A stretch of DNA of 64,000 nucleotides from a virus, in the IMG/VR virus record IMGVR_UViG_3300032331_001791, positions 28,148-92,147 of that record; one strand, given 5' to 3'. The translations under genes were made by a program, and so were the position numbers. This document shows, in pieces, positions 1-64,000 of this stretch; the stretch's first letter is position 1, and each line of letters starts with the position of its first letter. The notes below the pieces were generated by a model. The model worked only from the letters and a program-made list of their open reading frames with translations, did not search any database and was not told the origin of the DNA.

Positions 1-1766
1 CACAAGCCTATTGTGGTACAAATGTTTATTCTTATGGTAGATTAATTTCTGCTGATTCAAATTCTACTGTTTCTTTGTATGGAACAGGTGCTCACTGTAC
101 AGTTGTTAGAGGTCCTGAAGATTTTTTAAGACAAAAATATATGGCAGCAATTAGTGGGAAAAATGGGTCTGTTGTAAATTTATTTGGTCCAACAGTCATA
201 TCCCAAGCTGGTGTAGATGTTTTAGTAGAAGATAATTCAACTTTAAATATTTCTCCTCCTGTAGATTCAAATACTGGATTGTATGATGTTAGTGGATTTA
301 ATTTATCTACACAAGGAAATCAAACTGCAGTTGAACTTCACTCAACTAGAGCTTGTTTGGTTGCTAATAATAATTCAGTAATTAACATGGAAAATATTGG
401 GGCTAATAATGTTAACTGGAGTAGGGGACCCCTTGGGCAGATTGCCAACAACAACGCTCAAACAGACCTATCTGACTTAACTGGAGAACTTAGTAACTAT
501 ATTGTTTATGGAAAAGTTCACTTCTATCCAAATCCATATGATGCTGGAGCAGTTGCTACTGGTGGCTTTGATGGAATGGCAGATCCAGGAACAAGTCCTC
601 AATTTGCTTTAGATAGTGGAACTCAAACTCTATCATATATAAGCACTTCACCCACAAGAGGAGGAGTTTGTGTAAGAGCACTAGGAAATAGTACTGTTAA
701 TGCTCATAATGTTAATTTCGGTCCAGGACCAAATACAGGACCTCTCGATGGTCTTTATTATGATGCTAGTGGTTCAACTTGTAATCAATTAATGATTTGG
801 AATATTGCGGATGATTCTAAATTAAGAGCATCTTTACTTTCTGTGAGTAGTGTATACGGAGCAGATTCCCCTTACTATGGACCTCCATCAGTATATGTTT
901 CTAGTAATACTTATGGACAAAATGCTACTGGAACAAATGTAACTTATGGGGCTCCCATAGGAACTCCAGATACAGGTTCACTTAGTGTTTTAGACTCTTT
1001 TGGTGCAGGTGGATCTTCTGTTGCCACAGCATGGAAGCCTTTATCTGGAACTACAATAAATAGTCCATTTGATTATTTCTTCCCGATAAAACTTTTACAG
1101 GCTTCCTCACTTTCAGCACTAGATTCTACATTAAATAAATCTGTATTAGCATCATCTTTAACAAATAATGCTGGAATTGCAATCTCTGGAATAACCGTTA
1201 CAGGAATTCAATATGGAACAAGTTCTACAACACATTATAAAAATAATGGAATGTTTAGAATTTACTTCTCACCAAATCCTGCTTGTAAGTATTTACAACA
1301 TGATATAAGTGGTTATGCTTATGGCCCTAAGTACTGGAACTTGAGTGGATCTCCAACTAATTCCTTCTCAGGAACAGGCATCATCTATCAAATCTTTGCT
1401 CAGGGATATAATTTATCAGCACCAGTATCAGCAATAAATACTTATGGTGATGTAAGTGCTTATTATCCGCAACTACTAAAATTGAGCAGAGATGCGGATG
1501 GTGATGGAATTCCAGATACTATGCACCCATCAGGGTTCTATTATTGTACAGAATTCTTACCTGATAATCCAACTCAAGTTATTCTAGATGAATCGGCGGC
1601 ATATGTATTTGCAAATGCTAGAAATGCTTCGCTAGGATCTTCTGGAAGACCTAGAAGAGTTTCAATTTATACCGCTGGCTCTACTCCAGCTACTGGAGAG
1701 AGTAATGACGGGGATGTAGTAGGATTTATATCTACTAATGTATTTGATTTAAAGAGAAATAACTAA
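1..1766 (+). CDS. Large virion structural protein (tail fibre/baseplate-like), 5'-truncated
   Basis: Frame is open from nt 3, so the true start lies upstream of the window; G/S/T/N-rich; located in the structural module. Confidence 0.55.
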   Translation, partial: QAYCGTNVYSYGRLISADSNSTVSLYGTGAHCTVVRGPEDFLRQKYMAAISGKNGSVVNLFGPTVISQAGVDVLVEDNSTLNISPPVDSNTGLYDVSGFNLSTQGNQTAVELHSTRACLVANNNSVINMENIGANNVNWSRGPLGQIANNNAQTDLSDLTGELSNYIVYGKVHFYPNPYDAGAVATGGFDGMADPGTSPQFALDSGTQTLSYISTSPTRGGVCVRALGNSTVNAHNVNFGPGPNTGPLDGLYYDASGSTCNQLMIWNIADDSKLRASLLSVSSVYGADSPYYGPPSVYVSSNTYGQNATGTNVTYGAPIGTPDTGSLSVLDSFGAGGSSVATAWKPLSGTTINSPFDYFFPIKLLQASSLSALDSTLNKSVLASSLTNNAGIAISGITVTGIQYGTSSTTHYKNNGMFRIYFSPNPACKYLQHDISGYAYGPKYWNLSGSPTNSFSGTGIIYQIFAQGYNLSAPVSAINTYGDVSAYYPQLLKLSRDADGDGIPDTMHPSGFYYCTEFLPDNPTQVILDESAAYVFANARNASLGSSGRPRRVSIYTAGSTPATGESNDGDVVGFISTNVFDLKRNN

Positions 1767-1768
1767 TT

Positions 1769-4252
1769 ATGGCTAATTATACTTTTGCAGATAGTTCCTA
1801 TAGATTTATAAATCCAATCAGATATTATAAGGCTAATGATCCTTACTATTTTGAAGTGGATAATATTCCAATCAAACAATTGGAAGAAAATTGCTTGTGG
1901 TTAAGAGATCAATTAACTAAAGCTTTAGGGGATAGAGCAAGCGGAGAATCATTAGGAATTAAAAGAAAAGATTTAGATGAGTTAAGACCATATGCAACTG
2001 GTAGTGATAGAACTATCAGAGTTAAACCAGGGAGATTTACAGCTAGAATAAATGATATTGGAAAAAGTCCTTTAGCTTTATATGAAAAACTTGCTGGGGA
2101 TAATCTACAAGATACTGAATTATACAAACTTTTTGGAGCTAATGATTCTGCTGATTCTAGAAATGATGCAGTTTTAGCAGCACTAACAAAACTAAAATCT
2201 AGCACTTCTACAAATGCTCTTTCAATGAATGGTTTAACAGAAAGAGCATTTACTTGGGCAGTTAAAGATACAAGTAAACCATCTGATTTTGCTGGTCTAA
2301 CTTCAGATCTTTTAGAATATACTGGACTAAATGCAAATTCAAATATAGGTCCTTTCATATATGCTCAAGTAATATTACCTTGGGCAATGTCAATAGGAAC
2401 AGGATCAAGTTACTATGGTGTTGCTGCAACTTATGATGAGACAAGTCCTCAAGTTGGCTTTAGTAGACTCCCATTATTGGAAAGTGAATTTATAAAGAGA
2501 TGGAGAGGAGTTGCTAGAACAGCTATTGTGGATGTTCCTGAAGAGTTAACTGTTGATGTTCCAGAGTTTAGTGCAGATGATTTTTATTACATAGATGAGA
2601 ACGGAACTAGAGTAACTTTATCAGCACAAAGTAGAATAGATTTAGTATTTATTTATTCAAAATCAGTTGATACTTCAGCTACTACTGTTTATAAAAATGG
2701 AGCAGTTACACAGATAACGGCCCCAGCACTTGGAATTGTTCGTGGAGCAGGAATAGGACCTAAGTTTCAACAAACTTCTTCTAGAGCAAACCAAACAGGA
2801 TTAGACGGAAATGGTAATCCAATGATAATGGCTAGTGTTGGGGATTCCCAAATGGCTAACAGTGGGTTTACACAATCATTAACAGGAACAGAGCAGACAG
2901 AAACTATGAAGGGATCATTCCCTTCTCCAGATGATTTACTGAACTTATCCCCTTTATTATGTAATGAATTAGAAGAAAACGCTGTTGAGTTAGTAGGGCA
3001 GTCTATTCTTCCTGTGGCTTATGTTTTTGTGAGATCAGTTCCTACAACAATAGCAGGAACAGAGGTTATAGATTCTGATGATGTTATTGATATTAGACCA
3101 TTCTTTAGAACTGCTGAATTAAGTTATAATGAAAGAGCAGGAATTGCTGCTGCTGTTCCTCAACTATCTTTAGCAAATCCTGCTGTTGGAAGAGCAGAAC
3201 TTGACAAAGAACTCTGGAGAGTGACTGGCTATGTTGATACAAGAGTAAATGAACTTTTAAATCAAAATAATAGTAATGGGGCAGTTAGTTTTCTAAATAG
3301 CCCTAGAGTTGCAGCAACTGGATATGTTTTTGGTGGATATAATTATGGTCCTGAAGCTGTTCTATTAAAATTCTATAAAGATAAGTTCGCCTCAAATACG
3401 GATACAAGAGATGATTCAATATCTTATATTAAGAATTTTATTATATCAAAGTATGGATACGGAAATGCATCTTTAACACCGATAGCAATTCCAAATTATC
3501 CAGACTGGGATATTGCTGAATGGTGTAAAATAAATACAACTATGGGATCAAAAGGTCTTTATCCAAATGACAGAATAACTCCAGTAGTATCCCATGAAAC
3601 TGGTTCTGTAGATGAATTTATTAAAGCTGGCTCTTCTAAAGTTGTAAGCCTTCCTGGAGTTGTAGAGTCTTATTCATGGTTATCAAGTGATTCTCAGAAA
3701 AGATTTACAAATACAGAAGTTACTAATAGTGGAGAGCACGGGCAACATAAAGTATCGTTCTACTATGTTTCAAAGAAAATAAAATTTACTCGTCCAGCAT
3801 GGATGCTTGATTATCATGTCGATATAGAACTAGTAAATTCTATGTATTTGACAGATAGAGGAGCAAGTTTAGATAATGGGGCTGGTAATAATTCTGCTGC
3901 ATATACTGGAATGTGGGTTGAAAAAGGTGCGTCTGAATTTACAGTATATGTAGCTTTCTCTGCTAGAGATTATAAAAATTCAACAGGAGCGCAAGCTTCT
4001 TTGCTTCCTGTAAATAATAGAGAAAGCGAAAACTTTGCAAGTTTCTTAGTTTTAGTAAGGGACATATTAACCTCTGAAACAGCAGCAGAAACTGAATGTG
4101 GTGCTGGATTCTTAGGTAATGTTAGAGTTGGAAAATGTACTTATCCAACAATAAAGTGGAAATTAACTGCAATACCTAGAGATGGGGCTGGAGATTTCCA
4201 TTATACAAATTTAAATTCAGAAAATCCAACGATTACTTTACAAGGAGGCTAA
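1769..4252 (+). CDS. Virion structural protein (baseplate/tail-associated, putative)
   Basis: 827 aa; DLLN...LPVAYV...DVIDIRPF-type segment; synteny upstream of PAAR. Confidence 0.5.
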   Translation: MANYTFADSSYRFINPIRYYKANDPYYFEVDNIPIKQLEENCLWLRDQLTKALGDRASGESLGIKRKDLDELRPYATGSDRTIRVKPGRFTARINDIGKSPLALYEKLAGDNLQDTELYKLFGANDSADSRNDAVLAALTKLKSSTSTNALSMNGLTERAFTWAVKDTSKPSDFAGLTSDLLEYTGLNANSNIGPFIYAQVILPWAMSIGTGSSYYGVAATYDETSPQVGFSRLPLLESEFIKRWRGVARTAIVDVPEELTVDVPEFSADDFYYIDENGTRVTLSAQSRIDLVFIYSKSVDTSATTVYKNGAVTQITAPALGIVRGAGIGPKFQQTSSRANQTGLDGNGNPMIMASVGDSQMANSGFTQSLTGTEQTETMKGSFPSPDDLLNLSPLLCNELEENAVELVGQSILPVAYVFVRSVPTTIAGTEVIDSDDVIDIRPFFRTAELSYNERAGIAAAVPQLSLANPAVGRAELDKELWRVTGYVDTRVNELLNQNNSNGAVSFLNSPRVAATGYVFGGYNYGPEAVLLKFYKDKFASNTDTRDDSISYIKNFIISKYGYGNASLTPIAIPNYPDWDIAEWCKINTTMGSKGLYPNDRITPVVSHETGSVDEFIKAGSSKVVSLPGVVESYSWLSSDSQKRFTNTEVTNSGEHGQHKVSFYYVSKKIKFTRPAWMLDYHVDIELVNSMYLTDRGASLDNGAGNNSAAYTGMWVEKGASEFTVYVAFSARDYKNSTGAQASLLPVNNRESENFASFLVLVRDILTSETAAETECGAGFLGNVRVGKCTYPTIKWKLTAIPRDGAGDFHYTNLNSENPTITLQGG

Positions 4253-4258
4253 TAGCCT

Positions 4259-7200
4259 TTGGCAATTAATCCATCGTTTAACTGTGGCTACTTTGCTCCA
4301 GGTGATGGGCAAAGAATAGATCCACCTCCACCTGGAGGAGGGAGAAGACAGCCCCATGTAAGCCATAGGGAAAGAACGGACCCAAGAAGAACTCCAGGGG
4401 GTCCTATAATGCCCAGACCACCTGATGATGATAAGGGTGGAGGTAATCCAGAAAAGTTGTGCGTATATCCTAGTTGGACTTGTAATAGAAGACCTATCAC
4501 TCAACCTTGGGATGATTCTTTTAATTGTACTGTAACTGGTATTAATGGGTTTGTTAGATTATGTAAATGTGCTTATACAGAAAAAACTTGGTGTAGTTAC
4601 AAAGCAATAGAGGGACCATGTGATAATCCCCCTACTCTCGTCCCACCAGTTTATGATGATTTATCAAAGTGTTTCCAGAATTGTAAACCTAATAAAATTT
4701 TTGACTGTGATAGAAATCCAAGAACTTTAGAACCTAATCCAGGCAATCCTACTACTCCAAGTCCTGGTGGACCTTCTACTGGACCAAGCACATTTATTTT
4801 AATTCATGTGTGCAAGAAAAATCCAGGAACTGGTTATATAAATGCAGACTGCCCTCCCCCAGATCCTGGACAAATAGATTTATGTATTCGTTGTAGAAGA
4901 CGAATAATAACTGTAGCTCGTTGTACAACTGAAGCTAGAACTGTAGATTTTGGGGAACAATATCAGTTTGGTCCTGGGGAATATGAATATGATTGGCAAT
5001 GTACTGCTCAATGCAGACCAGAATTCGGACCATTAGAGTGTGAGTGGAGAAGTGTCACTGTTGATCCTAATAATCCAGCAGGTCCTTTTACACCAACTCC
5101 TGGAGGTGGAGGAGGTGGAATAACTCCAACCAATCCAAGTAACCCAGCAGGACCCTTTACACCAACTCCAGGGGGAAGTGGTGGGAGTACAACCCCTACT
5201 AATCCAAGTAATCCAGCGGGAGGCTTGACTGGAACTGGTCCTCAAAGTGGAAGTCCAAGCAGAAGTAGAGAATGTACTATTGATATATGGACTTGTTTAA
5301 GAACTCCAATAGTTCCACCAAAAAGAATTTTTACTGGATGTCCAAGTTATTGTGTATGTACTATTTCAGAAAATACACAATGTGTTCAAAATTATCCTAC
5401 AGGTAGACCAAAAAAATTAACTTGTCTACCTAATGAAACCTGTGATCAATGTAGAAATAGATACACTTTTGCATTAGGAGAATATAAAAGTCCAAGTCAA
5501 TGTCAATCTAATTGTACTACTAGAGTTGAGACTGATTGCGGAAGTGTAATTCCAGATGTAAATGAACCAGGAGGAGGAGCTACTGGAACAGGAGAAGGAA
5601 ATGGTAATGGTGGAGGGGGAATAATTATTCCAGGAGGAGCAGATACTCCAGGAGGTCTTACTTCAAGGCCCCCAAATTCTAATGGAGGAGGAATAATTTC
5701 AGGTAGAGTTATTACTGGACAAAGCAATAATTTCCCAGGGTTTTCTCCAGCTAACCAAAATTCTAATAGAACTAGAGTACCTAATAGAAACACTTATTCA
5801 GGTGGACTATCTGATTTAGAGCCACCATCAGAACCTCAAGTTAGAGTTTATTTTAAATGTGTAAAAACTCCTCCTACTTCACCACAGACAGTACCTTGTG
5901 TAAATCCAAGAACAAAACAAAGAACTTGTCAATGCCCAATACTTTCTAAGGCTTCATGTACCCAAGAAGTAGTCATACAAAATTTAGATGGTACTTTCCC
6001 CCCTCCAACATTACCCTATGATTCTTTCTCAACAGACAGTGACTCTGTTTGTAATGGGTGTGTGGATATAATTGGTGATTGCCCACTTGGGGCTATAACA
6101 GGCCCAACACAATTTGAAGAGCCTAATCAACCTAATAATGGAGGATCAACAGGGGGAACAGTCACACTTCCTGGAGGAACTGCTACTGGAACTGGGACAT
6201 CTTTAGATCCTTTTGGTGAACTAATCATATCAGAAGAGCTAACACAAAACGAAACTTTAGCCATAAACCAAGACTTTGATACTTCAATTTTATTTATGGA
6301 TGCTGCTCCTTTTGATGGAAATATAGTAGCTAATGATAAATATTATTTAGATATTTTTGGGCCTTATGTTCACAGAAGCATTCTTTATATTTTTGAGAAA
6401 GTTACTTCAAATGAGAATTGGGATTCCTTACCTTTATCTGATTTAACTTATGATAACATAGAAAAAAGTTTAAACACAGAATTTTTAGATGCTATAAAAA
6501 ATATTAAAGACTTAGATAATAAAAAAATACCTCATTATTATTTCCTAGATGTAATAAAATCAAAATTAGTAAATGGTGAATTAGATTCTATTGATGCTGC
6601 TCACTTAAAAACATTAGCTAGTCAAGAGCTTTTAGATCTAAGAATTCCAACAAAAACTAATAATGATCAATTAAACATTTTAAAAGCTTTTGCATATTTA
6701 GAACAAAGATTAATTCCATTAGATCCTACTGTTGCTGCTGGGAGAACTAGAAACTCTTCAATAGTTCCTTTATTTAAAACTTTTGCCACTGATTTAGAAA
6801 AAGCTATACCTGTTCGTATAGACGGAATAGATTATAAAGTTTATATTGATGATAATGATACAGTTATTGGAAGAGCAGGATATAAGATAACTGATGGTGA
6901 TTATGTAACCATAGGAACAGGTGCAGTCAGAAAAAGATTATATCTCTCAACAGAAAAAGATCATGCGTATGTCATAACTCCTTTTGATAAATTAGTTGCT
7001 TTAAATTTATTAGGAGGAGACCCAACAACTACACTATCAACTTCTAGTAATTATTCTGGATTAGTAGAATTTACTTATGACCTAAGTACTCCCAGAGAAG
7101 ACTTTTATTTCTTAAAGTTAGTAACTGATACTGTTTCTACTGCAAAGAAAACTCCATATATAGATACCACTATGGCTAGATATGATCTGCAAAAAGCAAG

Positions 7201-8089
7201 TACAGATGCAGATTTTTCAGCTATAAACGAGTATATAAAATTTAAATCTAATCACGAAATTTATCATATTGCATATGATGATGTATTCTTAGATCATATG
7301 CTTAATAGTAGTAGTGTTTATCTTATGCAAGATGATGTTCGTTTTGATGGAAATGCTAGAAAAACAAATAAGTCGGTTCCATTACTTGTTCGTCAAATGC
7401 CTTGGTATATAATATTATTTCCAACAGATAGACAAGATATGAATACTTTCTTAGGTAAATCTAAGATAACTACATTTAGGACTGGAAATAGTGGTATAGT
7501 AGAAAGAAGTTTAGTTTTCTCTTATCCTCTGAATAGAGACTTCTTTAATCCAAGTTTAGATTTACCACAATTTGTAAGTTATAAATTAAGTTTCCCAAAT
7601 GAAAATGTGTATGGTGGATTAGATATACAAAGTAGAGAAATGTTTTTAGATAAGAATAATCCTATATTTAAAACTGGATATAAGGGTGATCAACCAATTC
7701 CAAGAAAGAAATCTGGATTAAGAATTGCTTACGATATAATACAAGAATTAACAAACAATTATATCGTTGATCGAGGAGTAACAACCTTTGATGTTTTCTC
7801 AAGAATGAACTTTGCTCAATTTAATAGTTTTAGTACAAATTTAAGTGAGGGGGTATTTGAACAAATTAAATCTGGAGCATTTGGATCTAGAATGTATAGC
7901 GTAACTAAATATTCAGGTGACCCATTCTTATTTAAAACTGCTTTAGTTCGTAGAAGAGCAAGCGGGGCTGCTACAGATAATTTTAGACAAATTAAATCTA
8001 CAAATACAGGTTATTATGTAGATCCCCCAACACTTACTGAAAAATCAAAATTAATTATATCTAGAAATTCTAGACCGTTGAGGACCTAA
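4259..8089 (+). CDS. Cys/Pro/Gly-rich modular protein, probably virion-associated
   Basis: TTG start with GGAGG upstream; N-terminal half alternates Cys-rich blocks and P/G/T linkers; globular C-terminal half. Confidence 0.5.
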   Translation: MAINPSFNCGYFAPGDGQRIDPPPPGGGRRQPHVSHRERTDPRRTPGGPIMPRPPDDDKGGGNPEKLCVYPSWTCNRRPITQPWDDSFNCTVTGINGFVRLCKCAYTEKTWCSYKAIEGPCDNPPTLVPPVYDDLSKCFQNCKPNKIFDCDRNPRTLEPNPGNPTTPSPGGPSTGPSTFILIHVCKKNPGTGYINADCPPPDPGQIDLCIRCRRRIITVARCTTEARTVDFGEQYQFGPGEYEYDWQCTAQCRPEFGPLECEWRSVTVDPNNPAGPFTPTPGGGGGGITPTNPSNPAGPFTPTPGGSGGSTTPTNPSNPAGGLTGTGPQSGSPSRSRECTIDIWTCLRTPIVPPKRIFTGCPSYCVCTISENTQCVQNYPTGRPKKLTCLPNETCDQCRNRYTFALGEYKSPSQCQSNCTTRVETDCGSVIPDVNEPGGGATGTGEGNGNGGGGIIIPGGADTPGGLTSRPPNSNGGGIISGRVITGQSNNFPGFSPANQNSNRTRVPNRNTYSGGLSDLEPPSEPQVRVYFKCVKTPPTSPQTVPCVNPRTKQRTCQCPILSKASCTQEVVIQNLDGTFPPPTLPYDSFSTDSDSVCNGCVDIIGDCPLGAITGPTQFEEPNQPNNGGSTGGTVTLPGGTATGTGTSLDPFGELIISEELTQNETLAINQDFDTSILFMDAAPFDGNIVANDKYYLDIFGPYVHRSILYIFEKVTSNENWDSLPLSDLTYDNIEKSLNTEFLDAIKNIKDLDNKKIPHYYFLDVIKSKLVNGELDSIDAAHLKTLASQELLDLRIPTKTNNDQLNILKAFAYLEQRLIPLDPTVAAGRTRNSSIVPLFKTFATDLEKAIPVRIDGIDYKVYIDDNDTVIGRAGYKITDGDYVTIGTGAVRKRLYLSTEKDHAYVITPFDKLVALNLLGGDPTTTLSTSSNYSGLVEFTYDLSTPREDFYFLKLVTDTVSTAKKTPYIDTTMARYDLQKASTDADFSAINEYIKFKSNHEIYHIAYDDVFLDHMLNSSSVYLMQDDVRFDGNARKTNKSVPLLVRQMPWYIILFPTDRQDMNTFLGKSKITTFRTGNSGIVERSLVFSYPLNRDFFNPSLDLPQFVSYKLSFPNENVYGGLDIQSREMFLDKNNPIFKTGYKGDQPIPRKKSGLRIAYDIIQELTNNYIVDRGVTTFDVFSRMNFAQFNSFSTNLSEGVFEQIKSGAFGSRMYSVTKYSGDPFLFKTALVRRRASGAATDNFRQIKSTNTGYYVDPPTLTEKSKLIISRNSRPLRT
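5071..5225 (+). repeat. Intragenic tandem repeat encoding NPAGPFTPTPGG...TPTNPS
   Basis: About 2.5 copies visible in both DNA and protein. Confidence 0.85.
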
Positions 8090-8091
8090 TT

Positions 8092-8661
8092 ATGCCAGGA
8101 GCAATGAGAATAAATGACAGTTCTGTTGGTATTGTTGAAGCTTTTTATCCTAGCCCAGCTACTGGAGGTAGTCCTAATGTCAAAATAAATACAAGGTTTG
8201 CTATGAGAGTAAATGACTCATATGAAGACCATATTCATTTACCACCATTAGGAACTGTGCATACGGGTAGAGTTGCAGAAACAGGAAGTAGCACAGTTAG
8301 AATCAATGGATCCCCTGCCCATAGAGAGTTAGACCTAATAGGAGGAGGAAGAAGTTATACTGTCATACGAGAAGATGTACAAGAATTATGTGGTCAACAA
8401 AGACCTGGGTTTATAAGTTGGACTGCGCTTCCAGGTGGACCTTGTTATGTAATTCAAAATGGAACAACAATTATTGATGATGATTGTTGTGCAACCCAAA
8501 TAAATACTTATCAAGATCTTTATTTTGAACCTTGTAATGATATAGCTTTACAAGGTTCAAATAATGTTTTTATTGGGGGAAGTCCCACATCTCCAGGACA
8601 AAGCACTGGATCTGAGTTAATCTCTTCCACTTTATTAAGTACTCAAATAGTAGGAAGTTAA
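8092..8661 (+). CDS. PAAR-repeat spike tip protein (T4 gp5.4-like) with insertion
   Basis: GAMRIND / GSPNVKIN..AMRVND / GSSTVRINGSPAHRELD / GSNNVFIGG repeats; His residues in typical metal-binding positions. Confidence 0.85.
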   Translation: MPGAMRINDSSVGIVEAFYPSPATGGSPNVKINTRFAMRVNDSYEDHIHLPPLGTVHTGRVAETGSSTVRINGSPAHRELDLIGGGRSYTVIREDVQELCGQQRPGFISWTALPGGPCYVIQNGTTIIDDDCCATQINTYQDLYFEPCNDIALQGSNNVFIGGSPTSPGQSTGSELISSTLLSTQIVGS

Positions 8662-8754
8662 TTTTAATTGAACAAAAAAATAAAAAAAATCAATATTTTT
8701 AATTGATCACCTACATATTTTTAGAGTTTAAAAAACTTTATTTGGAGAAAATTT

Positions 8755-9276
8755 ATGAACCATATTAAACTTAATGACGATTATCGTCGTATGTTGTTAG
8801 AATCAGCCTCATGGGGTAAGGTTGGTGTTGATGTTGTACCCCAAGAACAAGAGCAAGATCAAGTTGAAGAAGAAGGTGAAGAGCAGGAGATTTCTGAAGA
8901 GGCTGATGTTCATGTTTGCCCTCTTTGTGTTTCTCCTCTAGAAGAAGAGCTTGATCGTGATAGAATCCTAGAGCACCTAGAAATAGTTGCTAATATTCTA
9001 GACCGTCTTGAACAAATCAATGAAAGCGAAGAGGCTGATTTAGAAGAAATCATTTCTCAAGCTGTTGATGAAGTTCTACTTGAAAATGAAGTAGAAGAAG
9101 AAGGCGAAGAGGAATATATCGCTGAAGAAGAAACCGAAGAAGAAGAAACCGAAGAAGAAGAGGTTGTCGAAGAGGCTTACGGCAAAAAAGGAAAAATGCC
9201 TAAAGGACTAATGCCTAAGGGTAAGATGCCAAAAGGTAAGATGCCAAAAGGTAAGATGCCAAAAGGATCTTGCTGA
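8755..9276 (+). CDS. Acidic prohead core-like protein with CPLC motif and KGKMP repeats
   Basis: Glu-rich; upstream of gp21; GGAG SD. Confidence 0.5.
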   Translation: MNHIKLNDDYRRMLLESASWGKVGVDVVPQEQEQDQVEEEGEEQEISEEADVHVCPLCVSPLEEELDRDRILEHLEIVANILDRLEQINESEEADLEEIISQAVDEVLLENEVEEEGEEEYIAEEETEEEETEEEEVVEEAYGKKGKMPKGLMPKGKMPKGKMPKGKMPKGSC

Positions 9277-9287
9277 TTTAAAAATTT

Positions 9288-9722
9288 ATGAACTCCCTTC
9301 GTGATATGGGACTCACCATGGGTGAGTATGCTGAAAAGCTTATAAATGAAGGGCTGGTGGCTCCGTCTAAAACTACGGCTGCACCAGCCCCAAAAGCCGA
9401 AGAGCCTAATTACAAGCAGTTAGATATTTCTAAAACTAAAGTTCCTGATTCATTTATGAAACAGTTGCTTGGTGAAAGTTATGTATCTAAACAGCCAAAT
9501 AAAGTTCATAAGAAGATTGTTAAGGAAGAGACTAAACCCCAACAACATTTTATAAATGAAGAAAAAGTTGATGAGTTAATATCTCTATTAAGAGATGTTA
9601 AAAGTTTATTAATGGAAATGACAACTGTTGGTAATATAGGCACTAACTTAGCTGGCCCTGTTCAAAAACCTAAAACTAAAAAAGATGCTTTTAAAACAGC
9701 TCTTAGAAAAATTAGAAAATGA
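9288..9722 (+). CDS. Hypothetical head-module protein
   Basis: ORF in the head operon with xxE motifs (INE, LME). Confidence 0.5.
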   Translation: MNSLRDMGLTMGEYAEKLINEGLVAPSKTTAAPAPKAEEPNYKQLDISKTKVPDSFMKQLLGESYVSKQPNKVHKKIVKEETKPQQHFINEEKVDELISLLRDVKSLLMEMTTVGNIGTNLAGPVQKPKTKKDAFKTALRKIRK

Positions 9723-10120
9723 ATTTAGTCAACATACTTGATCTATTAATTGAAAAAAAGCAAAGAAAAGAAAAGGAATTTGGAAAGGGAAAGAATGTTT
9801 CTAACCCTATCAAAAGCAGAGCTAAAACATATCCTTCAATTTCTAAAGCTTTAGGAGTTGCAAATTATGGGGACATATTTACTACTACCGCTGCAAATAG
9901 ATTGTATGTTGTAACTAAAGGAAAATGGGGAGCAAAGAGTGGAAAGGGGAAGGTAGCTAAAGGATTTACTCCTGGAAGCTCCACCCCTTCCGCTGATTTC
10001 CCTTCTATAAAAAAACACGCAGTTAGAACACGACTCAGATATAATCCATCTAACGCATCAAAAACATTGGCTAAAAAATATGGTAGCCGAAATCTCAAGA
10101 AAAAGTTTGGAGTAAAGTAA
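9719..10120 (+). CDS. Basic hypothetical protein (putative internal head protein)
   Basis: Lys-rich; N-terminal ..LLIE motif; ATGA overlap. Confidence 0.5.
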   Translation: MNLVNILDLLIEKKQRKEKEFGKGKNVSNPIKSRAKTYPSISKALGVANYGDIFTTTAANRLYVVTKGKWGAKSGKGKVAKGFTPGSSTPSADFPSIKKHAVRTRLRYNPSNASKTLAKKYGSRNLKKKFGVK

Positions 10121-10121
10121 A

Positions 10122-10874
10122 ATGTTATTAACAGATGTATTCATAATTGAAAGATTAGAAGTTCTACAAGAAGGAACTGGGAATAAGACCATGAAAGTTC
10201 GTGGAGTTTTCCAGAGAGCCGAAGAATCAAATAACAATGGAAGAATATACCCTACTGGAATTCTTTCAAAACAAGTTGGTAAACTTCAATCAATGATTAC
10301 TGAGAGAAGACTTTGTGGTGAGTTAGATCACCCACAAAATGATTCTGTCAAATTATCAAACGCATCTCATCTTATTACCAAACTAGAGATGAAAGGTAAT
10401 GAAGTTATTGGTGAAGCAGAAATTTTAAATACTCCTGCTGGTTTAACAGCCAAAGCTTTAATTAATGGAGGAGTGAAGATTGGAATTTCTTCAAGAGGAA
10501 TGGGTACTCTATCAGAGGATTCTAAGGGTCAAAAGATTGTCAATGAAGATTTCAATCTAATAACATTTGATCTTGTTGCAGACCCTTCAACAAGAGGAGC
10601 ACATCCAATGGTTTCTGAATCAAAAACACTTTCTTTTGTAAATGAATCTACAACAAAACTAAAGAAAGAAGAAGTATTCCTCACTCTACTAAAGAATAAA
10701 TTTAGCCAAGCATATGATAATTTTATAGATGAGGTTCATGGGGGAACTCATTTAATAGGAAACCAAGCAAAACTTGATGTAAATAAAAGTGGATCTTTAG
10801 ATGCAGAAGATTTTAAAATGTTACGAAAAGGAAAGAAGGCTAAAAAAATATTAAGAGGCATGAGAAAGAAATGA
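10122..10874 (+). CDS. gp21: Prohead core protease (T4 gp21-like)
   Basis: N.NGRIYP, GELDHP, SHLI, GISSRGMG, DLVADPS motifs. Confidence 0.95.
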   Translation: MLLTDVFIIERLEVLQEGTGNKTMKVRGVFQRAEESNNNGRIYPTGILSKQVGKLQSMITERRLCGELDHPQNDSVKLSNASHLITKLEMKGNEVIGEAEILNTPAGLTAKALINGGVKIGISSRGMGTLSEDSKGQKIVNEDFNLITFDLVADPSTRGAHPMVSESKTLSFVNESTTKLKKEEVFLTLLKNKFSQAYDNFIDEVHGGTHLIGNQAKLDVNKSGSLDAEDFKMLRKGKKAKKILRGMRKK

Positions 10875-11590
10875 GCTATTTAAATAAATTAAAATTAATT
10901 TCAGAAGCTCAACCTGCCATGCAACCTAATAAAAAAAAGGTTCCTGGATCAACTAAATCCTCATCTAAAAAAGAGAAAGATTCTGAAAAAGATAAAGAAG
11001 ATAAACCTAATTTAGTAAATACATTTAGCTCAAGCGCAAAAACCGCCTTTACCTCACCAGAAGAAATAGGAAGCAAACTTGGAGGGGGTGCTCTTGGACA
11101 TACTCTTGGAACGGCAAGAACTTTAGCTGGAGCAGCGGCAGGGGTTGCAAAACCTCTTGTAAGTGCTGGATTGAAAACTGCTGGTAAATATATTACAAAG
11201 GGATATAAGAGTTTATTTTCTAAGACTAAAGGAAAACCAGCCCCCACACCTACCGAAAAGCCAAAAAAATTAAGTCCAGAAGAAATTAATAAACTTAAAA
11301 ATACTCAACAAGCTCAAGAAAAAAGAAAACTTAGAACTCAAAGAGATCTTAGTTTAGGTTCTGATTTATCTACTATTGGAAAACAAGCTGGTGGAGTTAA
11401 AGCAATTCGTAAAACACAAAGTGATGATGAAGCACAAAATAGAATGCGGAAGAATAAAGAAATATTAGCAAAAAGAAGATATGCAACTGCTTATGCTAAT
11501 AAAGTTCCTGGGCTAGATAATTTTTCTGAAGGTTCAGAGATTAATAAAGCAAAACTCGCTTATCTTTCTTTATTAAAATATATAAACTAA
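10871..11590 (+). CDS. Basic hypothetical protein (putative internal head protein)
   Basis: Lys-rich; N-terminal LKLISE|A and C-terminal FSE|G. Confidence 0.5.
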   Translation: MSYLNKLKLISEAQPAMQPNKKKVPGSTKSSSKKEKDSEKDKEDKPNLVNTFSSSAKTAFTSPEEIGSKLGGGALGHTLGTARTLAGAAAGVAKPLVSAGLKTAGKYITKGYKSLFSKTKGKPAPTPTEKPKKLSPEEINKLKNTQQAQEKRKLRTQRDLSLGSDLSTIGKQAGGVKAIRKTQSDDEAQNRMRKNKEILAKRRYATAYANKVPGLDNFSEGSEINKAKLAYLSLLKYIN

Positions 11591-11657
11591 TACATTTTTT
11601 AAAAAAAAATAAAAATCGTAGATATAGTTAGTATCTACTTAAAGGATCAGGACTTAT

Positions 11658-12305
11658 ATGCAAAAAAAAATAAATAATATTGTTAGCCTTCTTCCTGAAG
11701 GTCTAGATGAGTCTACAGTAGAAAAAATCTTTCAGTTGGTTGATTCTACAATTACAGAACAAGTAGAGAATAAAATAGGATTGCTCGAAGCAAAAGTTAA
11801 TGCATTTTTAAGAACTAAAATAGATTCTTTAAAAGAACAAGCATTAAATGAGCTTTCAGAAGAAAATGAAATTTATAGAAATGCTAAACTATTTGAGTCA
11901 GTAAAAACTTTAATGACTCTAGAAATTAGCTCAAAGGATGAGAATAACTTAGTTCAAGAAATGAACACTCACCAAAAAGAACTTGATGAAGAGAATGGTG
12001 TTTTAACTTCACAGTTAAATAAACTAATAGAAGAAAATGAAAAGCTTCAAAATACCATCAAGGCTTTAAACAATAAAGTAAACCTTTCCGAGTCAAAAAT
12101 AAAGAAACTTGAGAAAGGAAACACACTCTTAGTAGAAGAAATCGAAAATTTACAGGCTGTCATTGATGAGCCTTTCGCTTCATCAGAGAAGGCTGTAATG
12201 ATTTCTGAAGCTAATCGTGAGGTTAAACAAAAGAATGATTTTAACAATGCATTCTTATCAGAGGCAGTGATGAACTTAATGCCTTTCAGTAAAGCAAAAA
12301 ATTAA
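11658..12305 (+). CDS. gp22: Prohead scaffold protein (gp22-like)
   Basis: Coiled-coil, Glu-rich, directly upstream of the capsid gene. Confidence 0.75.
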   Translation: MQKKINNIVSLLPEGLDESTVEKIFQLVDSTITEQVENKIGLLEAKVNAFLRTKIDSLKEQALNELSEENEIYRNAKLFESVKTLMTLEISSKDENNLVQEMNTHQKELDEENGVLTSQLNKLIEENEKLQNTIKALNNKVNLSESKIKKLEKGNTLLVEEIENLQAVIDEPFASSEKAVMISEANREVKQKNDFNNAFLSEAVMNLMPFSKAKN

Positions 12306-12312
12306 GGAATAA

Positions 12313-13947
12313 ATGCTTATGGATTCAATGTATGTACATGATGAACAATTAGTACAAAAGTGGGAGCCAGTTCTTGACGGCATTAAGACTGACTATGCCA
12401 AAAGAGTTACTGCTCAACTTTTAGAAAACCAAGCCAAAGCGATTGTCGAACAAAAGATGATCAATGAGGCTGATGCTCCAACTTCAGTTGGTAACCTTGG
12501 CACTTTTGCCAAGTTCGCATTCCCACTTATTCGTAGAGTCTATCCCGATCTGATAGCTTCTAACTTCGTTGGCGTACAGCCAATGCAAGGCCCTGTAAGC
12601 CAAGTTTTCTATCTTGGTCACTCACGCCACCATGGAGCAGGTGGTAGAAGCGAAACTATTTATAGTAAGTTTAACATGACCCCCCTAGGCATGGCTGCTT
12701 CTGCAATTGGTTCAGCTTCTGGAAACGGATTTCCAATAAACACCTTTACTGGTACAACAGGGGGTCTTGATGGAGATATAGCAGCATCAGGTGGATTTGA
12801 TGTATCTAATGTGCTTGCATATGGAGTGGCTAATGGTTTTGCTAGTGGATATGGATGGCCTAGCTCAACAATGGGTGGCCGTTTAGCTGCATTCCCAAAT
12901 GCCAATTCAACCATGGGATGGATTGTAAGTGCTGGTGAAAGACTTTCAGGAGATCAAATTCCTGAACTCAGCATTCACATTGAACAGGAAGCTGTAATTT
13001 CAAGAACTCGTAAGATGCGTGCTCTCTGGACTCTTGAAGCTTCACAAGATCTCAAGGCTTATCACAATCTTGATCTAGAGCGTGAACTCACTGATCTTCT
13101 CTCAAAAGAACTTCAGCTTGAAATAGACCGTGAACTAATCGAAGATCTCCGTATGATTGCATATGGATTTAATAGAAACAATTCTATAAATCAGATGGGT
13201 GGAGCTTCTCTAAAGAACATGGATAGCGATTACATTTCTTTAGGTTCCTTTGAAGGTCTTGCAACTGCTTCAACTGCTGCCACTGGTACATTCAGCCCTG
13301 GTCAGTTTAACTATTCTCAAACTGATGGAGTTGTAAGCTATAACATTCCAACTTCAGATGGTAAGAGATCAAATGTCTTTATTTGCGATTTAACAAACGC
13401 AGGAATTACATTTAATCCTCGCCATGTTGGTGAAGCTTATGCTAACCTCTTAGCAGTGATTAACCTTGCTTCACAGGATATCTATAAGACAACTCTAAGA
13501 GGTCCTGGTAGCTGGCTACTCACTTCACCACTAGTTGCTTCACTCCTAGAGAGTGCTGCCAAGCTCGAAGGTGGAGTTGCAAGAGAAGATGGCCCAACAA
13601 ACATGGGCAATGCTGGAATCAGCTTCAAGGGTAAGTTCATGGGACGCTATGACCTTTATGTTGACCCAATGTATCCCGATGATGAGATCATGGTTGGCTA
13701 TAAGGGAGCTAATGCTATGGATGCTGGATTTATCTACGCTCCATACATCCCACTACAGCAACTCCCAACAGTTGTTGATCCTGCTACCTTCCAACCCAGA
13801 AAGGGAATCTTAACAAGATACGGTAAGGTCCAGGTTGAACCTGCCTCAAGATTCTATAGAATCATCAGATTGGTTGGAGCTACTTCTCAGTATCTCTTCG
13901 TCAATGGTTCTCGTAATACTAGGGTCGCAAATACTCCTGTTATCTGA
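12313..13947 (+). CDS. gp23: Major capsid protein (T4 gp23-like)
   Basis: KWEPVL, LLENQ, PLIRR, GVQPM, RKMRALWTLEASQDLKAYH, YAPYIPL, FQPRKGILTRYG. Confidence 0.97.
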   Translation: MLMDSMYVHDEQLVQKWEPVLDGIKTDYAKRVTAQLLENQAKAIVEQKMINEADAPTSVGNLGTFAKFAFPLIRRVYPDLIASNFVGVQPMQGPVSQVFYLGHSRHHGAGGRSETIYSKFNMTPLGMAASAIGSASGNGFPINTFTGTTGGLDGDIAASGGFDVSNVLAYGVANGFASGYGWPSSTMGGRLAAFPNANSTMGWIVSAGERLSGDQIPELSIHIEQEAVISRTRKMRALWTLEASQDLKAYHNLDLERELTDLLSKELQLEIDRELIEDLRMIAYGFNRNNSINQMGGASLKNMDSDYISLGSFEGLATASTAATGTFSPGQFNYSQTDGVVSYNIPTSDGKRSNVFICDLTNAGITFNPRHVGEAYANLLAVINLASQDIYKTTLRGPGSWLLTSPLVASLLESAAKLEGGVAREDGPTNMGNAGISFKGKFMGRYDLYVDPMYPDDEIMVGYKGANAMDAGFIYAPYIPLQQLPTVVDPATFQPRKGILTRYGKVQVEPASRFYRIIRLVGATSQYLFVNGSRNTRVANTPVI

Positions 13948-13971
13948 TAACTAGTTAAACTTTAGTAAATG

Positions 13972-14006
13972 GGGGCTAGAGAATAAAAGTTCTCTAGCCC
14001 CTCTTT
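13972..14006 (+). terminator. Intrinsic terminator after the capsid gene
   Basis: GGGGCTAGAGAA-loop-TTCTCTAGCCCC followed by TCTTT. Confidence 0.8.
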
Positions 14007-14032
14007 GTTACCTATATAATTTAGAGAACTTC

Positions 14033-14242
14033 ATGCTTAAATATAGATCTAAATGTAAATGGAACTTACTTTTATACATAAATGATAAAGTTGTAGAAGT
14101 AAGACCAAATGAAGAATTTGTTTCATCCCATGAAGTAATTTCTAAATATCTTGAACTTATAATTGAAGAATCAGATATTCAATCCATAAAGAAAAAAAGT
14201 AAAGAAAAAGTAAATGAGCCTATCAATAATAGCGAAGCCTAA
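14033..14242 (+). CDS. Small hypothetical protein
   Basis: 69 aa downstream of a CCTATATA element. Confidence 0.5.
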   Translation: MLKYRSKCKWNLLLYINDKVVEVRPNEEFVSSHEVISKYLELIIEESDIQSIKKKSKEKVNEPINNSEA

Positions 14243-15089
14243 TATTCTTCTTTATGGAGATACCTTTGGAAAGTATGGTGGTCAATTATTAACTGATACC
14301 ATACCTTCAGGTGATTTAGATGTTAATGATTTAAATAAATCTACAGTTCTAGATGGGGTAGAATTTAATAGATTTGAACTAGCTGTTAAAGATTATATTT
14401 TAGCTAGACTAGGGCATCCTGTAGTTAGAGTAGAGTTAACTTCATTCCAATTAAAAATTTGTATAGAAGAAGCTATAAATAAATTTGCATACCATGCCCC
14501 TTTTTGGAATAGACAATTTGCAGCATTTGATGCTTCTGCTGGAATTAATCAATATGAACTTCCCGCGCATATAGCACACAATTTAAGTTATGTTAACTAT
14601 AGAAAAACTTTATTGACAATAAATGCTGCTGCTGGATCTTTAGAGTTTGATTTCTTCTTAAAATACTTCCAAGATAATTTTGTTTTAGGTGATTTTAGAC
14701 TCGGAGATTATTATCTATTACAAAGCTATATGGAGACTGCTAGAAAAGTATTAGGACAAGAGGGATCTTTTGATTTAGTTAATGGAAAAGTATTACAACT
14801 GTATCCCGCTCCAGCGATTGATGGTGAACGAGTAATATTAGAATATAGAGCAGTTGATTCAAATACTATTCATCCTGCATATAGAAATTGGATTCAAAAG
14901 TATTCTTTAGCGATTGCAAAAGGGGTACTTGGAGAAATTAGAGGAAAGTATAGATCTCTTCCTTCACCTGGTGGTGGTGCTATTTTAAATGGAGATGCTT
15001 TATCTCAAGCTAGTGTTAGAGAAAAAGAAGCTTTAGAAAAAGAATTAATGTCAGAAATAGAAGAGCCGCCAGTATTTACAATGTATTAA
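14214..15089 (+). CDS. gp13: Neck/head-tail adaptor protein (gp13-like)
   Basis: [16 protein letters not shown]; WIQKY.LA..K..LG.IRGKY; PGG...LNG..L. Confidence 0.9.
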
Positions 15090-15090
15090 T

Positions 15091-15855
15091 ATGGCAGTAA
15101 AACAAGATAAACCTAAAATTTCAGCTAGTAGAAAACTAAAACAAACATTTTTATCTCCTTTTGGATATGAAGATCCAGAGGCTATAGCTGCTGCCCCAAA
15201 AACTGTAGGCGATTCTGGGGCTTTAGGATTAGTTGCAGGTCCTATGGCTGTGGGGCAACTTGCTCCAGCAGCCACACAAATAGGAAAACAATTATTATCT
15301 AAAGGATCAAAATTAGGAAAAGCTTCAGATGCTTTAGATACAGCACAAGATGCTGCAAGCACTGCTATAAGTGTTGGAGGAAAAACTAGAGAATTAATGG
15401 GAAAAATAGGTTCTGGATTTTTAGATCTTTTTTCTAAAATATCAAATAGGGAGCCTAAGAAAAAAAAGAAATCATTTATGCGAGCCTCTTCTTTTAGGAC
15501 TGAAAATCCAGAAGAGAAAGATAGTGGAGAAGTTTCAGAAGGAAAAAAATATATGCCATTAAAATCAGGATCAAGTCAAAAAACTGTAAGTTCAAACATC
15601 AAAGAACTGATGCACGCTTATAAGAAAAAAGGAAAGATTGGAACTAGCATTCCTAAAGGAAGTAAAGCTGCTCAAAAACAAGCAGTTGCCATCGCTTTAT
15701 CCAAAGCAGGAAAATCAATCAAAGAAGGTAAACTTTGTGCAAAAGGAAAATCTGCTGCAAAAAGAAAGTTCGATGTTTACCCATCCGCTTATGCCAATAT
15801 GTACGCCTCTGCTGTCTGTTCAGGCAAAGTTAAGCCAGGAGGAAAGAAGAAGTGA
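15091..15855 (+). CDS. Basic multi-microdomain protein (internal head protein candidate)
   Basis: [25 protein letters not shown] and [13 protein letters not shown] modules, each preceded by an xxE site. Confidence 0.55.
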
Positions 15856-16505
15856 TCATAAACGAAGATCTTAGAAAGTGGGTTGCTGAAAAATGGGTTG
15901 ATATAGGAGCACCTAAAAAAGGTGGAGGATTCAAACCATGTGGAAGACAAAAAGGTGAGAAGCGCAAAGGATATCCTAAATGTGTTCCTCTTGCTAAAGC
16001 TAATTCTATGTCAACATCCCAAAGAAGATCTGCGGTAAAAAGAAAAAGAGCAGCAGGAAATACTGGCCCAAAACCAACCAATGTTGCTACATTCAAAAAG
16101 AAAAATATTCAAGAAGCTTGTTGGAAAGGATATAAGACAAAAGGTATGAAAAAGAAAAACGGAAGAATGGTTCCTAATTGCGTTCCTATGACAGAATCAT
16201 ATATTAATACTTTTCTACTTATTATGGAAGCAACGCCAGCTTGGCAAAGAAGTGAGGGTAAAGATCCTAAAGGTGGATTGAATAGAAAAGGTATAGCTTC
16301 TTATAGAGCAGCTAATCCAGGTTCAAAGCTTTCTATGGCTGTTACTACTAAGCCTTCTAAACTTAAGAAGGGCTCTAAGGCAGCTAATAGACGCAAGTCA
16401 TTCTGTGCCAGAATGGGCGGTATGAAGAAGAGATTAACTTCAGCTAAGACTGCTAATGATCCTAATAGCAGAATAAACAAAGCACTTAGAAAGTGGAATT
16501 GTTGA
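15852..16505 (+). CDS. Basic multi-microdomain protein (DUF5872-like, CWKGY and DUF6321-like modules)
   Basis: LRKW..EKWVD..CGR..YPKC; ACWKGY..VPNCVP; [22 protein letters not shown]. Confidence 0.65.
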
Positions 16506-16507
16506 TA

Positions 16508-17080
16508 ATGTCTGATCAAAATAAAAATTATAAAGTAACTACAAAGTTACCAGAGCTTCCAGATATAGATACTGGAGACTCTGAACTTAATTTATTTGAT
16601 CAAAATAACCCAGACATAAATTTATTTAATTTAGTAGATGACGAAATAATTAGATTATCAGGAAGTAAGATATATTTTTATAAATATAACCAGTCTGAAG
16701 ATTATGATGAAGTATATTTAGAATCTAGAAACAAACCAATTTCTAAAATACCAATCTTAGTTCATGGTCACTATGAGCCTGATGCTATTGCTGAAAACTT
16801 AACAAATTTTGGAATAGAATTAGTTAGTGATCAATTATTTACATTTAATAAATCATATATTGAAAGAAAACTTGGTAGGCCAGTTATTCCTGGAGATGTT
16901 GTAAAACCAGTATTTCAAAATCAAAAATATGAAATCTATCAAGTAGTTGAAGATTCATTTGAGGCATATGGTATTTATCACTTAGTCTGTAATGCCAAAC
17001 TCTTAAGAGATAATCCGACTAATCAAGATGCTAGGCTCACTGATACATCAGATCCATTGGGAGGATATGATAACAGATGA
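16508..17080 (+). CDS. gp14: Neck/head closure protein (gp14-like)
   Basis: EIIRLSG..Y...YDEVYLE; FGIE...FTF; P..GDVV; synteny. Confidence 0.75.
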   Translation: MSDQNKNYKVTTKLPELPDIDTGDSELNLFDQNNPDINLFNLVDDEIIRLSGSKIYFYKYNQSEDYDEVYLESRNKPISKIPILVHGHYEPDAIAENLTNFGIELVSDQLFTFNKSYIERKLGRPVIPGDVVKPVFQNQKYEIYQVVEDSFEAYGIYHLVCNAKLLRDNPTNQDARLTDTSDPLGGYDNR

Positions 17081-17826
17081 CATCTGGAATTTTACCTGTG
17101 TACATTGCTTCTGAAGTTTTAGATACATCTATTGATCTAAGAACAGTTAGTAGTCTTAATGATACTTACAAAACAAGAGAAGCGCATATTAGAGCAGAGA
17201 TTCAAAAATTAACACAACAAGAATCGAATGTGATAGGGGTCTATAAACAAATTTTAAGATCCATGATTCATTATTTTTCTAATATGGTTTGTATAGATTC
17301 AGAAGGGAAGATCTCTGAGGTAAAATGTATTTATGCAAATCCAGAAAGAATGATTGCAAAAATAAAACAAGAAACAAATATAATACTTCCAATTATATCT
17401 ATTGCACAAAATACATCTACAACTGATTTAAAAAGATCAAGATATAAATCTATGCTAGTCCATGAGGTTGCGTATGATCGAGAAACTAACCGTGCAACTA
17501 GAATATTAAGTATCGCTCCAGTCCCAGTTGTAATTACTTATAATATTAATGTTTGGTGTAAGTACAAGGAAGATTTAGACCAACTTGTTGAGCAGATTAG
17601 ATTAAAATTTAATCCAGATGCTGATCTAAGTATTGATGGACATGATTTAATTAAAGCTTATTTACAAGAGGGTGAGAGTTTAGAGGGGGGTAATTTTGAA
17701 GCTGGAAACCAAGAGGATAGGACTTTAAAGAAAATTTTTACTGTAAATGTAGAAACTTATATTAATAATCCTAAGTTTTTAATTACTTCTACTGGAGCTA
17801 TTGAAAGAATAATGTTGGAATTTTAA
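17077..17826 (+). CDS. gp15: Tail terminator/sheath stabiliser (gp15-like)
   Basis: ILPIIS, PVPVVITY, DLDQLVEQI...FNP. Confidence 0.8.
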   Translation: MTSGILPVYIASEVLDTSIDLRTVSSLNDTYKTREAHIRAEIQKLTQQESNVIGVYKQILRSMIHYFSNMVCIDSEGKISEVKCIYANPERMIAKIKQETNIILPIISIAQNTSTTDLKRSRYKSMLVHEVAYDRETNRATRILSIAPVPVVITYNINVWCKYKEDLDQLVEQIRLKFNPDADLSIDGHDLIKAYLQEGESLEGGNFEAGNQEDRTLKKIFTVNVETYINNPKFLITSTGAIERIMLEF

Positions 17827-17878
17827 AAAAATATTTCTAAAAAACATTAAATATCTTATACATACAATAGGAGTTTAT

Positions 17879-18055
17879 ATGAAATTAATTAAAAATACAA
17901 GTCTACAATCTTTTACTATTTTTTTAAATGGTGATAAGGGATGTGTAGAGAAATGGATTCAACCAGGGGAGGGCATTGTAGTTCCCGATTCTTGGGTTTC
18001 TGAGCAAGTAACTACAATGGCAAAGAAAAGAATACTAGTTGTCAGCAACGCTTAA
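17879..18055 (+). CDS. Small protein (58 aa), absent from the ORF track
   Basis: AGGAG SD; MKLIKNTSLQSFTIFLNG...RILVVSNA; fills the gap before the sheath gene. Confidence 0.7.
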   Translation: MKLIKNTSLQSFTIFLNGDKGCVEKWIQPGEGIVVPDSWVSEQVTTMAKKRILVVSNA

Positions 18056-18068
18056 TAGGAGATAAAAT

Positions 18069-20210
18069 ATGCCAAATTTCGTTAGCCCAGGTGTATATGT
18101 AATTGAGAAAGATATATCAGAGTACACGCCATCACTCAATAGCTCTATAGTAGGTATTGTTGGCTTTGCTTCAAAAGGTCCTACTAATAAAGCTACTTTG
18201 ATAACTGATCAAGCCTCATTAGTCAGAATTTTCGGAGAGCCAAGTGAAGATATTTATGGTCAAGGCTTAGAGGGGGCTTTAGAAATATTAGAAACTACAA
18301 ATGCTCTTTATTTTGTTAGAGCAGCAAGCACAGACGCTGCTGATGCATCATCAACTATTCGATTTGGTGCTTGCCCAGCAGTTATAGTTTCTGGTCCAAC
18401 AACTGGTATTACAGGTTCTTTTGGAATAACAAGTTCTTTATATTTAACGATAGATATTTATAATAATAATGGTGTTGCAGAATATGCATCACCAAAAAGA
18501 TTTGCAATTCCTGCTTCAACCATAACTTCTACAGAGTCTGGAGCTTGTCAGGCCAGAGCATTAAAAAAAGTAATTGGGGGTGATTTAGATGCCGATGCTG
18601 TTGGAGTTTTTGATAATAATGAAACTACAACGGGCTTAGGATTATCAGGAGCTATAGTTTCAAAATATGCAGGATCTGGAGCATACATGACTGTCAATGC
18701 GTATGCTAATTCTACTTATACTACAGGATTAGCTGCCTTAGTTGGGGTTGTTCATGCTAGTGGTGGAAATGGCTACTTTGGAGCCTCAGGAGCGGTTGCA
18801 TCTTCAGTTACTGTTTATGGAGCAAGTTTCACAACTGGTACTCTAAGCTATTTAGTAGAATCATTATATCCAGGTGCTGGGTATAATGCAGGAACAACTA
18901 CTGCTGGAGATACTAGTGGAAATTCTATAACTATTAGAAATATCGGTGCTGGTGGATTCTTTGTAGATGTAAACCAAGATGGTGCTGTTGTTGAAAATTT
19001 CAAAGCGCAGCTTTTTGCTAGTGGAGCATTCTTAGAGGATGTTATTAACACTGGAGAAACTGATACTACTTCAGAATATATAAAAGGTAATTTACTAGCT
19101 ACAGGTTCGGACATTGCTACAGTTACAAAACTTAATAACTTTGCAAGTGTTGCAAGTGCATTAGGAGCCGCTGCTATAACAGGAACTCAAGGTGGGGGCA
19201 TTACTTTTACAAATCATAGTCCAGCAAGATTTGTTAAACCTTTAGCAGCAACATATAATCTTGGTAATGGTAATAATGGAGTTCCCTCCACCGAAGCATT
19301 AAGAGCAACTGCTCTCATAGGAGATGCAGCTACAGAACCAAAAACAGGAATGCAAGCTCTTGATGATGATTTACTAAATATAGGAATTGCTTTAGTTCCA
19401 GGAGTTTATACTCAAAGTGTTCAAAATGCACTAATAACTCTTGCTGAAAATACTCAAAACTTTATAGCCTTAGTATCCCCCCCTTATGGAATAGGAACTG
19501 TACAAGATGCTATAGATTGGACAAATGGTAAATCTTCAAGTACAGCAGGATCAAGAACGGCTGCTATCAATAGTTCTTACGCTGCTGTATACTTCCCCCA
19601 TATTAAAGTATTTAGCACATTTGATGCTAAAGATCGTTGGTATGACCCAACTATCTTTGCTGCAAGACAAATGGCATACACTGATTCAGTATCTGAAACT
19701 TGGTTTGCCCCTGCTGGCTATGTCAGAGGTAGATTAACTAAGCCAACTGATGTTGAAGTTAAACTAAATCAAGGGGATAGAGATGTGATGTACAGTGGTG
19801 GAAATGTCATTAACCCAATTGTTAACTTTGCACAACAAGGTATAACAATATTCGGACAAAGAACCACTCAAAGAGCATCCACAGCGTTAGATAGAATTAA
19901 TGTTAGAAGACTAATGATTTATGTAAGAAAGATCATTCTAGCTTCAACAAGAACTTTAGTTTTCGAGCCTAATGATGAATTCACTTGGGCCAAAGTTGAA
20001 GGTCTACTAAATCCATTCTTTGACGATATCAAACAGAGAAGAGGTATTACTGAGTTCAGAGTGATTTGTGATGCCACTACAAATACTCCAGTAAGAATTG
20101 ATCGTAACGAAATGTGGTGTAGAGTTCTAATCAAACCTACTAAGACTGCTGAGATTATAGTATTCGAACTTAACCTCACTAATCAATCAGCCCAATTAGG
20201 TTCACTCTAA
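18069..20210 (+). CDS. gp18: Tail sheath protein
   Basis: SPGVYVIEKD, WFAPAG..RG, INPI, FGQRT, RINVRRL, FEPND. Confidence 0.97.
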   Translation: MPNFVSPGVYVIEKDISEYTPSLNSSIVGIVGFASKGPTNKATLITDQASLVRIFGEPSEDIYGQGLEGALEILETTNALYFVRAASTDAADASSTIRFGACPAVIVSGPTTGITGSFGITSSLYLTIDIYNNNGVAEYASPKRFAIPASTITSTESGACQARALKKVIGGDLDADAVGVFDNNETTTGLGLSGAIVSKYAGSGAYMTVNAYANSTYTTGLAALVGVVHASGGNGYFGASGAVASSVTVYGASFTTGTLSYLVESLYPGAGYNAGTTTAGDTSGNSITIRNIGAGGFFVDVNQDGAVVENFKAQLFASGAFLEDVINTGETDTTSEYIKGNLLATGSDIATVTKLNNFASVASALGAAAITGTQGGGITFTNHSPARFVKPLAATYNLGNGNNGVPSTEALRATALIGDAATEPKTGMQALDDDLLNIGIALVPGVYTQSVQNALITLAENTQNFIALVSPPYGIGTVQDAIDWTNGKSSSTAGSRTAAINSSYAAVYFPHIKVFSTFDAKDRWYDPTIFAARQMAYTDSVSETWFAPAGYVRGRLTKPTDVEVKLNQGDRDVMYSGGNVINPIVNFAQQGITIFGQRTTQRASTALDRINVRRLMIYVRKIILASTRTLVFEPNDEFTWAKVEGLLNPFFDDIKQRRGITEFRVICDATTNTPVRIDRNEMWCRVLIKPTKTAEIIVFELNLTNQSAQLGSL

Positions 20211-20222
20211 TAGGAGATAACT

Positions 20223-20801
20223 ATGCCTCAAAATTATAAAAAGATAAGAGTTCAACAGCCAGTAACAGATAAAACAATACCTGTTATCTCTACTGGATTA
20301 GATTCCGTCAAGAACTATCAGTTTGAAGTTTATATGAACATTCCATCTCTTAACAATGCTGATGGGACAAAGCCAGAACAAATAGTTTTGGCTGCACACA
20401 GAGTTCAAGCTCAAGGTATGGAGATGGATGTTATCGAGGTAAATAGAGTAAATGATAAACTCTACTATCCTGGAAAGGCTAAGATGGATACTCTTCAAAT
20501 TGATTTTGATAATCAATATTTGCAGAAAAATGCTGCTGGTCTTTGGAAATACATGACTAAAATGTATGATCCAATTACTGGTGTACAGAACTCTGAAGTT
20601 TCACCAGGAGGATCATTTAAGATTACTAGTATGAAAATCATTCAATTAAAGAATGATATGACCCCTTACAGTGAAACTACTCTGTATGGAGTATTCCCAG
20701 TATCTTGGAAGTCATCTGAATTAAACTATAATGGAACCTCTGCTTTCCATACAATTACGATGACCTTCAGATATGATTTTATGAATCACGCTCTAGTTTG
20801 A
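20223..20801 (+). CDS. gp19: Tail tube protein
   Basis: Follows the sheath gene; YYPGK, LYGVFP, TMTFRYD. Confidence 0.85.
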   Translation: MPQNYKKIRVQQPVTDKTIPVISTGLDSVKNYQFEVYMNIPSLNNADGTKPEQIVLAAHRVQAQGMEMDVIEVNRVNDKLYYPGKAKMDTLQIDFDNQYLQKNAAGLWKYMTKMYDPITGVQNSEVSPGGSFKITSMKIIQLKNDMTPYSETTLYGVFPVSWKSSELNYNGTSAFHTITMTFRYDFMNHALV

Positions 20802-20821
20802 TTATTATGATATAATTTAAT

Positions 20822-20857
20822 AACCCAACTTATCTTTGTTGGTAAGTTGGGTTTTTT
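20822..20857 (+). terminator. Intrinsic terminator
   Basis: AACCCAACTTATC-loop-GGTAAGTTGGGTT plus T run. Confidence 0.8.
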
Positions 20858-20875
20858 CCTTACCTATAATAAGAT

Positions 20876-23431
20876 ATGAATTATTTCCAAGAACTGCTTG
20901 AGAGTTATGATAGGTTAAAGAAGAGAACCTTTAAATTAGTTTATATCAATGAACAAGTTCCGCAAACTGGTAATTCAGCATTTGAAACTTTACTAAGTGC
21001 TTGGAATGGTGCTGGAAAAAAAGCATCTGAGGCTATTGATTTGGGAATTAATAATCAATATGCGGCTTATGGATTTAAAACTGTAAAAGGGCAATCTACT
21101 CCTGTTCAAGCAAGAATGATTAGAAAAAAAGATGGGGGAATAATTCCAGGTTATAACTCTCCTTACTTAGACTTAGATTCTAGTATATCTCCAGAACAAA
21201 AAGAAAAAATAGCAAATGCAATAATTGGTGGACAACAACCCTCACAACCTTCTCCTGAACAACAAGCTCAAAGGACTCCTGAACAGCCTCAAACGCCAGA
21301 GGAGTTAGCATATCAACAGGCTATAACTAAAGGATCACCAGAGTATTTACAGCAACTACAAAAACCACTAGAACCAGAGTTGCAAAGAGAACTTTTCTTT
21401 AGATCATATGAACTAAAGAAATTATGTAAGCCAGTTGAAAAAGGGGGCCCAGTTCCAGATTTTTGTGTTGAATTAGGCTTAGGTGGAGAATCCAGAGCAG
21501 GAACTTTAGGAATTGGATCTAGCCAAAAATCATTTGAAAAAAAGGTAGCTGAAGGTGCTGCCTTTGCTCGTAATGCAGAGACAAGATTGATAGAAAAAAC
21601 TGAATCTCTTTCTTTAGAACAAAGAACCCAAGCTGTAGAGGGATGGAAAGATTTAACCCAAGTTTTAATTGATCCTAATTTAGTTGATTGTAATAAAATA
21701 TTCAATAATATTAGAATAAATGTTCCAAGTGAAAAAGGGGGTAGATCTACCAAAATAATTTTTGGTCCTATTAATGAAGGATTAGAAAAATCTGTAGTAA
21801 CCTCTGCTGGATCTTTAGAAAAAGAATCCATAAAAAGAATAAAGAAGCATTGTAAAAAAGATTTTAATTCAGCAAAACTTACAGTAGCAGCAGGAAATAA
21901 GTATTCAATCAGAGGAACTTTTTTTGAAAAATGTACAAATTTTGCTTTTAGAATAAAATCTCTTCAAAGACTTCAACAAAATTGTGTTAGTGGAGATAAG
22001 AAATCTTGCAGTAATGCAGATGCTCGTAGAAAAGAATTAGCTTCTGATATAGTATCACATATAGAAACTGTAAGAGCAAATGCTATAACAACTCAACTAT
22101 CAGAGGATATTGTATCAACTACTGAATATACCGCAGTAATGGATATTCTTAAAGAACATCAAGAATTTGATACTCCTGCTGTATTACAATTCTTAGCTAG
22201 AGAAAATGCTTACGCTTCACAATTAGTTAATTCTTATTTTCCTAATGCTGTTGGTGTAATAGATTCTTCTTTAAATCCAAAAACAGGTAACAGAGCAGAT
22301 AGAAAAGTTTTATATCTAGATCAGAAGTCAGCAGTTTCTGATATGTCTAAATTGGGTGGATCAGTAACTTCTGTTAAAATATCTGATTATATTTCAAAAT
22401 GTTCTACTGATACTACTAATCCTGTGTGCTCTGAGCTAAAAGATCTTATGGAAGATTATAAACTAAATGAAAATTCAATAATACATTTAGGAGATTTAGG
22501 ATTAAAGAGAGTTACAGATTTAGAAAGTGGAGTTACCGCTGGTTCTTTTAGTGGTGCTAGACGATTATATGATTTATTTAAGAGAACTCCCTTAGCAAAA
22601 ATACAAAATGGAGATAGAATTGAAGAAGGATACATATCTAAAATAGATGAACTTCAAGAAGTTGTACCTAATAGTCCTAGAGATAAAAAAATGCAAGAAG
22701 TAGAAGATAATGTTGACAATATTTTATCTTCATTTTATTCTCATATATCTGGTAATGTAATAAATATTCCTAGTGGAAAACAAAAAGCCCTTGTTGATTT
22801 AAATAAACCAACTCAAGTTGTTGAATTACTAAAGAAAACTTTGAGGGAAAGAGTTAGTAATGATATTTTACAAAATAGTTCTTTAGGAAAACTACTTAAA
22901 CCAAATAATTTTAAAGGGCAAGAGTCTAGAGAAGAGTCTGCTGGTTTACTGATGAGATATGTTCGTCATCATATGTATAGAAAACAACTCAAAGAAAATC
23001 CAGAAGCAACAACAGATGCTCTACTTAGAAAATTATATATATGTGGAGCTAATAAAACAGAGTTAGTTCAAAGTATAGTAGATGATACTGGTCAAAATTT
23101 AAGCTTTAATCATAATCAAGTTTTTAGAAATTTAGAACAAGCAAAGAAAGAAAATAGAATTAGATTAGAAGTAAAAGATTCATCTGTAAAATATTTTGTA
23201 ACTGAACCTTCTGGTCAAGAAGTTTTATATGCAGAACTAGGAGAAGATGTAAAAATTATAGGTACAGGGCAATCTACTCACAAGTTTGCAGCAGAATTTA
23301 GTACAGGGGCAGCTAGATCTGCTATAGTTCTGAATGAAGGAAAAGAAGCATCTTCTATAGATAAAGAAAAACTTATAGAAGAGTTTATTAAAATACAACA
23401 AAAACTATTAGAATGTTTTAGTTCAAAGTAA
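20876..23431 (+). CDS. Large hypothetical protein (possible packaged/ejected head protein)
   Basis: 851 aa; N-terminal LLE|S and INE|Q, C-terminal LNE|G motifs. Confidence 0.5.
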   Translation: MNYFQELLESYDRLKKRTFKLVYINEQVPQTGNSAFETLLSAWNGAGKKASEAIDLGINNQYAAYGFKTVKGQSTPVQARMIRKKDGGIIPGYNSPYLDLDSSISPEQKEKIANAIIGGQQPSQPSPEQQAQRTPEQPQTPEELAYQQAITKGSPEYLQQLQKPLEPELQRELFFRSYELKKLCKPVEKGGPVPDFCVELGLGGESRAGTLGIGSSQKSFEKKVAEGAAFARNAETRLIEKTESLSLEQRTQAVEGWKDLTQVLIDPNLVDCNKIFNNIRINVPSEKGGRSTKIIFGPINEGLEKSVVTSAGSLEKESIKRIKKHCKKDFNSAKLTVAAGNKYSIRGTFFEKCTNFAFRIKSLQRLQQNCVSGDKKSCSNADARRKELASDIVSHIETVRANAITTQLSEDIVSTTEYTAVMDILKEHQEFDTPAVLQFLARENAYASQLVNSYFPNAVGVIDSSLNPKTGNRADRKVLYLDQKSAVSDMSKLGGSVTSVKISDYISKCSTDTTNPVCSELKDLMEDYKLNENSIIHLGDLGLKRVTDLESGVTAGSFSGARRLYDLFKRTPLAKIQNGDRIEEGYISKIDELQEVVPNSPRDKKMQEVEDNVDNILSSFYSHISGNVINIPSGKQKALVDLNKPTQVVELLKKTLRERVSNDILQNSSLGKLLKPNNFKGQESREESAGLLMRYVRHHMYRKQLKENPEATTDALLRKLYICGANKTELVQSIVDDTGQNLSFNHNQVFRNLEQAKKENRIRLEVKDSSVKYFVTEPSGQEVLYAELGEDVKIIGTGQSTHKFAAEFSTGAARSAIVLNEGKEASSIDKEKLIEEFIKIQQKLLECFSSK

Positions 23432-23936
23432 AAAAGTAATCATCAGATAAGCTTAGTATTTTTTCTAGTAAGTTAATCTCATACTGGTCAAAGGTTATAG
23501 TATCCGAGAACCTAGAAAATAACCCGATTCTTGAAATTATTAAAGCTGGTTGTCTATCTTGTTGATAAACTATAACTGAAGTTTTTCCAGATACTTGTGA
23601 ATCTCTTTCAGATTGTTTGATAAATTCCCAAAGCTCTGAACTATTATTAAATATACTATTTATATTTACTTTATTATAACCTTTTTTACACTCAATAATA
23701 TGTTTAAAGTTCTTTGGTGTGATAAGATCTCCATAAACTTTAAGGTAATCTGGCAGACTGTGCGTAGTGGCAAACGCACCAGAACCGGGGCTTCTGCAAA
23801 ATTCTGTTGTATTGAACCTATCATTGAGTAGGGCACAGATCTTTCTTTCAAAGATATTGCCCTTGGAGCGGCTGTTAACTCTTTTTTTCTTAGATAATTT
23901 TTCTTTTAACAATTTTGAATCGTAAGAATCTTTCAT
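23418..23936 (-). CDS. Holliday junction resolvase (PD-(D/E)xK, Hjc-like)
   Basis: SRSKGNIFER..SPGSGA..GDL..IIECKKGY. Confidence 0.85.
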   Translation of the reverse strand: MKDSYDSKLLKEKLSKKKRVNSRSKGNIFERKICALLNDRFNTTEFCRSPGSGAFATTHSLPDYLKVYGDLITPKNFKHIIECKKGYNKVNINSIFNNSSELWEFIKQSERDSQVSGKTSVIVYQQDRQPALIISRIGLFSRFSDTITFDQYEINLLEKILSLSDDYFFTLN

Positions 23937-23940
23937 AAAT

Positions 23941-24309
23941 ATGAATCCTCAAGACTATAATAGTTCGGAAGTGGATAAACCTACTTCTATTAAAATCAAT
24001 ATAAAAAATTGGAAAATCCGTAACCACATTCGTAAAGGTGATAAAGTGAGACTTACTGTAAATTTAGACAAAGATCAATCGGTAGCATGGAAAAACTTCA
24101 AGCAGTTCTGTCAACCAAAAGATTTATCTGATGATGAATTCTTGAAGGTTGTATTTCTAACTGGAGTTGAAGCAATGAATAATGAACTCATCAGACTTAT
24201 TAAAGAGTATAAGAAAGAAAATTCAGATGAGCTTGCAGCTTCAGGGATAACCATTGTTGAAGAAGAAGATGGCAATATTACAATTTCCGAAACCGACGAT
24301 AAAGAATGA
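23941..24309 (+). CDS. Hypothetical protein (true start may be GTG 23971)
   Basis: ORF with acidic tail. Confidence 0.55.
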   Translation: MNPQDYNSSEVDKPTSIKINIKNWKIRNHIRKGDKVRLTVNLDKDQSVAWKNFKQFCQPKDLSDDEFLKVVFLTGVEAMNNELIRLIKEYKKENSDELAASGITIVEEEDGNITISETDDKE

Positions 24310-24313
24310 TACA

Positions 24314-24640
24314 ATGTTTAATTTAATTTTCTTATCAAAAGAAAATGATCTCAACAAGATTCTAAGAAATCAAAAAAGAAATAAGGATACAATTAATATT
24401 TTATTTATATCCTTATGGGATGATTATTGCAATGAACTTGTAGATAAGATTAAAGAAAAATACAGCGCAGTATCGGACGCTAAAGAAGACTTATATATTG
24501 TAGATAGTTTCAATATGCCGCATAGTTTTGTAATATATGAAGTTACAAAAACTCCAGAGTTAGTAATCTTAAGAAAAGATAAGCCAGCGTTTATTGAATC
24601 CTATTTGCCGAAGATATATGATTATTTGAATATCAAGTAA
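24314..24640 (+). CDS. Thioredoxin-fold-like protein
   Basis: ILFISLWDDYC (degenerate WCxxC), YIVD, V.KTP.LV pattern. Confidence 0.5.
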   Translation: MFNLIFLSKENDLNKILRNQKRNKDTINILFISLWDDYCNELVDKIKEKYSAVSDAKEDLYIVDSFNMPHSFVIYEVTKTPELVILRKDKPAFIESYLPKIYDYLNIK

Positions 24641-24977
24641 TATTATCTTTATTTTTATCAATGTATCCTTGAATTTTTATATTATATCTCTTATTTTTAG
24701 AGTATAATAATTTTAGATTATTAAGGATAATTGTTGTAAAGTATGTAAAGGCTGTTCCTTTTTTTGCTTTAAAATTTTTCAGAGTTTTTAGTATTAAAAA
24801 GAAACAGTCTTGCTTTGCATCTTCTTTTTCTAATTTAAAATTAAATCCCTCTATTATATTCTCAATTAAAAGGTCGAACATCTTCATAAGTTCGTCCTCA
24901 TGTTTTTCGGGGTTCTTCTTATACTTGCGTATAAGAGCTTCAAATTCTTTATTATTTATGTAATTTTTTTTTGCCAT
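24633..24977 (-). CDS. gp55: Late-transcription sigma factor (gp55-like)
   Basis: NYINNKEF...EDAKQD...NF...AFTYFTTII..N. Confidence 0.8.
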   Translation of the reverse strand: MAKKNYINNKEFEALIRKYKKNPEKHEDELMKMFDLLIENIIEGFNFKLEKEDAKQDCFFLILKTLKNFKAKKGTAFTYFTTIILNNLKLLYSKNKRYNIKIQGYIDKNKDNIT

Positions 24978-24993
24978 ACCCTATAATAGTACA

Positions 24994-26010
24994 ATGGATT
25001 TAGAGAAGCTTTATAAAGGTGTTGATGTTGCTCCTGATAACCCTTTGTGTTCTGGCTGTAACATCTTAACTAAAACTAAACCTTTTTATTGTGGTCTGGA
25101 TTATCTTAATCTGGAACAGAGTGATGTTTTATTTTTATCGGATTCTCTAAAGTATAAGTTTGGGAAGTCTTACGCTTTTACAGACATTGAGGAAGAGTTA
25201 ATTAAATCTGTCTTTCCTCACCAATATGCTACTGCTGCTGCGGTAAAATGTCCTTCTGTTAAAGAGGCCGATATTACTCCAGCCAGCATGAACATTTGTA
25301 GAGCGCATCTTATTCCTACGATTGACAAGGTTAAGCCTAAGCTGGTTTACGCCTGTGGAAATCTAGCTATGAAGATGCTTATCAAGAAGAGTGGGATTAC
25401 GGATAAGCGGGGAAACTCGTATGATTACGAGACTCCTAATGGGCACAAGTGCGTTGTTGTTCCTATCTTCCATCCCTATGCAATCATAAATGAGCCTAGG
25501 CATAAGCCTACTTTTGAGTCTGATATTCTTAATGGATATGATAAACATATCCGTGGAAATACTAAGCAGACCAAAATGGATTATACTTTGGTAAGGGATT
25601 TAAAGACTCTTCAAGAACTCGCTGTCAGAATAAAGAATCATACAGGGCCAATAGCTGTTGATATTGAAACTACGGGTCTTAATTTCCTACAGGATAAGAT
25701 TATGACTGTAGGTATTGCGACAGATGATATATCTATTGTAGTTCCTGTCGAGCACAAAGAATTTAATTGGAACGACACTGGCTCGTCTGTTGTCAAGGTA
25801 TGCGAATTAATTCAAGAAGCTTTGAGCGGTAACTCAATCAAGGTTCTTCATAATGCCAAGTTTGATCTTAAGTTCCTGCATCGTTACGGTGTCAGCATCA
25901 CTAATATTGCAGATACAAAGATCATGTCGCATATGATCAATGAAGAAGGTAAGAATAGTCTTAAGGATCTTGTCAAGCAATTTTTCCCTGAGTATTTGGA
26001 GAAACTCTAA
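24994..26010 (+). CDS. polA: DNA polymerase A, part 1: UDG-like domain plus ExoI/ExoII
   Basis: CSGC, VKCP, CGNLA, IFHP (UDG-like); DIETTG, HNAKFD. Confidence 0.85.
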   Translation: MDLEKLYKGVDVAPDNPLCSGCNILTKTKPFYCGLDYLNLEQSDVLFLSDSLKYKFGKSYAFTDIEEELIKSVFPHQYATAAAVKCPSVKEADITPASMNICRAHLIPTIDKVKPKLVYACGNLAMKMLIKKSGITDKRGNSYDYETPNGHKCVVVPIFHPYAIINEPRHKPTFESDILNGYDKHIRGNTKQTKMDYTLVRDLKTLQELAVRIKNHTGPIAVDIETTGLNFLQDKIMTVGIATDDISIVVPVEHKEFNWNDTGSSVVKVCELIQEALSGNSIKVLHNAKFDLKFLHRYGVSITNIADTKIMSHMINEEGKNSLKDLVKQFFPEYLEKL

Positions 26011-26504
26011 TGTTAGGTATTACTGATCCGGGTAAGTTTGATTGGGAAAACATTTCTCTTTCAGCGTGTGCTAATGGAAACTACATGGACGCACACTTCA
26101 CTCTTCAACTCTTTTACATCTTCCAAAAGAAGATGGAAGAGAAGAAGATGGATAAAGTGTTCTTTAAGGTTATATGCCCAGCCCTGAATGAGTTTGCATT
26201 AATTGAATATAATGGTATTAATGTATCTACTGAAAAGCTAGACGAGGTTGGAAAGCAACTTCGTAATAAGAATATTGATCAGGAAGATCTTCTCTACGAT
26301 TGTAAGGGAATTACCAAGGAAGACAACCTATCATCAAACAACGACTTGATCGACATTCTGTATACCAGAGAGGGTGGTCTTGAACTTTATCCTCCTGATA
26401 AAACAGCTAAAGGATCTCCATCTGTTTCAGCACCAACACTAGAACTTCTTTTGGACTTTATTAATCAGGAGCTTGCATCCCGTGTCAAAGTGGAAAAATC
26501 GTGA
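26010..26504 (+). CDS. polA: DNA polymerase A, part 2: ExoIII plus thumb
   Basis: NYMDAHFT; IEYNGI; NLSS..L..ILY; TAKGSPSV..TL. Confidence 0.8.
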   Translation: MLGITDPGKFDWENISLSACANGNYMDAHFTLQLFYIFQKKMEEKKMDKVFFKVICPALNEFALIEYNGINVSTEKLDEVGKQLRNKNIDQEDLLYDCKGITKEDNLSSNNDLIDILYTREGGLELYPPDKTAKGSPSVSAPTLELLLDFINQELASRVKVEKS

Positions 26505-27600
26505 AGAGAATAAGGACATTGCTAAGTCTGTTATTTCTAGCAAGTCCACAGAGGATCTTCGTGAGTCTAAGAAATTTATTGAGGGGTTGCTCAACCTCCG
26601 TAAGTCTGAGAAGCTAGAGAAGACCTACATTCAAGGAACTAAGTCCGCTATTGAATATAATGGTCTAGATAAAGTTTATGTTGATTTTCGCTTTGATGGA
26701 ACAGCTACAGGGCGTTTATCTTGTGCTGCCTATTCAGCTAAGGAAGATATGGGTGTTTCTTTCCATACTCTGCCCCGTGAAACAGAGAACAACATCCGCT
26801 CGATCTTTGTAGCTCCAAAGGACCAAGCCTTCATCACTGTAGACTACGCAGCGATGGAACTGCGTGTCCTTGCCCACATTGCCAAAGAGAAGGTCATGCA
26901 GAAGGCGTTCATTGATGGAGCAGACCTGCATACTTATACAGCCGAGCTTCTGTTTAATAAGAAGAAGATCTCGAAGGATGAGCGTCAGATTGCTAAGACA
27001 GTATCCTTCTTGATTGTTTACGGTGGTGGAGCGTACAATCTTTCAGAGACTATGAACATTCCTCTTAAGCGTGCCGAGAAGATTATCCAGAACTACCAAA
27101 GAGTTTATCCTGGAATCTTTTCATACATGGAGTTTGTTAATCAGTTTATTCTGCAAAACCAGTATGCATATACCATCTTTGGTAGACGCAGGAATCTGGT
27201 GGATGTTACTTCTAAAGAGCAGTCAGTAGTTAATCGAGCACTGCGACAAGGACTTAACTTCACTATTCAAAGCACTGCCTCCGATATTCTTCTTTGTGGA
27301 ATGCTTGGGTGTTGCAACGAGTTTCGTAAGAATTTATTGAAGGCAAGACCTGTAGCAACCGTTCACGATAGTTTGGAAGTAGTCTGCCCTTATGATGAAG
27401 TAGAGAAAACTTTAGAGATTATCTACGATCAAATGGTGAATGTTCCTATAATAAAGGATACATTTAATATTAACTTCTCTGTTCCATTTAAGATCGACGC
27501 AGAGGTAGGACACTCTTTTGGTGATGGTAAAGAAGTTAACTTTGAGAATGGCAAACCCACAAATATGACAGAAATTTTAGGATATTTAAATGAAGGTTGA
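26482..27600 (+). CDS. polA: DNA polymerase A, part 3: polymerase domain
   Basis: TATGRLS; motif A DYAAMELRVLAH; motif B RQIAKTVSFLIVYG; motif C VHDS; GTG start with AGGAG at 26467-26471. Confidence 0.93.
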   Translation: MSKWKNREENKDIAKSVISSKSTEDLRESKKFIEGLLNLRKSEKLEKTYIQGTKSAIEYNGLDKVYVDFRFDGTATGRLSCAAYSAKEDMGVSFHTLPRETENNIRSIFVAPKDQAFITVDYAAMELRVLAHIAKEKVMQKAFIDGADLHTYTAELLFNKKKISKDERQIAKTVSFLIVYGGGAYNLSETMNIPLKRAEKIIQNYQRVYPGIFSYMEFVNQFILQNQYAYTIFGRRRNLVDVTSKEQSVVNRALRQGLNFTIQSTASDILLCGMLGCCNEFRKNLLKARPVATVHDSLEVVCPYDEVEKTLEIIYDQMVNVPIIKDTFNINFSVPFKIDAEVGHSFGDGKEVNFENGKPTNMTEILGYLNEG

Positions 27601-28270
27601 ATGCCTAGATAAAGGGTATGTAGAATTAATTACATATACTCCAGGGGGAGATTTACTTGTAGTTAATGCAGCTAGATGTTCTTTTGATAAGGAGCATAAA
27701 ATATTTAATGAAGACAAAGATTCTAAACTTATCTCTTACCTTGCACGGCATGGGCATTTATTGCCATTTAGACACCCTCACGCTACCTTTCGTATACATT
27801 GCCCCATCTTTGTATTACGCCAGCTAGGGAAGCATCAGGTTGGTTTTAGTTGGAGCGAAGTTTCTAGACGCTATATAACTTCGGAGCCTGAGTTTTACAC
27901 TCCAAAGGATTGGAGAGAGAAGGCTCCTAATGTAAAGCAAGGAAGTCTTCAACAGGTTTCTGAATACAGCACTTTTGCTACTAGTGACCATAGTGATCTA
28001 ATTAAAATGTCGTTAGGAATGTATAACGATTTATTAAATCAAGGGATCTGTGCCGAGCAAGCCCGTATGATTCTTCCTCAATCCATGTATACGACCACTG
28101 TAACAACTGGGTCATTGCTAGGCTGGCATCATCTTTGGGAGCAGAGAACGGATTCTCATGCCCAGCTAGAGACTCAGGAGTACGCACAGGCAATTGGTCA
28201 TATGATGAGTAAGCTTTATCATTATAGTTGGAAAGCACTTTGTGATGAGAAAAACGCAGATAATCGGTGA
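27590..28270 (+). CDS. thyX: Flavin-dependent thymidylate synthase
   Basis: VNAAR.S, H..PF.H, RQ..KH, SEVSRRY, EQARMILP, HAQ.E. Confidence 0.95.
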   Translation: MKVECLDKGYVELITYTPGGDLLVVNAARCSFDKEHKIFNEDKDSKLISYLARHGHLLPFRHPHATFRIHCPIFVLRQLGKHQVGFSWSEVSRRYITSEPEFYTPKDWREKAPNVKQGSLQQVSEYSTFATSDHSDLIKMSLGMYNDLLNQGICAEQARMILPQSMYTTTVTTGSLLGWHHLWEQRTDSHAQLETQEYAQAIGHMMSKLYHYSWKALCDEKNADNR

Positions 28271-29240
28271 TATACATCTTGATGATCGGTATTTAGGTTA
28301 TCTTGATTTCCAAATTCAAACTATTAAAAAATTAATTGATTCCGAAAACTGCGAAGATATAATATTCTTAGGTGATTTATTTGAGAAGCGGTCACCTAGC
28401 CCAAAAGTTCTTCTTGCTCTCCAGGAAATATTAGATTATGTTCCTAGAGACAAGAAGATTTATTTATTAAGAGGTAATCACTGCTCTCAAACCAAGGCTG
28501 ATGATGGTCTAACAGCCTTATCATTATTTGAATACAAAAGAAATGTAACCGTAATTAAACATACTAGATCAGTTAACGGATACACTTTTATTCCGCATTA
28601 TGAGAATGAACGAACAATTATTGACGATCTCTGCCGTGTGCCTGACACTGATGTTTTGTTTGGGCATTTTGGCTATAATGGTTGTCTTAATCCCGCTGGC
28701 GATCCTGATTTTAGCATTTCACCTGATATGTTTACCAGTAGATCTTTTCTTGGACACATACACCATTATAAAGAAAAAGATAACATAACGATTGTTGGAA
28801 CTCCTTACACTACTTCTTTTCAAGAAGCAAACAAAGATAGTTATTACGCAGTTCTAGATTCAAAAGGTAATTATAAAATGAAGCCAATTAATTTTGGCAT
28901 TCGTCATTTAATAATGAATCTAGAAGATCTGCCTAATCAAAAAGAGTTTATTGAGGATCCTAAGTATTTTACTTTATTGAGAGTAATGGTGGACACATTG
29001 GATAAGAACCAAGATAATATTAGAGAGATTATTGATCATGTCAAGCCCCAGTATTTAGATATTAAATATAAGCCAGTGGTAGACGAGAAGAAACCACAGA
29101 GCACCTTTAATACAACTGAGGTTATTACAAAGATTGATGAGAGTTTAATTTTAGATTATATTAATAATACAAATACAACTCTTGGTAAGCAGGAATTGCT
29201 AGACGGTCTGAGATTAATAAATGAAAATCAATCGAATTGA
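28245..29240 (+). CDS. gp47: Recombination nuclease (gp47/SbcD/Mre11-like)
   Basis: GDIH, GDLF, GNH, GHIH metallophosphoesterase motifs. Confidence 0.9.
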   Translation: MRKTQIIGDIHLDDRYLGYLDFQIQTIKKLIDSENCEDIIFLGDLFEKRSPSPKVLLALQEILDYVPRDKKIYLLRGNHCSQTKADDGLTALSLFEYKRNVTVIKHTRSVNGYTFIPHYENERTIIDDLCRVPDTDVLFGHFGYNGCLNPAGDPDFSISPDMFTSRSFLGHIHHYKEKDNITIVGTPYTTSFQEANKDSYYAVLDSKGNYKMKPINFGIRHLIMNLEDLPNQKEFIEDPKYFTLLRVMVDTLDKNQDNIREIIDHVKPQYLDIKYKPVVDEKKPQSTFNTTEVITKIDESLILDYINNTNTTLGKQELLDGLRLINENQSN

Positions 29241-30840
29241 AATTAAAAACTTTTATTCTATCAGAGAGATTAAGATTAATTTTGATACCCATAGTGGTAT
29301 CGTCCTGATAGAGGGCAAGAACAAGGATATAGGGGGCTCCAATGGCTCAGGAAAGAGTTCGATCCTTGAGGCTGTGGTTTGGGGCATCTTTGGTCGAACC
29401 ATCCGTAAATCGACGGAGGAAGCTCTTATAAATGTCTACGATAATAAAGACTGCCATGTTATTATTAACTTAAATAATAACATGAAAATAGTTCGTAGTA
29501 AGAGACCTAACTTCCTTAAGTTTTATGTTGGTGATGAAGATAAAACACAAGAGAGCAGCACCAAGACTCAGGAACTAATAGAGCAAACTCTTAATACAAA
29601 CTACAAGACATTCCTAGCGTCAACTATCTTTGGGCAGCATAACTCTGTAGATTTTATTGATGCTACTCCAGAGGATAAGAGATTAATAATTAAAAACTTC
29701 CTTAATCTAGATGATATCTTTTCAAAGAGAGATACCGTCAAGGATCTTAAGTCTAAATACAATAATGAATTAAAGACATTAGAAGCTCTAGTTTCTGATA
29801 CTAATGGAAGCTTAAATAAACTTTCTTCTAAACTTGTAGAGATAGATGAAGGGGAGAAGAAGTTCTTACAGGAAAATGATTTACTACAAGAGGATTTAGT
29901 AAATTATGATCTTGATAAAGTCTTATCCTTAGAATCTAAAAAGGATAAACTTAAATCATTAATCAAAGAACTAGAAACATCTATTAAACAATATAATAAG
30001 TTTAAAGATGAGTCTGAAAAAGAAATAGGAATAATAGAAAAGAAAAAGGTTTCTAGTTGTCCTACCTGTGGAAATGAAATAAAAGATCTTCCACAGAAAA
30101 GAATAAAGGAAATAAAAAATAAACTTAATGAAGAGACTATTAAGTTTGAAAACAATAAAAGTAAATTAGAAGATTCTCAAAAAGAATATGAATTAATAGT
30201 AATACCTTTTCCTTCGTCTAAATATAAATTAATTAACGAATGGAAAGAACTTAAATCTAAGAAGGATTACCTCCTAGAATCTAAACGAGAATTAGAATTA
30301 AAACTGGATGATCTTGCAAAAGAGAAAGCTAGTATACTGAGAAGTATAGAGATTATGAAGTTCTGGGAGAAGGCTTTCTCTGAGTCTGGTTTAATAAAAT
30401 ATATCATTAGAAATATCCTAAATTTCCTGAATGGAAAGATCAACTATTACCTATCATATCTGTCCAACGGGAAGTTCGTTATTCGGTTTGATGAAGAATT
30501 AAATGAAAAAATTTACACAAACGGAAAGCAACTTTCCTTCGTTTCTTTATCAGGTGGAGAAAAGCGTAAGATTAGTCTGGCAACCATGTTAGGTTTACAG
30601 AGTTTGCTCTCTAGCTCCAAGCGTGAGCAGACCAACATAATGTTTTTCGATGAAGTAGGAGAAAATCTAGATCAAGATGGTTTAGATGGTCTCTATATAT
30701 TACTATCTGAATTAAAGAAAGAGAAGACTTTATTCATAATAACACATAATAATTATCTTAAAACTTTGATTGATAATTGTAAGGTGTTAACAGTAACCAA
30801 GCATCACGGTGTATCTTATTTGTCGAGACGAAATCAATGA
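29221..30840 (+). CDS. gp46: Recombination ATPase (gp46/SbcC/Rad50-like)
   Basis: NGSGKSS, CPTC hook, LSGGE, FFDE, ITH. Confidence 0.95.
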   Translation: MKINRIEIKNFYSIREIKINFDTHSGIVLIEGKNKDIGGSNGSGKSSILEAVVWGIFGRTIRKSTEEALINVYDNKDCHVIINLNNNMKIVRSKRPNFLKFYVGDEDKTQESSTKTQELIEQTLNTNYKTFLASTIFGQHNSVDFIDATPEDKRLIIKNFLNLDDIFSKRDTVKDLKSKYNNELKTLEALVSDTNGSLNKLSSKLVEIDEGEKKFLQENDLLQEDLVNYDLDKVLSLESKKDKLKSLIKELETSIKQYNKFKDESEKEIGIIEKKKVSSCPTCGNEIKDLPQKRIKEIKNKLNEETIKFENNKSKLEDSQKEYELIVIPFPSSKYKLINEWKELKSKKDYLLESKRELELKLDDLAKEKASILRSIEIMKFWEKAFSESGLIKYIIRNILNFLNGKINYYLSYLSNGKFVIRFDEELNEKIYTNGKQLSFVSLSGGEKRKISLATMLGLQSLLSSSKREQTNIMFFDEVGENLDQDGLDGLYILLSELKKEKTLFIITHNNYLKTLIDNCKVLTVTKHHGVSYLSRRNQ

Positions 30841-32747
30841 TTACTCAATTAAATAAAATCGGTCAGGAAATTTTTGAAACCCGCTACGCCTATCCCGGCG
30901 AAACTCGTTGGTCGGAAAGATCAAAGGCAATCGCAAAGGTTGTTGCATCTGCTGAAAAAGATGAAGATAAAGAACGAACTGAAAAAACTTTCTATGAGGC
31001 TATCTCTTCAGGAGATTTTATTCCTGGGGGTCGTATCATTTATGGTGCTGGTCGTAATCAAGGCCGTCAGAATTTACTGAACTGCTTTGTTATTATTCCA
31101 GAGGATAATGTTGATTCCATCGGCAAGACCGTTATGGATATGTACAAGATTTCTTGTGCAGGAGGTGGAGTAGGATTTAATGTTAGCAAGATTCGTCCCA
31201 AGGGTGATGATATTGGTAATGTTCTTAACTCTGCTCCAGGTGCTGTTTCTGTTTTGCAGATGATTAACGAAGTGGGAAACCATGTTCGTTCAGGCAAGAA
31301 TCGTAGAACAGCTTTGATGGGTATTCTTAATGTAACTCACCCAGACATTTTGGAATTCCTCCATGTCAAGCTAGATCAAAAGCAGCTTACTAACTTCAAT
31401 ATTTCTGTTGCTATTACGAATAGATTCCTTGAGGCTGTTGAAAATGATCAGCCCTGGCATTTCACATTTAATAACAAAGAATACTATTGCTTCAATGTTC
31501 GTAGAATTAATTCAGAACAAAATCGAGATGAAGTTGTAACAATAGTTGGACTACATGAACAAGATGTTCTAAACAGAGCTTCAAACTTCCATAAGGTTCA
31601 TTGGATGGATCAGTTTGAAGTTATTGGTAGAAAAGATTTTAAGGCTAGAGATCTTTGGAATAAGATCTGGATAAACGCTGTTGAGAGTGGAGATCCAGGA
31701 GTTTATAATATTGATCTTGCAAACTCTTACACTAATGTTTCCTACTTCGAGCGTCTTGATTCAACCAATCCCTGTGGAGAAATTAGTCTTCCTAGTTATG
31801 GTAACTGCTGCTTAGGAAACATTAATCTCAATAACATGGTTCTAGAAGATAACTCCGATGTAGATTGGAAGCGTCTTGCTCGAACTGTGCGTGCTGGTGT
31901 ACGCTTCCTTGATAATGTTTTGACGGTCAACTCATTTCCAACGGAAGAGTGCCGTCAGGTTGGAGAGCGTTCCCGCCGGATTGGACTAGGCGTTACAGGG
32001 CTGCACTATATGCTCATCAAGCTGGGCATCCGCTACGGCTCTGACAAGTGCCTAGAGTTCCTAGAGCGGCTGTTTGCGACGATTAGGGACGAGGCATATC
32101 TTCAGTCTGTCTATCTCGCAAGAGACAAGTCCCCATTCCCAGCGTTTAATTCTAGCCTTTATCTAAAGGAAGAATTTGCTAAGACTCTTCCTGCTAGAAT
32201 TAGAATGCTTATTAAGGAGCACGGTATTCGTAATGCGGTCATGTTAACCATTCCACCTTGCGGAACTATCTCCATGTTGCATGGAGTTTCAAGTGGCATT
32301 GAACCAATCTTTGCTGCGATGTACAATCGTCGTTGGAGACACGCTAATGTTTGGAAGGAGAGTGTTGTAATTGATCCCCTCTTCCAAGAGTATTATGATA
32401 AGGGTAAGAAGCTTGATGTATTCGTTGGAGCTTATGATGTAACTCCTGAGGAGCATATTAAGGTTCAAGCCACAATCCAAAAGTATATTGATTCATGCAT
32501 TAGCAAAACGATTAACTTGCCAGGAAATGCTAAGGCTGAATCTTTCAAGGACACAGCACTTCAATATGCAGGATACATGAAGGGATTCACAATTTATCGT
32601 GCTGGATCTAAGGGTATGGAACCTCTAGCTGCTATTCCACTAACACAAGAAAATATTGAAAAGTATATGAAGAAACAAGAACTACTCGAAGTAGGAGTTG
32701 CTGACGGCCAAGCCTGTTCAATGGCTGATGGAAGCTGTGGTGGTTGA
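30837..32747 (+). CDS. nrdJ: Ribonucleotide reductase, class II (B12-dependent)
   Basis: PGGRI, NCF, TNPCGE, CCLG, RRIGLG, SSGIEP, SKTIN; C-terminal Cys pair; no small subunit nearby. Confidence 0.85.
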   Translation: MITQLNKIGQEIFETRYAYPGETRWSERSKAIAKVVASAEKDEDKERTEKTFYEAISSGDFIPGGRIIYGAGRNQGRQNLLNCFVIIPEDNVDSIGKTVMDMYKISCAGGGVGFNVSKIRPKGDDIGNVLNSAPGAVSVLQMINEVGNHVRSGKNRRTALMGILNVTHPDILEFLHVKLDQKQLTNFNISVAITNRFLEAVENDQPWHFTFNNKEYYCFNVRRINSEQNRDEVVTIVGLHEQDVLNRASNFHKVHWMDQFEVIGRKDFKARDLWNKIWINAVESGDPGVYNIDLANSYTNVSYFERLDSTNPCGEISLPSYGNCCLGNINLNNMVLEDNSDVDWKRLARTVRAGVRFLDNVLTVNSFPTEECRQVGERSRRIGLGVTGLHYMLIKLGIRYGSDKCLEFLERLFATIRDEAYLQSVYLARDKSPFPAFNSSLYLKEEFAKTLPARIRMLIKEHGIRNAVMLTIPPCGTISMLHGVSSGIEPIFAAMYNRRWRHANVWKESVVIDPLFQEYYDKGKKLDVFVGAYDVTPEEHIKVQATIQKYIDSCISKTINLPGNAKAESFKDTALQYAGYMKGFTIYRAGSKGMEPLAAIPLTQENIEKYMKKQELLEVGVADGQACSMADGSCGG

Positions 32748-33223
32748 TGCCTACTTACGAATATCTTTGTGAAAAATGTGAAATAGTTTGGGAGAAGGAT
32801 GCTGATATAGGTAAAGCTCCTAAAACTATTAAGTGTAAAGAGTGTGAAAAAAGAGTAGGAAGATATTTGTCTGAAATTACATTCTCTTTCAAAGATGATG
32901 GTATGGGATGTTCTACTAACCCAGGAGCTAGAGATTTCTATACAATAAAATCAAGATATAAAAAGTTTAATGAAAAGGGGTATGATAAAACTGCTGCCCA
33001 TACTTTTTATCGAAGATCTATTCGAGAAACAAAGGGAAGAATTACAGATGAAAGTGCTAGATATAAATCTGTAAATATAGATTACCAAAAAATGGGACAA
33101 GACGGAGTATTGAAAAGTGTAGGAGAGAAAAAAGCCAGAGAAAGACAAGAAGGTGCTCGAAGATTCTCTGAAGCAGCCTATAAAAGAGCAGGACTAGATT
33201 ACACCAAAAAGCCTAAACAATAA
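32744..33223 (+). CDS. FmdB-type zinc ribbon protein
   Basis: MPTYEYLCEKC...CKEC. Confidence 0.75.
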   Translation: MMPTYEYLCEKCEIVWEKDADIGKAPKTIKCKECEKRVGRYLSEITFSFKDDGMGCSTNPGARDFYTIKSRYKKFNEKGYDKTAAHTFYRRSIRETKGRITDESARYKSVNIDYQKMGQDGVLKSVGEKKARERQEGARRFSEAAYKRAGLDYTKKPKQ

Positions 33224-33226
33224 ACT

Positions 33227-34537
33227 ATGACATATCAGTTTAACGAGAACATTCAAAGAGCAATTATTTATTTTATGAAGTCTGATAAAGACTTCTATTT
33301 ACAGATTGTAAATCTGGTTAAGCCAGAGTACTTTGAGTTTCCTAGCCATACTAAGATTTTCAATACAGTTGTATCTTATTATGATAAATACCATGAGCTT
33401 CCTTCTGATCTTTTTATTCTTGAAGATCTAAAGAAAACTATAAACGCTAGAGAAAACATTTCTGATTACCAAGATGAGCTTGATTATGTTAATAATCTAG
33501 ATACATCATGCATCAGTAATCCAGACTATGTTGTAGATTTGATTGAGTCTTTTGCTAAAAAAGAGGCTATGAAATCTGCAATTGCAGAAAGTATTACCTT
33601 AATAAAAGAAGATAAGGTTGAAGAAGTAGAATCTATAGTTCGTAAAGCTTTGATGGTTGCACGAACAGTGGATACTGGTCAAAATTATTTTGACGATTTC
33701 TCTGATCGTTGGACAAGAACTCTTTCAAAAGATAAAGACACAAAGAAGTTTAGAACAGTATTTCCTTCCATAGATAAGTCTTTGGACGGTGGTCTTGGAT
33801 CAAAGGAGTTGGCTATGGTTGTTGCTCCTCCTGGTGTTGGTAAATCTTTGTATCTAGTTAATCAAGGTGTTCAATCTTTGATTGATGGAAATAATGTTCT
33901 TTATATCTCGCTTGAGATGAGTGAAGATAAAATCGCTCAGAGATTCGATTCTATCATGTCGCTTGTTCCTCAACAGAAGTTGAAGGATCCTAAGCATCAA
34001 CTTACTGTAAAAGAAAGACTTAATATTTTCCAAAGTACATTTAAAGGACGCTTGATCATCAAGGAATATCCTACTTTGATGGCATCCGTTAATAATATTA
34101 GAAGTCTTTTAGTGCAACTTAAAAGCTATCAAGAGTTTGTTCCGCAGGTCATCATTATTGATTATCTTGAACTCCTACGATCAACTAGAGAGATTCAACA
34201 TGAGTATCAAGCTCAACAGCGCATTGCTGAAGAACTTCGTGGACTTTCAATGGAACAAAATGTTCTAGTTTGGACGGCTACACAAACTAATCGTCAAGGT
34301 AGAACTAAAGCTATTATCACAGATGTTGAACTCGGAGACTCCTATGGTAAGATTCGTCCCTGTGATTTCTCTATGTCTCTAAATCAAACAGAAGAAGAGT
34401 TTGATAATGGTATTATGCGAGTATATATTATGAAGTCTAGAAATGGAGTTCCTCGCTTTCAAGTTCCAGCAAAAGTGGATTACTCTGTTCTTCGTATGAC
34501 TGAATCTACAGATAGATTAGAGGCTAGTAATGATTGA
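33227..34537 (+). CDS. gp41: Replicative helicase (DnaB/gp41-like)
   Basis: APPGVGKS, ISLEMSE, IIDY, TATQTNR, KSRNG. Confidence 0.95.
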   Translation: MTYQFNENIQRAIIYFMKSDKDFYLQIVNLVKPEYFEFPSHTKIFNTVVSYYDKYHELPSDLFILEDLKKTINARENISDYQDELDYVNNLDTSCISNPDYVVDLIESFAKKEAMKSAIAESITLIKEDKVEEVESIVRKALMVARTVDTGQNYFDDFSDRWTRTLSKDKDTKKFRTVFPSIDKSLDGGLGSKELAMVVAPPGVGKSLYLVNQGVQSLIDGNNVLYISLEMSEDKIAQRFDSIMSLVPQQKLKDPKHQLTVKERLNIFQSTFKGRLIIKEYPTLMASVNNIRSLLVQLKSYQEFVPQVIIIDYLELLRSTREIQHEYQAQQRIAEELRGLSMEQNVLVWTATQTNRQGRTKAIITDVELGDSYGKIRPCDFSMSLNQTEEEFDNGIMRVYIMKSRNGVPRFQVPAKVDYSVLRMTESTDRLEASND

Positions 34538-34853
34538 TATAGATGCAGAAATAAATCCATATAATGTTTTCTTAAGAGGGACTACCTTTTATAATAAATT
34601 TAGTACAAGGATAGGGGATGTTTGGGGATTTGATGATCCTAGAAATTATAAATTTATTATAGAAAAAGAAGGCGTAAACTATTATAAGATATCTGTCCCC
34701 TTTGGATTAGTAGAATCAAAACAATCTAACCCTAGTAAGTACTCTTATTTAGGAGAGCCCGGGGATGTTGTTGCAATAGATAGAAACTTTACCTTTGTAT
34801 ACATAAGTAAAGATAAGTTTAATTCTTATTTCCCTGGTATATTAAATCTATGA
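34530..34853 (+). CDS. Hypothetical protein
   Basis: Overlap-coupled ORF within the operon. Confidence 0.5.
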   Translation: MIDIDAEINPYNVFLRGTTFYNKFSTRIGDVWGFDDPRNYKFIIEKEGVNYYKISVPFGLVESKQSNPSKYSYLGEPGDVVAIDRNFTFVYISKDKFNSYFPGILNL

Positions 34854-35281
34854 AGAGTCTACAAGAATCTCTTAAACATTTTAACTGGGAAACTTATCAT
34901 ATTATTAGTGATGAGTTACTTAAATTTGACGATCATAGCATAGATTCCGAGCTTTCTAGACAAGCATCGGTATACTCGTACTATCATGCTCTTATGGCCT
35001 TTGCCAAGAAAGAGCTATCAGACGCTGAAAACAAGCACACTCAACTGATGTCTCAACTTCGTAAGGAGAAGCGTATTGAGGGAGGCGGTAAGCTTACTGC
35101 CAAGGATCTTGATGATGCTGTACTTTGCGATGAACAACTAAAAGAACACCAAGATCTAGTCAATGACCTTGAATTTCGTTATGAGTTATTGAAGGGCTTG
35201 GTTAGGGCACTAGAGCAGAAGAAAGATATGCTGCAACAAGTGTCCGCTAACAAACGAGAAGAAACTAAACTTTACAAGTAA
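34850..35281 (+). CDS. uvsY: Recombination mediator, UvsY-like
   Basis: Helical 143 aa; ID.EL..QA..Y.YY; between helicase and SSB. Confidence 0.7.
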   Translation: MKSLQESLKHFNWETYHIISDELLKFDDHSIDSELSRQASVYSYYHALMAFAKKELSDAENKHTQLMSQLRKEKRIEGGGKLTAKDLDDAVLCDEQLKEHQDLVNDLEFRYELLKGLVRALEQKKDMLQQVSANKREETKLYK

Positions 35282-35293
35282 CAGGAGTTAACT

Positions 35294-36046
35294 ATGGGTA
35301 AGATTGATCTCGAAGCACTGCGTAAGAAGCACGAAGAACTGAACAAGAAGAGTGGTGGTGGAGGAAATAATGACTTCATCAAGAATTTTTATCAGGTGAA
35401 GGAAGGTAGTAACAATGTTCGCATCCTTCCTTGGAAGTCTGAAGATAGACAATTTTATGCGGAGACCAAGATTCACCGCATTCCTATGGAGAATGGGCAA
35501 GTAAAGAATGTACATTGCCGTAAGGTGCATAATGAAAAATGCCCCCTGTGTGATCTGTACTATTCTCTTTGGAAGACTGGTAAGAAGGAGGACGAGGCTC
35601 TAGCACGCCAAATCAAGCCTCGTTCTCGTTATTATATGAACATCATGGATCGAGATACCGCTGAAGTTAAGATCCTTTCTATCGGTGAGATCCTCTTCAA
35701 GAAGATCGTAGCTGCTATGATTGATCCTGATTTTGGTGATATTACAGATCCTGATAAGGGTCACGATTTCAAGATCGTGAAGCAAATGGAAGGGCAGTGG
35801 CCTCGCTACGATCAGTCCCAACCTCGCCCTAAATCATCTCCTCTCGGCACTAAGGCCGAAATTGCAAAGGTTATGGATACTCTCCACGATATCCATGCCC
35901 TTGTGAAGACCGAAGAGTACGATGCTGTGAAGCAGATTGCGGAGACTCTCGCCGTTGGCGGTAAGTTGAAGCCTTCCGATACTTCGAGTGAAGAGGGTGG
36001 TGATGAAGAAGGTGGTGGAGATTATATTTCTAAACTACGGAGTTGA
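35294..36046 (+). CDS. gp32: Single-stranded DNA-binding protein (gp32-like)
   Basis: VRILP, H..C...CPLC, DITDP..G.DF, Y..S; acidic tail. Confidence 0.9.
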   Translation: MGKIDLEALRKKHEELNKKSGGGGNNDFIKNFYQVKEGSNNVRILPWKSEDRQFYAETKIHRIPMENGQVKNVHCRKVHNEKCPLCDLYYSLWKTGKKEDEALARQIKPRSRYYMNIMDRDTAEVKILSIGEILFKKIVAAMIDPDFGDITDPDKGHDFKIVKQMEGQWPRYDQSQPRPKSSPLGTKAEIAKVMDTLHDIHALVKTEEYDAVKQIAETLAVGGKLKPSDTSSEEGGDEEGGGDYISKLRS

Positions 36047-36049
36047 TAA

Positions 36050-36679
36050 ATGATAAAGAAGATAATTTTTGCAACAGTCCTGTGTCTAGGACTAACCTCA
36101 TGCCCAGGAATTCCTTGGACAGAGGAGCCGGAAACCCCAATTCAACCTCTGGTTATTACAGAATCTAACAATGTAAAACCTGAGGCGGTTGCTGCTCAAA
36201 CAGCAGTTCCTATTCCGATTGAATCTCTTGGAGGAGATGTTGGGGATGCACTTAAGACTGAGTTTGCCAAGCGCGGAACGCAACCTATGCTGACTAGCGC
36301 GGAGCATACTCTGAATACTCCAGGAGCTATGGTGGTTACTTTAGATGCAAACGCAACTAAAGAGATCCTTTCTCCTAGCACTCTTAGCCTAATAACTAAT
36401 GTTGTTGGTGGAGCAGTTCCGGGTTCTCAGCCTTGGATGCAGCTTCTCTTGGTAATTCTACCGTTCTTATCTAGCAGATTCCGTAAGCACACTGTTACGG
36501 CTGTTAAGCGTGTGGTTCCTGGAATTGAAGGACCAAACAATGATGGTAAGATGCCAGACTTCAATGACATTAGAGAGATGGTACACGACCTGACTAAGGC
36601 AGTAACCTTAGCTCCAGTCGAAAGCCAGGATGTTATTACATCAAAGCCTTCAACAAAAAGTTCAATTATTGAAGGTTGA
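36050..36679 (+). CDS. Putative lipoprotein/membrane protein
   Basis: Signal peptide with lipobox-like LTSC; internal hydrophobic segment. Confidence 0.6.
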   Translation: MIKKIIFATVLCLGLTSCPGIPWTEEPETPIQPLVITESNNVKPEAVAAQTAVPIPIESLGGDVGDALKTEFAKRGTQPMLTSAEHTLNTPGAMVVTLDANATKEILSPSTLSLITNVVGGAVPGSQPWMQLLLVILPFLSSRFRKHTVTAVKRVVPGIEGPNNDGKMPDFNDIREMVHDLTKAVTLAPVESQDVITSKPSTKSSIIEG

Positions 36680-36696
36680 TTAAAATTTGAACTATG

Positions 36697-36734
36697 ATAA
36701 GGGTAAGGTTAATAGCCTTACCCTTATTTTTTTT
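36697..36734 (+). terminator. Intrinsic terminator
   Basis: ATAAGGGTAAGGTT-AAT-AGCCTTACCCTTAT plus T run. Confidence 0.8.
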
Positions 36735-36736
36735 AT

Positions 36737-37909
36737 ATGAGTGAAAAATTAAAGATATTAGCTTGCCCAGCAAATGAAGGTGGCTGTGCTTATTACAGAA
36801 TAATTGCTCCATACAATAAATTAGCAGAACTTTATCCAGATAAGGTTGAAGTTAGAATGGATTTCAATCCATTAGGAATGGATGCAAAAACTGGACAATG
36901 GATTCCTGATTTTAAATTTGAAAATTTAAAATGGGCTGATGTTGTTGTCGTAGGAAATCTAAGTAATTTTGGTGGAAATTATACTGCACGAATAGTTGGA
37001 AAGGCTAAAGAGTTTGGTAAGTTTGTACATTATGATACTGATGATTTACTTACCGATTTATATGAAGGGCACAGATTATATGGTGTCTATAAAGAAAAGG
37101 GTCTTGGAGACATAACCAAGTTTATTTATCACCATTCAGATTTAGTTTCTGTAACACAAAAAAAGTTTGCGGATAGGATAAAACCATATTGCAAAAGTGT
37201 ACTAGCTGTTATCAAGAATGCTGTAGATTATAATTTACCTTGCTGGAATATGCCAAAACCAAAGATAAAGAAAAACTATTGTAGATTTGGGTGGGCTGGC
37301 GGGATTCACCATGAGCAAGATCTTCATGTGTTTACAGGAGTTCCAGCCATGGTTAATGCAAGAGTAGGAATACAAAACTGTAGATGGGATTTTATTGGTC
37401 ATCCACCCCCAGACACATCCAAAGATGATTGGCAAATAAAAGTATGGGAAAATTATAGAAAACACTTTACACTAGGGATGAAAGGTCCTATTAATTGGGG
37501 TATTCATTATGCTTTGCCAACAGATAGATATGGAATATTCTTTACTCAAATGGATGTCGCACTAGCCCCACTTGAGATGAATGCTTTCAATGATAGTAAA
37601 TCTGAAATAAAAATAGCAGAGTGTGGTAGATATAAAATTCCATTGATCGCTTCTAATGTTGGATGTTATGATGAATGGATAGTAAATGGTAAGACAGGCT
37701 TCCTAATTCCACCTGATGCCCCTAAAACTGAATGGGTTCGCATATTGACACTCGTAGCTAAAAATAAGGAACTAAGGGAGGGTATGGGAGAAGAGCTTCA
37801 TAAGATCACTGAAGCCAATTTTGACCTGAATAAAAATGTAGGATTTAGATTAGACTTATATAACAAATTAATGAGAAAAGTTGAGGTGTCAGCAAATGGA
37901 CAAGAATGA
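36737..37909 (+). CDS. Glycosyltransferase (GT-B, GT4-like)
   Basis: GCAYYR..P, DTDD, GWAGG..H..D, APL...FN..KS..K..E, IASNV. Confidence 0.9.
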   Translation: MSEKLKILACPANEGGCAYYRIIAPYNKLAELYPDKVEVRMDFNPLGMDAKTGQWIPDFKFENLKWADVVVVGNLSNFGGNYTARIVGKAKEFGKFVHYDTDDLLTDLYEGHRLYGVYKEKGLGDITKFIYHHSDLVSVTQKKFADRIKPYCKSVLAVIKNAVDYNLPCWNMPKPKIKKNYCRFGWAGGIHHEQDLHVFTGVPAMVNARVGIQNCRWDFIGHPPPDTSKDDWQIKVWENYRKHFTLGMKGPINWGIHYALPTDRYGIFFTQMDVALAPLEMNAFNDSKSEIKIAECGRYKIPLIASNVGCYDEWIVNGKTGFLIPPDAPKTEWVRILTLVAKNKELREGMGEELHKITEANFDLNKNVGFRLDLYNKLMRKVEVSANGQE

Positions 37910-38498
37910 ATTGATGACGGTTGTAATTAGAACAATAGGAAGACCTACTCTAAAAAATGCTATAGAATCTGCTTTAACTGAGTTTGGAAGAGTTGTTGTT
38001 GTCGCTGATGCTATAGATTTAGATTTTTCTACACTACCGAAAGATAATGTGGTTTATCTAAAAACTGGATGGAAATTTGATAAGTATGGAAGTGCTGCTA
38101 TCAATATGGGAGCATATGCTTGCTCAACTCCTTATTTTTGTCTATTAGACGATGACGATGAATTTGCTCCTGGGGCTGGAGAATATATGAAAAATAAAGT
38201 TTTTTCTGAACCAGATATTGATATTTGGATTCCTGGGCTACAATTTAACAATGGATTGCAACTATGTCTTGACTCAAAGAGAGGAGTTGAGATGGGTAAT
38301 GTAGCAGTTCCAACATACAAGACTAAGCTATTATTCTTGCTGCCCTTCTATAAGGGCCTTGTAGGACAGAATGCAGATTATACTGACTGTCATCACTTGA
38401 TGGTTTTAGAAAAGCTTGGAGCAAAAATTAAGTGGTATGAAAAACTATTATATTTAGTAAGACCTAAATTGGAAGGTACAAACGGAAGAGGATTATGA
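37896..38498 (+). CDS. Glycosyltransferase (GT-A, GT2-like)
   Basis: VVIRTIGR..L..AIES, LDDDD. Confidence 0.8.
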   Translation: MDKNELMTVVIRTIGRPTLKNAIESALTEFGRVVVVADAIDLDFSTLPKDNVVYLKTGWKFDKYGSAAINMGAYACSTPYFCLLDDDDEFAPGAGEYMKNKVFSEPDIDIWIPGLQFNNGLQLCLDSKRGVEMGNVAVPTYKTKLLFLLPFYKGLVGQNADYTDCHHLMVLEKLGAKIKWYEKLLYLVRPKLEGTNGRGL

Positions 38499-39187
38499 TA
38501 ACTTTAATTTGTTCAAATTATAATTCTGATAAATGGATTGATGGATATTTAGAAAGCTTAAATTCTCAAATATTAAATAAATTTAGTATAATATTTGTTG
38601 ACGCTAATTCTTCAGATGGATCTCTTGAAAAAATAAAGAAATTTAATTTTCGTCAAGGAATACAAGTAAAAATTATTGAATATAAGACAAAAATTGGATT
38701 ATATGATGCTTGGAATGCTGCAATAGATTTATCTGAAACAGATTATGTAATGAATTATAATACTGATGATAGATTATTTCCAGCAGCACTACTAGCTTTA
38801 ACTTCATATGCTATAAAGTATCCTGAAGTGGATATTTTTTATCAAAATGCATTTGTAACTTATTCTGAAAAACATGATTCTTTAGATAGTTATTTTATTT
38901 TTGAAAAAAATCATACACATGAAAAACTTTTAAATGGATGTTATTGTGGACCATTCCCGCTTTTAAAAAAGAAAGCATTAGAAAGTGTTGGAAAATTTAA
39001 TCAGAAATATACAATGTCTGGAGATTATGATATGTGGCTAAGATTGTCTAAGGCGAGGAAAAAATTCTATAGAATAGATGAATATTTAGGATCATATTAT
39101 AGAAATCCAACAGGATTGAGCACAAATCCAGAAACCAGGAATAAACAATGGTTAGAAGATTGTGAAATTAGGGAACTAAATAAATGA
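38495..39187 (+). CDS. Glycosyltransferase family 2
   Basis: VDANSSDGS, AWN, NTDD, GDYDMWLR. Confidence 0.9.
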   Translation: MITLICSNYNSDKWIDGYLESLNSQILNKFSIIFVDANSSDGSLEKIKKFNFRQGIQVKIIEYKTKIGLYDAWNAAIDLSETDYVMNYNTDDRLFPAALLALTSYAIKYPEVDIFYQNAFVTYSEKHDSLDSYFIFEKNHTHEKLLNGCYCGPFPLLKKKALESVGKFNQKYTMSGDYDMWLRLSKARKKFYRIDEYLGSYYRNPTGLSTNPETRNKQWLEDCEIRELNK

Positions 39188-39744
39188 AAAAACTATCAAT
39201 ACTAATTTTATCTTTAGAAAACCGAAAAAGTTATTTAGATAGATTATTGACTATCTTAAATCCTCAAATAACTGAAGAAGTTGAAGTTCTAATAGAGTTA
39301 GATAAAGGTGAATCTTCTATAGGTAAAAAGCGTAATAATCTTCTTCAGAAAAGCTGCGGAGATTATATTTGTTTTGTAGATGATGATGATTTAGTTTCAC
39401 ACGATTATGTTTCTAAAATTCTTAAAGCTATAGAAAAAAATCCTGATGTGGTTGGGATGCATTTACTACATTTCAATGATAATCAATTAGCAGGATTTAC
39501 TTACCACAGTTTAAACTACAGAACTTGGTTTGAAAATAGAGATTTGACACTAGGATTCATGAGATATTACAGAAATCCAAATCACTTGAATCCCGTGAAA
39601 CGAGAATATGCTTTAAATGTTGGATTCCCTGAAATTTCTATGGGAGAAGATAAAGTATATTCGCAAAATATTTTAAGATACTTAAACAAAGAACAGTATA
39701 TTTTTGAACCAATATACTATTATATGTTTAGGAGTATAAAATGA
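39184..39744 (+). CDS. Glycosyltransferase family 2
   Basis: KRN.L, GDYICFVDDDD, GED. Confidence 0.9.
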   Translation: MKKLSILILSLENRKSYLDRLLTILNPQITEEVEVLIELDKGESSIGKKRNNLLQKSCGDYICFVDDDDLVSHDYVSKILKAIEKNPDVVGMHLLHFNDNQLAGFTYHSLNYRTWFENRDLTLGFMRYYRNPNHLNPVKREYALNVGFPEISMGEDKVYSQNILRYLNKEQYIFEPIYYYMFRSIK

Positions 39745-40433
39745 CTTACTATTACCCTCAGGGAAATGCATACGATATAATACAACAAGATGTAGAATCT
39801 AATTTTAATGTTTTAATTAATAAATCTAAGGAAGATATAAAAAATATAGTGATTATTGGTGCTTACCATGGATATGAAATAAATCGGTTGTTATATTATT
39901 ATCCTAATTGCACTATTTATGCTTTTGAAGCAGTTCCCCAGCACTATCAAATATTATCAAAAACATTTGCTCATAATTCTAGAGTAAAAACATTTAACAA
40001 AGCAATATCTGATGTTATTGAAGAAACAGATTTTTTTGAACTCGGGAATGGCGGGGAAGGTTCAGGTTCACTGCTAAAATTCACAGGAACTGAATTAGGT
40101 CACCCATTCAAAATAAAAGAAATATTAAAAATAAAAACTACTACACTTAAAGAAGAATTACAAGATTTAAAAATAGATTTATTATGGGTAGATGTACAAG
40201 GTGCAGAGTTGAAAGTATTAAAAGGCGCAAACTTACATAATTATGAATCTTTATTTTTAGAAATTCATACACATGATTTTATTAATGTTTGGGATAAACA
40301 ATTATATGAAGGTCAATGTTATAAAGAAGACTTAGAATCCTATTTGTCAGATTTTGCCCTGCATTCAATAGGACTAGATAATTCTGCGGGTAATGGGCAA
40401 GGTAATTCTTTTTGGATTAAGAAATCACTGTGA
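39741..40433 (+). CDS. FkbM-family methyltransferase
   Basis: IGAYHG, YAFEA.P, IDLLWVDVQGAELKVLKG. Confidence 0.9.
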   Translation: MTYYYPQGNAYDIIQQDVESNFNVLINKSKEDIKNIVIIGAYHGYEINRLLYYYPNCTIYAFEAVPQHYQILSKTFAHNSRVKTFNKAISDVIEETDFFELGNGGEGSGSLLKFTGTELGHPFKIKEILKIKTTTLKEELQDLKIDLLWVDVQGAELKVLKGANLHNYESLFLEIHTHDFINVWDKQLYEGQCYKEDLESYLSDFALHSIGLDNSAGNGQGNSFWIKKSL

Positions 40434-41167
40434 AAAAATTATTATTAATTCAGCCCGGAGCTTTTGGAGATATTTTTGTTTGTGCTCCAATAGCAAAATG
40501 GTATTACGATAAAGGATACGAAGTTCATTGGCCTGTTACACAAAAATTTATACCTACTCTAAGTTATTTTGACTATGTAAAACCAATTATTTTATCTGAA
40601 GAAGTTTTACACCCTGATTGGCTCAGATCCGATGTAATGAAAATCTTACCTATATTAGATCAGTATGATAAAGTATTAAATTTAGCCGACAGAGGTCCGC
40701 ACCCAACTGCACAACGAATAGGTTTAGAAAATTTTGAACAATGTAAATATAGATTATCAGAAGTCCCTTTTACAGAAAAAAATAATTTAATATGGAAAAG
40801 AAATATTAAAAAAGAAGAAGAGTTAATAAAAAAACTTCAAATAGATGTAACTAAACCTTATGCTTTAGTTCATAATATTGATTCAAGAAATGAATCTTCT
40901 ATACTGCCAAAAATAAATATTCCTATTATACAAGTAACACAGGTAAAAGACTATAATATATTAGATTGGTACAGTATTATTCTTAATGCAAAAGAGATAT
41001 ACTGTTTAGAAAGTTCAATCCATCAATTTATTGATGGATTTATTACTACTTTAAAAAGTAGTAATTATTTATTAAAAAGACCTGTAACAGAAGAAGGATG
41101 TAGATTTACAGTGTCTTCAAATTGGAAGCTAGATTACATAGGAAAAAATTCAATAATAAGAGGATAA
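40430..41167 (+). CDS. Glycosyltransferase-like protein (GT9-like fold)
   Basis: QPGAFGDI...PIAK; DW..II.NA.EI..ESS. Confidence 0.6.
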   Translation: MKKLLLIQPGAFGDIFVCAPIAKWYYDKGYEVHWPVTQKFIPTLSYFDYVKPIILSEEVLHPDWLRSDVMKILPILDQYDKVLNLADRGPHPTAQRIGLENFEQCKYRLSEVPFTEKNNLIWKRNIKKEEELIKKLQIDVTKPYALVHNIDSRNESSILPKINIPIIQVTQVKDYNILDWYSIILNAKEIYCLESSIHQFIDGFITTLKSSNYLLKRPVTEEGCRFTVSSNWKLDYIGKNSIIRG

Positions 41168-41168
41168 T

Positions 41169-42143
41169 ATGAAATATTTGATTACAGGAATAACTGGGTT
41201 TGCTGGCCCACATTTAGCTAATCTTTTAATAGAAGAAGGTCATGAAGTTCATGGATTGATTAGAGGAAGTAATGGAATGGAAACAGATATTTTAGATGTT
41301 GTGCCATTCTCTAATTTTCAAAAGATAACATTTGTTTATGGAGATCTAACTGATAGATCTAGGATGGATAAAATTATTGGAAAAGAAAAGTATAATGGTA
41401 TTTTTCACTTAGCTGCTCAATCACACCCACCAACAAGTTTCTCAGACCCTGTTGGAACATTTATGACAAATGTTCAAGGATCTGTAAATTTAATTGAAGC
41501 TGTAGTAGAATATAGTCCAACTACTAAATTTATGTTTTGTTCTACCTCGGAAGTGTATGGGAATACTGGTAAAGATGGAAGGATGTTAAAAGAAACGGAT
41601 CCTATTTTACCATCTAACCCTTATGGTAATTCAAAAGCAGCTATAGATCTTTATCTACAAGAAAGATTTACTAACAATAAGATAAATGGATTTATCACTA
41701 GAGCATTTTCTCATACTGGTCCAAGAAGAGGTAGAACATTTTCTATTTCTTCAGATGCCTTTCAGTTGGCTAAAGGTTTACAGGATAATATATTAAAAGT
41801 TGGTAATCTTACTACAACAAGAGTTGTGATGGATGTGAGAGATACTGTAAAAGCTTATTATCTTTTAATGATAAACGAAGGATCTAATAAAAAGATATAT
41901 AATGTTTGTGGCGATATCCCAAGGAAAATGGAATTTTTCACAGATATGCTTATTAGTATTCATGGTAAACCAGTCACAAAAGAAATAGAACCTAACTTCT
42001 GGAGGCCACATGATATTTTTTATCAACATGGTGATGTTTCTGAATTGAAGTCTCTTACTGGATGGACACCAGAGTTTGATATTAATACTACGCTCACTGA
42101 TTTGTATACTTACTGGGAAACAAAATTCTCAGCCAAGGGGTAA
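41169..42143 (+). CDS. GDP-mannose 4,6-dehydratase / Rmd-like SDR
   Basis: GITGFAG, HLAAQS, STSEVYG, YGNSK, RAFSHTGP. Confidence 0.85.
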   Translation: MKYLITGITGFAGPHLANLLIEEGHEVHGLIRGSNGMETDILDVVPFSNFQKITFVYGDLTDRSRMDKIIGKEKYNGIFHLAAQSHPPTSFSDPVGTFMTNVQGSVNLIEAVVEYSPTTKFMFCSTSEVYGNTGKDGRMLKETDPILPSNPYGNSKAAIDLYLQERFTNNKINGFITRAFSHTGPRRGRTFSISSDAFQLAKGLQDNILKVGNLTTTRVVMDVRDTVKAYYLLMINEGSNKKIYNVCGDIPRKMEFFTDMLISIHGKPVTKEIEPNFWRPHDIFYQHGDVSELKSLTGWTPEFDINTTLTDLYTYWETKFSAKG

Positions 42144-42146
42144 TAT

Positions 42147-42734
42147 ATGGGGGAACTATACTTACACAATTTACAAAATTATATAGATCAATATAATTGT
42201 AGATATTTCATTGAGACTGGATCTGGTAAAGGCACTGGTATAACCCACGCACTAAAATACAATTTTGAAAAATTGTATAGCATAGAGATTATTGAGGATT
42301 TATATAATTATTGTAATTCAAAATTTATAGATTCTAGATTATCATTTATAAATGATAATTCAATCAATGGATTGTCTTCTATTTTGAATTTGGTTGATGA
42401 TAAACCTTGTTTATTTTGGCTCGATGCTCATTTCCCGGGGGCTGATTTTCATTATAATTCATATGACCATCTTTCAGAAGTTCCAGAACTTCATAAACCT
42501 TTAAAGCAAGAGATAAATATTATTAAAAATTTAAGACCGTTGTCCAAGGATGTTTTTATAATTGATGACTTACAGATTTATGAAGAAGGGCCATTTGAGT
42601 TATTGAATAAAGATTTTAAGAATAAATACGGAGAAAATGGTATAGATTTTATTACAGATTCATACAAAGAAACTCATAATTTTACCAGAGATTATAGGCA
42701 TCAAGGGTTTCTAATTTTAACACCTAAAAACTAA
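42147..42734 (+). CDS. Putative SAM-dependent methyltransferase
   Basis: FIETG..G, SIE, FWLDAH, IIDD. Confidence 0.7.
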   Translation: MGELYLHNLQNYIDQYNCRYFIETGSGKGTGITHALKYNFEKLYSIEIIEDLYNYCNSKFIDSRLSFINDNSINGLSSILNLVDDKPCLFWLDAHFPGADFHYNSYDHLSEVPELHKPLKQEINIIKNLRPLSKDVFIIDDLQIYEEGPFELLNKDFKNKYGENGIDFITDSYKETHNFTRDYRHQGFLILTPKN

Positions 42735-42736
42735 CC

Positions 42737-43342
42737 ATGGAAAATAGAATATTTAATTCTTTTAATTCGGAAAGAATAGTAGAAGTTTTATTCATTTGTG
42801 AAATCTTAAAAAAATATTTTGAAGGGCAAAAGTTGCTAGATGTTGGAGGTATCCCAACTAATCATTCTTTTAATTCATCTATATATGAAACCATAAAAAA
42901 TTTAAATATTCAACATGATATAGCAGACTTTAGAGGAGGGAAGTACTCAGGTGATTTTGTAACTATAAAAATTGATGAATCGTATGATTTTATTATGTTT
43001 CTATCAAGTCTTGAACATTTTCCTCAATGCACTGAAGGTGATTTAATTTTTAGAGATAATGAAGACAGGAAAGGTTATTTGAAAGCATTAAGCATATTAA
43101 AAGATAAGGGAAAAATTATTTTAACTATACCTTTTGGAAAATTTAGATGGCAACCTTACCATCAAAATTACGATTTAGAAGCTATAATGAGATTAACAGA
43201 GGGATCTAAGATAATAGAATCGTATACTTATAAACTTAGTGGAGACAACTATTGGGAGTTAACTGATCCCAAATTGATGGGAGAAGTTTTGTACACAGAT
43301 AAAGCCTACGGTGTAGGTTGTTTTCTATTGGAGAAACTATGA
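42737..43342 (+). CDS. Methyltransferase-like protein (DUF268-like)
   Basis: LLDVGG, SSLEH, G.IILTIPFG. Confidence 0.7.
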   Translation: MENRIFNSFNSERIVEVLFICEILKKYFEGQKLLDVGGIPTNHSFNSSIYETIKNLNIQHDIADFRGGKYSGDFVTIKIDESYDFIMFLSSLEHFPQCTEGDLIFRDNEDRKGYLKALSILKDKGKIILTIPFGKFRWQPYHQNYDLEAIMRLTEGSKIIESYTYKLSGDNYWELTDPKLMGEVLYTDKAYGVGCFLLEKL

Positions 43343-44319
43343 AAAAGAAAATACTAATTTGTGGTGGTGGTGGATTTATTGGACATCATCTTGCTCGTAG
43401 ACTTCACAATCAAGGACATATAGTCGTTGTTGCTGACATAAAATATGAAAATGAATATCTAAGAGCAGATAAATTTTGCAAGACTTATATATCAGTAAAT
43501 CTTACAAAAGAATCTGGTTGGGAAACATTAGACAGAATATACCAGGGCTTTGATGAAGTTTATCAGTTAGCAGCAGATATGGGTGGGGCAGGATATATCT
43601 TTACAGGAGAAAATGATTTCAATGTAATGACTAACTCTGCTCAAATAAATCTTCATGCTGTGAATTGGGCAGTAATATGGAAAGCAAAAATCTTCTATTC
43701 TAGCTCTGCGTGTATGTATCCAGCATATAACCAGGAGGATCCTAGCAATCCAAACTGCAAGGAAGACTCAGCTTATCCAGCAGCCCCAGACTCAGAGTAT
43801 GGATGGGAGAAGCTATTCTCAGAAAGACTTTATCTAACAGCTAACCGAAATATGGGATTACAAGTTCGTATTGCTAGATTTCATAATATCTTTGGACCAG
43901 AAGGTACTTGGAATGGCGGTAAGGAGAAGGCTCCTGCTGCTATTTGTAGAAAGGTAGCTGAAGCTAAGAACGGCGGCACAATAGAGATTTGGGGAGATGG
44001 ACTACAAACCAGATCTTTCCTCTACATTGATGAGTGTGTAGAAGGTATTCTTAGACTAATGGAATTAGACTTCCCTGGTCCAGTTAATATTGGATCTGAT
44101 GAGATGATTGCTATTAATGATTTAGCTAGTATGGTGATTAAATTATCTGGAAAAAATATAACTGTGAAAAATATTCCAGGTCCGCAAGGAGTTAGGGGTA
44201 GAAATAGCGATAATGAACTCATATTCAAGAAATTGCAATGGAGACCTACCCAACCTCTAGAAGTTGGAATGAAAAAGACTTTTGAATGGATAAACAATCA
44301 AGTTAGTAATAGTATATAA
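43339..44319 (+). CDS. GDP-mannose 3,5-epimerase-like SDR
   Basis: GGGGFIG, AADMGG, SSACMYP, YGWEK, RFHNIFGP, EKAPAAICRK. Confidence 0.9.
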   Translation: MKKKILICGGGGFIGHHLARRLHNQGHIVVVADIKYENEYLRADKFCKTYISVNLTKESGWETLDRIYQGFDEVYQLAADMGGAGYIFTGENDFNVMTNSAQINLHAVNWAVIWKAKIFYSSSACMYPAYNQEDPSNPNCKEDSAYPAAPDSEYGWEKLFSERLYLTANRNMGLQVRIARFHNIFGPEGTWNGGKEKAPAAICRKVAEAKNGGTIEIWGDGLQTRSFLYIDECVEGILRLMELDFPGPVNIGSDEMIAINDLASMVIKLSGKNITVKNIPGPQGVRGRNSDNELIFKKLQWRPTQPLEVGMKKTFEWINNQVSNSI

Positions 44320-44321
44320 CT

Positions 44322-45806
44322 ATGAAGCCAAGCTTCAGGAGTTATATGAACACTATTACTAAATTTTTAATCAGTGCTTTTTTATTCGTTTCATTTTTGG
44401 GAATAGTTAAGGCAGATGGTCCTGCTTGGACTTATTACTCTGCTCAAATTGCTAACGATGTAGGCATAGGAAAAGATTTCACAGTCATTTCCTCCAGGAA
44501 TGGAGGCAGCGATCCAAACGGTACTACAGGCACAGGAACTAGCGCAGGAACGGTCAGGCTGCTTGATAATGTAAATGGTCAAGTAGTCTGGCAATACCAG
44601 CCTTGGCAGTTTGCAGAGGTTAAGGTTGACGCTGCTTGGGATGCTAATGTCTTTGCTGTAATTAGCTCTGAGAGAAACTCTACTTTTAGCAAGTTTGATT
44701 ATTGGTTAAGAGTTTGGACAGGAGGAACTCCAAACCTAGCCTTTGAACTTAAGCTTAATCCTATTTTTGAATATAGTAATTTTGATTCTAATTTAGAATA
44801 TTATCTTGGAAAGATGAATGTTCATGTTTCCAAGGATGGCAAGACAATTGTCGCTTGGATGATGTCAGGACAGCGTGGTAATATCTGGACTCTTGATCTT
44901 CCATCAGGAACCTGGAGAGCGCATAAGTGGGATAATATATTTCCACTATCTCCATCCACAAATAACTATGGTTGCTCTCGCTTAAGTGAAGATGGCAAAC
45001 TTTTAGTTATAGCCAGTATAGGTTATACTGCTGGATTTCATACTGATCCTTTGTCAGATGATACTTCTGTAGTTGAAGTTTATGGATATCAATGGGCTCC
45101 CCAATTCCCAGCCTTATGGGAATATGTCAATCCATCATCTGGAGGAATTGCTTTTGCAAGACAAGCGAAAAATGCTCAAGTAAAGATTGCAAGCTTTATT
45201 GGCTATACAAGACTTGATGTAGACCATTTACAGAAGTTTCCATCAGCTTGGTTCCCCGAAGCTAATTACAGTTCCTTTGGTTGGTGGCATTGGATAAAAT
45301 CTGAATGGAATGACCCAGAAGGTTACGCAATGTCTATATCAATGTCTCCTGATGGAAACACGATGTGCGTTGGAACTATAAAGCAAGTTGCTCCAACTGC
45401 ATTTTATCCAGATTCTTGTGGACTAGCTTTCTATCAAATTAATGCTGGTTATCAGCGTCAGCCAGCGTTAGGATATACTGATCCAAATAATGCTTCAGCA
45501 TGGCCCGTAAGAGTTAATAATATCACAATACCAAATCCAGTAACAACAGCGTCACCAGGATATCAAACTATTGATTGGATAAATAATAATACAATCATTG
45601 CACTTTCTTCTTTGTCAAATAACAATTTACTTGTACTTAGAAAGAATGCAGGAGTTTGGGGAATAACCGCAGCGTATCCAATGGATGCTACTGCTCAGGG
45701 AAACTTATTATCCTTTAATTCAAATGGTAAGGTTGGAGTTGTAAAAGGTGCTCCAACAGGTCAGCCTGTTGGATCATATTTGACAATGTACAACATCACA
45801 CCTTGA
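44322..45806 (+). CDS. Exported beta-propeller-like protein
   Basis: Signal peptide (..VKA|D); repeated S.DG blade motifs; Trp-rich. Confidence 0.6.
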   Translation: MKPSFRSYMNTITKFLISAFLFVSFLGIVKADGPAWTYYSAQIANDVGIGKDFTVISSRNGGSDPNGTTGTGTSAGTVRLLDNVNGQVVWQYQPWQFAEVKVDAAWDANVFAVISSERNSTFSKFDYWLRVWTGGTPNLAFELKLNPIFEYSNFDSNLEYYLGKMNVHVSKDGKTIVAWMMSGQRGNIWTLDLPSGTWRAHKWDNIFPLSPSTNNYGCSRLSEDGKLLVIASIGYTAGFHTDPLSDDTSVVEVYGYQWAPQFPALWEYVNPSSGGIAFARQAKNAQVKIASFIGYTRLDVDHLQKFPSAWFPEANYSSFGWWHWIKSEWNDPEGYAMSISMSPDGNTMCVGTIKQVAPTAFYPDSCGLAFYQINAGYQRQPALGYTDPNNASAWPVRVNNITIPNPVTTASPGYQTIDWINNNTIIALSSLSNNNLLVLRKNAGVWGITAAYPMDATAQGNLLSFNSNGKVGVVKGAPTGQPVGSYLTMYNITP

Positions 45807-45812
45807 AATAAA

Positions 45813-45860
45813 TTGAAAAAAATTCCTCCTAAAGCTATTATACTTTAGGAGGAATTTTTT
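45813..45860 (+). promoter_or_regulatory. Sigma70-type promoter embedded in an 18-bp hairpin that covers the downstream SD
   Basis: TTGAAA-17-TATTAT; stem 45817-45834/45843-45860 contains AGGAGG. Confidence 0.7.
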
Positions 45861-47636
45861 ATGTCTTTTTCAATAAATGTACAATTCCCTAATGGTTTAA
45901 GGGGACAATCTTACGACAACTTACCTGGCCTTATAATTAAGGATTCTTCAGGAAATCCAGTTATTGGAGCAATGATTTTTTCTGAAAAAACCGATGGTTG
46001 GTTGTGGGGCATTATTAGGTTAACCAATGGATTAATTTCCCCAACAAATAATCAAGTAAATTCATCCGTAGGTATCGTATCTATTGAAAAAATAGATTTT
46101 ATGTGGAAAGATATAGTCTTTCACACAGAATCAAAAGTATACATGAGACCTAGAGGAATTCTAGAAATTCCTTTTGCATTTAGGTGCGAGGATAATTATG
46201 GAAGAGAGAATCCTTTAGATAAATGCTTAACTAAAACTAGAATCAAGAAGCTGGATAATTATGGCCCAACTAATTATAAACAACCTACAGTAGATACTGT
46301 TCAACAGAATAAAGTTATTAAACAGGCTCTTACTGAAATAGATAAAGCTATCCATGCTCCGGGGTATGTTTACAACAATGAGGCAGAAAACCTATCTTAT
46401 CAATTTAAAAAATTAGGACCTTTTACAGTTGAAGGCTACCCTAATGGATATGCTCATGGTGGTTATGGAATAGATCCTAATCACGGCTATGAAGGTGTTC
46501 CATCAATGCTCAAGTATCATTTTGAGATGGCAAGAGCTAATATGCATAGACAATTCTGTGATGCTATTTCAATTGATACTTTTGAACCAGTTTCTCTATA
46601 TGAATGGAAAACTCCTGTAGGCCGAGACTTAATGAAAGGTCAGGAAGGTAGGCAAAATGAAATAGAATTGCTTCCTTTCTTGGTTGGTGATTATAATACT
46701 TATCAATATAAAGTTCATAGTAAGTTTAATGTAGAGCCTGATTATGTAAAGGAACTTTGGGAATATCGCCCAAATGATTTAGCGCATATTATTCGTGTCG
46801 TTAGGCATTTGATTCCATTAGTAGAATATTTACCAACTACTAATCCTATTCGTAGGTGTGCTTTATATGATTTGAGAATGATAGCAGAAGACTGCCGTTA
46901 TCAAGCTTGGTCAGATCGTAGAGATGAGTTGGCTACTCCAGCATACCCAGGTCAGTGGATTCCACAAACGCTAACCAGAATGATGATAGAGCCAGCATTT
47001 AAAGGGCATCCAAGACTAGAAAGAAATGCTGGTTGGATGGCATACCTAGGTGCGTGCATGATTAAGTATCAAGGTCCATTAGGGTGGGGAACTTGGGCAG
47101 ATAATATGCTTGATGTATTTCAAAAGTATCAGGATGAATATTCGATACCTCATAGAGATACACACCCTACAGCTTTTCCAGAGGGAGCAAGAGGGACCCA
47201 AATTTTTCATATGGCTATTCTAGGCATAGGGGCTACGGCTCTATCAGTACAAAAACAAATGAAAGGTTACGATTGGATTGAGCGCATGGCTACCTCAATT
47301 TATCTTAGACAATCCCCTCTGAAGGATCCTTATGGAGGTTCTACTTACGGGCCTCCTCATTGGTGGCAAACAGAGCAAAATGGAAAAACTATAATTCCCC
47401 CCTCCTTTTCGATGCACGGAGACCCTGCTCACACTCTGGCTTTTATGGCTTTGATTATAAAGTATACAAAAACACCAACAGTGGCTGTTGAATTTTTAAG
47501 AAAGAGTTTAATTTTTTACACTCCTTCCAACAATCTCACGGAGAGGCTTGCCTTATTCCAAAAAATGCAAAATAAATCTTGGATAGCGCATATGCAATCA
47601 GAGATAGAGCAAAGAAGTACCTCCCCTCGTAGATAA
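45861..47636 (+). CDS. Hypothetical protein (591 aa)
   Basis: Long ORF with strong SD; no motif recognised. Confidence 0.6.
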   Translation: MSFSINVQFPNGLRGQSYDNLPGLIIKDSSGNPVIGAMIFSEKTDGWLWGIIRLTNGLISPTNNQVNSSVGIVSIEKIDFMWKDIVFHTESKVYMRPRGILEIPFAFRCEDNYGRENPLDKCLTKTRIKKLDNYGPTNYKQPTVDTVQQNKVIKQALTEIDKAIHAPGYVYNNEAENLSYQFKKLGPFTVEGYPNGYAHGGYGIDPNHGYEGVPSMLKYHFEMARANMHRQFCDAISIDTFEPVSLYEWKTPVGRDLMKGQEGRQNEIELLPFLVGDYNTYQYKVHSKFNVEPDYVKELWEYRPNDLAHIIRVVRHLIPLVEYLPTTNPIRRCALYDLRMIAEDCRYQAWSDRRDELATPAYPGQWIPQTLTRMMIEPAFKGHPRLERNAGWMAYLGACMIKYQGPLGWGTWADNMLDVFQKYQDEYSIPHRDTHPTAFPEGARGTQIFHMAILGIGATALSVQKQMKGYDWIERMATSIYLRQSPLKDPYGGSTYGPPHWWQTEQNGKTIIPPSFSMHGDPAHTLAFMALIIKYTKTPTVAVEFLRKSLIFYTPSNNLTERLALFQKMQNKSWIAHMQSEIEQRSTSPRR

Positions 47637-47665
47637 AAAAGATAATATTTGTCTATAATGAGAGC

Positions 47666-48118
47666 ATGATGAAAAATATTATGCTCTCATTAATTTTTAC
47701 TCTTGGAATGACTCTTCCTTCTAGTTCACAAGGAACAACTTATTGTACTTCCAATCCTAATTCTAGTGGTAATACTGCTAGTATTTCTTTCTGTATTAAT
47801 GATGGTGGCCCACCTCCCCCTAACCCTTGGTGTGCTGTTATGCTTAACGCACCAGCAGGAGTCTACACACAACTTTTGTGTGGTACTTCTCCAATGTCAA
47901 ACCCTTTTGGGAATGGTATGTTTTGCATGAATCCTATGCATCCAATTTATCGTGTTGGCCCTATGATTATTACAGCACCTAATGGTAGTGCTGTGCAATG
48001 GATTAATTGGGGTGTTCTTCCGAACCCTATGATGCAACCTTTGTACTTCCAATGGATCTTCCGTGATCCTACTGCTACGGGATTTTCTTATAATACTTCT
48101 AATGCTATGGTGTACTGA
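47666..48118 (+). CDS. Exported protein resembling a planctomycete surface-protein C-terminal domain
   Basis: Signal peptide plus YC.SNPNSSG..A.I...PFGNG.FC...FQW.FRDP...N.SNA. Confidence 0.6.
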   Translation: MMKNIMLSLIFTLGMTLPSSSQGTTYCTSNPNSSGNTASISFCINDGGPPPPNPWCAVMLNAPAGVYTQLLCGTSPMSNPFGNGMFCMNPMHPIYRVGPMIITAPNGSAVQWINWGVLPNPMMQPLYFQWIFRDPTATGFSYNTSNAMVY

Positions 48119-48447
48119 TGAATTTTAAACAATATCAAGAAGAAGCATCTAAATTCGCTATCTATAAGGATACGGTAATCTACCCATCACTCGGCCTTGC
48201 GTCTGAAGCAGGAGAGGTGTGTGATAAGATTAAAAAAATAATGAGGGATAAAACCTCAAATGACTTTGAAATTAGTAAGCAGGATGCTGACAAAATAGCA
48301 GCAGAGCTTGGTGATGTACTTTGGTATGTTTCGGCTCTTGCTACTGATCTTGGTCTTAAACTAGAAGATATTGCTAAACAAAATATTAGCAAGCTTCAGG
48401 ATCGGAAAGACCGTGATAAGCTTAAAGGTTCTGGAGATAATCGTTAA
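48118..48447 (+). CDS. MazG-like NTP pyrophosphohydrolase
   Basis: LGLASEAGEV..KIKK, ELGDVLWY, N..KL.DR..GSGDNR. Confidence 0.9.
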   Translation: MNFKQYQEEASKFAIYKDTVIYPSLGLASEAGEVCDKIKKIMRDKTSNDFEISKQDADKIAAELGDVLWYVSALATDLGLKLEDIAKQNISKLQDRKDRDKLKGSGDNR

Positions 48448-48836
48448 TGGACGATCTGCCGCCGCCGATGCGGGTTGCAATCAAACAAGCGCATCGTTCA
48501 ACAGCAAGATTTAAGGTTGGTGCTGCTATCGCAAGGGGTAAAAAAGTCCTTGCAGCAGCACACAATCTTTGGAAGACTCACCCTAAGTTCGGATCAGGGT
48601 TTTATGGTAACTTACACGCAGAAGGCCATGCCATTTATAAAGCTTTAAGAATGGGGCATGACCTAAGTGGTTGTACCATATATGTTTATCGTAAGAATAA
48701 TAATTTGGCTAAACCGTGTAAGCATTGCCAAGCTTTAATAGAGAAATACGGTATTACCGATGTTGTATACAGTGGAGCTACAGACTATGGATCAATCAAT
48801 TATAAAGAAACTAAAAACAGCAGGATTGCTGTCTGA
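48447..48836 (+). CDS. Cytidine/deoxycytidylate deaminase-family protein
   Basis: VGA, HAE, PCKHC. Confidence 0.85.
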   Translation: MDDLPPPMRVAIKQAHRSTARFKVGAAIARGKKVLAAAHNLWKTHPKFGSGFYGNLHAEGHAIYKALRMGHDLSGCTIYVYRKNNNLAKPCKHCQALIEKYGITDVVYSGATDYGSINYKETKNSRIAV

Positions 48837-49761
48837 TACACAGACAGACTTAGGATTTATCTCAACAGGCAGTTATGCCCTGAACAAGATTATCTCAGGT
48901 GATTATACCAAAGGTATACCTATTGGTATGATTACACAGTTCCATGGAGAAGCAAGCACGGCTAAGACTGTGTTTGCTACTCATATTTTAAGAGAAGCAC
49001 AAAAGCTTGGTCACTATACAATGCTTGTGGATAGTGAGAATGCATATAACCCAGACTTCGCTAGAAAGCTTGGTATTGATCCTGAGAAGCTGATATACGC
49101 TGCTCCAGAGACTTTGGAGGACTGCTTTGATGTTATCGAGACCACTATCAAGTCTATTCGTGAATCTGATACAGAGACTCCTATCGTGATTGCATACGAC
49201 AGTATTGCAGTTAGCCCTTGCAAGGCAGAGTATGAGGCAGAAAACTACGATGGTAATAATATGCAAGGAGCAGTAAGAGCTAAGACTACAGGCAACTGCT
49301 TACGCAAACTTAACCCTTTAATGCGTAAGTACAAAGTAGCTTTAATCATAATTAACCAGATTAGAAATAAAGTTGGAGTTATGTATGGCGACCCAACGAC
49401 TTTAGCTTCAGGAGGCAAATCACTAGAATATTACTTAGGAGTAAATTTAAAGACCATCTCTAATAAAACAAGTGATTTAGTTAAAGAAGATACTGGAAAA
49501 GTTATAGGAATTCAAGGATCTGTTCGCAATACAAAAAATAAAGTGTCTGTTCCTTTTAGAGAATGTGAATTTGAGTTAATTTATGATAGTGGATTAAATC
49601 CTTATTTTGGTCTTTTAGAATTACTAGTCGAAGATAAATTAGTTACACAATCTGGAGCGTGGTATACTTATGAAGATCAAAAATTTCAAAAAAAGATATT
49701 TTATGATGAATTTTCTTCTGATAAATTTAAAAAACTAAGAAAATTTTTAGGGTTGGAGTAG
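48787..49761 (+). CDS. recA: RecA/UvsX recombinase
   Basis: STGS..LN, GEASTAKT, DSE, DS, INQIR, GG..L, KNK. Confidence 0.95.
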   Translation: MDQSIIKKLKTAGLLSDTQTDLGFISTGSYALNKIISGDYTKGIPIGMITQFHGEASTAKTVFATHILREAQKLGHYTMLVDSENAYNPDFARKLGIDPEKLIYAAPETLEDCFDVIETTIKSIRESDTETPIVIAYDSIAVSPCKAEYEAENYDGNNMQGAVRAKTTGNCLRKLNPLMRKYKVALIIINQIRNKVGVMYGDPTTLASGGKSLEYYLGVNLKTISNKTSDLVKEDTGKVIGIQGSVRNTKNKVSVPFRECEFELIYDSGLNPYFGLLELLVEDKLVTQSGAWYTYEDQKFQKKIFYDEFSSDKFKKLRKFLGLE

Positions 49762-49774
49762 TATATACATTTAA

Positions 49775-50245
49775 ATGATGTACTCCTGCTCTAAATGTAA
49801 AAACATATTATCTGAAGAGAACTTTTGCAATAATAAAGCAAGGCATAATGGAAAATCTGCTTATTGTAAAAACTGTGATAATGAAAGAAAAAAGACATAT
49901 TCAAAAACAGAAAAAGGAAAAATCGCCAATAAAAGAAGGCAAAGACGAGTTGATAAATCAAAAATAAAAGAATATCAAAAAATAAGCAGAAAAAAAAGAC
50001 AAGAGTTAGTTGATGAAGTAAAAAAGAAAGGTTGCTTTCTTTGTGGATATAATAAAACTTTTATCGCTTTAGATCTTCATCATTTAGAAGAAGACTTCAA
50101 GGTTGATACATTATCAAACATGATTTACTCTTCCTCACTAAAAAAAATAGAACAAGAATTAAAAAAATGCATTGTTTTATGTGCAAACTGTCATAGGGAA
50201 GTTCATCATTCTGAACACCTACGAAATTTATTAAAAATAAGTTGA
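49775..50245 (+). CDS. Free-standing HNH endonuclease
   Basis: CSKC, CKNC, CFLCGY..ALD.HH, KCIVLCANCHREVH. Confidence 0.85.
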   Translation: MMYSCSKCKNILSEENFCNNKARHNGKSAYCKNCDNERKKTYSKTEKGKIANKRRQRRVDKSKIKEYQKISRKKRQELVDEVKKKGCFLCGYNKTFIALDLHHLEEDFKVDTLSNMIYSSSLKKIEQELKKCIVLCANCHREVHHSEHLRNLLKIS

Positions 50246-50293
50246 ATTAGGTAGCTCACCTACTATAATTATAACAGGCCCGAAAGGCTAACT

Positions 50294-50560
50294 ATGAAAG
50301 AAAACGATCTTTACACTGAACTTACTAATTTAGTAGATTCAGCTTTTGAAAAACATTTTAAAGGAAAGAAAATGGATAATAACCAAACTCAATTGACCCA
50401 GTCCAATCAAAATACTGCCAGCAACACTAACCCTAAGTATCACACTATTGAGGAGTATACTAAGGCTACGGGTAAGCGTTTCCGAATGACCAAGGAGCAA
50501 ATGCAACGCGAAATCACCCGTGAACAAGCATTTGCAGAATTCCTTAAAACTATTAAGTGA
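50294..50560 (+). CDS. Hypothetical protein
   Basis: ORF downstream of a TATAAT element. Confidence 0.55.
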   Translation: MKENDLYTELTNLVDSAFEKHFKGKKMDNNQTQLTQSNQNTASNTNPKYHTIEEYTKATGKRFRMTKEQMQREITREQAFAEFLKTIK

Positions 50561-50561
50561 G

Positions 50562-50759
50562 ATGGGTAAGTCATTTAAAAGAAATAATTCAGATAGCTAC
50601 AAGTACGGTAGCAATAAAAAACCAAAGAAACCTAATCATACTCGCCGTTTTTCCAACTTTGAGTCTAAGTTAGAGGAAGAGAGGGAAGAATGGCGAGAAG
50701 CTTTTAAGGATTTAAATAAAACAGAGAATTCTGACAATGACCGAAGAGATACAAAATAG
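50562..50759 (+). CDS. Small basic hypothetical protein
   Basis: MGKSFKR...; operon packing. Confidence 0.5.
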   Translation: MGKSFKRNNSDSYKYGSNKKPKKPNHTRRFSNFESKLEEEREEWREAFKDLNKTENSDNDRRDTK

Positions 50760-51048
50760 TTATGATTCGATAGAAACTTTTGATTGGGAGCCAATATCCT
50801 TCCCAATTTATGATGTTCCAGAAAATGATATTTATGCAATTTGGGATATCCATGGAAATAAGATGTTGGCTAATAATTGCCCAGCTAAGTGGCAATTTCA
50901 AGAACTTGTAGAATATTATGTTCAAAATCGAATGGACAGATACCTACATAATATTGAATGGAGTGTAGAATATGCCTACGACATATGTTCCAAAAACACC
51001 TCACCTAGCTCAGACCAAGATTCAGAAGATAGCCAAGAAGCTAATTGA
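50737..51048 (+). CDS. Hypothetical protein
   Basis: Operon packing. Confidence 0.5.
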   Translation: MTEEIQNSYDSIETFDWEPISFPIYDVPENDIYAIWDIHGNKMLANNCPAKWQFQELVEYYVQNRMDRYLHNIEWSVEYAYDICSKNTSPSSDQDSEDSQEAN

Positions 51049-51307
51049 AGAATCAGATCAGGATAGAGTTTTAGCACTAGAGGCTCATGCATACTTTAAA
51101 CAACGGGTTGAAGAGAACCCAGCCGATAATGTTTCCAAAGCGTTAATGGTTGATTGTCTTAAAGTAGCTCAGTCATCAAAACAAAATGTTGTTAAAGTTT
51201 TAACTTTAATGACAAAGATGAATGAGAAAGATGAACCTGAAAAAACTAAAGCAAGCGGAACCGCCGAATCCTTATTTTCTGAACTGGATCAAGTGAATGA
51301 ACACTAA
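50972..51307 (+). CDS. Hypothetical protein
   Basis: GGAG SD; helical. Confidence 0.55.
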   Translation: MPTTYVPKTPHLAQTKIQKIAKKLIEESDQDRVLALEAHAYFKQRVEENPADNVSKALMVDCLKVAQSSKQNVVKVLTLMTKMNEKDEPEKTKASGTAESLFSELDQVNEH

Positions 51308-52745
51308 AGGTAATTATCTAGTAATTTGTGATGAGATAAATCTGGTTCTTCAAGTTAAAATATTAGATAACAATGAAGAATCAGCACTTTTTACTCAAAT
51401 ACGCCAGAAGATCTCTGGAGTAGAAAAATATTTTTCTTACATAGAATACAAAGAATTTATTTGTAAGAAAATTATTATTGACTATGAAGAGATAGTTTCA
51501 GGTGCTATTCAGCATGAAATTGATAGTGATGCATATAGAAAATTATTGGATAACTTATATTCAGCAGTATGTATAATTTATCCCCCTCTATCGCTAGAGT
51601 TTGTTGCAATTGATTTGAATTCTGAGAAACACAGCAAACTAGACAAGATGAAAAATTCCTCAGATTTCTTAAAGAACTTGACAGAGACTTTGAGATCACA
51701 AATAGGAAAAGATACTGTTAAGAAGAAGGTTAGCAAGGTTAAAGTTCCTCCAACAATTAAGACTAAAACTGGTTTTGAAAAGTTGGAAAGTGAAATGAAA
51801 AAATCTATTATTGGACAAGACCATGCTATTGATTCTGTTATAAAGCATATGAAGCTTATATCAGCAGGATTATCACACTCATCCTCTTTCTTCTTTGTTG
51901 GACCTACTGGAGTCGGTAAGACTGAACTATCAAAGCTTATAGGCTCTAGTTACAGTGGTCACTTCTTTAAGATAAATTGTGCTGAATATGCTGGAGCACA
52001 CGAATACGCTAAACTCATAGGATCACCCCCAGGATATGTGGGTCATTCAGACAAGAGTATTCTGAAAGAAAAATCAGACATATCAAATAAGTGGGTATTC
52101 CTCTTTGATGAAATTGAAAAAGCAGATGCTAAACTAGCAGATTTTCTATTGTCTTTGCTCGATGATGGAACTTGTACAGATAACATGGGCAATGTGCTAG
52201 ATTTTAGCGAATCTATTTTTATCTTCACTTCCAATCAAGGGGTTAGTGATGTTAAGTATAGCAGTCTAGGTTTTGTAAAAAACAAACCTAGTAAGGAATC
52301 TATTAACAGCACGATCTTCGATTCAGTAAAAAAGAAGTTTAGTCCTGAATTTATGAATCGTATAGATGAAGTTATTTTCTTTAATTCCTTAAGCAAAGAG
52401 GATGTAAGGAAGATAGTAATCAATAAGCTATCAGAATATCCAATTAATCTTACTGAAGACTTAATTGATTATGTTATAGAAAAGTCTTATTCTTTCGAGT
52501 ACGGTGCTAGAAATGTTGCTCGTTATATTAAAAACAACATTGCAACAGTAATAGCAGAGGCCATACTAGAGAAACAAGTTAAAATGCCAGCTAAATTTAT
52601 CCTAAATATTAAGGATGGGCTACCACAAGTTTGTGAGGTTATAAATGAAAAACCAGCGAAAGAGCAAAAAACCAAAAAGTCAAACCAAGAGGTATTGGAA
52701 GTTCGTGTCGGGGGAGAAAATCCTGCTGCACAAAAAAATGAGTGA
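51297..52745 (+). CDS. Clp/Hsp100 AAA+ ATPase with a single D2-type module
   Basis: IIGQD, GPTGVGKT, LIGSPPGYVG, FDEIEKA, PEF.NRID, GAR. Confidence 0.92.
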   Translation: MNTKGNYLVICDEINLVLQVKILDNNEESALFTQIRQKISGVEKYFSYIEYKEFICKKIIIDYEEIVSGAIQHEIDSDAYRKLLDNLYSAVCIIYPPLSLEFVAIDLNSEKHSKLDKMKNSSDFLKNLTETLRSQIGKDTVKKKVSKVKVPPTIKTKTGFEKLESEMKKSIIGQDHAIDSVIKHMKLISAGLSHSSSFFFVGPTGVGKTELSKLIGSSYSGHFFKINCAEYAGAHEYAKLIGSPPGYVGHSDKSILKEKSDISNKWVFLFDEIEKADAKLADFLLSLLDDGTCTDNMGNVLDFSESIFIFTSNQGVSDVKYSSLGFVKNKPSKESINSTIFDSVKKKFSPEFMNRIDEVIFFNSLSKEDVRKIVINKLSEYPINLTEDLIDYVIEKSYSFEYGARNVARYIKNNIATVIAEAILEKQVKMPAKFILNIKDGLPQVCEVINEKPAKEQKTKKSNQEVLEVRVGGENPAAQKNE

Positions 52746-52859
52746 GGAAGAAAAGTATTTAGTTTTTAATTGTGCAGTTAAAACATTAAAAGGACAATAC
52801 CCATCAATAAACAGCTTCGAGTTAATAGATTGGGTATGTGATAACATTCGATAAATTTA

Positions 52860-52890
52860 AAAGAAGATCCCTGTTTTAGGGATCTTCTTT
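52860..52890 (+). terminator. Terminator-like hairpin
   Basis: AAAGAAGATCCCT-GTTTT-AGGGATCTTCTTT. Confidence 0.75.
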
Positions 52891-52914
52891 GCTATATATC
52901 AGAGTGAGGTAATT

Positions 52915-53127
52915 ATGGGTAGATTAAAAGATAAAAGAATAGCAAGACAAATAGCAAAAAATATAGAACTAGGATTAGTTATTGAGCAAGCTCCAAAATT
53001 AGATTCTGATCCAGTCGGACAGGTTGGCGAAGTAGGCATAAAGGGATTTTTTGACATAGATGCCCGTTCTCCAGAGTTGGAAACAGAAAGCAAGCCTAAG
53101 AAAAAAGCTAAGAAGGATTCTCAATGA
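52915..53127 (+). CDS. Small hypothetical protein
   Basis: GAGG SD; follows a CTATATA element. Confidence 0.55.
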   Translation: MGRLKDKRIARQIAKNIELGLVIEQAPKLDSDPVGQVGEVGIKGFFDIDARSPELETESKPKKKAKKDSQ

Positions 53128-53735
53128 ACTACAGAGATTTATTACAGCGCACAATAAACATTATTTCTGAGGCTAATCGCTACGAAAGAGAGAAGATGAA
53201 GGGAGCTTCAGCCGAGGCTATAGCTTCAGAGAGAACTAAGCGTAGATTTGGCCGGGATGTTCCAGGTACAGAAGCGGCTCGTCAAAAGATGCATCCAAGA
53301 GGAGAGCAGCGGGGAGGGCCTGGGCGTAAAGGTGTAAATACATCTAAGAGAACTGGATCTGATCCTTTAGCTAAAAGAGAGCCAAAGGGAAATGAGCCTG
53401 TAACTTCCGCAGAGGCTGGCCCAAGGAAGCGTGAAACTCGTAGAATAGAGCATTTAAAGGCTAAGGTAAATCTTCCTGAGCCTAAAAAGAAAGTCGTTAA
53501 AAAGAAAGTCGTTAAAAAGAAGCTCGTAAAGGAAGGCAGCATGAGCACAAACAGAATGCTTAGAAAGTCTGCCAGCCCTAAAAATAATGCTCCTAGTAAA
53601 GGTAAGTTTGCTAGAATTCAACATAAACTTTTTAGCAGACAAGCAAGAATAGATAGACGCGATGCTGATAATGCAGCTATAAAACGCTATGAAGATGAGC
53701 AAGACGCTAAACACGACAAGCACGCCAAGTATTGA
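53124..53735 (+). CDS. Basic protein, putative internal head protein
   Basis: N-terminal IISE|A, internal VKE|G; K/R-rich; KKVV repeat. Confidence 0.55.
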   Translation: MNYRDLLQRTINIISEANRYEREKMKGASAEAIASERTKRRFGRDVPGTEAARQKMHPRGEQRGGPGRKGVNTSKRTGSDPLAKREPKGNEPVTSAEAGPRKRETRRIEHLKAKVNLPEPKKKVVKKKVVKKKLVKEGSMSTNRMLRKSASPKNNAPSKGKFARIQHKLFSRQARIDRRDADNAAIKRYEDEQDAKHDKHAKY

Positions 53736-53755
53736 TTTTTAAGGAGATCTAAATT

Positions 53756-54280
53756 ATGAATAAAAACGATATAATAAAACTGTTAATTGAATCCTCTACT
53801 GCTTATGAAAATAAGTATCGCGCAGATGAAGGATATAAAAAGGGGACTGTAAAGAGAGCAGCTAAAGATGCTCTTCGTGGAGGTGCTAATCCTGAAGCAG
53901 TGAAAAAGGAAGGCCCCGCTGGGGAAACAGTTAGAAGTAAGGGGGCTCAATTTAGAGGTAAGGGTGCTGCAAAAGGCTTTGCTGAAAAAATGAAAAAACA
54001 AAAGAAGTCTCATTTACCCCCCAAAGATGAAAAGCTAATGCGCCAAGGGCTTAAAATGGAAGAGACTCTTCGTCAAGACGAAGTTAGTAAATACTTTGAT
54101 CCAAATCAAAGAAGAACTGAAAGAAGACTTAAGGGACAGGCGATGAAAGCTAAGGCTGACAATCCAAAAGCATTACAAGACTTAGGTAAAGCAGCTAAAG
54201 TTGCTACTGCAAAAGCTAAATTCAGAAAAGAGCAGATCAAAAAAAATCAAATGGATGATAGTAAGTATCCATTTAAATGA
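53756..54280 (+). CDS. Basic protein, putative internal head protein
   Basis: AAGGAG SD; N-terminal LLIE|S; K/R-rich. Confidence 0.55.
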   Translation: MNKNDIIKLLIESSTAYENKYRADEGYKKGTVKRAAKDALRGGANPEAVKKEGPAGETVRSKGAQFRGKGAAKGFAEKMKKQKKSHLPPKDEKLMRQGLKMEETLRQDEVSKYFDPNQRRTERRLKGQAMKAKADNPKALQDLGKAAKVATAKAKFRKEQIKKNQMDDSKYPFK

Positions 54281-54313
54281 TTAATCCAACCATCTGGAAT
54301 TCCCAGATAGTTC

Positions 54314-54344
54314 AAAAAAGCCACCTCAAAAGGGTGGTTTTTTT
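54314..54344 (+). terminator. Intrinsic terminator
   Basis: AAAAAAGCCACC-loop-GGTGGTTTTTTT. Confidence 0.75.
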
Positions 54345-54356
54345 GTCGAAATAAAG

Positions 54357-54384
54357 TTGAGAAAAGAGGGGTATGGGCTATTAT
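54357..54384 (+). promoter_or_regulatory. Putative tRNA operon promoter
   Basis: TTGAGA-16-TATTAT, 13 nt before the first tRNA. Confidence 0.5.
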
Positions 54385-54397
54385 AAGGTGGCTCAAC

Positions 54398-54474
54398 GCG
54401 ACTGTAGCTCAGTTGGTTAGAGCAGGGTTCTTATAAAGCTCAGGTCAGAAGTTCAAGTCTTCTCAGTCGCACCA
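54398..54474 (+). tRNA. tRNA-Ile(UAU)
   Basis: Acceptor GCGACTG/CAGTCGC, loop CT-TAT-AA, GTTCAAG, ACCA. Confidence 0.9.
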
Positions 54475-54478
54475 TATT

Positions 54479-54535
54479 GGCGCGGGAGTAGCTAGATCGT
54501 AAGACTAGCTGTAATCAGAACCCAACTCCCGCGCC
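54479..54535 (+). ncRNA. Unassigned structured RNA candidate
   Basis: Perfect 11-bp GC-rich stem enclosing a GUAA-capped hairpin and a 14-nt bulge. Confidence 0.55.
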
Positions 54536-54559
54536 GTTCTTTTAAACTTAGTACACTAT

Positions 54560-54646
54560 GGCCTAGTGGCGAAATAGGCAGACGCATCAGACTTAAAATC
54601 TGAAGCCCTCACAGGCGTATCGGTTCGATTCCGATCTAGGCTACCA
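54560..54646 (+). tRNA. tRNA-Leu(UAA)
   Basis: TCAGA-CT-TAA-AA-TCTGA, long variable arm, ACCA. Confidence 0.93.
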
Positions 54647-54647
54647 T

Positions 54648-54724
54648 GGCTCCGTAGCTCAACAGGATAGAGCAACGGTTTTCTAAACCGTAGGTTAGTG
54701 GTTCGATCCCACTCGGAGCTACCA
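54648..54724 (+). tRNA. tRNA-Arg(UCU)
   Basis: ACGGT-TT-TCT-AA-ACCGT, ACCA. Confidence 0.93.
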
Positions 54725-54729
54725 ATCAC

Positions 54730-54804
54730 TCCCTGATAGCTCAATGGTAGAGCACAAAACTGTTAATTTTGGTGTTGAAGGTTCGAGTCCTTCTCGGGGA
54801 GCCA
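54730..54804 (+). tRNA. tRNA-Asn(GUU)
   Basis: CAAAA-CT-GTT-AA-TTTTG, GCCA. Confidence 0.93.
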
Positions 54805-54885
54805 TCTAAACACTCTTTGAAAACTTAAATTTAGGTAGAACTAAAAATGTTCTACCTATACTATATATTATGGAGAAATGCTTTT

Positions 54886-55239
54886 ATGGCAAAACACGAA
54901 ATAAAAAATTGTAGCAAACATGGAGATGTAAAATTTGTATTGGAAGGTCGTGGTTATTTTAGATGTACTGCGTGCAGAGTTGATGCTGTTGTCAAAAGAA
55001 GAAAAAAAATTAAATTATTGTCTGTAGAATACAAAGGTGGGAAATGTCATTTTTGTGGTTATAACAAATGTGTTGAAGCATTAGATTTTCACCATTTAGA
55101 TGCAAATAAAAAAGATTTTGGAATTGCTTACAAGGGCCACACAAAATCTTTTGATAAAATAAGATCAGAGTTAGATAAATGCGTTTTAGTATGTTCTAAC
55201 TGTCACAGAGAAATACACGCAGGGTTAATTCAATGGTAG
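54886..55239 (+). CDS. HNH endonuclease within the tRNA cluster
   Basis: CSKHG, CTAC, YKGGKC..CGYNKC.EALDFHH, KCVLVCSNCHREIH; GGAG SD. Confidence 0.88.
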   Translation: MAKHEIKNCSKHGDVKFVLEGRGYFRCTACRVDAVVKRRKKIKLLSVEYKGGKCHFCGYNKCVEALDFHHLDANKKDFGIAYKGHTKSFDKIRSELDKCVLVCSNCHREIHAGLIQW

Positions 55240-55293
55240 AATGATAGCCTTCCAAGCTATTCGTTGCGAGTTCAAATCTCGTACCCTGCTCCA
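55219..55293 (+). tRNA. tRNA-Gly(UCC)
   Basis: GCAGGGT/ACCCTGC, ATAGC-CT-TCC-AA-GCTAT, TCCA. Confidence 0.92.
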
Positions 55294-55301
55294 ATATAAA
55301 T

Positions 55302-55377
55302 GAGATCGTAGCTCAGTCGGTAGAGCATTAGACTTTTAATCTAGTGGTCGTGGGTTCGATCCCCACCGATCTCACCA
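55302..55377 (+). tRNA. tRNA-Lys(UUU)
   Basis: GAGATCG/CGATCTC, TAGA-CT-TTT-AA-TCTA, ACCA. Confidence 0.93.
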
Positions 55378-55385
55378 AATCAATT

Positions 55386-55649
55386 ATGAATATACATGAA
55401 ATTTTAAAAGAATTAGAATTAGATCTGCTGTTAGCCGATGGGTTCGATGAAGCCCTAGTCGGTTTTGCAGAGGTCAACGGAGAGACAGTAGTAGTTTATG
55501 ACTATTATAAAATCGTAGACATTCTAATAGAAAGAGATGAAATGGATCCTGAAGATGCAAAAGAATATGCAGACTTTAATGTTAAAGGCGCGTATGTAGG
55601 GCCAAAAACCCCCATCTTCATGTCACCTCTTGCCAAAAAGTCAAATTAA
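55386..55649 (+). CDS. Conserved-type phage hypothetical protein
   Basis: ADGFDEALVG..VVYD..A.EY..FNV.GAYVG..TPIF. Confidence 0.7.
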   Translation: MNIHEILKELELDLLLADGFDEALVGFAEVNGETVVVYDYYKIVDILIERDEMDPEDAKEYADFNVKGAYVGPKTPIFMSPLAKKSN

Positions 55650-56022
55650 CCCCTATTACCAAAAAGTCAAACTTATGCTAATAAAAGCTGATTTATACAA
55701 TATTACACACTCAACAGTGCAAGGAGAGCCAAGCACTATCGAGTTCAAGATATCGCATTTCCGAAACTACACCAATAAACAGATACTCAAGAATGGCGGG
55801 TATACCTGTTTGTCAATGGTGGAAGATGGAAAGCCATACTCAATTGTGTCTCGCTGTAGTGCGCGGGAAACTTACAATCGTAAGAAGGGTGTACAAGAGT
55901 GCATCCGTAAGTATCTACAAAGAACTTATGGTAGCTATGGAACAGAAATTATGTTAAGTATGGATCGTAAGAATCCTCGTCACTACATAGTTCATTTCTC
56001 AGTTTACAAAGATAATAAATAA
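55630..56022 (+). CDS. Hypothetical protein
   Basis: GGYT...CS..E.YNRK.G motif. Confidence 0.55.
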   Translation: MPKSQINPYYQKVKLMLIKADLYNITHSTVQGEPSTIEFKISHFRNYTNKQILKNGGYTCLSMVEDGKPYSIVSRCSARETYNRKKGVQECIRKYLQRTYGSYGTEIMLSMDRKNPRHYIVHFSVYKDNK

Positions 56023-56056
56023 CTTTAGTAATACTAAAATTTTTCTGAAAAAATCC

Positions 56057-56091
56057 GTGACAAAGGCTTCCTCGTAGGTTATAGTCCCTAC
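56057..56091 (+). promoter_or_regulatory. Leaderless sigma70-type promoter
   Basis: GTGACA-17-TATAGT-6-ATG. Confidence 0.65.
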
Positions 56092-56574
56092 ATGAACATT
56101 TTCGCCCTTGATCTCGACCCAAATCTTTGCGCTGCCTATCATTGCGATAGTCATGTTGTGAAGATGATTACCGAGCATATGCAAATGCTCAACTCCAATG
56201 CCAAGTTCCTATCCAAAGTTAGTGGTAAGATAGCTTGGTTGAACCATCCCTGCACCATCTGGCTCCGCGAGTCTAGAGAAAACTTGGATTGGCTTAACAA
56301 GGTACAGATTGAACTTAACTTTGAATGGCAAAAAAGGTGGAATCACCCTTCCAATCTTAACCATCGGGGTTATGATCTCTGGCGTACCCTGTATGATAGT
56401 AAGAACCTCAGGAATCTCTTCCCTGATGTTCCCATGACTCGCTTCGCACAAGCGATGCCTGACGAATGCAAGCGCGATAATCCTATTGATGGATATCGCA
56501 CTTACTACAACACTCACAAGAAAACTTTCGCTAAGTGGAAAACTCAAACTCCTTTCTGGTATAATCCTGTATGA
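56092..56574 (+). CDS. Pyrimidine dimer DNA glycosylase (DenV-related) family protein
   Basis: MNIF.LD..P..A..HCD.HVVKM..E..QML; NHPCTIW; QAMPD; YR.YY...K...W. Confidence 0.8.
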   Translation: MNIFALDLDPNLCAAYHCDSHVVKMITEHMQMLNSNAKFLSKVSGKIAWLNHPCTIWLRESRENLDWLNKVQIELNFEWQKRWNHPSNLNHRGYDLWRTLYDSKNLRNLFPDVPMTRFAQAMPDECKRDNPIDGYRTYYNTHKKTFAKWKTQTPFWYNPV

Positions 56575-57617
56575 GTAAGATTCAAGATAACAAAATTGGT
56601 CTTTGTTACGATGATGTATTGATTGTTCCAAGGTATTCTGATGTATTGACTAGATCAGCCGTAATTTTAGCTCCTAACTTTAAGCCTTTTACTAGTTTAG
56701 ATTCTCACTTTAAGCCTTTTACTGGCCTAAAGATTCCAATCATTTCTGCAAACATGGATACCATTACTGGTATCAAGATGGCAAAAAAGATGCAGGAGCT
56801 TGGAGGCTTTGGAATCATTCATCGTAATGAATCTATTCAAAACATTGATAAGGCTTTTAAAAACATCGAACCAAAAAATGTTTTTGTGGCAGTCGGTAGT
56901 TATCTTAATAACAAACAACGAATTGATGATGTTATGTCTAGAGGATATAACATTTGTGTAGATATTGCTCACGGGGATAGTTATCATATGAAAAAAACCC
57001 TTGAGTATATCCGAAGCAAAGATAGTAATATCTTTATTATTGCTGGAAATGTCGCCACTCCAGATGCGTGTATCGCACTTAACTATTGGGGAGCAAACTT
57101 GGTTAAGGTTGGAGTAGGTGGAGGAAGTGCTTGCACAACCAGAATCAAGACTGGTTGCGGGGTTCCTCAACTTACAGCAGTTCTTGATTGTGCCCAAGCT
57201 GGTATTCCTTTCATTGCTGATGGAGGCATTCGTAACTCAGGGGACGCTGCCAAGGCTCTTGCAGCGGGAGCAAATTTCATTATGATTGGGGGTATGCTTG
57301 CAGGAACTGACTGCACTCCTAATTGGAATTACGAAGATGCCCTGCTTGGTAAAGATATGGAATTTAGAGGAATGGCATCTTTCAAAGCAAAGGAGGCAAC
57401 TGGCCTTGCGATGCGTCACGAAGAGGGAATCTCAACCAAGGTTAAAGCGCGTTTTGAAGGTAGTACAGAAGAAGTTATCCAAGGACTCGTAGATGGAATT
57501 AAGTCCGCTATGAGTTATGCTGGATGCTTTACTTTGCAAGAATTTAGTTATCGAGCCACTTTCATGCAAGTTTCATCTAACACTTATAAGGAGAACCATG
57601 CACACTTCCAACAATGA
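56571..57617 (+). CDS. IMP dehydrogenase/GMP reductase family protein (no CBS domains)
   Basis: [48 protein letters not shown]. Confidence 0.92.
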
Positions 57618-57858
57618 TGATATGATTAACCATCCGAAGCATTACACCTTCGGTAAATTTGAAGTAATTGATGTAATCGAGGATGCAAAGCTCGACTACC
57701 ATCTTGGGAATGTAATTAAGTACATCCTGCGTGCAAGACATAAAGGGAAGTATCTTGAGGATCTCAAGAAGGCTAGATTCTATCTAAATCGTAAGATTGA
57801 GCTTATTGAGAAAGAACAGGAAGACATTCCCGACTTCGAAAATCCTCCCTACAAATGA
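57598..57858 (+). CDS. DUF3310-family protein
   Basis: INHPKHY..EVID..GNVIKY..R...K...EDLKKA.FY. Confidence 0.85.
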   Translation: MHTSNNDDMINHPKHYTFGKFEVIDVIEDAKLDYHLGNVIKYILRARHKGKYLEDLKKARFYLNRKIELIEKEQEDIPDFENPPYK

Positions 57859-58457
57859 AATCAGAACTAACAAGCGATCAATGGGATAAGATTGAGAATA
57901 AATATGGCAAACTTATCCACACTATCTGCCAGATGATTTCTGGAGATCAGGCTCTTTGTTCTCACGAAGACTTGTATTCTGATCTTTGTATTGCGGCTAT
58001 CGAAGCTGTGATTGGCTTTCAAAAGAAATACAACAAGCCTTTTGATGAAATCATTGATGATCCTATCTTCAATAAATACATTAAGACTTGTCTTTGGAAT
58101 TACAAGAACAACCGTGGAACAAAGCTAACCAAGAAGATGCACATTAGAAAGTGTATCCCTTTGGTTTGGGATGAAGACAAAGATGGAAAGCACTTTGATT
58201 CCCAAGCTGCTGATTTTATGGTATCAAAGGAAGATCCTTCGTTTGGTGTAGAACTTGAGTTTACTAATAAGTTTATTGAGTCCACACTTGACAAGGAGCA
58301 ATTGAACCTGATCGAGTACATAGTTGACAATCCAGATCTTTTGAAAAAGAATGGTAAAGTTAATCGGGCTGCTCTTTCTGACAAACTATCTAAGAACTGG
58401 GCGCACATTGATTCCCAACTTAACTCAATTTCAAAGCTGGTAGGTATTGAACTATGA
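57855..58457 (+). CDS. Sigma70-like factor (putative)
   Basis: KY..LI..I...EDL......IEA...F....F.KY...LWN resembles region 2; C-terminal HTH-like segment. Confidence 0.55.
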   Translation: MKSELTSDQWDKIENKYGKLIHTICQMISGDQALCSHEDLYSDLCIAAIEAVIGFQKKYNKPFDEIIDDPIFNKYIKTCLWNYKNNRGTKLTKKMHIRKCIPLVWDEDKDGKHFDSQAADFMVSKEDPSFGVELEFTNKFIESTLDKEQLNLIEYIVDNPDLLKKNGKVNRAALSDKLSKNWAHIDSQLNSISKLVGIEL

Positions 58458-58798
58458 ATAACATTTACATTTCAGGAGCCATTACAAACAGTATCACTTG
58501 TGAGACAGATTTCGCAAATGCACAAAGATGCTTGCGCGAGAGGTTCCCAGATGCTACAATCTACAACCCCATGAGCATCCCCTCTCCCAAGTTCGATCAG
58601 GACGATTGGGGGACGGATTCATCATGGCGATACTACATGATCGAGTCAATTAAAATGCTTCTCTCCTGTGATTCCATCTTTATGTTAAAAAGTTGGAAGT
58701 GGAGTCGGGGAGCAAAGATTGAACATGATTTGGCACAACACCTAGGATTAAAAATTGTTTATGAAGAATCAACCTGTCAGGGTGACGGTCACCTATAG
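58454..58798 (+). CDS. DUF4406-family protein
   Basis: IYISGAIT, NP, W..YM, CD.I.ML..W..S.GA..E. Confidence 0.85.
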   Translation: MNNIYISGAITNSITCETDFANAQRCLRERFPDATIYNPMSIPSPKFDQDDWGTDSSWRYYMIESIKMLLSCDSIFMLKSWKWSRGAKIEHDLAQHLGLKIVYEESTCQGDGHL

Positions 58799-58973
58799 CT
58801 GGACATTCACTCAAAAGCAATGGCTGGAGCATCAAGACTTTTTCTCTATGAGACAAGACTTGATCAATAAGATTACATTTGATAATGTGGATATGTTCCA
58901 TCATCTAAATCAAATGGTCTGGCCGGATACCAAAGAAATCAAAGTAGAGGCTGTAAATGACACTCAACTATGA
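58755..58973 (+). CDS. Small hypothetical protein
   Basis: Operon packing. Confidence 0.45.
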   Translation: MFMKNQPVRVTVTYSWTFTQKQWLEHQDFFSMRQDLINKITFDNVDMFHHLNQMVWPDTKEIKVEAVNDTQL

Positions 58974-59214
58974 AAGAGAAATGAGCGTTAAGAGAACCAG
59001 AGAGTTCTTGTACGCTCTTTTGGATCCAAAGGTAATGCCGAGAGTTCCAAAGAATGTTAGAGAGTGGGCTAAACATTTACTGAAGCATTATCCGACTGCC
59101 CAAGATATGGAAATCGCATCCAAGAAGTGCCCAGAAATCTTTGGATTAAACTGGGAAGACTCTTATTCTGGAACTACTTCTGAACCTGACGAAAACATTT
59201 ACCGAGGCTGCTAA
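58957..59214 (+). CDS. BPSL0761-like protein
   Basis: MT..YER...TREFL..L.DP...PRVP..VR..A..LLKHYP. Confidence 0.65.
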   Translation: MTLNYEREMSVKRTREFLYALLDPKVMPRVPKNVREWAKHLLKHYPTAQDMEIASKKCPEIFGLNWEDSYSGTTSEPDENIYRGC

Positions 59215-59215
59215 T

Positions 59216-59464
59216 ATGAAACACAATCAAATCTTTGAAGTTCGTATTCATTATAAGAATACTACCCCCACATTCGTTTACACTATGAATGATACAGAAA
59301 TGACTTGGGAAAGGGCCAAGGGTCTTATGACTCGTCTTTCTGAATCCAAAGATAAAGATAATATTGAAAATGTACATCTTATCTGTTATGATTTGATTCC
59401 TAACAGGGTTTTGGAATTTAAGCCCGATCTGAGTGATTCCATGGTTAGGTATTCGCGGGATTAA
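59216..59464 (+). CDS. Small hypothetical protein
   Basis: GAGG SD; operon packing. Confidence 0.5.
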   Translation: MKHNQIFEVRIHYKNTTPTFVYTMNDTEMTWERAKGLMTRLSESKDKDNIENVHLICYDLIPNRVLEFKPDLSDSMVRYSRD

Positions 59465-59630
59465 AATGATAGCTATCCAAAATATTACCAATGAAAAATG
59501 GTTCAAAATAACTTGGTTTATTCTCAAGTGGACTTTTATCATTGCTGCTGCTTTGGCACTCCTTTGGATTGCAATTTATTTGATTTTTCTTTATTGTGGT
59601 GCTGTAATCATTGGAAGACTTCTTAAATGA
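59433..59630 (+). CDS. Small membrane protein
   Basis: Long hydrophobic segment. Confidence 0.45.
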   Translation: MIPWLGIRGIKMIAIQNITNEKWFKITWFILKWTFIIAAALALLWIAIYLIFLYCGAVIIGRLLK

Positions 59631-59809
59631 AAAGAGAAAAATCAAATAAATTCAGAGATTGGGGCCGTAAGTTTGGTATCTTTTTATCAGACTTGGTGAA
59701 TGCTGCTGGAGTTTTAATCCTTGCATATGCCTTTGCGATCACGGGAATTGGATTCTTTTTTGTGATTCTTTGGGGGCTGGGAGAACTTGTGAAATTGATC
59801 TTCTATTAA
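59627..59809 (+). CDS. Small membrane protein
   Basis: Long hydrophobic segment; ATGA overlap. Confidence 0.5.
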   Translation: MKREKSNKFRDWGRKFGIFLSDLVNAAGVLILAYAFAITGIGFFFVILWGLGELVKLIFY

Positions 59810-59840
59810 GTTTCAAAGCCTACATACTTCGGAGGCTATC

Positions 59841-60227
59841 ATGGGAGAACATATCTTTTCTTTAATTAAAAAGTTTGGGATTACGACCGTTGATGTAGGC
59901 TATGCTAAGTATAAATTAGTGGTTACCAAAGAGATTCCTGAAAATGGAGTTTATGGGTACACTAACCCCGGTACATACATAATTTATCTTAATGAAGATA
60001 TGGAAAATGGGCCAGCAAGGGAAACTTTGCTCCATGAGATCACCCATGCTATGTTTGAATTGACTGGCTTCACTTCAGACAACCATGAAACCAGATTTAA
60101 AGAGACCAACGAAGATTTAACTTTAAAGGTAAGCAGAGGCTATATGCTTCTGATAAATTTAAATCCTGTTTTAATGAACCTTTTAATTACGAGCGGACAA
60201 GCCCAACCCACTCAATTAAAAGTTTAA
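59841..60227 (+). CDS. HExxH zinc metallopeptidase-like protein
   Basis: YGY...I.L....ETLLHEITHA...E; GGAGG SD. Confidence 0.75.
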   Translation: MGEHIFSLIKKFGITTVDVGYAKYKLVVTKEIPENGVYGYTNPGTYIIYLNEDMENGPARETLLHEITHAMFELTGFTSDNHETRFKETNEDLTLKVSRGYMLLINLNPVLMNLLITSGQAQPTQLKV

Positions 60228-60245
60228 TTTTTTCCAAAAACCATG

Positions 60246-60281
60246 TTGACCAGCCCGATTTAGTAGGCTATACTACCTACC
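60246..60281 (+). promoter_or_regulatory. Leaderless sigma70-type promoter
   Basis: TTGACC-17-TATACT-7-ATG. Confidence 0.8.
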
Positions 60282-60635
60282 ATGAAAATCGCCAACGGAT
60301 ACCAAATTAAACCCGGGGCTAACTTGCGGGGGGCTAACCTTCGGAATGCTGACCTTAGGGATGTTAACCTTAACTACGCTAACCTTTCTCATGCCGACCT
60401 CAAGGGTTCTAACCTTCACGGTGCTGACCTTTATCATGCTGACCTTTATCATGCTGATCTTGATGGTGCAGACCTTCAGAATGCTTTTCTTCATGGTGCT
60501 AACCTTTCTCATGCTGACCTTCGAGGGGCTGACCTTCGAGGTGCTGACCTCAGAGAAGCTAACCTTGAGGGAGCTAATCTTGAGGGTGCAGTTATTTCTA
60601 CTGGATGGATAATCACGAAAAATCCCTTGACCTGA
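60282..60635 (+). CDS. Pentapeptide repeat protein
   Basis: About 19 A(D/N)Lxx repeats. Confidence 0.95.
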   Translation: MKIANGYQIKPGANLRGANLRNADLRDVNLNYANLSHADLKGSNLHGADLYHADLYHADLDGADLQNAFLHGANLSHADLRGADLRGADLREANLEGANLEGAVISTGWIITKNPLT

Positions 60636-60663
60636 CCCCCCCTGCTAGGCTATACTACCTACC
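60627..60663 (+). promoter_or_regulatory. Leaderless sigma70-type promoter (duplicate of 60246)
   Basis: TTGACC-18-TATACT-7-ATG. Confidence 0.8.
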
Positions 60664-60981
60664 ATGAGCACTCAACCCGAGCATAACTACAAGGACTACG
60701 ACCAGTTCGAGGCCAAGTACAAGCCCCATATGATCGCCCCCGGTCTTGTGAGGGAGTATTACTGGTACAATGCCGAAGACTGGGAGGAGATCAAGAAGGC
60801 CGATCCTCGCTGCGTCTGGACGATGGTAGAGGGGGATGAGGAGGTCTGTGATCCTGATGATCCCGAATACAGCAGCAACCCTTGGATCGTTATCAATGGA
60901 TTCCATTATGTCAACAGGATCTTCTATATTTTGACTGAGGTTCCTTGGACTGACGAAGAAGAATACCTTTACCAATCTTAA
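60664..60981 (+). CDS. Acidic phage hypothetical protein
   Basis: VWT.V.G......I.NGFHYVNR..Y..TE.PW. Confidence 0.65.
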   Translation: MSTQPEHNYKDYDQFEAKYKPHMIAPGLVREYYWYNAEDWEEIKKADPRCVWTMVEGDEEVCDPDDPEYSSNPWIVINGFHYVNRIFYILTEVPWTDEEEYLYQS

Positions 60982-60983
60982 CT

Positions 60984-61262
60984 TTGGAATTGATTCAGGA
61001 GATTAAAATGCAGACTAAAAAGATAAAAGAGTTTGTGGAAATAGATATGGCGACATTGGAGACAGTAATTGAATGCCCAACCTGTAGACAAAGGGAATGG
61101 TTCCAACCCGAAGTATTCTATACAGAACTAGACAACTTCTGTGAGGAGTACGGATTTAATGTTAATCTAAAGGAAGACTATAAGATTTCCAAAGCTGTAG
61201 TCGTTAGACACTTAATGACAAAGGCTGGACATTCATTAGTTCAAAAGTGCCATCAGGATTAA
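60984..61262 (+). CDS. Hypothetical protein with CPTC motif
   Basis: AGGAG SD before internal ATG 61008. Confidence 0.5.
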   Translation: MELIQEIKMQTKKIKEFVEIDMATLETVIECPTCRQREWFQPEVFYTELDNFCEEYGFNVNLKEDYKISKAVVVRHLMTKAGHSLVQKCHQD

Positions 61263-61280
61263 AAAGTTAATAGAGGAAGA

Positions 61281-61535
61281 ATGAACATAGAAACAAACTC
61301 AGCTATTCCACATAATAAAATTACTGACCTAAATATATCAAAGTTAATATTATGTCTTGAGTCCATAAAAAGTAAATATGGCGACTTACCAATATGGATA
61401 ATGACTGTAAACGAAGAGAATAAAAAAGAAATTAAAGAGCTTACAAATCTATCTTGCTTTGAAAAAGATGGTTTAAAAGTAATATGCTTGTTGTCTGAAA
61501 ATCCTGAATCTGTATTATTTATAAGACCACAATGA
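61281..61535 (+). CDS. Hypothetical protein
   Basis: GAGG SD; KYGDLP motif. Confidence 0.5.
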   Translation: MNIETNSAIPHNKITDLNISKLILCLESIKSKYGDLPIWIMTVNEENKKEIKELTNLSCFEKDGLKVICLLSENPESVLFIRPQ

Positions 61536-61819
61536 ATAAGTCTTTCTGTGATGATTGCGCCCAAGAGTTCGATACCAGAAATATGATTCCAGTAGAAGAA
61601 CTTAAATGGAATGTAACGAGTGCAAACATGAGAGAGTCTGCTACCCTCTGTACTCAATGCTACAATAAGCATGAAAGCAGAACCTATACCTATAATCATC
61701 CCACAGGAGATATTGTATTCCAAAGCTGGGATCACTACAATAGGTGGTACATCTACGAAGGTAAAAATAAAACAAAGAATACAAAGACTAAGGTAACAGA
61801 TACCAAAAAGTCAAAGTAA
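61532..61819 (+). CDS. Small Zn-finger-like protein
   Basis: CDDC...CTQC. Confidence 0.5.
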   Translation: MNKSFCDDCAQEFDTRNMIPVEELKWNVTSANMRESATLCTQCYNKHESRTYTYNHPTGDIVFQSWDHYNRWYIYEGKNKTKNTKTKVTDTKKSK

Positions 61820-61952
61820 GAGTTTAAAGTAAATAAAACCCATGTGAATAAAACTTGTTTTTTATTCACACCACATACCAAAAAGTCAAGGTTATGTGGG
61901 AACAGGTGGGAGATGGTGGGGGGAGGTGGATATATAAGTACCAAAAAGTCAA
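61801..61952. repeat. Three direct copies of TACCAAAAAGTCAA
   Basis: Copies at about 61801, 61877 and 61939; related copies at about 55633 and 55657. Confidence 0.85.
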
Positions 61953-62096
61953 GCTTTATATGGTATCTTGGTTCAATCTTGTTCAATCTTGATTTGAATT
62001 TGGTTTTTGCTTTAGCCCCACTCAAAACATATTTCTCAAAAAACTCCAAAAAACATCTAAAATCCCGAATATGGAATGAATTCTAAGCAAGATTTG

Positions 62097-62356
62097 AACT
62101 TGTAAGAACTATTTACAAGTTTCCCAATCTCCGAAATAGGAGATAATAGGAAATCATATAGAATCTAGAAATAGATTTTGTATGATTTATATCCATTTAT
62201 ACGCACTAGTTCGTAGATGCTTATACGCACTTTGGTGAATGAAACATAACCAAAATAATACGAACTAGTGCGTAGGAATTTCTCTCACCCCCAAGTTTTC
62301 AAATAAAACCACAATAGGTTGTGTTCTAAAATCAGACCCCCAATCCCTTGTGGTGA
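62097..62356. other. Non-coding multi-hairpin region at the strand-convergence point
   Basis: At least five inverted repeats, including a 16-bp perfect pair. Confidence 0.65.
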
Positions 62357-62428
62357 GCCGAAATCTAGCATACCCCCTCCAAACCGCAAGGGGTTTTTTG
62401 GGATTTTTTTGGAAAAGCTTGGAGAAGT

Positions 62429-62507
62429 GTAAACCCTTGTCAAATAAGGGGTTAGGTTTATGGGGCCCCCCGGACTTGACGCAAGTCCTTTGTTTTCAAG
62501 CACTTAC
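62429..62507. repeat. Two imperfect palindromic 27-bp sites flanking GGGGCCCC
   Basis: GTAAACCCTT-GTCAAAT-AAGGGGTTAG and GCAAGTCCTT-TGTTTTC-AAGCACTTAC. Confidence 0.7.
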
Positions 62508-62520
62508 GCCACCGCGAGCC

Positions 62521-63204
62521 TCAATGCTGAATAAATCGAATAGGTTGGGAAATATTCTTATTCCAACACAATCCACAATCTGCACAAGATTCAGTCTTTC
62601 CAAGCTGTTCGGGGCAAGTAATCGAATCTCCCTCTTCCTCGAAAACATTAGCTGAATAGATACCATTCTCGGGGAAGGATTCATTGCTATTGGAGAATCG
62701 AATCAGACACCGATTTGGGAAAAGTCTATTAGCATGACTAATATCTCGCCCAATATTGGTATCATACTTATGCGCCGTGTATCCCCAAACATAAAGATTA
62801 GGATACATAATCAAATGGCGAATCCAAAATTCTGTATATTCGACAGAAAAGAAATCCCCAAGCACATGGAGACGAATAGCCACTTTCTGATAAGTAGCAC
62901 ACAGTCCATCAATCTCTTTTGCCAGTCTAGCCATCAATTCACTATTAGGCATTGCCATACGGTGAGCGAATGGCATATTATTCCCATAGCACTTCTCCCA
63001 CATCGCACAATAGGCGGGGCAAGTATTCCGCTCCTCCAGCGTCAAAGTATAAATAATTGCACCCTTCCACGGGCCTTTCCTAATCTTCTTTCCCAGCTTC
63101 TTATTGGTACTAGGCTTCAGGACGCTATGAGTATAGTCCGAGCCCTTGAGGGATTGAAGATAGACCGTGCGCCCACTCTCGATTGCTTCGCTAGTCTTGC
63201 TCAT
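62521..63204 (-). CDS. GP88-like Cys-rich protein
   Basis: N.KLG, TCP..C....CY, RLHVLGDF, WGYT, CPEQ....C..CGLCW. Confidence 0.75.
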   Translation of the reverse strand: MSKTSEAIESGRTVYLQSLKGSDYTHSVLKPSTNKKLGKKIRKGPWKGAIIYTLTLEERNTCPAYCAMWEKCYGNNMPFAHRMAMPNSELMARLAKEIDGLCATYQKVAIRLHVLGDFFSVEYTEFWIRHLIMYPNLYVWGYTAHKYDTNIGRDISHANRLFPNRCLIRFSNSNESFPENGIYSANVFEEEGDSITCPEQLGKTESCADCGLCWNKNISQPIRFIQH

Positions 63205-63239
63205 GCCCTAAGTATCGGCTATCCAACAAGAAAACACAA
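63205..63239 (-). promoter_or_regulatory. Leaderless promoter of the GP88-like gene
   Basis: Minus strand TTGTGT-17-GATACT-6-ATG. Confidence 0.6.
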
Positions 63240-63258
63240 GAAAAAAATGGGAAAAGTT

Positions 63259-63301
63259 GTAACCCCTTGCAAATAAAGGACTTGCGTCGAGTGGGGCCCC
63301 C
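63259..63301. repeat. Third 27-bp palindromic site plus GGGGCCCC
   Basis: GTAACCCCTT-GCAAATA-AAGGACTTGC-GTC. Confidence 0.7.
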
Positions 63302-63420
63302 GCGGATGCCATTTTGGCAGGAATAGTGCAAAAGAAAACCCCTAATATTCGCACGAGCCCCATCTAGACTTGCGCGAATATTAGGGGAAGGGGAGGGCCA
63401 ACGACAACCCTCCCCCAGTT

Positions 63421-64000
63421 TCACTTCACCGAATATTCGGTGAAAGTGGCCTCGGCCAGAGCCCAAAGCTCTTGATTGATTCGCAGATTCTCGCGGATGT
63501 TGTTGACCGTGCGCGTCTTACGCTTGCTGCGATCATATCCACCGCGCAGGATGTTTTCTTGGGCGACATTGAAAGTAGTCCAGAGATCGTTTCCGCTGTC
63601 TGCCGTGCGGACAGGTTGGAGAATGTGGACGGGATCAGGAATGATATCTTCCGGCTTGTTCCAGCGAATGCGTGCCGCCTTAGTTGCGAATGCGTTACGC
63701 TGTTCCGAATCGAGTGACAATTGCGCCCATGCCGTCACCTTCCCGCTCATGCCTTCCATCGAATCGGTGAGTTGGGAAATGTGGGATTGCGCGTCCTCAA
63801 TCGAAAACTTGGTGTGCCGCTGCCGGAACTCACCAACCGATCCCCGCGAGACGATCAGGCCATTGGTGCAGATCAGGGCGTAGAGGCCCGCAAACACCGA
63901 AATGGGGCTAGTGCCGTTGTGGGAGTTGATGATATGCAGCCGAGGGTAAATCAGGCCGCTACGGGGATCCTGAATGGCCGTCTGGATGCGCGCTTGGAAC
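63421..64000 (-). CDS. DUF932-family protein, 5'-truncated
   Basis: Frame is open to the window end; P....INSHNGTS...GLY..ICTNGL; R..D..NDLW.TFN.AQEN..RGG; N..LW.LA. Confidence 0.88.
   Translation of the reverse strand, partial: FQARIQTAIQDPRSGLIYPRLHIINSHNGTSPISVFAGLYALICTNGLIVSRGSVGEFRQRHTKFSIEDAQSHISQLTDSMEGMSGKVTAWAQLSLDSEQRNAFATKAARIRWNKPEDIIPDPVHILQPVRTADSGNDLWTTFNVAQENILRGGYDRSKRKTRTVNNIRENLRINQELWALAEATFTEYSVK

Follow-up and report, generated by a model that had tools for sequence, protein, structure and literature searches.

Organization of the polymerase locus

The family A UDG-exonuclease-polymerase of a T4-like uncultured phage lies in three ORFs, here called A, B and C, all on the plus strand at positions 24994-27600 of the window (the whole 64,000-nucleotide stretch of DNA that was analysed), which raises the question of whether one enzyme is made from three chains, whether the chains are joined by recoding or splicing, or whether the gene is simply broken. 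The preferred reading, with a probability of roughly 0.85, is that A, B and C are separate polypeptides that jointly make one UDG-exonuclease-polymerase, the assembly and activity of the trimer being predicted. The division over three ORFs, first proposed in the first-pass annotation, is confirmed by the ORF coordinates, Pfam and the alignment to the Klenow fragment. The summed length of A, B and C is 874 aa, and that of a single-chain relative, P0116, is 873 aa. No second polymerase, PolA or PolB, was found in the 92-kb record, which is only ~82% complete, so that another polymerase could sit in the missing part.

Gene A (24994-26010, +, 338 aa) is composed of a family-4 UDG-like domain and the first two thirds of the 3'-5' exonuclease domain. 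The Pfam UDG profile (PF03167) matches residues 75-175 with 30.8 bits against a cut-off of 24.3, and A also matches the family-4 UDG structures 4zbx and 1ui0, which places a domain of the UDG superfamily on the N-terminal side of the exonuclease domain. The UDG-like domain has a conserved H-P motif and several conserved Cys. The exonuclease part covers profile positions 1-128 of 173 of DNA_pol_A_exo1, aligns to Klenow 330-464 and contains ExoI (D223/E225, 25660-25668, +) and the ExoII Asp (D291, 25864-25866, +). The AF2 model of A alone has a pLDDT of 82, with the C-terminal ~28 residues poorly defined (39-56). A promoter-like CTATAATAG element (24981-24989, +) lies 4 nt before the ATG of A, and an element of the TAT(A/T)AT type is found 0-5 nt before this ATG in 39 of 47 distinct relatives; space for a Shine-Dalgarno sequence before A is thus absent, and the mRNA is possibly leaderless.

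Gene B (26010-26504, +, 164 aa) is a bridging piece that holds the ExoIII helix, the last exonuclease helices and the polymerase domain from its N-terminal side as far as a thumb loop. It has no match in Pfam, and it aligns to Klenow ~487-621 with the ExoIII Asp included (Asp27 of GNYMD, 26088-26090, +, aligned to Klenow D501). B is without a fold of its own, being half exonuclease domain and half polymerase domain. The earlier description of this ORF as ExoIII plus thumb therefore stands for ExoIII and is refined for the remainder, which takes in the N-terminal stretch of the polymerase domain and ends at the thumb loop.

Gene C (26482-27600, +, 372 aa from its GTG) carries the second half of the thumb, the palm and the fingers. 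It matches DNA_pol_A (PF00476) with an E-value of 7.7e-75 over profile positions 58-380 of 381, and it aligns to Bst and Klenow.

Catalytic motifs

The motifs of family A polymerases are D-Y-x-x-x-E-L-R (motif A), R-x3-K-x3-F-x3-Y-G (motif B) and H-D (motif C), all of which are present in gene C on the plus strand: the motif A Asp at 26842-26844, motif B as RQIAKTVSFLIVYG, and motif C as H-D-S at 27364-27372. Across 56 distinct C proteins, motifs A and B do not vary, and motif C is HDS, not HDE, in all 56, with Ser at the position of Klenow Glu883; single-chain phage relatives also have HDS or HDA. The DEDD carboxylates of the exonuclease are likewise invariant (D223/E225 and D291 of A in 54/54, D27 of B in 56/56). 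The ExoIII Tyr of DEDDy exonucleases is replaced, the position of Klenow Y497 being an invariant Gly (GNxMD) in 56/56, and single-chain relatives keep Y-N-x-x-D. The claim of intact catalytic motifs thus holds for the Exo carboxylates and motifs A and B, and fails for the ExoIII Tyr and for motif C; given these two substitutions, proofreading and catalytic efficiency may differ from those of Klenow.

Conservation, selection and origin of the split

The same breakpoints had been proposed as a check in related genomes, and the A, B, C layout was found in 8/8 close relatives and in 79/79 IMG/VR loci retrieved with B, which come from ~60 datasets and reach down to 46% identity in B; in none of these loci are all UDG-PolA domains on one polypeptide. 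In all, no fewer than 80 related viral contigs bear the three-gene form, and such recurrence puts the three-ORF arrangement far beyond chance. The dN/dS ratio lies at 0.02-0.11 in each of the three pieces, indicating strong purifying selection. The window is a metagenome-assembled contig, and the breaks could in principle be assembly or sequencing indels or the mark of a decaying pseudogene, but identical breaks in 79 independently assembled contigs, the low dN/dS in every piece and the invariant catalytic carboxylates leave this explanation practically no chance.

The B-type protein is widespread. Searched against 1.84 billion protein representatives, B matched 96 clusters at E<=1e-10, nearly all of them stand-alone proteins 157-181 aa long whose alignment begins at residue 1. 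Some 80 clusters of stand-alone B-type proteins have 150-185 aa and are 28-49% identical, and 78/80 start with ML. The most divergent stand-alone B proteins, P0045 and P0098, gave no matches as queries against IMG/VR. Among GenBank phages, blastn of the locus gave no match and tblastn of B gave only two weak matches, both single-chain, so that a cultured representative is not known in that collection.

It could also be proposed that the three proteins are no longer one enzyme, with C, for instance, acting as an exonuclease-less polymerase and A and B in other roles. The loss of the ExoIII Tyr would suit such a division, as would the many lineages in which other genes part A from B-C and the promoter-like element that A has of its own. 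However, DNA_pol_A positions 1-57 and the initial helices of the thumb are missing from C and located in B; B, with its two half domains, has no independent fold; and A, B and C are found together wherever a locus is long enough to include them all, under equal constraint. Separate roles are therefore considered unlikely, and a joint enzyme of three polypeptides is preferred.

As for the origin of the split, B and C are fused in P0089, P0092, P0106 and locus L010, all of which start at the same ML position, and single-chain UDG-exonuclease-polymerase relatives exist among more distant proteins such as P0116. Together, the B+C-fused relatives and the distant single chains suggest that the split probably arose by two successive fissions, as judged from these sequences. 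The first would have cut between ExoII and ExoIII, being common to the relatives in which B and C are still fused, and the second, later one would have cut in a lineage-specific thumb loop.

Junctions between the genes

At junction 1, A stops and B starts within the same TAATG (26008-26012, +), a clean stop/start overlap as described in the first-pass annotation. TAATG or TGATG is found here in 30 loci (29 relatives and the window), and a 7-nt ATGCTAA overlap in three. In 38 three-piece loci, about half of the total, A and B are parted by inserts of 173-2403 nt, the ORFs of which are variable and often on the opposite strand. Wherever an insert parts A from B, the motif cTATTATATATAGnc, similar to the promoter-like element of A, stands directly before the ATG of B. 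The cut maps to Klenow ~471-475, inside the exonuclease domain. An origin of junction 1 through a homing endonuclease was considered and set aside, as no endonuclease domain was found in 12 insert ORFs tested, one of which encodes a family-2 glycosyltransferase, though such an enzyme may have acted there in the past.

Joining of the pieces by group I intron splicing, trans-splicing or split inteins has some precedent close by, with inteins in relatives of the polymerase group (P0113 and P0115) and HNH-containing interruptions in the polymerase genes of SPO1-like phages. Against it, Rfam is empty in the window region at E<=1 and in three related loci at gathering thresholds, no Pfam intein or Hint domain is present in A, B or C, and the end of A and the start of B are collinear with Klenow ~464-487, leaving no room for intein halves; the insert ORFs, with 0/12 bearing an endonuclease domain, point the same way. 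The locus thus lacks the group I intron and the HNH or LAGLIDADG ORF of intron-interrupted polymerase genes of the SPO1 or Bastille type, and the junctions of the window are without intervening sequence, in agreement with the earlier statement that no intron or intein separates the pieces. Splicing is extremely improbable, and the three pieces are again taken as separately made chains.

At junction 2, B and C overlap by 23 nt (26482-26504, +), with the TGA stop of B at 26502-26504 and a Shine-Dalgarno-like AGGAG (26467-26471, +) 10 nt before the in-frame GTG at 26482, exactly as first read. The AGGAG is embedded in conserved E-E-L codons of B, and GGAG is found at the same distance from the C start in other lineages; the conservation of GGAG before B and C may reflect coding constraint and not a role in ribosome binding. 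The reading frame of C spans 26473/26482-27600 and encodes 375/372 aa by the start chosen. Judged from the sequence, the homologous start is the GTG at 26482, not the TTG at 26473. Across lineages there is usually one candidate start codon for C, at the homologous position, and in most of them the C frame is closed 4-32 nt upstream of it. Other lineages have the same GTG in an 8-nt GTGxxTAA overlap, or an ATGA or TAATG overlap instead, and locus L087 has a 19-nt spacer between B and C. The cut maps to Klenow ~621-625, in the thumb.

Programmed ribosomal frameshifting, or another form of recoding that joins A to B, B to C or both into one chain, had been offered as the alternative to three subunits. 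Overlapping ORFs in different frames are its usual setting, and in the subclade of the window the 40 nt surrounding junction 2 hardly vary in nucleotide sequence, a conservation that is accounted for by dual coding in the 23-nt overlap. Frameshifting is, however, contradicted by the inserts between A and B in 38 three-piece loci, opposite-strand ORFs included, and by the variable relation of the B and C frames, which is +1 where the overlap is GTGxxTAA, -1 where it is ATGA or TAATG and interrupted by the spacer in L087, with the start codon of C always kept. No slippery heptamer or prfB-like site was seen at 26490-26504, and the conserved slippery site and fixed frame relation of dnaX/prfB-type frameshift genes are thus missing. 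Recoding is very unlikely as the link between the pieces; deep conservation, selection on each piece, their own start codons and the inserted genes favour the separate translation of all three.

Proposed assembly of the three products

In the window, A, B and C form one operon, in which B and C would probably be started by termination-reinitiation, a predicted translational coupling at the TAATG and GTG/TGA overlaps that would favour equimolar synthesis. A would supply the UDG-like domain with ExoI and ExoII; B would supply the ExoIII helix completing the proofreading fold, together with the beginning of the polymerase domain and one half of the thumb; and C would supply the remaining thumb, the palm and the fingers. 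The three products would reassemble into a Klenow-like enzyme with the new chain ends in surface loops. The AF2 model of the B+C-fused P0092 (pLDDT 90.4) superposes on Klenow 471-928 with a Z of 36, and the equivalent of junction 2 is a 14-residue loop between two helices with a pLDDT of ~76. The original proposal of a heterotrimer with a proofreading site formed in trans, from ExoI/II of A and ExoIII of B, is thus supported by comparison, and physical assembly is what we infer from it.

In its fullest form, this interpretation describes an obligate heterotrimeric family A replicase in which B (160 aa) would donate the last catalytic carboxylate to a proofreading site formed mostly by A and half of the thumb to a polymerase formed mostly by C; the replicase would have arisen by two successive intradomain fissions and become fixed across a large, deep, uncultured T4-like clade, and in which the first cut would have turned into an insertion hot spot for unrelated gene cassettes with their own promoter-like element. 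This combined picture is considered likely.

The locus is of interest in that a Klenow fold is cut twice, each time inside a domain, and is kept so under strong selection in a lineage diverged below 30% identity. It reveals positions of the fold that tolerate a chain break, which is useful for split-polymerase engineering, and offers a natural case of an exonuclease active site that would be assembled from two chains. It is also a record of a T4-like lineage in which PolA appears to take the place of PolB in replication. Annotation pipelines built around PolA as a one-gene marker, such as virioplankton PolA surveys, will truncate or miss this clade.

Comparison with known systems

Family B polymerases are also known to be split, as in gp43A/gp43B of some T4-related Aeromonas phages and the two-gene PolB of Methanothermobacter; their pieces reassemble into an active enzyme, and in the T4-related phages the split goes together with inserted mobile DNA. 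They resemble the window in having a replicative polymerase in pieces but belong to another polymerase family and consist of two pieces, and no trace of such inserted mobile DNA is found at the window locus. Rhodothermus phage RM378 was considered as a precedent for a split PolA and rejected, since the pieces annotated there, a 5'-3' exonuclease and an exonuclease domain of PolB type, are not related to B or C.

In the OM43 phages MEP401 and MEP402, related to Zobellviridae, a small unknown ORF breaks the DNA polymerase in two, and an intron origin was left open by the authors (PMC10580990). The insert-bearing junction-1 lineages similarly have an uncharacterised ORF between polymerase parts, whereas MEP401/MEP402 belong to a different phage group and have two pieces against three in the window clade. 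In split-intein 'fractured genes', each new terminus bears half of an intein and an endonuclease gene often lies in between (PMC2677866), unlike the present genes, which have no Intein/Hint match and termini collinear with Klenow.

Single-chain UDG-PolA is known in phages of the N4-like cluster, SPO1, SP-10 and SP-15 (PMC10201439). The window shares with it the order of family-4 UDG-like domain, 3'-5' exonuclease and polymerase, as well as an HDS/HDA motif C, but the single chain is one polypeptide with Y-x3-D at ExoIII, while here there are three polypeptides with Gly at the Tyr position.

A family A polymerase split at the gene level was first reported in 2023, with exonuclease and polymerase on two genes (Czernecki et al. 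2023, PMC10201439), and this arrangement is found in S-SBP1/S-TIP37-like T7-like cyanophages (PMC10201439; PMC12695635). A literature search gave no report of a three-piece PolA with cuts inside domains. The window resembles the S-SBP1/S-TIP37 system in having a family A polymerase on adjacent overlapping genes born by gene fission, in its predicted reassembly with solvent-exposed new termini and in the dismissal of constitutive frameshifting on comparative grounds. It differs in adding an N-terminal UDG-like domain, in belonging to a T4-like myovirus instead of a T7-like podovirus and, in place of two genes with a single cut at the exonuclease/polymerase domain boundary, in having three genes with both cuts inside domains.

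Domain architecture of the three-piece polymerase

The family A polymerase of this uncultured T4-like phage is encoded by three ORFs of the same strand: A (24994–26010, 338 aa), B (26010–26504, 164 aa), and C, which ends at 27600 and opens either at TTG 26473 (375 aa) or at GTG 26482 (372 aa). This three-ORF layout had been proposed in the first-pass annotation, and its coordinates were upheld by the ORF listing and direct reading. In Pfam, A has a UDG-superfamily domain and a match to the PolA 3'-5' exonuclease profile (positions 1–128 of 173), C matches positions 58–380 of 381 of DNA_pol_A, and B has no match. Alignment to solved structures equates A residues 197–329 with Klenow 330–464, B residues 13–150 (ExoIII Asp included) with Klenow 487–621, and C residues 34–321 with Klenow 625–907; both cuts therefore lie inside domains. 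By this alignment, the first is placed between ExoII and ExoIII and the second in the thumb, where this part of the chain exceeds that of Klenow by about 44 residues. B is no domain by itself: its first ~75 residues are part of the exonuclease domain, while the rest corresponds to DNA_pol_A profile positions 2–57 and beyond, the Pfam match in fused relatives beginning at residue 77–84.

P0092, a relative in which B and C are fused, was modelled from an alignment in which stand-alone B and C proteins filled partial rows (pLDDT 90.4). The model superposes on Klenow 471–928 and Bst 423–876 (Z 36, 2.7–2.8 Å, about 445 residues), which sets the start of B at about Klenow 471. The equivalent of junction 2, the B/C boundary, falls at about residues 169–182 of the model, in a 14-residue loop of locally lower confidence between helices 149–168 and 183–197. 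The model of A alone has pLDDT 82 for the UDG-like fold and the partial exonuclease fold, and 39–56 over the final ~28 residues, as expected if this tail packs against B.

The catalytic motifs had been described as intact, which holds for ExoI D/E and ExoII D (both in A), ExoIII D (in B), and polymerase motifs A and B (in C), all of them invariant, and fails at two other positions. ExoIII is G-N-x-M-D family-wide (26076–26090, B residues 23–27), with Gly at the Klenow Tyr497 position throughout the split family and Tyr in single-chain relatives. Motif C is H-D-S family-wide (27364–27372, C residues 295–297), with Ser where Klenow has Glu883; HDS is common to single-chain phage relatives, so it is probably not inactivating. 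Both departures call for caution on the predicted activity.

Conservation of the split

The breakpoints, which the first-pass annotation had proposed to compare with related genomes, recur widely. With C as query, eight IMG/VR contigs were found at 70–99% identity, all with the same three pieces and frame pattern, and a scan with the B alignment gave 80 loci out of 113 matching stretches (46–100% identity, about 60 different datasets). In 79/79 three-piece loci, each of A, B, and C has an ORF of its own wherever the contig extends to it. Among 1.84 billion cluster representatives, B matched 96 clusters at E ≤ 1e-10, nearly all of 157–181 aa and aligned from residue 1, and of the 80 among them with 150–185 aa, 78 start with ML. 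Pairwise dN/dS is 0.02–0.11 in each piece. An artefact or a pseudogene is excluded as the source of the split by this recurrence across loci and clusters, the low dN/dS, and the invariant catalytic positions. Stand-alone B was absent from the GenBank phages in the collection searched.

Junctions and inserted genes

Junction 1, the A/B boundary, is TAATG in the window, as claimed; TAATG or TGATG occurs in 30 loci, the window among them, a 7-nt overlap in three, and a 17-nt spacer in one. In 38 three-piece loci, 173–2403 nt of extra DNA separate A and B, carrying ORFs from at least eight families unrelated to each other, frequently on the opposite strand. At junction 2, direct reading agreed with the annotation: AGGAG (26467–26471) lies 10 nt 5' of GTG 26482, and the TGA of B ends at 26504, giving an overlap of 23 nt. 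In other lineages, C is in the +1 frame at an 8-nt GTGxxTAA overlap or in the −1 frame at ATGA or TAATG, and one locus (L087) has a 19-nt spacer. The start codon of C is at a homologous position in all lineages, its product beginning M-x-(x)-K/N-W, and in most cases its reading frame is closed just 4–32 nt upstream, which identifies GTG 26482 as the conserved start; TTG 26473 occurs only in the window and in the relative closest to it.

Programmed frameshifting at a conserved recoding signal, the alternative raised earlier, does not explain the breaks: the inserts at junction 1 oppose it, and one conserved signal could not give both +1 and −1 frame relations at junction 2. Nor are the pieces joined through introns or inteins, whose absence had been claimed from the start. 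Rfam families were absent from the window region at E ≤ 1 and from three relatives at gathering thresholds, and none of the three proteins has a Pfam intein domain, whereas the inteins of P0113 and P0115, two distant relatives, were easily recognised. Split inteins are opposed by chain ends collinear with Klenow, which leave no spare residues for intein halves.

Junction 1 is a hot spot for variable cassettes (L017–L079, e.g., L025:2487-3476:- and L077:2478-3458). Many insert ORFs are on the minus strand and combine a short conserved N-terminus of the M-x-x-Y-E-R-I-G-E-S-I-W type with a long basic low-complexity tail; these proteins are without a Pfam match or a homologue in the window. Three relatives (L056:2321-3106:+, L060, and L062) carry a family-2 glycosyltransferase gene there, and no endonuclease was found among the insert ORFs tested.

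The element CTATAATAG / TATTATATATAG stands 0–5 nt before the A ATG in most relatives (loci L012–L090; 24981–24989 in the window, within 24977–24994), and cTATTATATATAGnc, an element of the same kind, stands immediately 5' of the B ATG in insert-bearing loci. In every locus with an inserted divergent gene, such an element precedes B and faces the point where the minus-strand gene starts; this placement suggests that the phage clade uses bidirectional promoters and leaderless mRNAs. With inserts and its own upstream element, B behaves as an autonomous gene.

Phage context

The source record (92,147 nt, IMG/VR viral, estimated completeness about 82%) contains no PolB match or second PolA that could be found. 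Its gp23-like major head protein shares only 27% identity with the T4-like cyanophage proteins; a tail sheath, a DnaB-like helicase, and the large subunit of a ribonucleotide reductase are encoded as well. Directly 3' of C (27590–30840), the genes resemble, as judged by sequence only, those of a ThyX-type thymidylate synthase, an Mre11/SbcD-like nuclease, and a Rad50/SbcC-like ATPase; the first of the three overlaps the end of C by 11 nt. Divergent from A is a 114-aa gene (24633–24977, minus strand), conserved at this position in relatives (e.g., L007 1113–1454); it had been labeled gp55-like and has no PHROG match at E ≤ 1e-5.

Origin and proposed mechanism

The single-chain UDG-exo-pol relative P0116 is 873 aa long, and A, B, and C together come to 874 aa. 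The B+C-fused relatives P0089, P0092, and P0106 begin with ML exactly at the junction-1 position, as does the fused B+C of locus L010, where a 92-aa ORF lies between A and B+C. The simplest reading of these chains would be fission between ExoII and ExoIII first, followed by fission in the thumb loop. In the window, A, B, and C share one transcript, which begins at the promoter-like element abutting the A ATG. Coupling, assembly, and activity are inferred: B and C would probably be started by ribosomes that have just terminated on the gene before, because both have stop/start overlaps and GGAG 8–10 nt upstream, and the products would assemble 1:1:1.

Comparison with known systems

In Rhodothermus phage RM378, a 313-aa protein annotated as 'DNA polymerase' (21999–22937) matches only the PolB exonuclease domain, so this phage may have a family B polymerase in split form, with no relation to the split described here. 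The literature search turned up single-chain UDG-PolAs and a two-part polymerase in OM43 phages (PMC10580990), and no three-gene PolA cut within its domains.

Follow-up and report, generated by a model that had tools for sequence, protein, structure and literature searches.

A phage HNH endonuclease gene ending inside tRNA-Gly, and its co-transfer with that tRNA

The window analysed here is a stretch of 64,000 nucleotides from a 92-kb phage contig of 35% G+C (IMG/VR record IMGVR_UViG_3300032331_001791, positions 28,148 to 92,147). ARAGORN identified six tRNA genes in one same-strand array, which are all the tRNAs of the 92-kb genome and score 60-76 bits against Rfam RF00005, and an ORF of the HNH endonuclease type lies between tRNA-Asn(GUU) and tRNA-Gly(UCC) (Table 1). 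According to the ORF list the frame is open on the plus strand from 54847 or 54886 to 55239. The likely start is the ATG at 54886, behind the GGAG of the spacer, since this ATG is kept in the related contig L132 whereas the upstream one is not. A terminator at the hairpin of the same spacer was considered and rejected, the plus strand having no T-run there. Another, G+C-rich hairpin (gcgcgggagt...actcccgcgc) was seen at 54479-54535 in the gap between tRNA-Ile and tRNA-Leu, where neither ARAGORN nor Rfam calls a gene; this gap is not conserved in L132 (49% identity, 14 gaps), in contrast to the adjacent tRNAs.

Table 1. Features of the tRNA array and of the paralogous ORF (window coordinates), with DNA identity to the corresponding part of contig L132
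Feature	Position	Strand	Evidence and remarks	Identity to L132
Paralogous HNH ORF	49775..50245	+	156 aa; own stop; PHROG 2255 E = 5.4e-26	
Promoter-like site	54357-54384		5' of tRNA-Ile(UAU); sequence scan	
tRNA-Ile(UAU)	54398..54474	+	ARAGORN, Rfam 67.5 bits; first gene of the array	77%
tRNA-Leu(UAA)	54560..54646	+	ARAGORN, Rfam	67%
tRNA-Arg(UCU)	54648..54724	+	ARAGORN, Rfam	82%
tRNA-Asn(GUU)	54730..54804	+	ARAGORN, Rfam; typical upstream neighbour of the PHROG 2255 HNH family	92%
Recently transferred tract	54730..55298	+	tRNA-Asn, spacer, HNH, tRNA-Gly and four of the five bases that follow it, to 55298; L132 is from a distantly related phage	91-100%
Spacer	54805..54885	+	10-bp hairpin 54832-54858, then GGAG 54872-54875	91%
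HNH endonuclease ORF (predicted)	54886..55239	+	117 aa; TAG stop 55237-55239	97.3%
Dual-coding 21 nt	55219..55239	+	Codons AGLIQW and TAG, tRNA-Gly positions 1-21	100%
tRNA-Gly(UCC)	55219..55293	+	ARAGORN, Rfam 67.5 bits; A10:U25, U73, encoded CCA	100%
tRNA-Lys(UUU)	55302..55377	+	ARAGORN, Rfam; last gene of the array	missing

The ORF terminates as CSNCHREIH-AGLIQW-TAG. Its last His codon, CAC, occupies 55216-55218 and the very next base is position +1 of tRNA-Gly, so that the two genes share 21 nt, namely six codons and the stop, which cover the acceptor 5' strand, U8, A9, D-stem and D-loop of the tRNA. The ORF has no stop of its own, and the TAG used sits in the D-loop. A sequence-only reading of this DNA had already placed the end of the ORF 21 nt inside tRNA-Gly(UCC), and the sequence, the ORF list and ARAGORN bear out its coordinates exactly. 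The tRNA itself looks functional, judging from a score on par with those of the adjacent tRNAs, the U73 discriminator and the encoded CCA. RNase P cleaves at tRNA position +1 in 5' maturation. The stop codon lies 3' of this processing site on the same transcript, and owing to the overlap no terminator is possible between the site and the stop; the earlier proposal that a cut at 55219 would leave a stop-less ORF ending after His111 is therefore geometrically correct. Also as proposed, the paralog beginning at 49775, whose terminus reads CANCHREVHHSEHLRNLLKIS, has no nearby tRNA, the six tRNAs of the genome all lying at 54398-55377.

The product of the ORF matches PHROG 2255 'HNH endonuclease' over residues 3-116 (E = 2.8e-29), and the profile of this family matches the HNH domain of McrA (6ghc, E = 1.7e-4); Pfam PF01844 (HNH) alone remained under its cut-off (14.4 vs 21.4 bits), and the HNH protein had zero matches in an NCBIfam search. 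C54, C57, H69, H70, C103, C106 and H107 are invariant in an alignment of 41 sequences, at least 90% of which also have N105 and H111. Every invariant Cys and His is present in the window protein, which possesses the catalytic His, Asn and His together with two zinc Cys pairs. The AlphaFold model (pLDDT 93.6) predicts an N-terminal three-stranded zinc ribbon, a long helix, the HNH strands (66-70 and 99-103) and the metal-site helix 104-111, followed by residues 112-117 as an ordered coil. The best Foldseek matches in the PDB were weak, none reaching E <= 0.001, and were all HNH proteins (Cap5, Gme, McrA, Cas9 HNH and T4 endonuclease VII). Taken from sequence profile and structure model, the ORF is a predicted member of the HNH (beta-beta-alpha-Me) endonuclease superfamily with an N-terminal zinc ribbon and a beta-beta-alpha-Me core. 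We infer its nuclease activity and homing, as well as RNase P cleavage of its message and the effect of such cleavage on protein level.

A tblastn search of phage genomes gave 498 matching records. Four annotated phages from unrelated groups were inspected (the crAss-like Bacteroides phage DAC15, Cronobacter phage CR3, a Yersinia jumbo phage and an Acinetobacter phage), and in all four the HNH gene lies within a same-strand tRNA array. Among at least 547 confirmed relatives in IMG/VR, 80 loci were surveyed (L numbers denote loci of this and of the other searches), and dereplication at 90% protein identity gave 78 copies; 65 of the 78 are in arrays with at least two same-strand tRNAs. tRNA-Asn(GUU) directly adjoins 38 of 67 family copies, compared with a share of 8.6% among the tRNAs of the same loci. 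The PHROG 2255 family is thus nearly confined to phage tRNA arrays, where it usually sits beside tRNA-Asn(GUU). Four loci have a tRNA-Asn on both sides of the HNH gene, the paired copies being about 55-60% alike, and in three of these four (L029, L043 and L049) one tRNA-Asn copy has a long variable arm and measures 87-90 nt; odd, type-II-like 'spare' tRNAs are often carried by nuclease cassettes (the same three loci, and the tRNA-Thr of L119). Several arrays (L038, L047, L065, L022, L019 and L048) hold two or three divergent family copies within 6 kb, each by different tRNAs. Furthermore, seven loci (L026, L030, L035, L036, L048, L066 and L077), on Lak-like and other very large phage contigs, have one to four in-frame standard stops inside the conserved HNH match, which fits stop-codon recoding.

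An overlap unique to this genome would have spoken against the sequence-only reading, but the overlap recurs widely across the family: among the 65 dereplicated copies with a downstream same-strand tRNA, the stop lies inside that tRNA in 22, by 1-39 nt, and 0-10 nt ahead of it in 9 more, with the ORF ends of eight surveyed copies from recoded phages being uncertain. The overlapped tRNAs belong to nine species (Asn 11, Gly 3, Ile 2, and one each of Ser, Lys, Pro, Trp, Cys and Thr). The modal overlap of 10 nt corresponds to a TAG formed by U8-A9-G10, which is carried by 290 of the 658 distinct tRNAs of the surveyed loci; having no stop of their own, overlapping family ORFs are read on until the first stop triplet that the tRNA offers in frame. 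The distance from the last His codon to the tRNA start is 0-2 nt in five lineages. The junction of His with tRNA-Gly +1 is found again in L055-57 (IH-AGVA-stop), and a junction of His with tRNA-Asn in L075 reads GNVTQLVE-stop, resembling native tails.

What the tRNA contributes to the protein can be judged from members that end clear of a tRNA, with tails such as HAGLIKLDEIGRII in DAC15, HAGLIELNQ in CR3 and HDGLIEA in Aci05. In 65 copies the tail has four or more residues that no tRNA encodes; their modal residues are A, G, L and I, and 18 of these 65 tails fit AG[LIVM][ILVT]. The third codon positions of native AGLI tails are variable, so the conservation is at the protein rather than the DNA level. 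The same variation led us to reject descent of the family tail from a tRNA-Gly fragment. Conversely, tRNA-Gly read from +1 commonly gives AG[LIV][VAI], because its acceptor stem, GCNGGN.UA..., often spells Ala-Gly-Leu/Ile/Val. AG[LIVM][ILVTA] is read from +1 in 10 of 29 tRNA-Gly genes vs 19 of 658 tRNAs of every kind, indicating that tRNA-Gly is almost the sole tRNA able to substitute for the tail codon by codon. Since AGLI is native also without a tRNA, and tRNA-Gly often reads AG[LIV]x, the 21 nt are dual-coding rather than an accidental read-through. The earlier statement that the tRNA encodes the HNH C-terminus hence stands for the coding, but AGLIQW is no foreign extension, AGLI being the commonest native tail of the family. 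The window tRNA-Gly also has the minority pair A10:U25, A10 occurring in 83 of 658 tRNAs in the surveyed loci. A10 makes the fourth tail codon Ile, in line with the consensus, whereas this codon would be Val or Ala with most tRNA-Gly; as a single sequence case, it hints at mutual adjustment of tRNA-Gly and the HNH tail.

Other genes of the same arrays behave differently. The comparison used crude, uncurated ORF calls from the same loci and covered ORFs of at least 70 aa whose ends lie close to a tRNA on the same strand. Where such an ORF directly precedes a tRNA, overlap is seen in 23 of 53 family HNH (43%) vs 5 of 95 others (5%; Fisher p = 3e-8), and with ORFs between two tRNAs only, the numbers are 20 of 46 vs 3 of 59 (Fisher p = 2e-6). 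Moreover, the five overlapping 'other' ORFs include at least one HNH, and probably two, from a different family. Stops 0-10 nt ahead of the tRNA are found in 38 of the 95 other ORFs (about 40-46% across both sets), which shows that tight packing is general in these arrays and that crossing the boundary is the nuclease trait. This excess could also mean that overlap has been selected in the nucleases.

The gene order Ile-Leu-Arg-Asn-HNH-Gly is common to three metagenome contigs, L132-134, whose flanking proteins are 35-55% identical to those of the window. Similarity to L132 fades gradually upstream (Table 1) and stops sharply at 55298, 5 nt past tRNA-Gly, beyond which identity is 44%, the random level. 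Between the two HNH genes there are nine differences, six in third positions and three non-synonymous, and the dual-coding 55219..55239 and the whole tRNA-Gly are 100% identical in L132-L134. This identity pattern is that of a recent gene-conversion tract with its right end at the end of tRNA-Gly. Such high identity of HNH and tRNA-Gly vs their flanks, together with the abrupt end, shows that the pair moved recently as a unit. Past tRNA-Gly the window continues with tRNA-Lys, an 87-aa protein and more genes and L132 with other ORFs; window 55299-57860 and L132:4702-5250 are wholly different, and the proteins become similar again from about 57867. A variable region adjoins the tRNA array.

A distant family member provides a comparison of occupied and empty arrays. 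The HNH-less array of L103 reads Tyr-Asn-(5 nt)-Thr-Glu; in L119 the same Tyr and Asn precede an HNH that runs 39 nt into a different tRNA-Thr, and a near-identical Glu follows, so that HNH and its own tRNA-Thr replaced the resident tRNA-Thr. Together with the identity gradient against L132, this agrees with the claim of the sequence-only reading that the overlap ties the nuclease gene to the tRNA, HNH and tRNA-Gly being inherited together. The tRNA-Thr(UGU) of L119 (L119:3816-3897) is 82 nt with a long variable arm, and the very different resident of L103 is 73 nt. Elsewhere in L103, a 1.1-kb gap between tRNA-Met and tRNA-Tyr (L103:6750-7865) holds a methyltransferase-like ORF (+) overlapping an HNH-like ORF (..CPNCHWEYDH..) (-), in a position occupied by tRNA-Lys in L109 and L119.

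For the window array itself, an HNH-less version was found neither in L132-134 nor in IMG/VR through searches with tRNA-Gly and with the 174-aa and 87-aa proteins: an exact search with the 3' half of tRNA-Gly gave no match, the upstream 174-aa protein had no IMG/VR relatives, and relatives of the downstream 87-aa protein came from 46 loci, none syntenic with the window array, although the L119/L103 pair was among them. Insertion at this site is thus deduced from the relatives. Missing HNH coverage in run X5 was rejected as evidence of an HNH-less strain. A close relative is present in river metatranscriptome libraries, where one assembled contig spans 55085-55298, showing neither transcription nor RNA ends.

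The locus as a whole is probably best explained as a homing-type HNH gene fused to a co-travelling tRNA-Gly, with the cassette moved by gene conversion. A free-standing nuclease gene of this type would have become joined to the tRNA gene with which it travels, the first 18 bases of tRNA-Gly doubling as codons for the commonest C-terminal tail of the family (AGLI..), and the two genes would pass between phage genomes as one cassette, as has been shown for SegB of T4. Every full-length HNH mRNA must at the same time be a tRNA-Gly precursor. RNase P cleavage at 55218/55219 would leave a message without stop codon and without the six tail codons, and complete enzyme would come from unprocessed transcripts only. 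Under this explanation the overlap would be a by-effect of compacting the cassette that probably lowers expression and is tolerated, and not a conserved control device.

The same geometry could instead reflect selected self-limitation, the stop being kept in the tRNA so that RNase P would yield a non-stop mRNA and a tmRNA-tagged, degraded product, so that a potentially toxic nuclease would stay very scarce. Such throttling by RNase P and tmRNA tagging is plausible in that it would fit the geometry, which is exact, and it agrees with the start of the tRNA 0-2 nt after the last His codon in five lineages, with an overlap frequency that fits a cost ordinary genes avoid and nucleases tolerate or exploit, and with a published proposal (PMC2330249). 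On the other hand, the state changes easily in evolution: at one Asn..Trp site L015 shows a 3-nt gap and its close relative L053 a 10-nt overlap, and such toggling between close relatives argues against a conserved regulatory device. In a poorly resolved protein tree from an incomplete search, used only for this point and for the L015/L053 sister pair, overlapping copies are dispersed and show no more clustering than after shuffling; the number of independent origins is therefore judged from how varied the partner tRNAs and junctions are. A separate stop is present in two thirds of the copies that have a tRNA downstream, the window paralog does without such a device, and ArfA- or ArfB-mediated ribosome rescue would set free protein that lacks the tag. 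We therefore consider selected self-limitation somewhat unlikely. Less likely still seems a broader version, in which the overlap would be a selected self-limiting device shared by unrelated array homing nucleases, whose genes would favour a stop inside a tRNA where ordinary array genes avoid one, the A10:U25 pair of tRNA-Gly would have co-evolved with the AGLI tail, and only translation before RNase P would give complete enzyme, that occurring later giving a tail-less and tagged one.

It is also conceivable, though doubtful, that the HNH is a domesticated enzyme of array maintenance or anti-defence, nicking or cutting array DNA and so promoting recombination and amplification of tRNA genes, with the overlap reflecting tight operon packing. 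Under Septu defence the T4 tRNA locus undergoes segmental amplification promoted by SegB (PMC13096335), the kinds of difference between window and L132 suggest purifying selection on the HNH, and the family is kept in very diverse phages; however, presence and absence differ between otherwise similar arrays (L119 vs L103), many genomes have several copies (L038, L047 and L065), and an HNH tract identity far above that of the flanks is a mobile-element signature. Domesticated and selfish roles are not mutually exclusive. Homing endonuclease genes often decay, and the minority A10:U25 pair in the D-stem might be taken as a sign that one of the two genes, tRNA-Gly or HNH, is a defunct relic whose overlap is biologically meaningless, but this is very improbable: the tRNA scores like its neighbours, has U73 and CCA and is fully conserved in L132-134, and the ORF is intact with all invariant Cys and His, and is 97% identical in L132 with mostly third-position changes. 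The fused, co-travelling cassette remains our preferred reading.

Phage tRNA arrays matter against host defences that destroy tRNAs, and homing nucleases like SegB reshape these arrays; a widespread HNH family moving with a tRNA gene is one plausible route of tRNA-gene exchange between phages. The 21-nt dual-coding junction is in addition a compact test case for processing-limited nuclease expression. A mechanistic parallel is found in mitochondrial tRNA punctuation, where tRNA 5' processing makes mRNA 3' ends and coding regions abut or overlap tRNAs and may lack a complete stop codon, which is then completed by polyadenylation. No stop-codon repair of this polyadenylation kind is known in bacteria or phages. 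The likeness between mitochondria and the window locus is in mechanism, not ancestry; non-stop mitochondrial products are discussed in PMC9674279.

Overlap of a nuclease gene with its tRNA array is in itself not new, having precedents in T4 and T5 and being common in the PHROG 2255 family. T4 SegB is a GIY-YIG free-standing homing endonuclease of the T4 tRNA gene cluster (PMC2330249, PMC13096335), which cuts inside tRNA genes, preferring a site in tRNA-Asn, and causes adjoining tRNA genes to be co-inherited (PMC2330249). The throttling idea is not new either: Brok-Volchanskaya et al. proposed that maturation of tRNA-Arg severs the stop codon of the segB mRNA from the sense codons before it, lowering expression (PMC2330249), and the same down-regulation is mentioned there for the T5 nucleases F-TflI, II and IV (Akulenko 2004, as cited in PMC2330249). 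The contrast between nucleases and other array genes gives indirect support to this 2008 proposal, with the overlap possibly being a neutral by-product of packing. Like the window HNH gene, segB lies between same-strand tRNA genes and is transcribed within a tRNA precursor. Unlike it, SegB has the GIY-YIG instead of the HNH fold, its stop is 5 nt before tRNA-Arg rather than inside in the current T4 annotation, and the tRNA encodes no piece of a conserved tail.

In the RefSeq record of T5, hegC, hegD and T5.069 end 14, 23 and 24 nt inside tRNA-Ser2, tRNA-Gln2 and tRNA-Asn, respectively, with tRNA-Gln2 flagged as a pseudogene. T5.069 (L135; record 34006-34524, annotated as hypothetical) has a GIY-YIG-like motif, and the tRNA-Asn(GUU) that it enters (33952-34029) is of the species preferred by SegB and adjoining the PHROG 2255 HNH family. 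These T5 genes resemble the window gene as nuclease ORFs of a tRNA array, hegC and hegD being HNH as well and of the F-Tfl series, that end inside tRNAs. The differences are that hegC and hegD belong to another HNH subfamily with extra DNA-binding domains, and that the tRNA-encoded residues of the T5 nucleases form no conserved tail; a tblastn search of T5 with the window HNH protein found hegA only (E = 0.01). Compared with these systems, three features are distinctive here: a conserved tail of the protein is re-encoded by the 5' end of tRNA-Gly, the family is strongly tied to tRNA-Asn, and its contrast with the non-nuclease genes of the same arrays is put into numbers.
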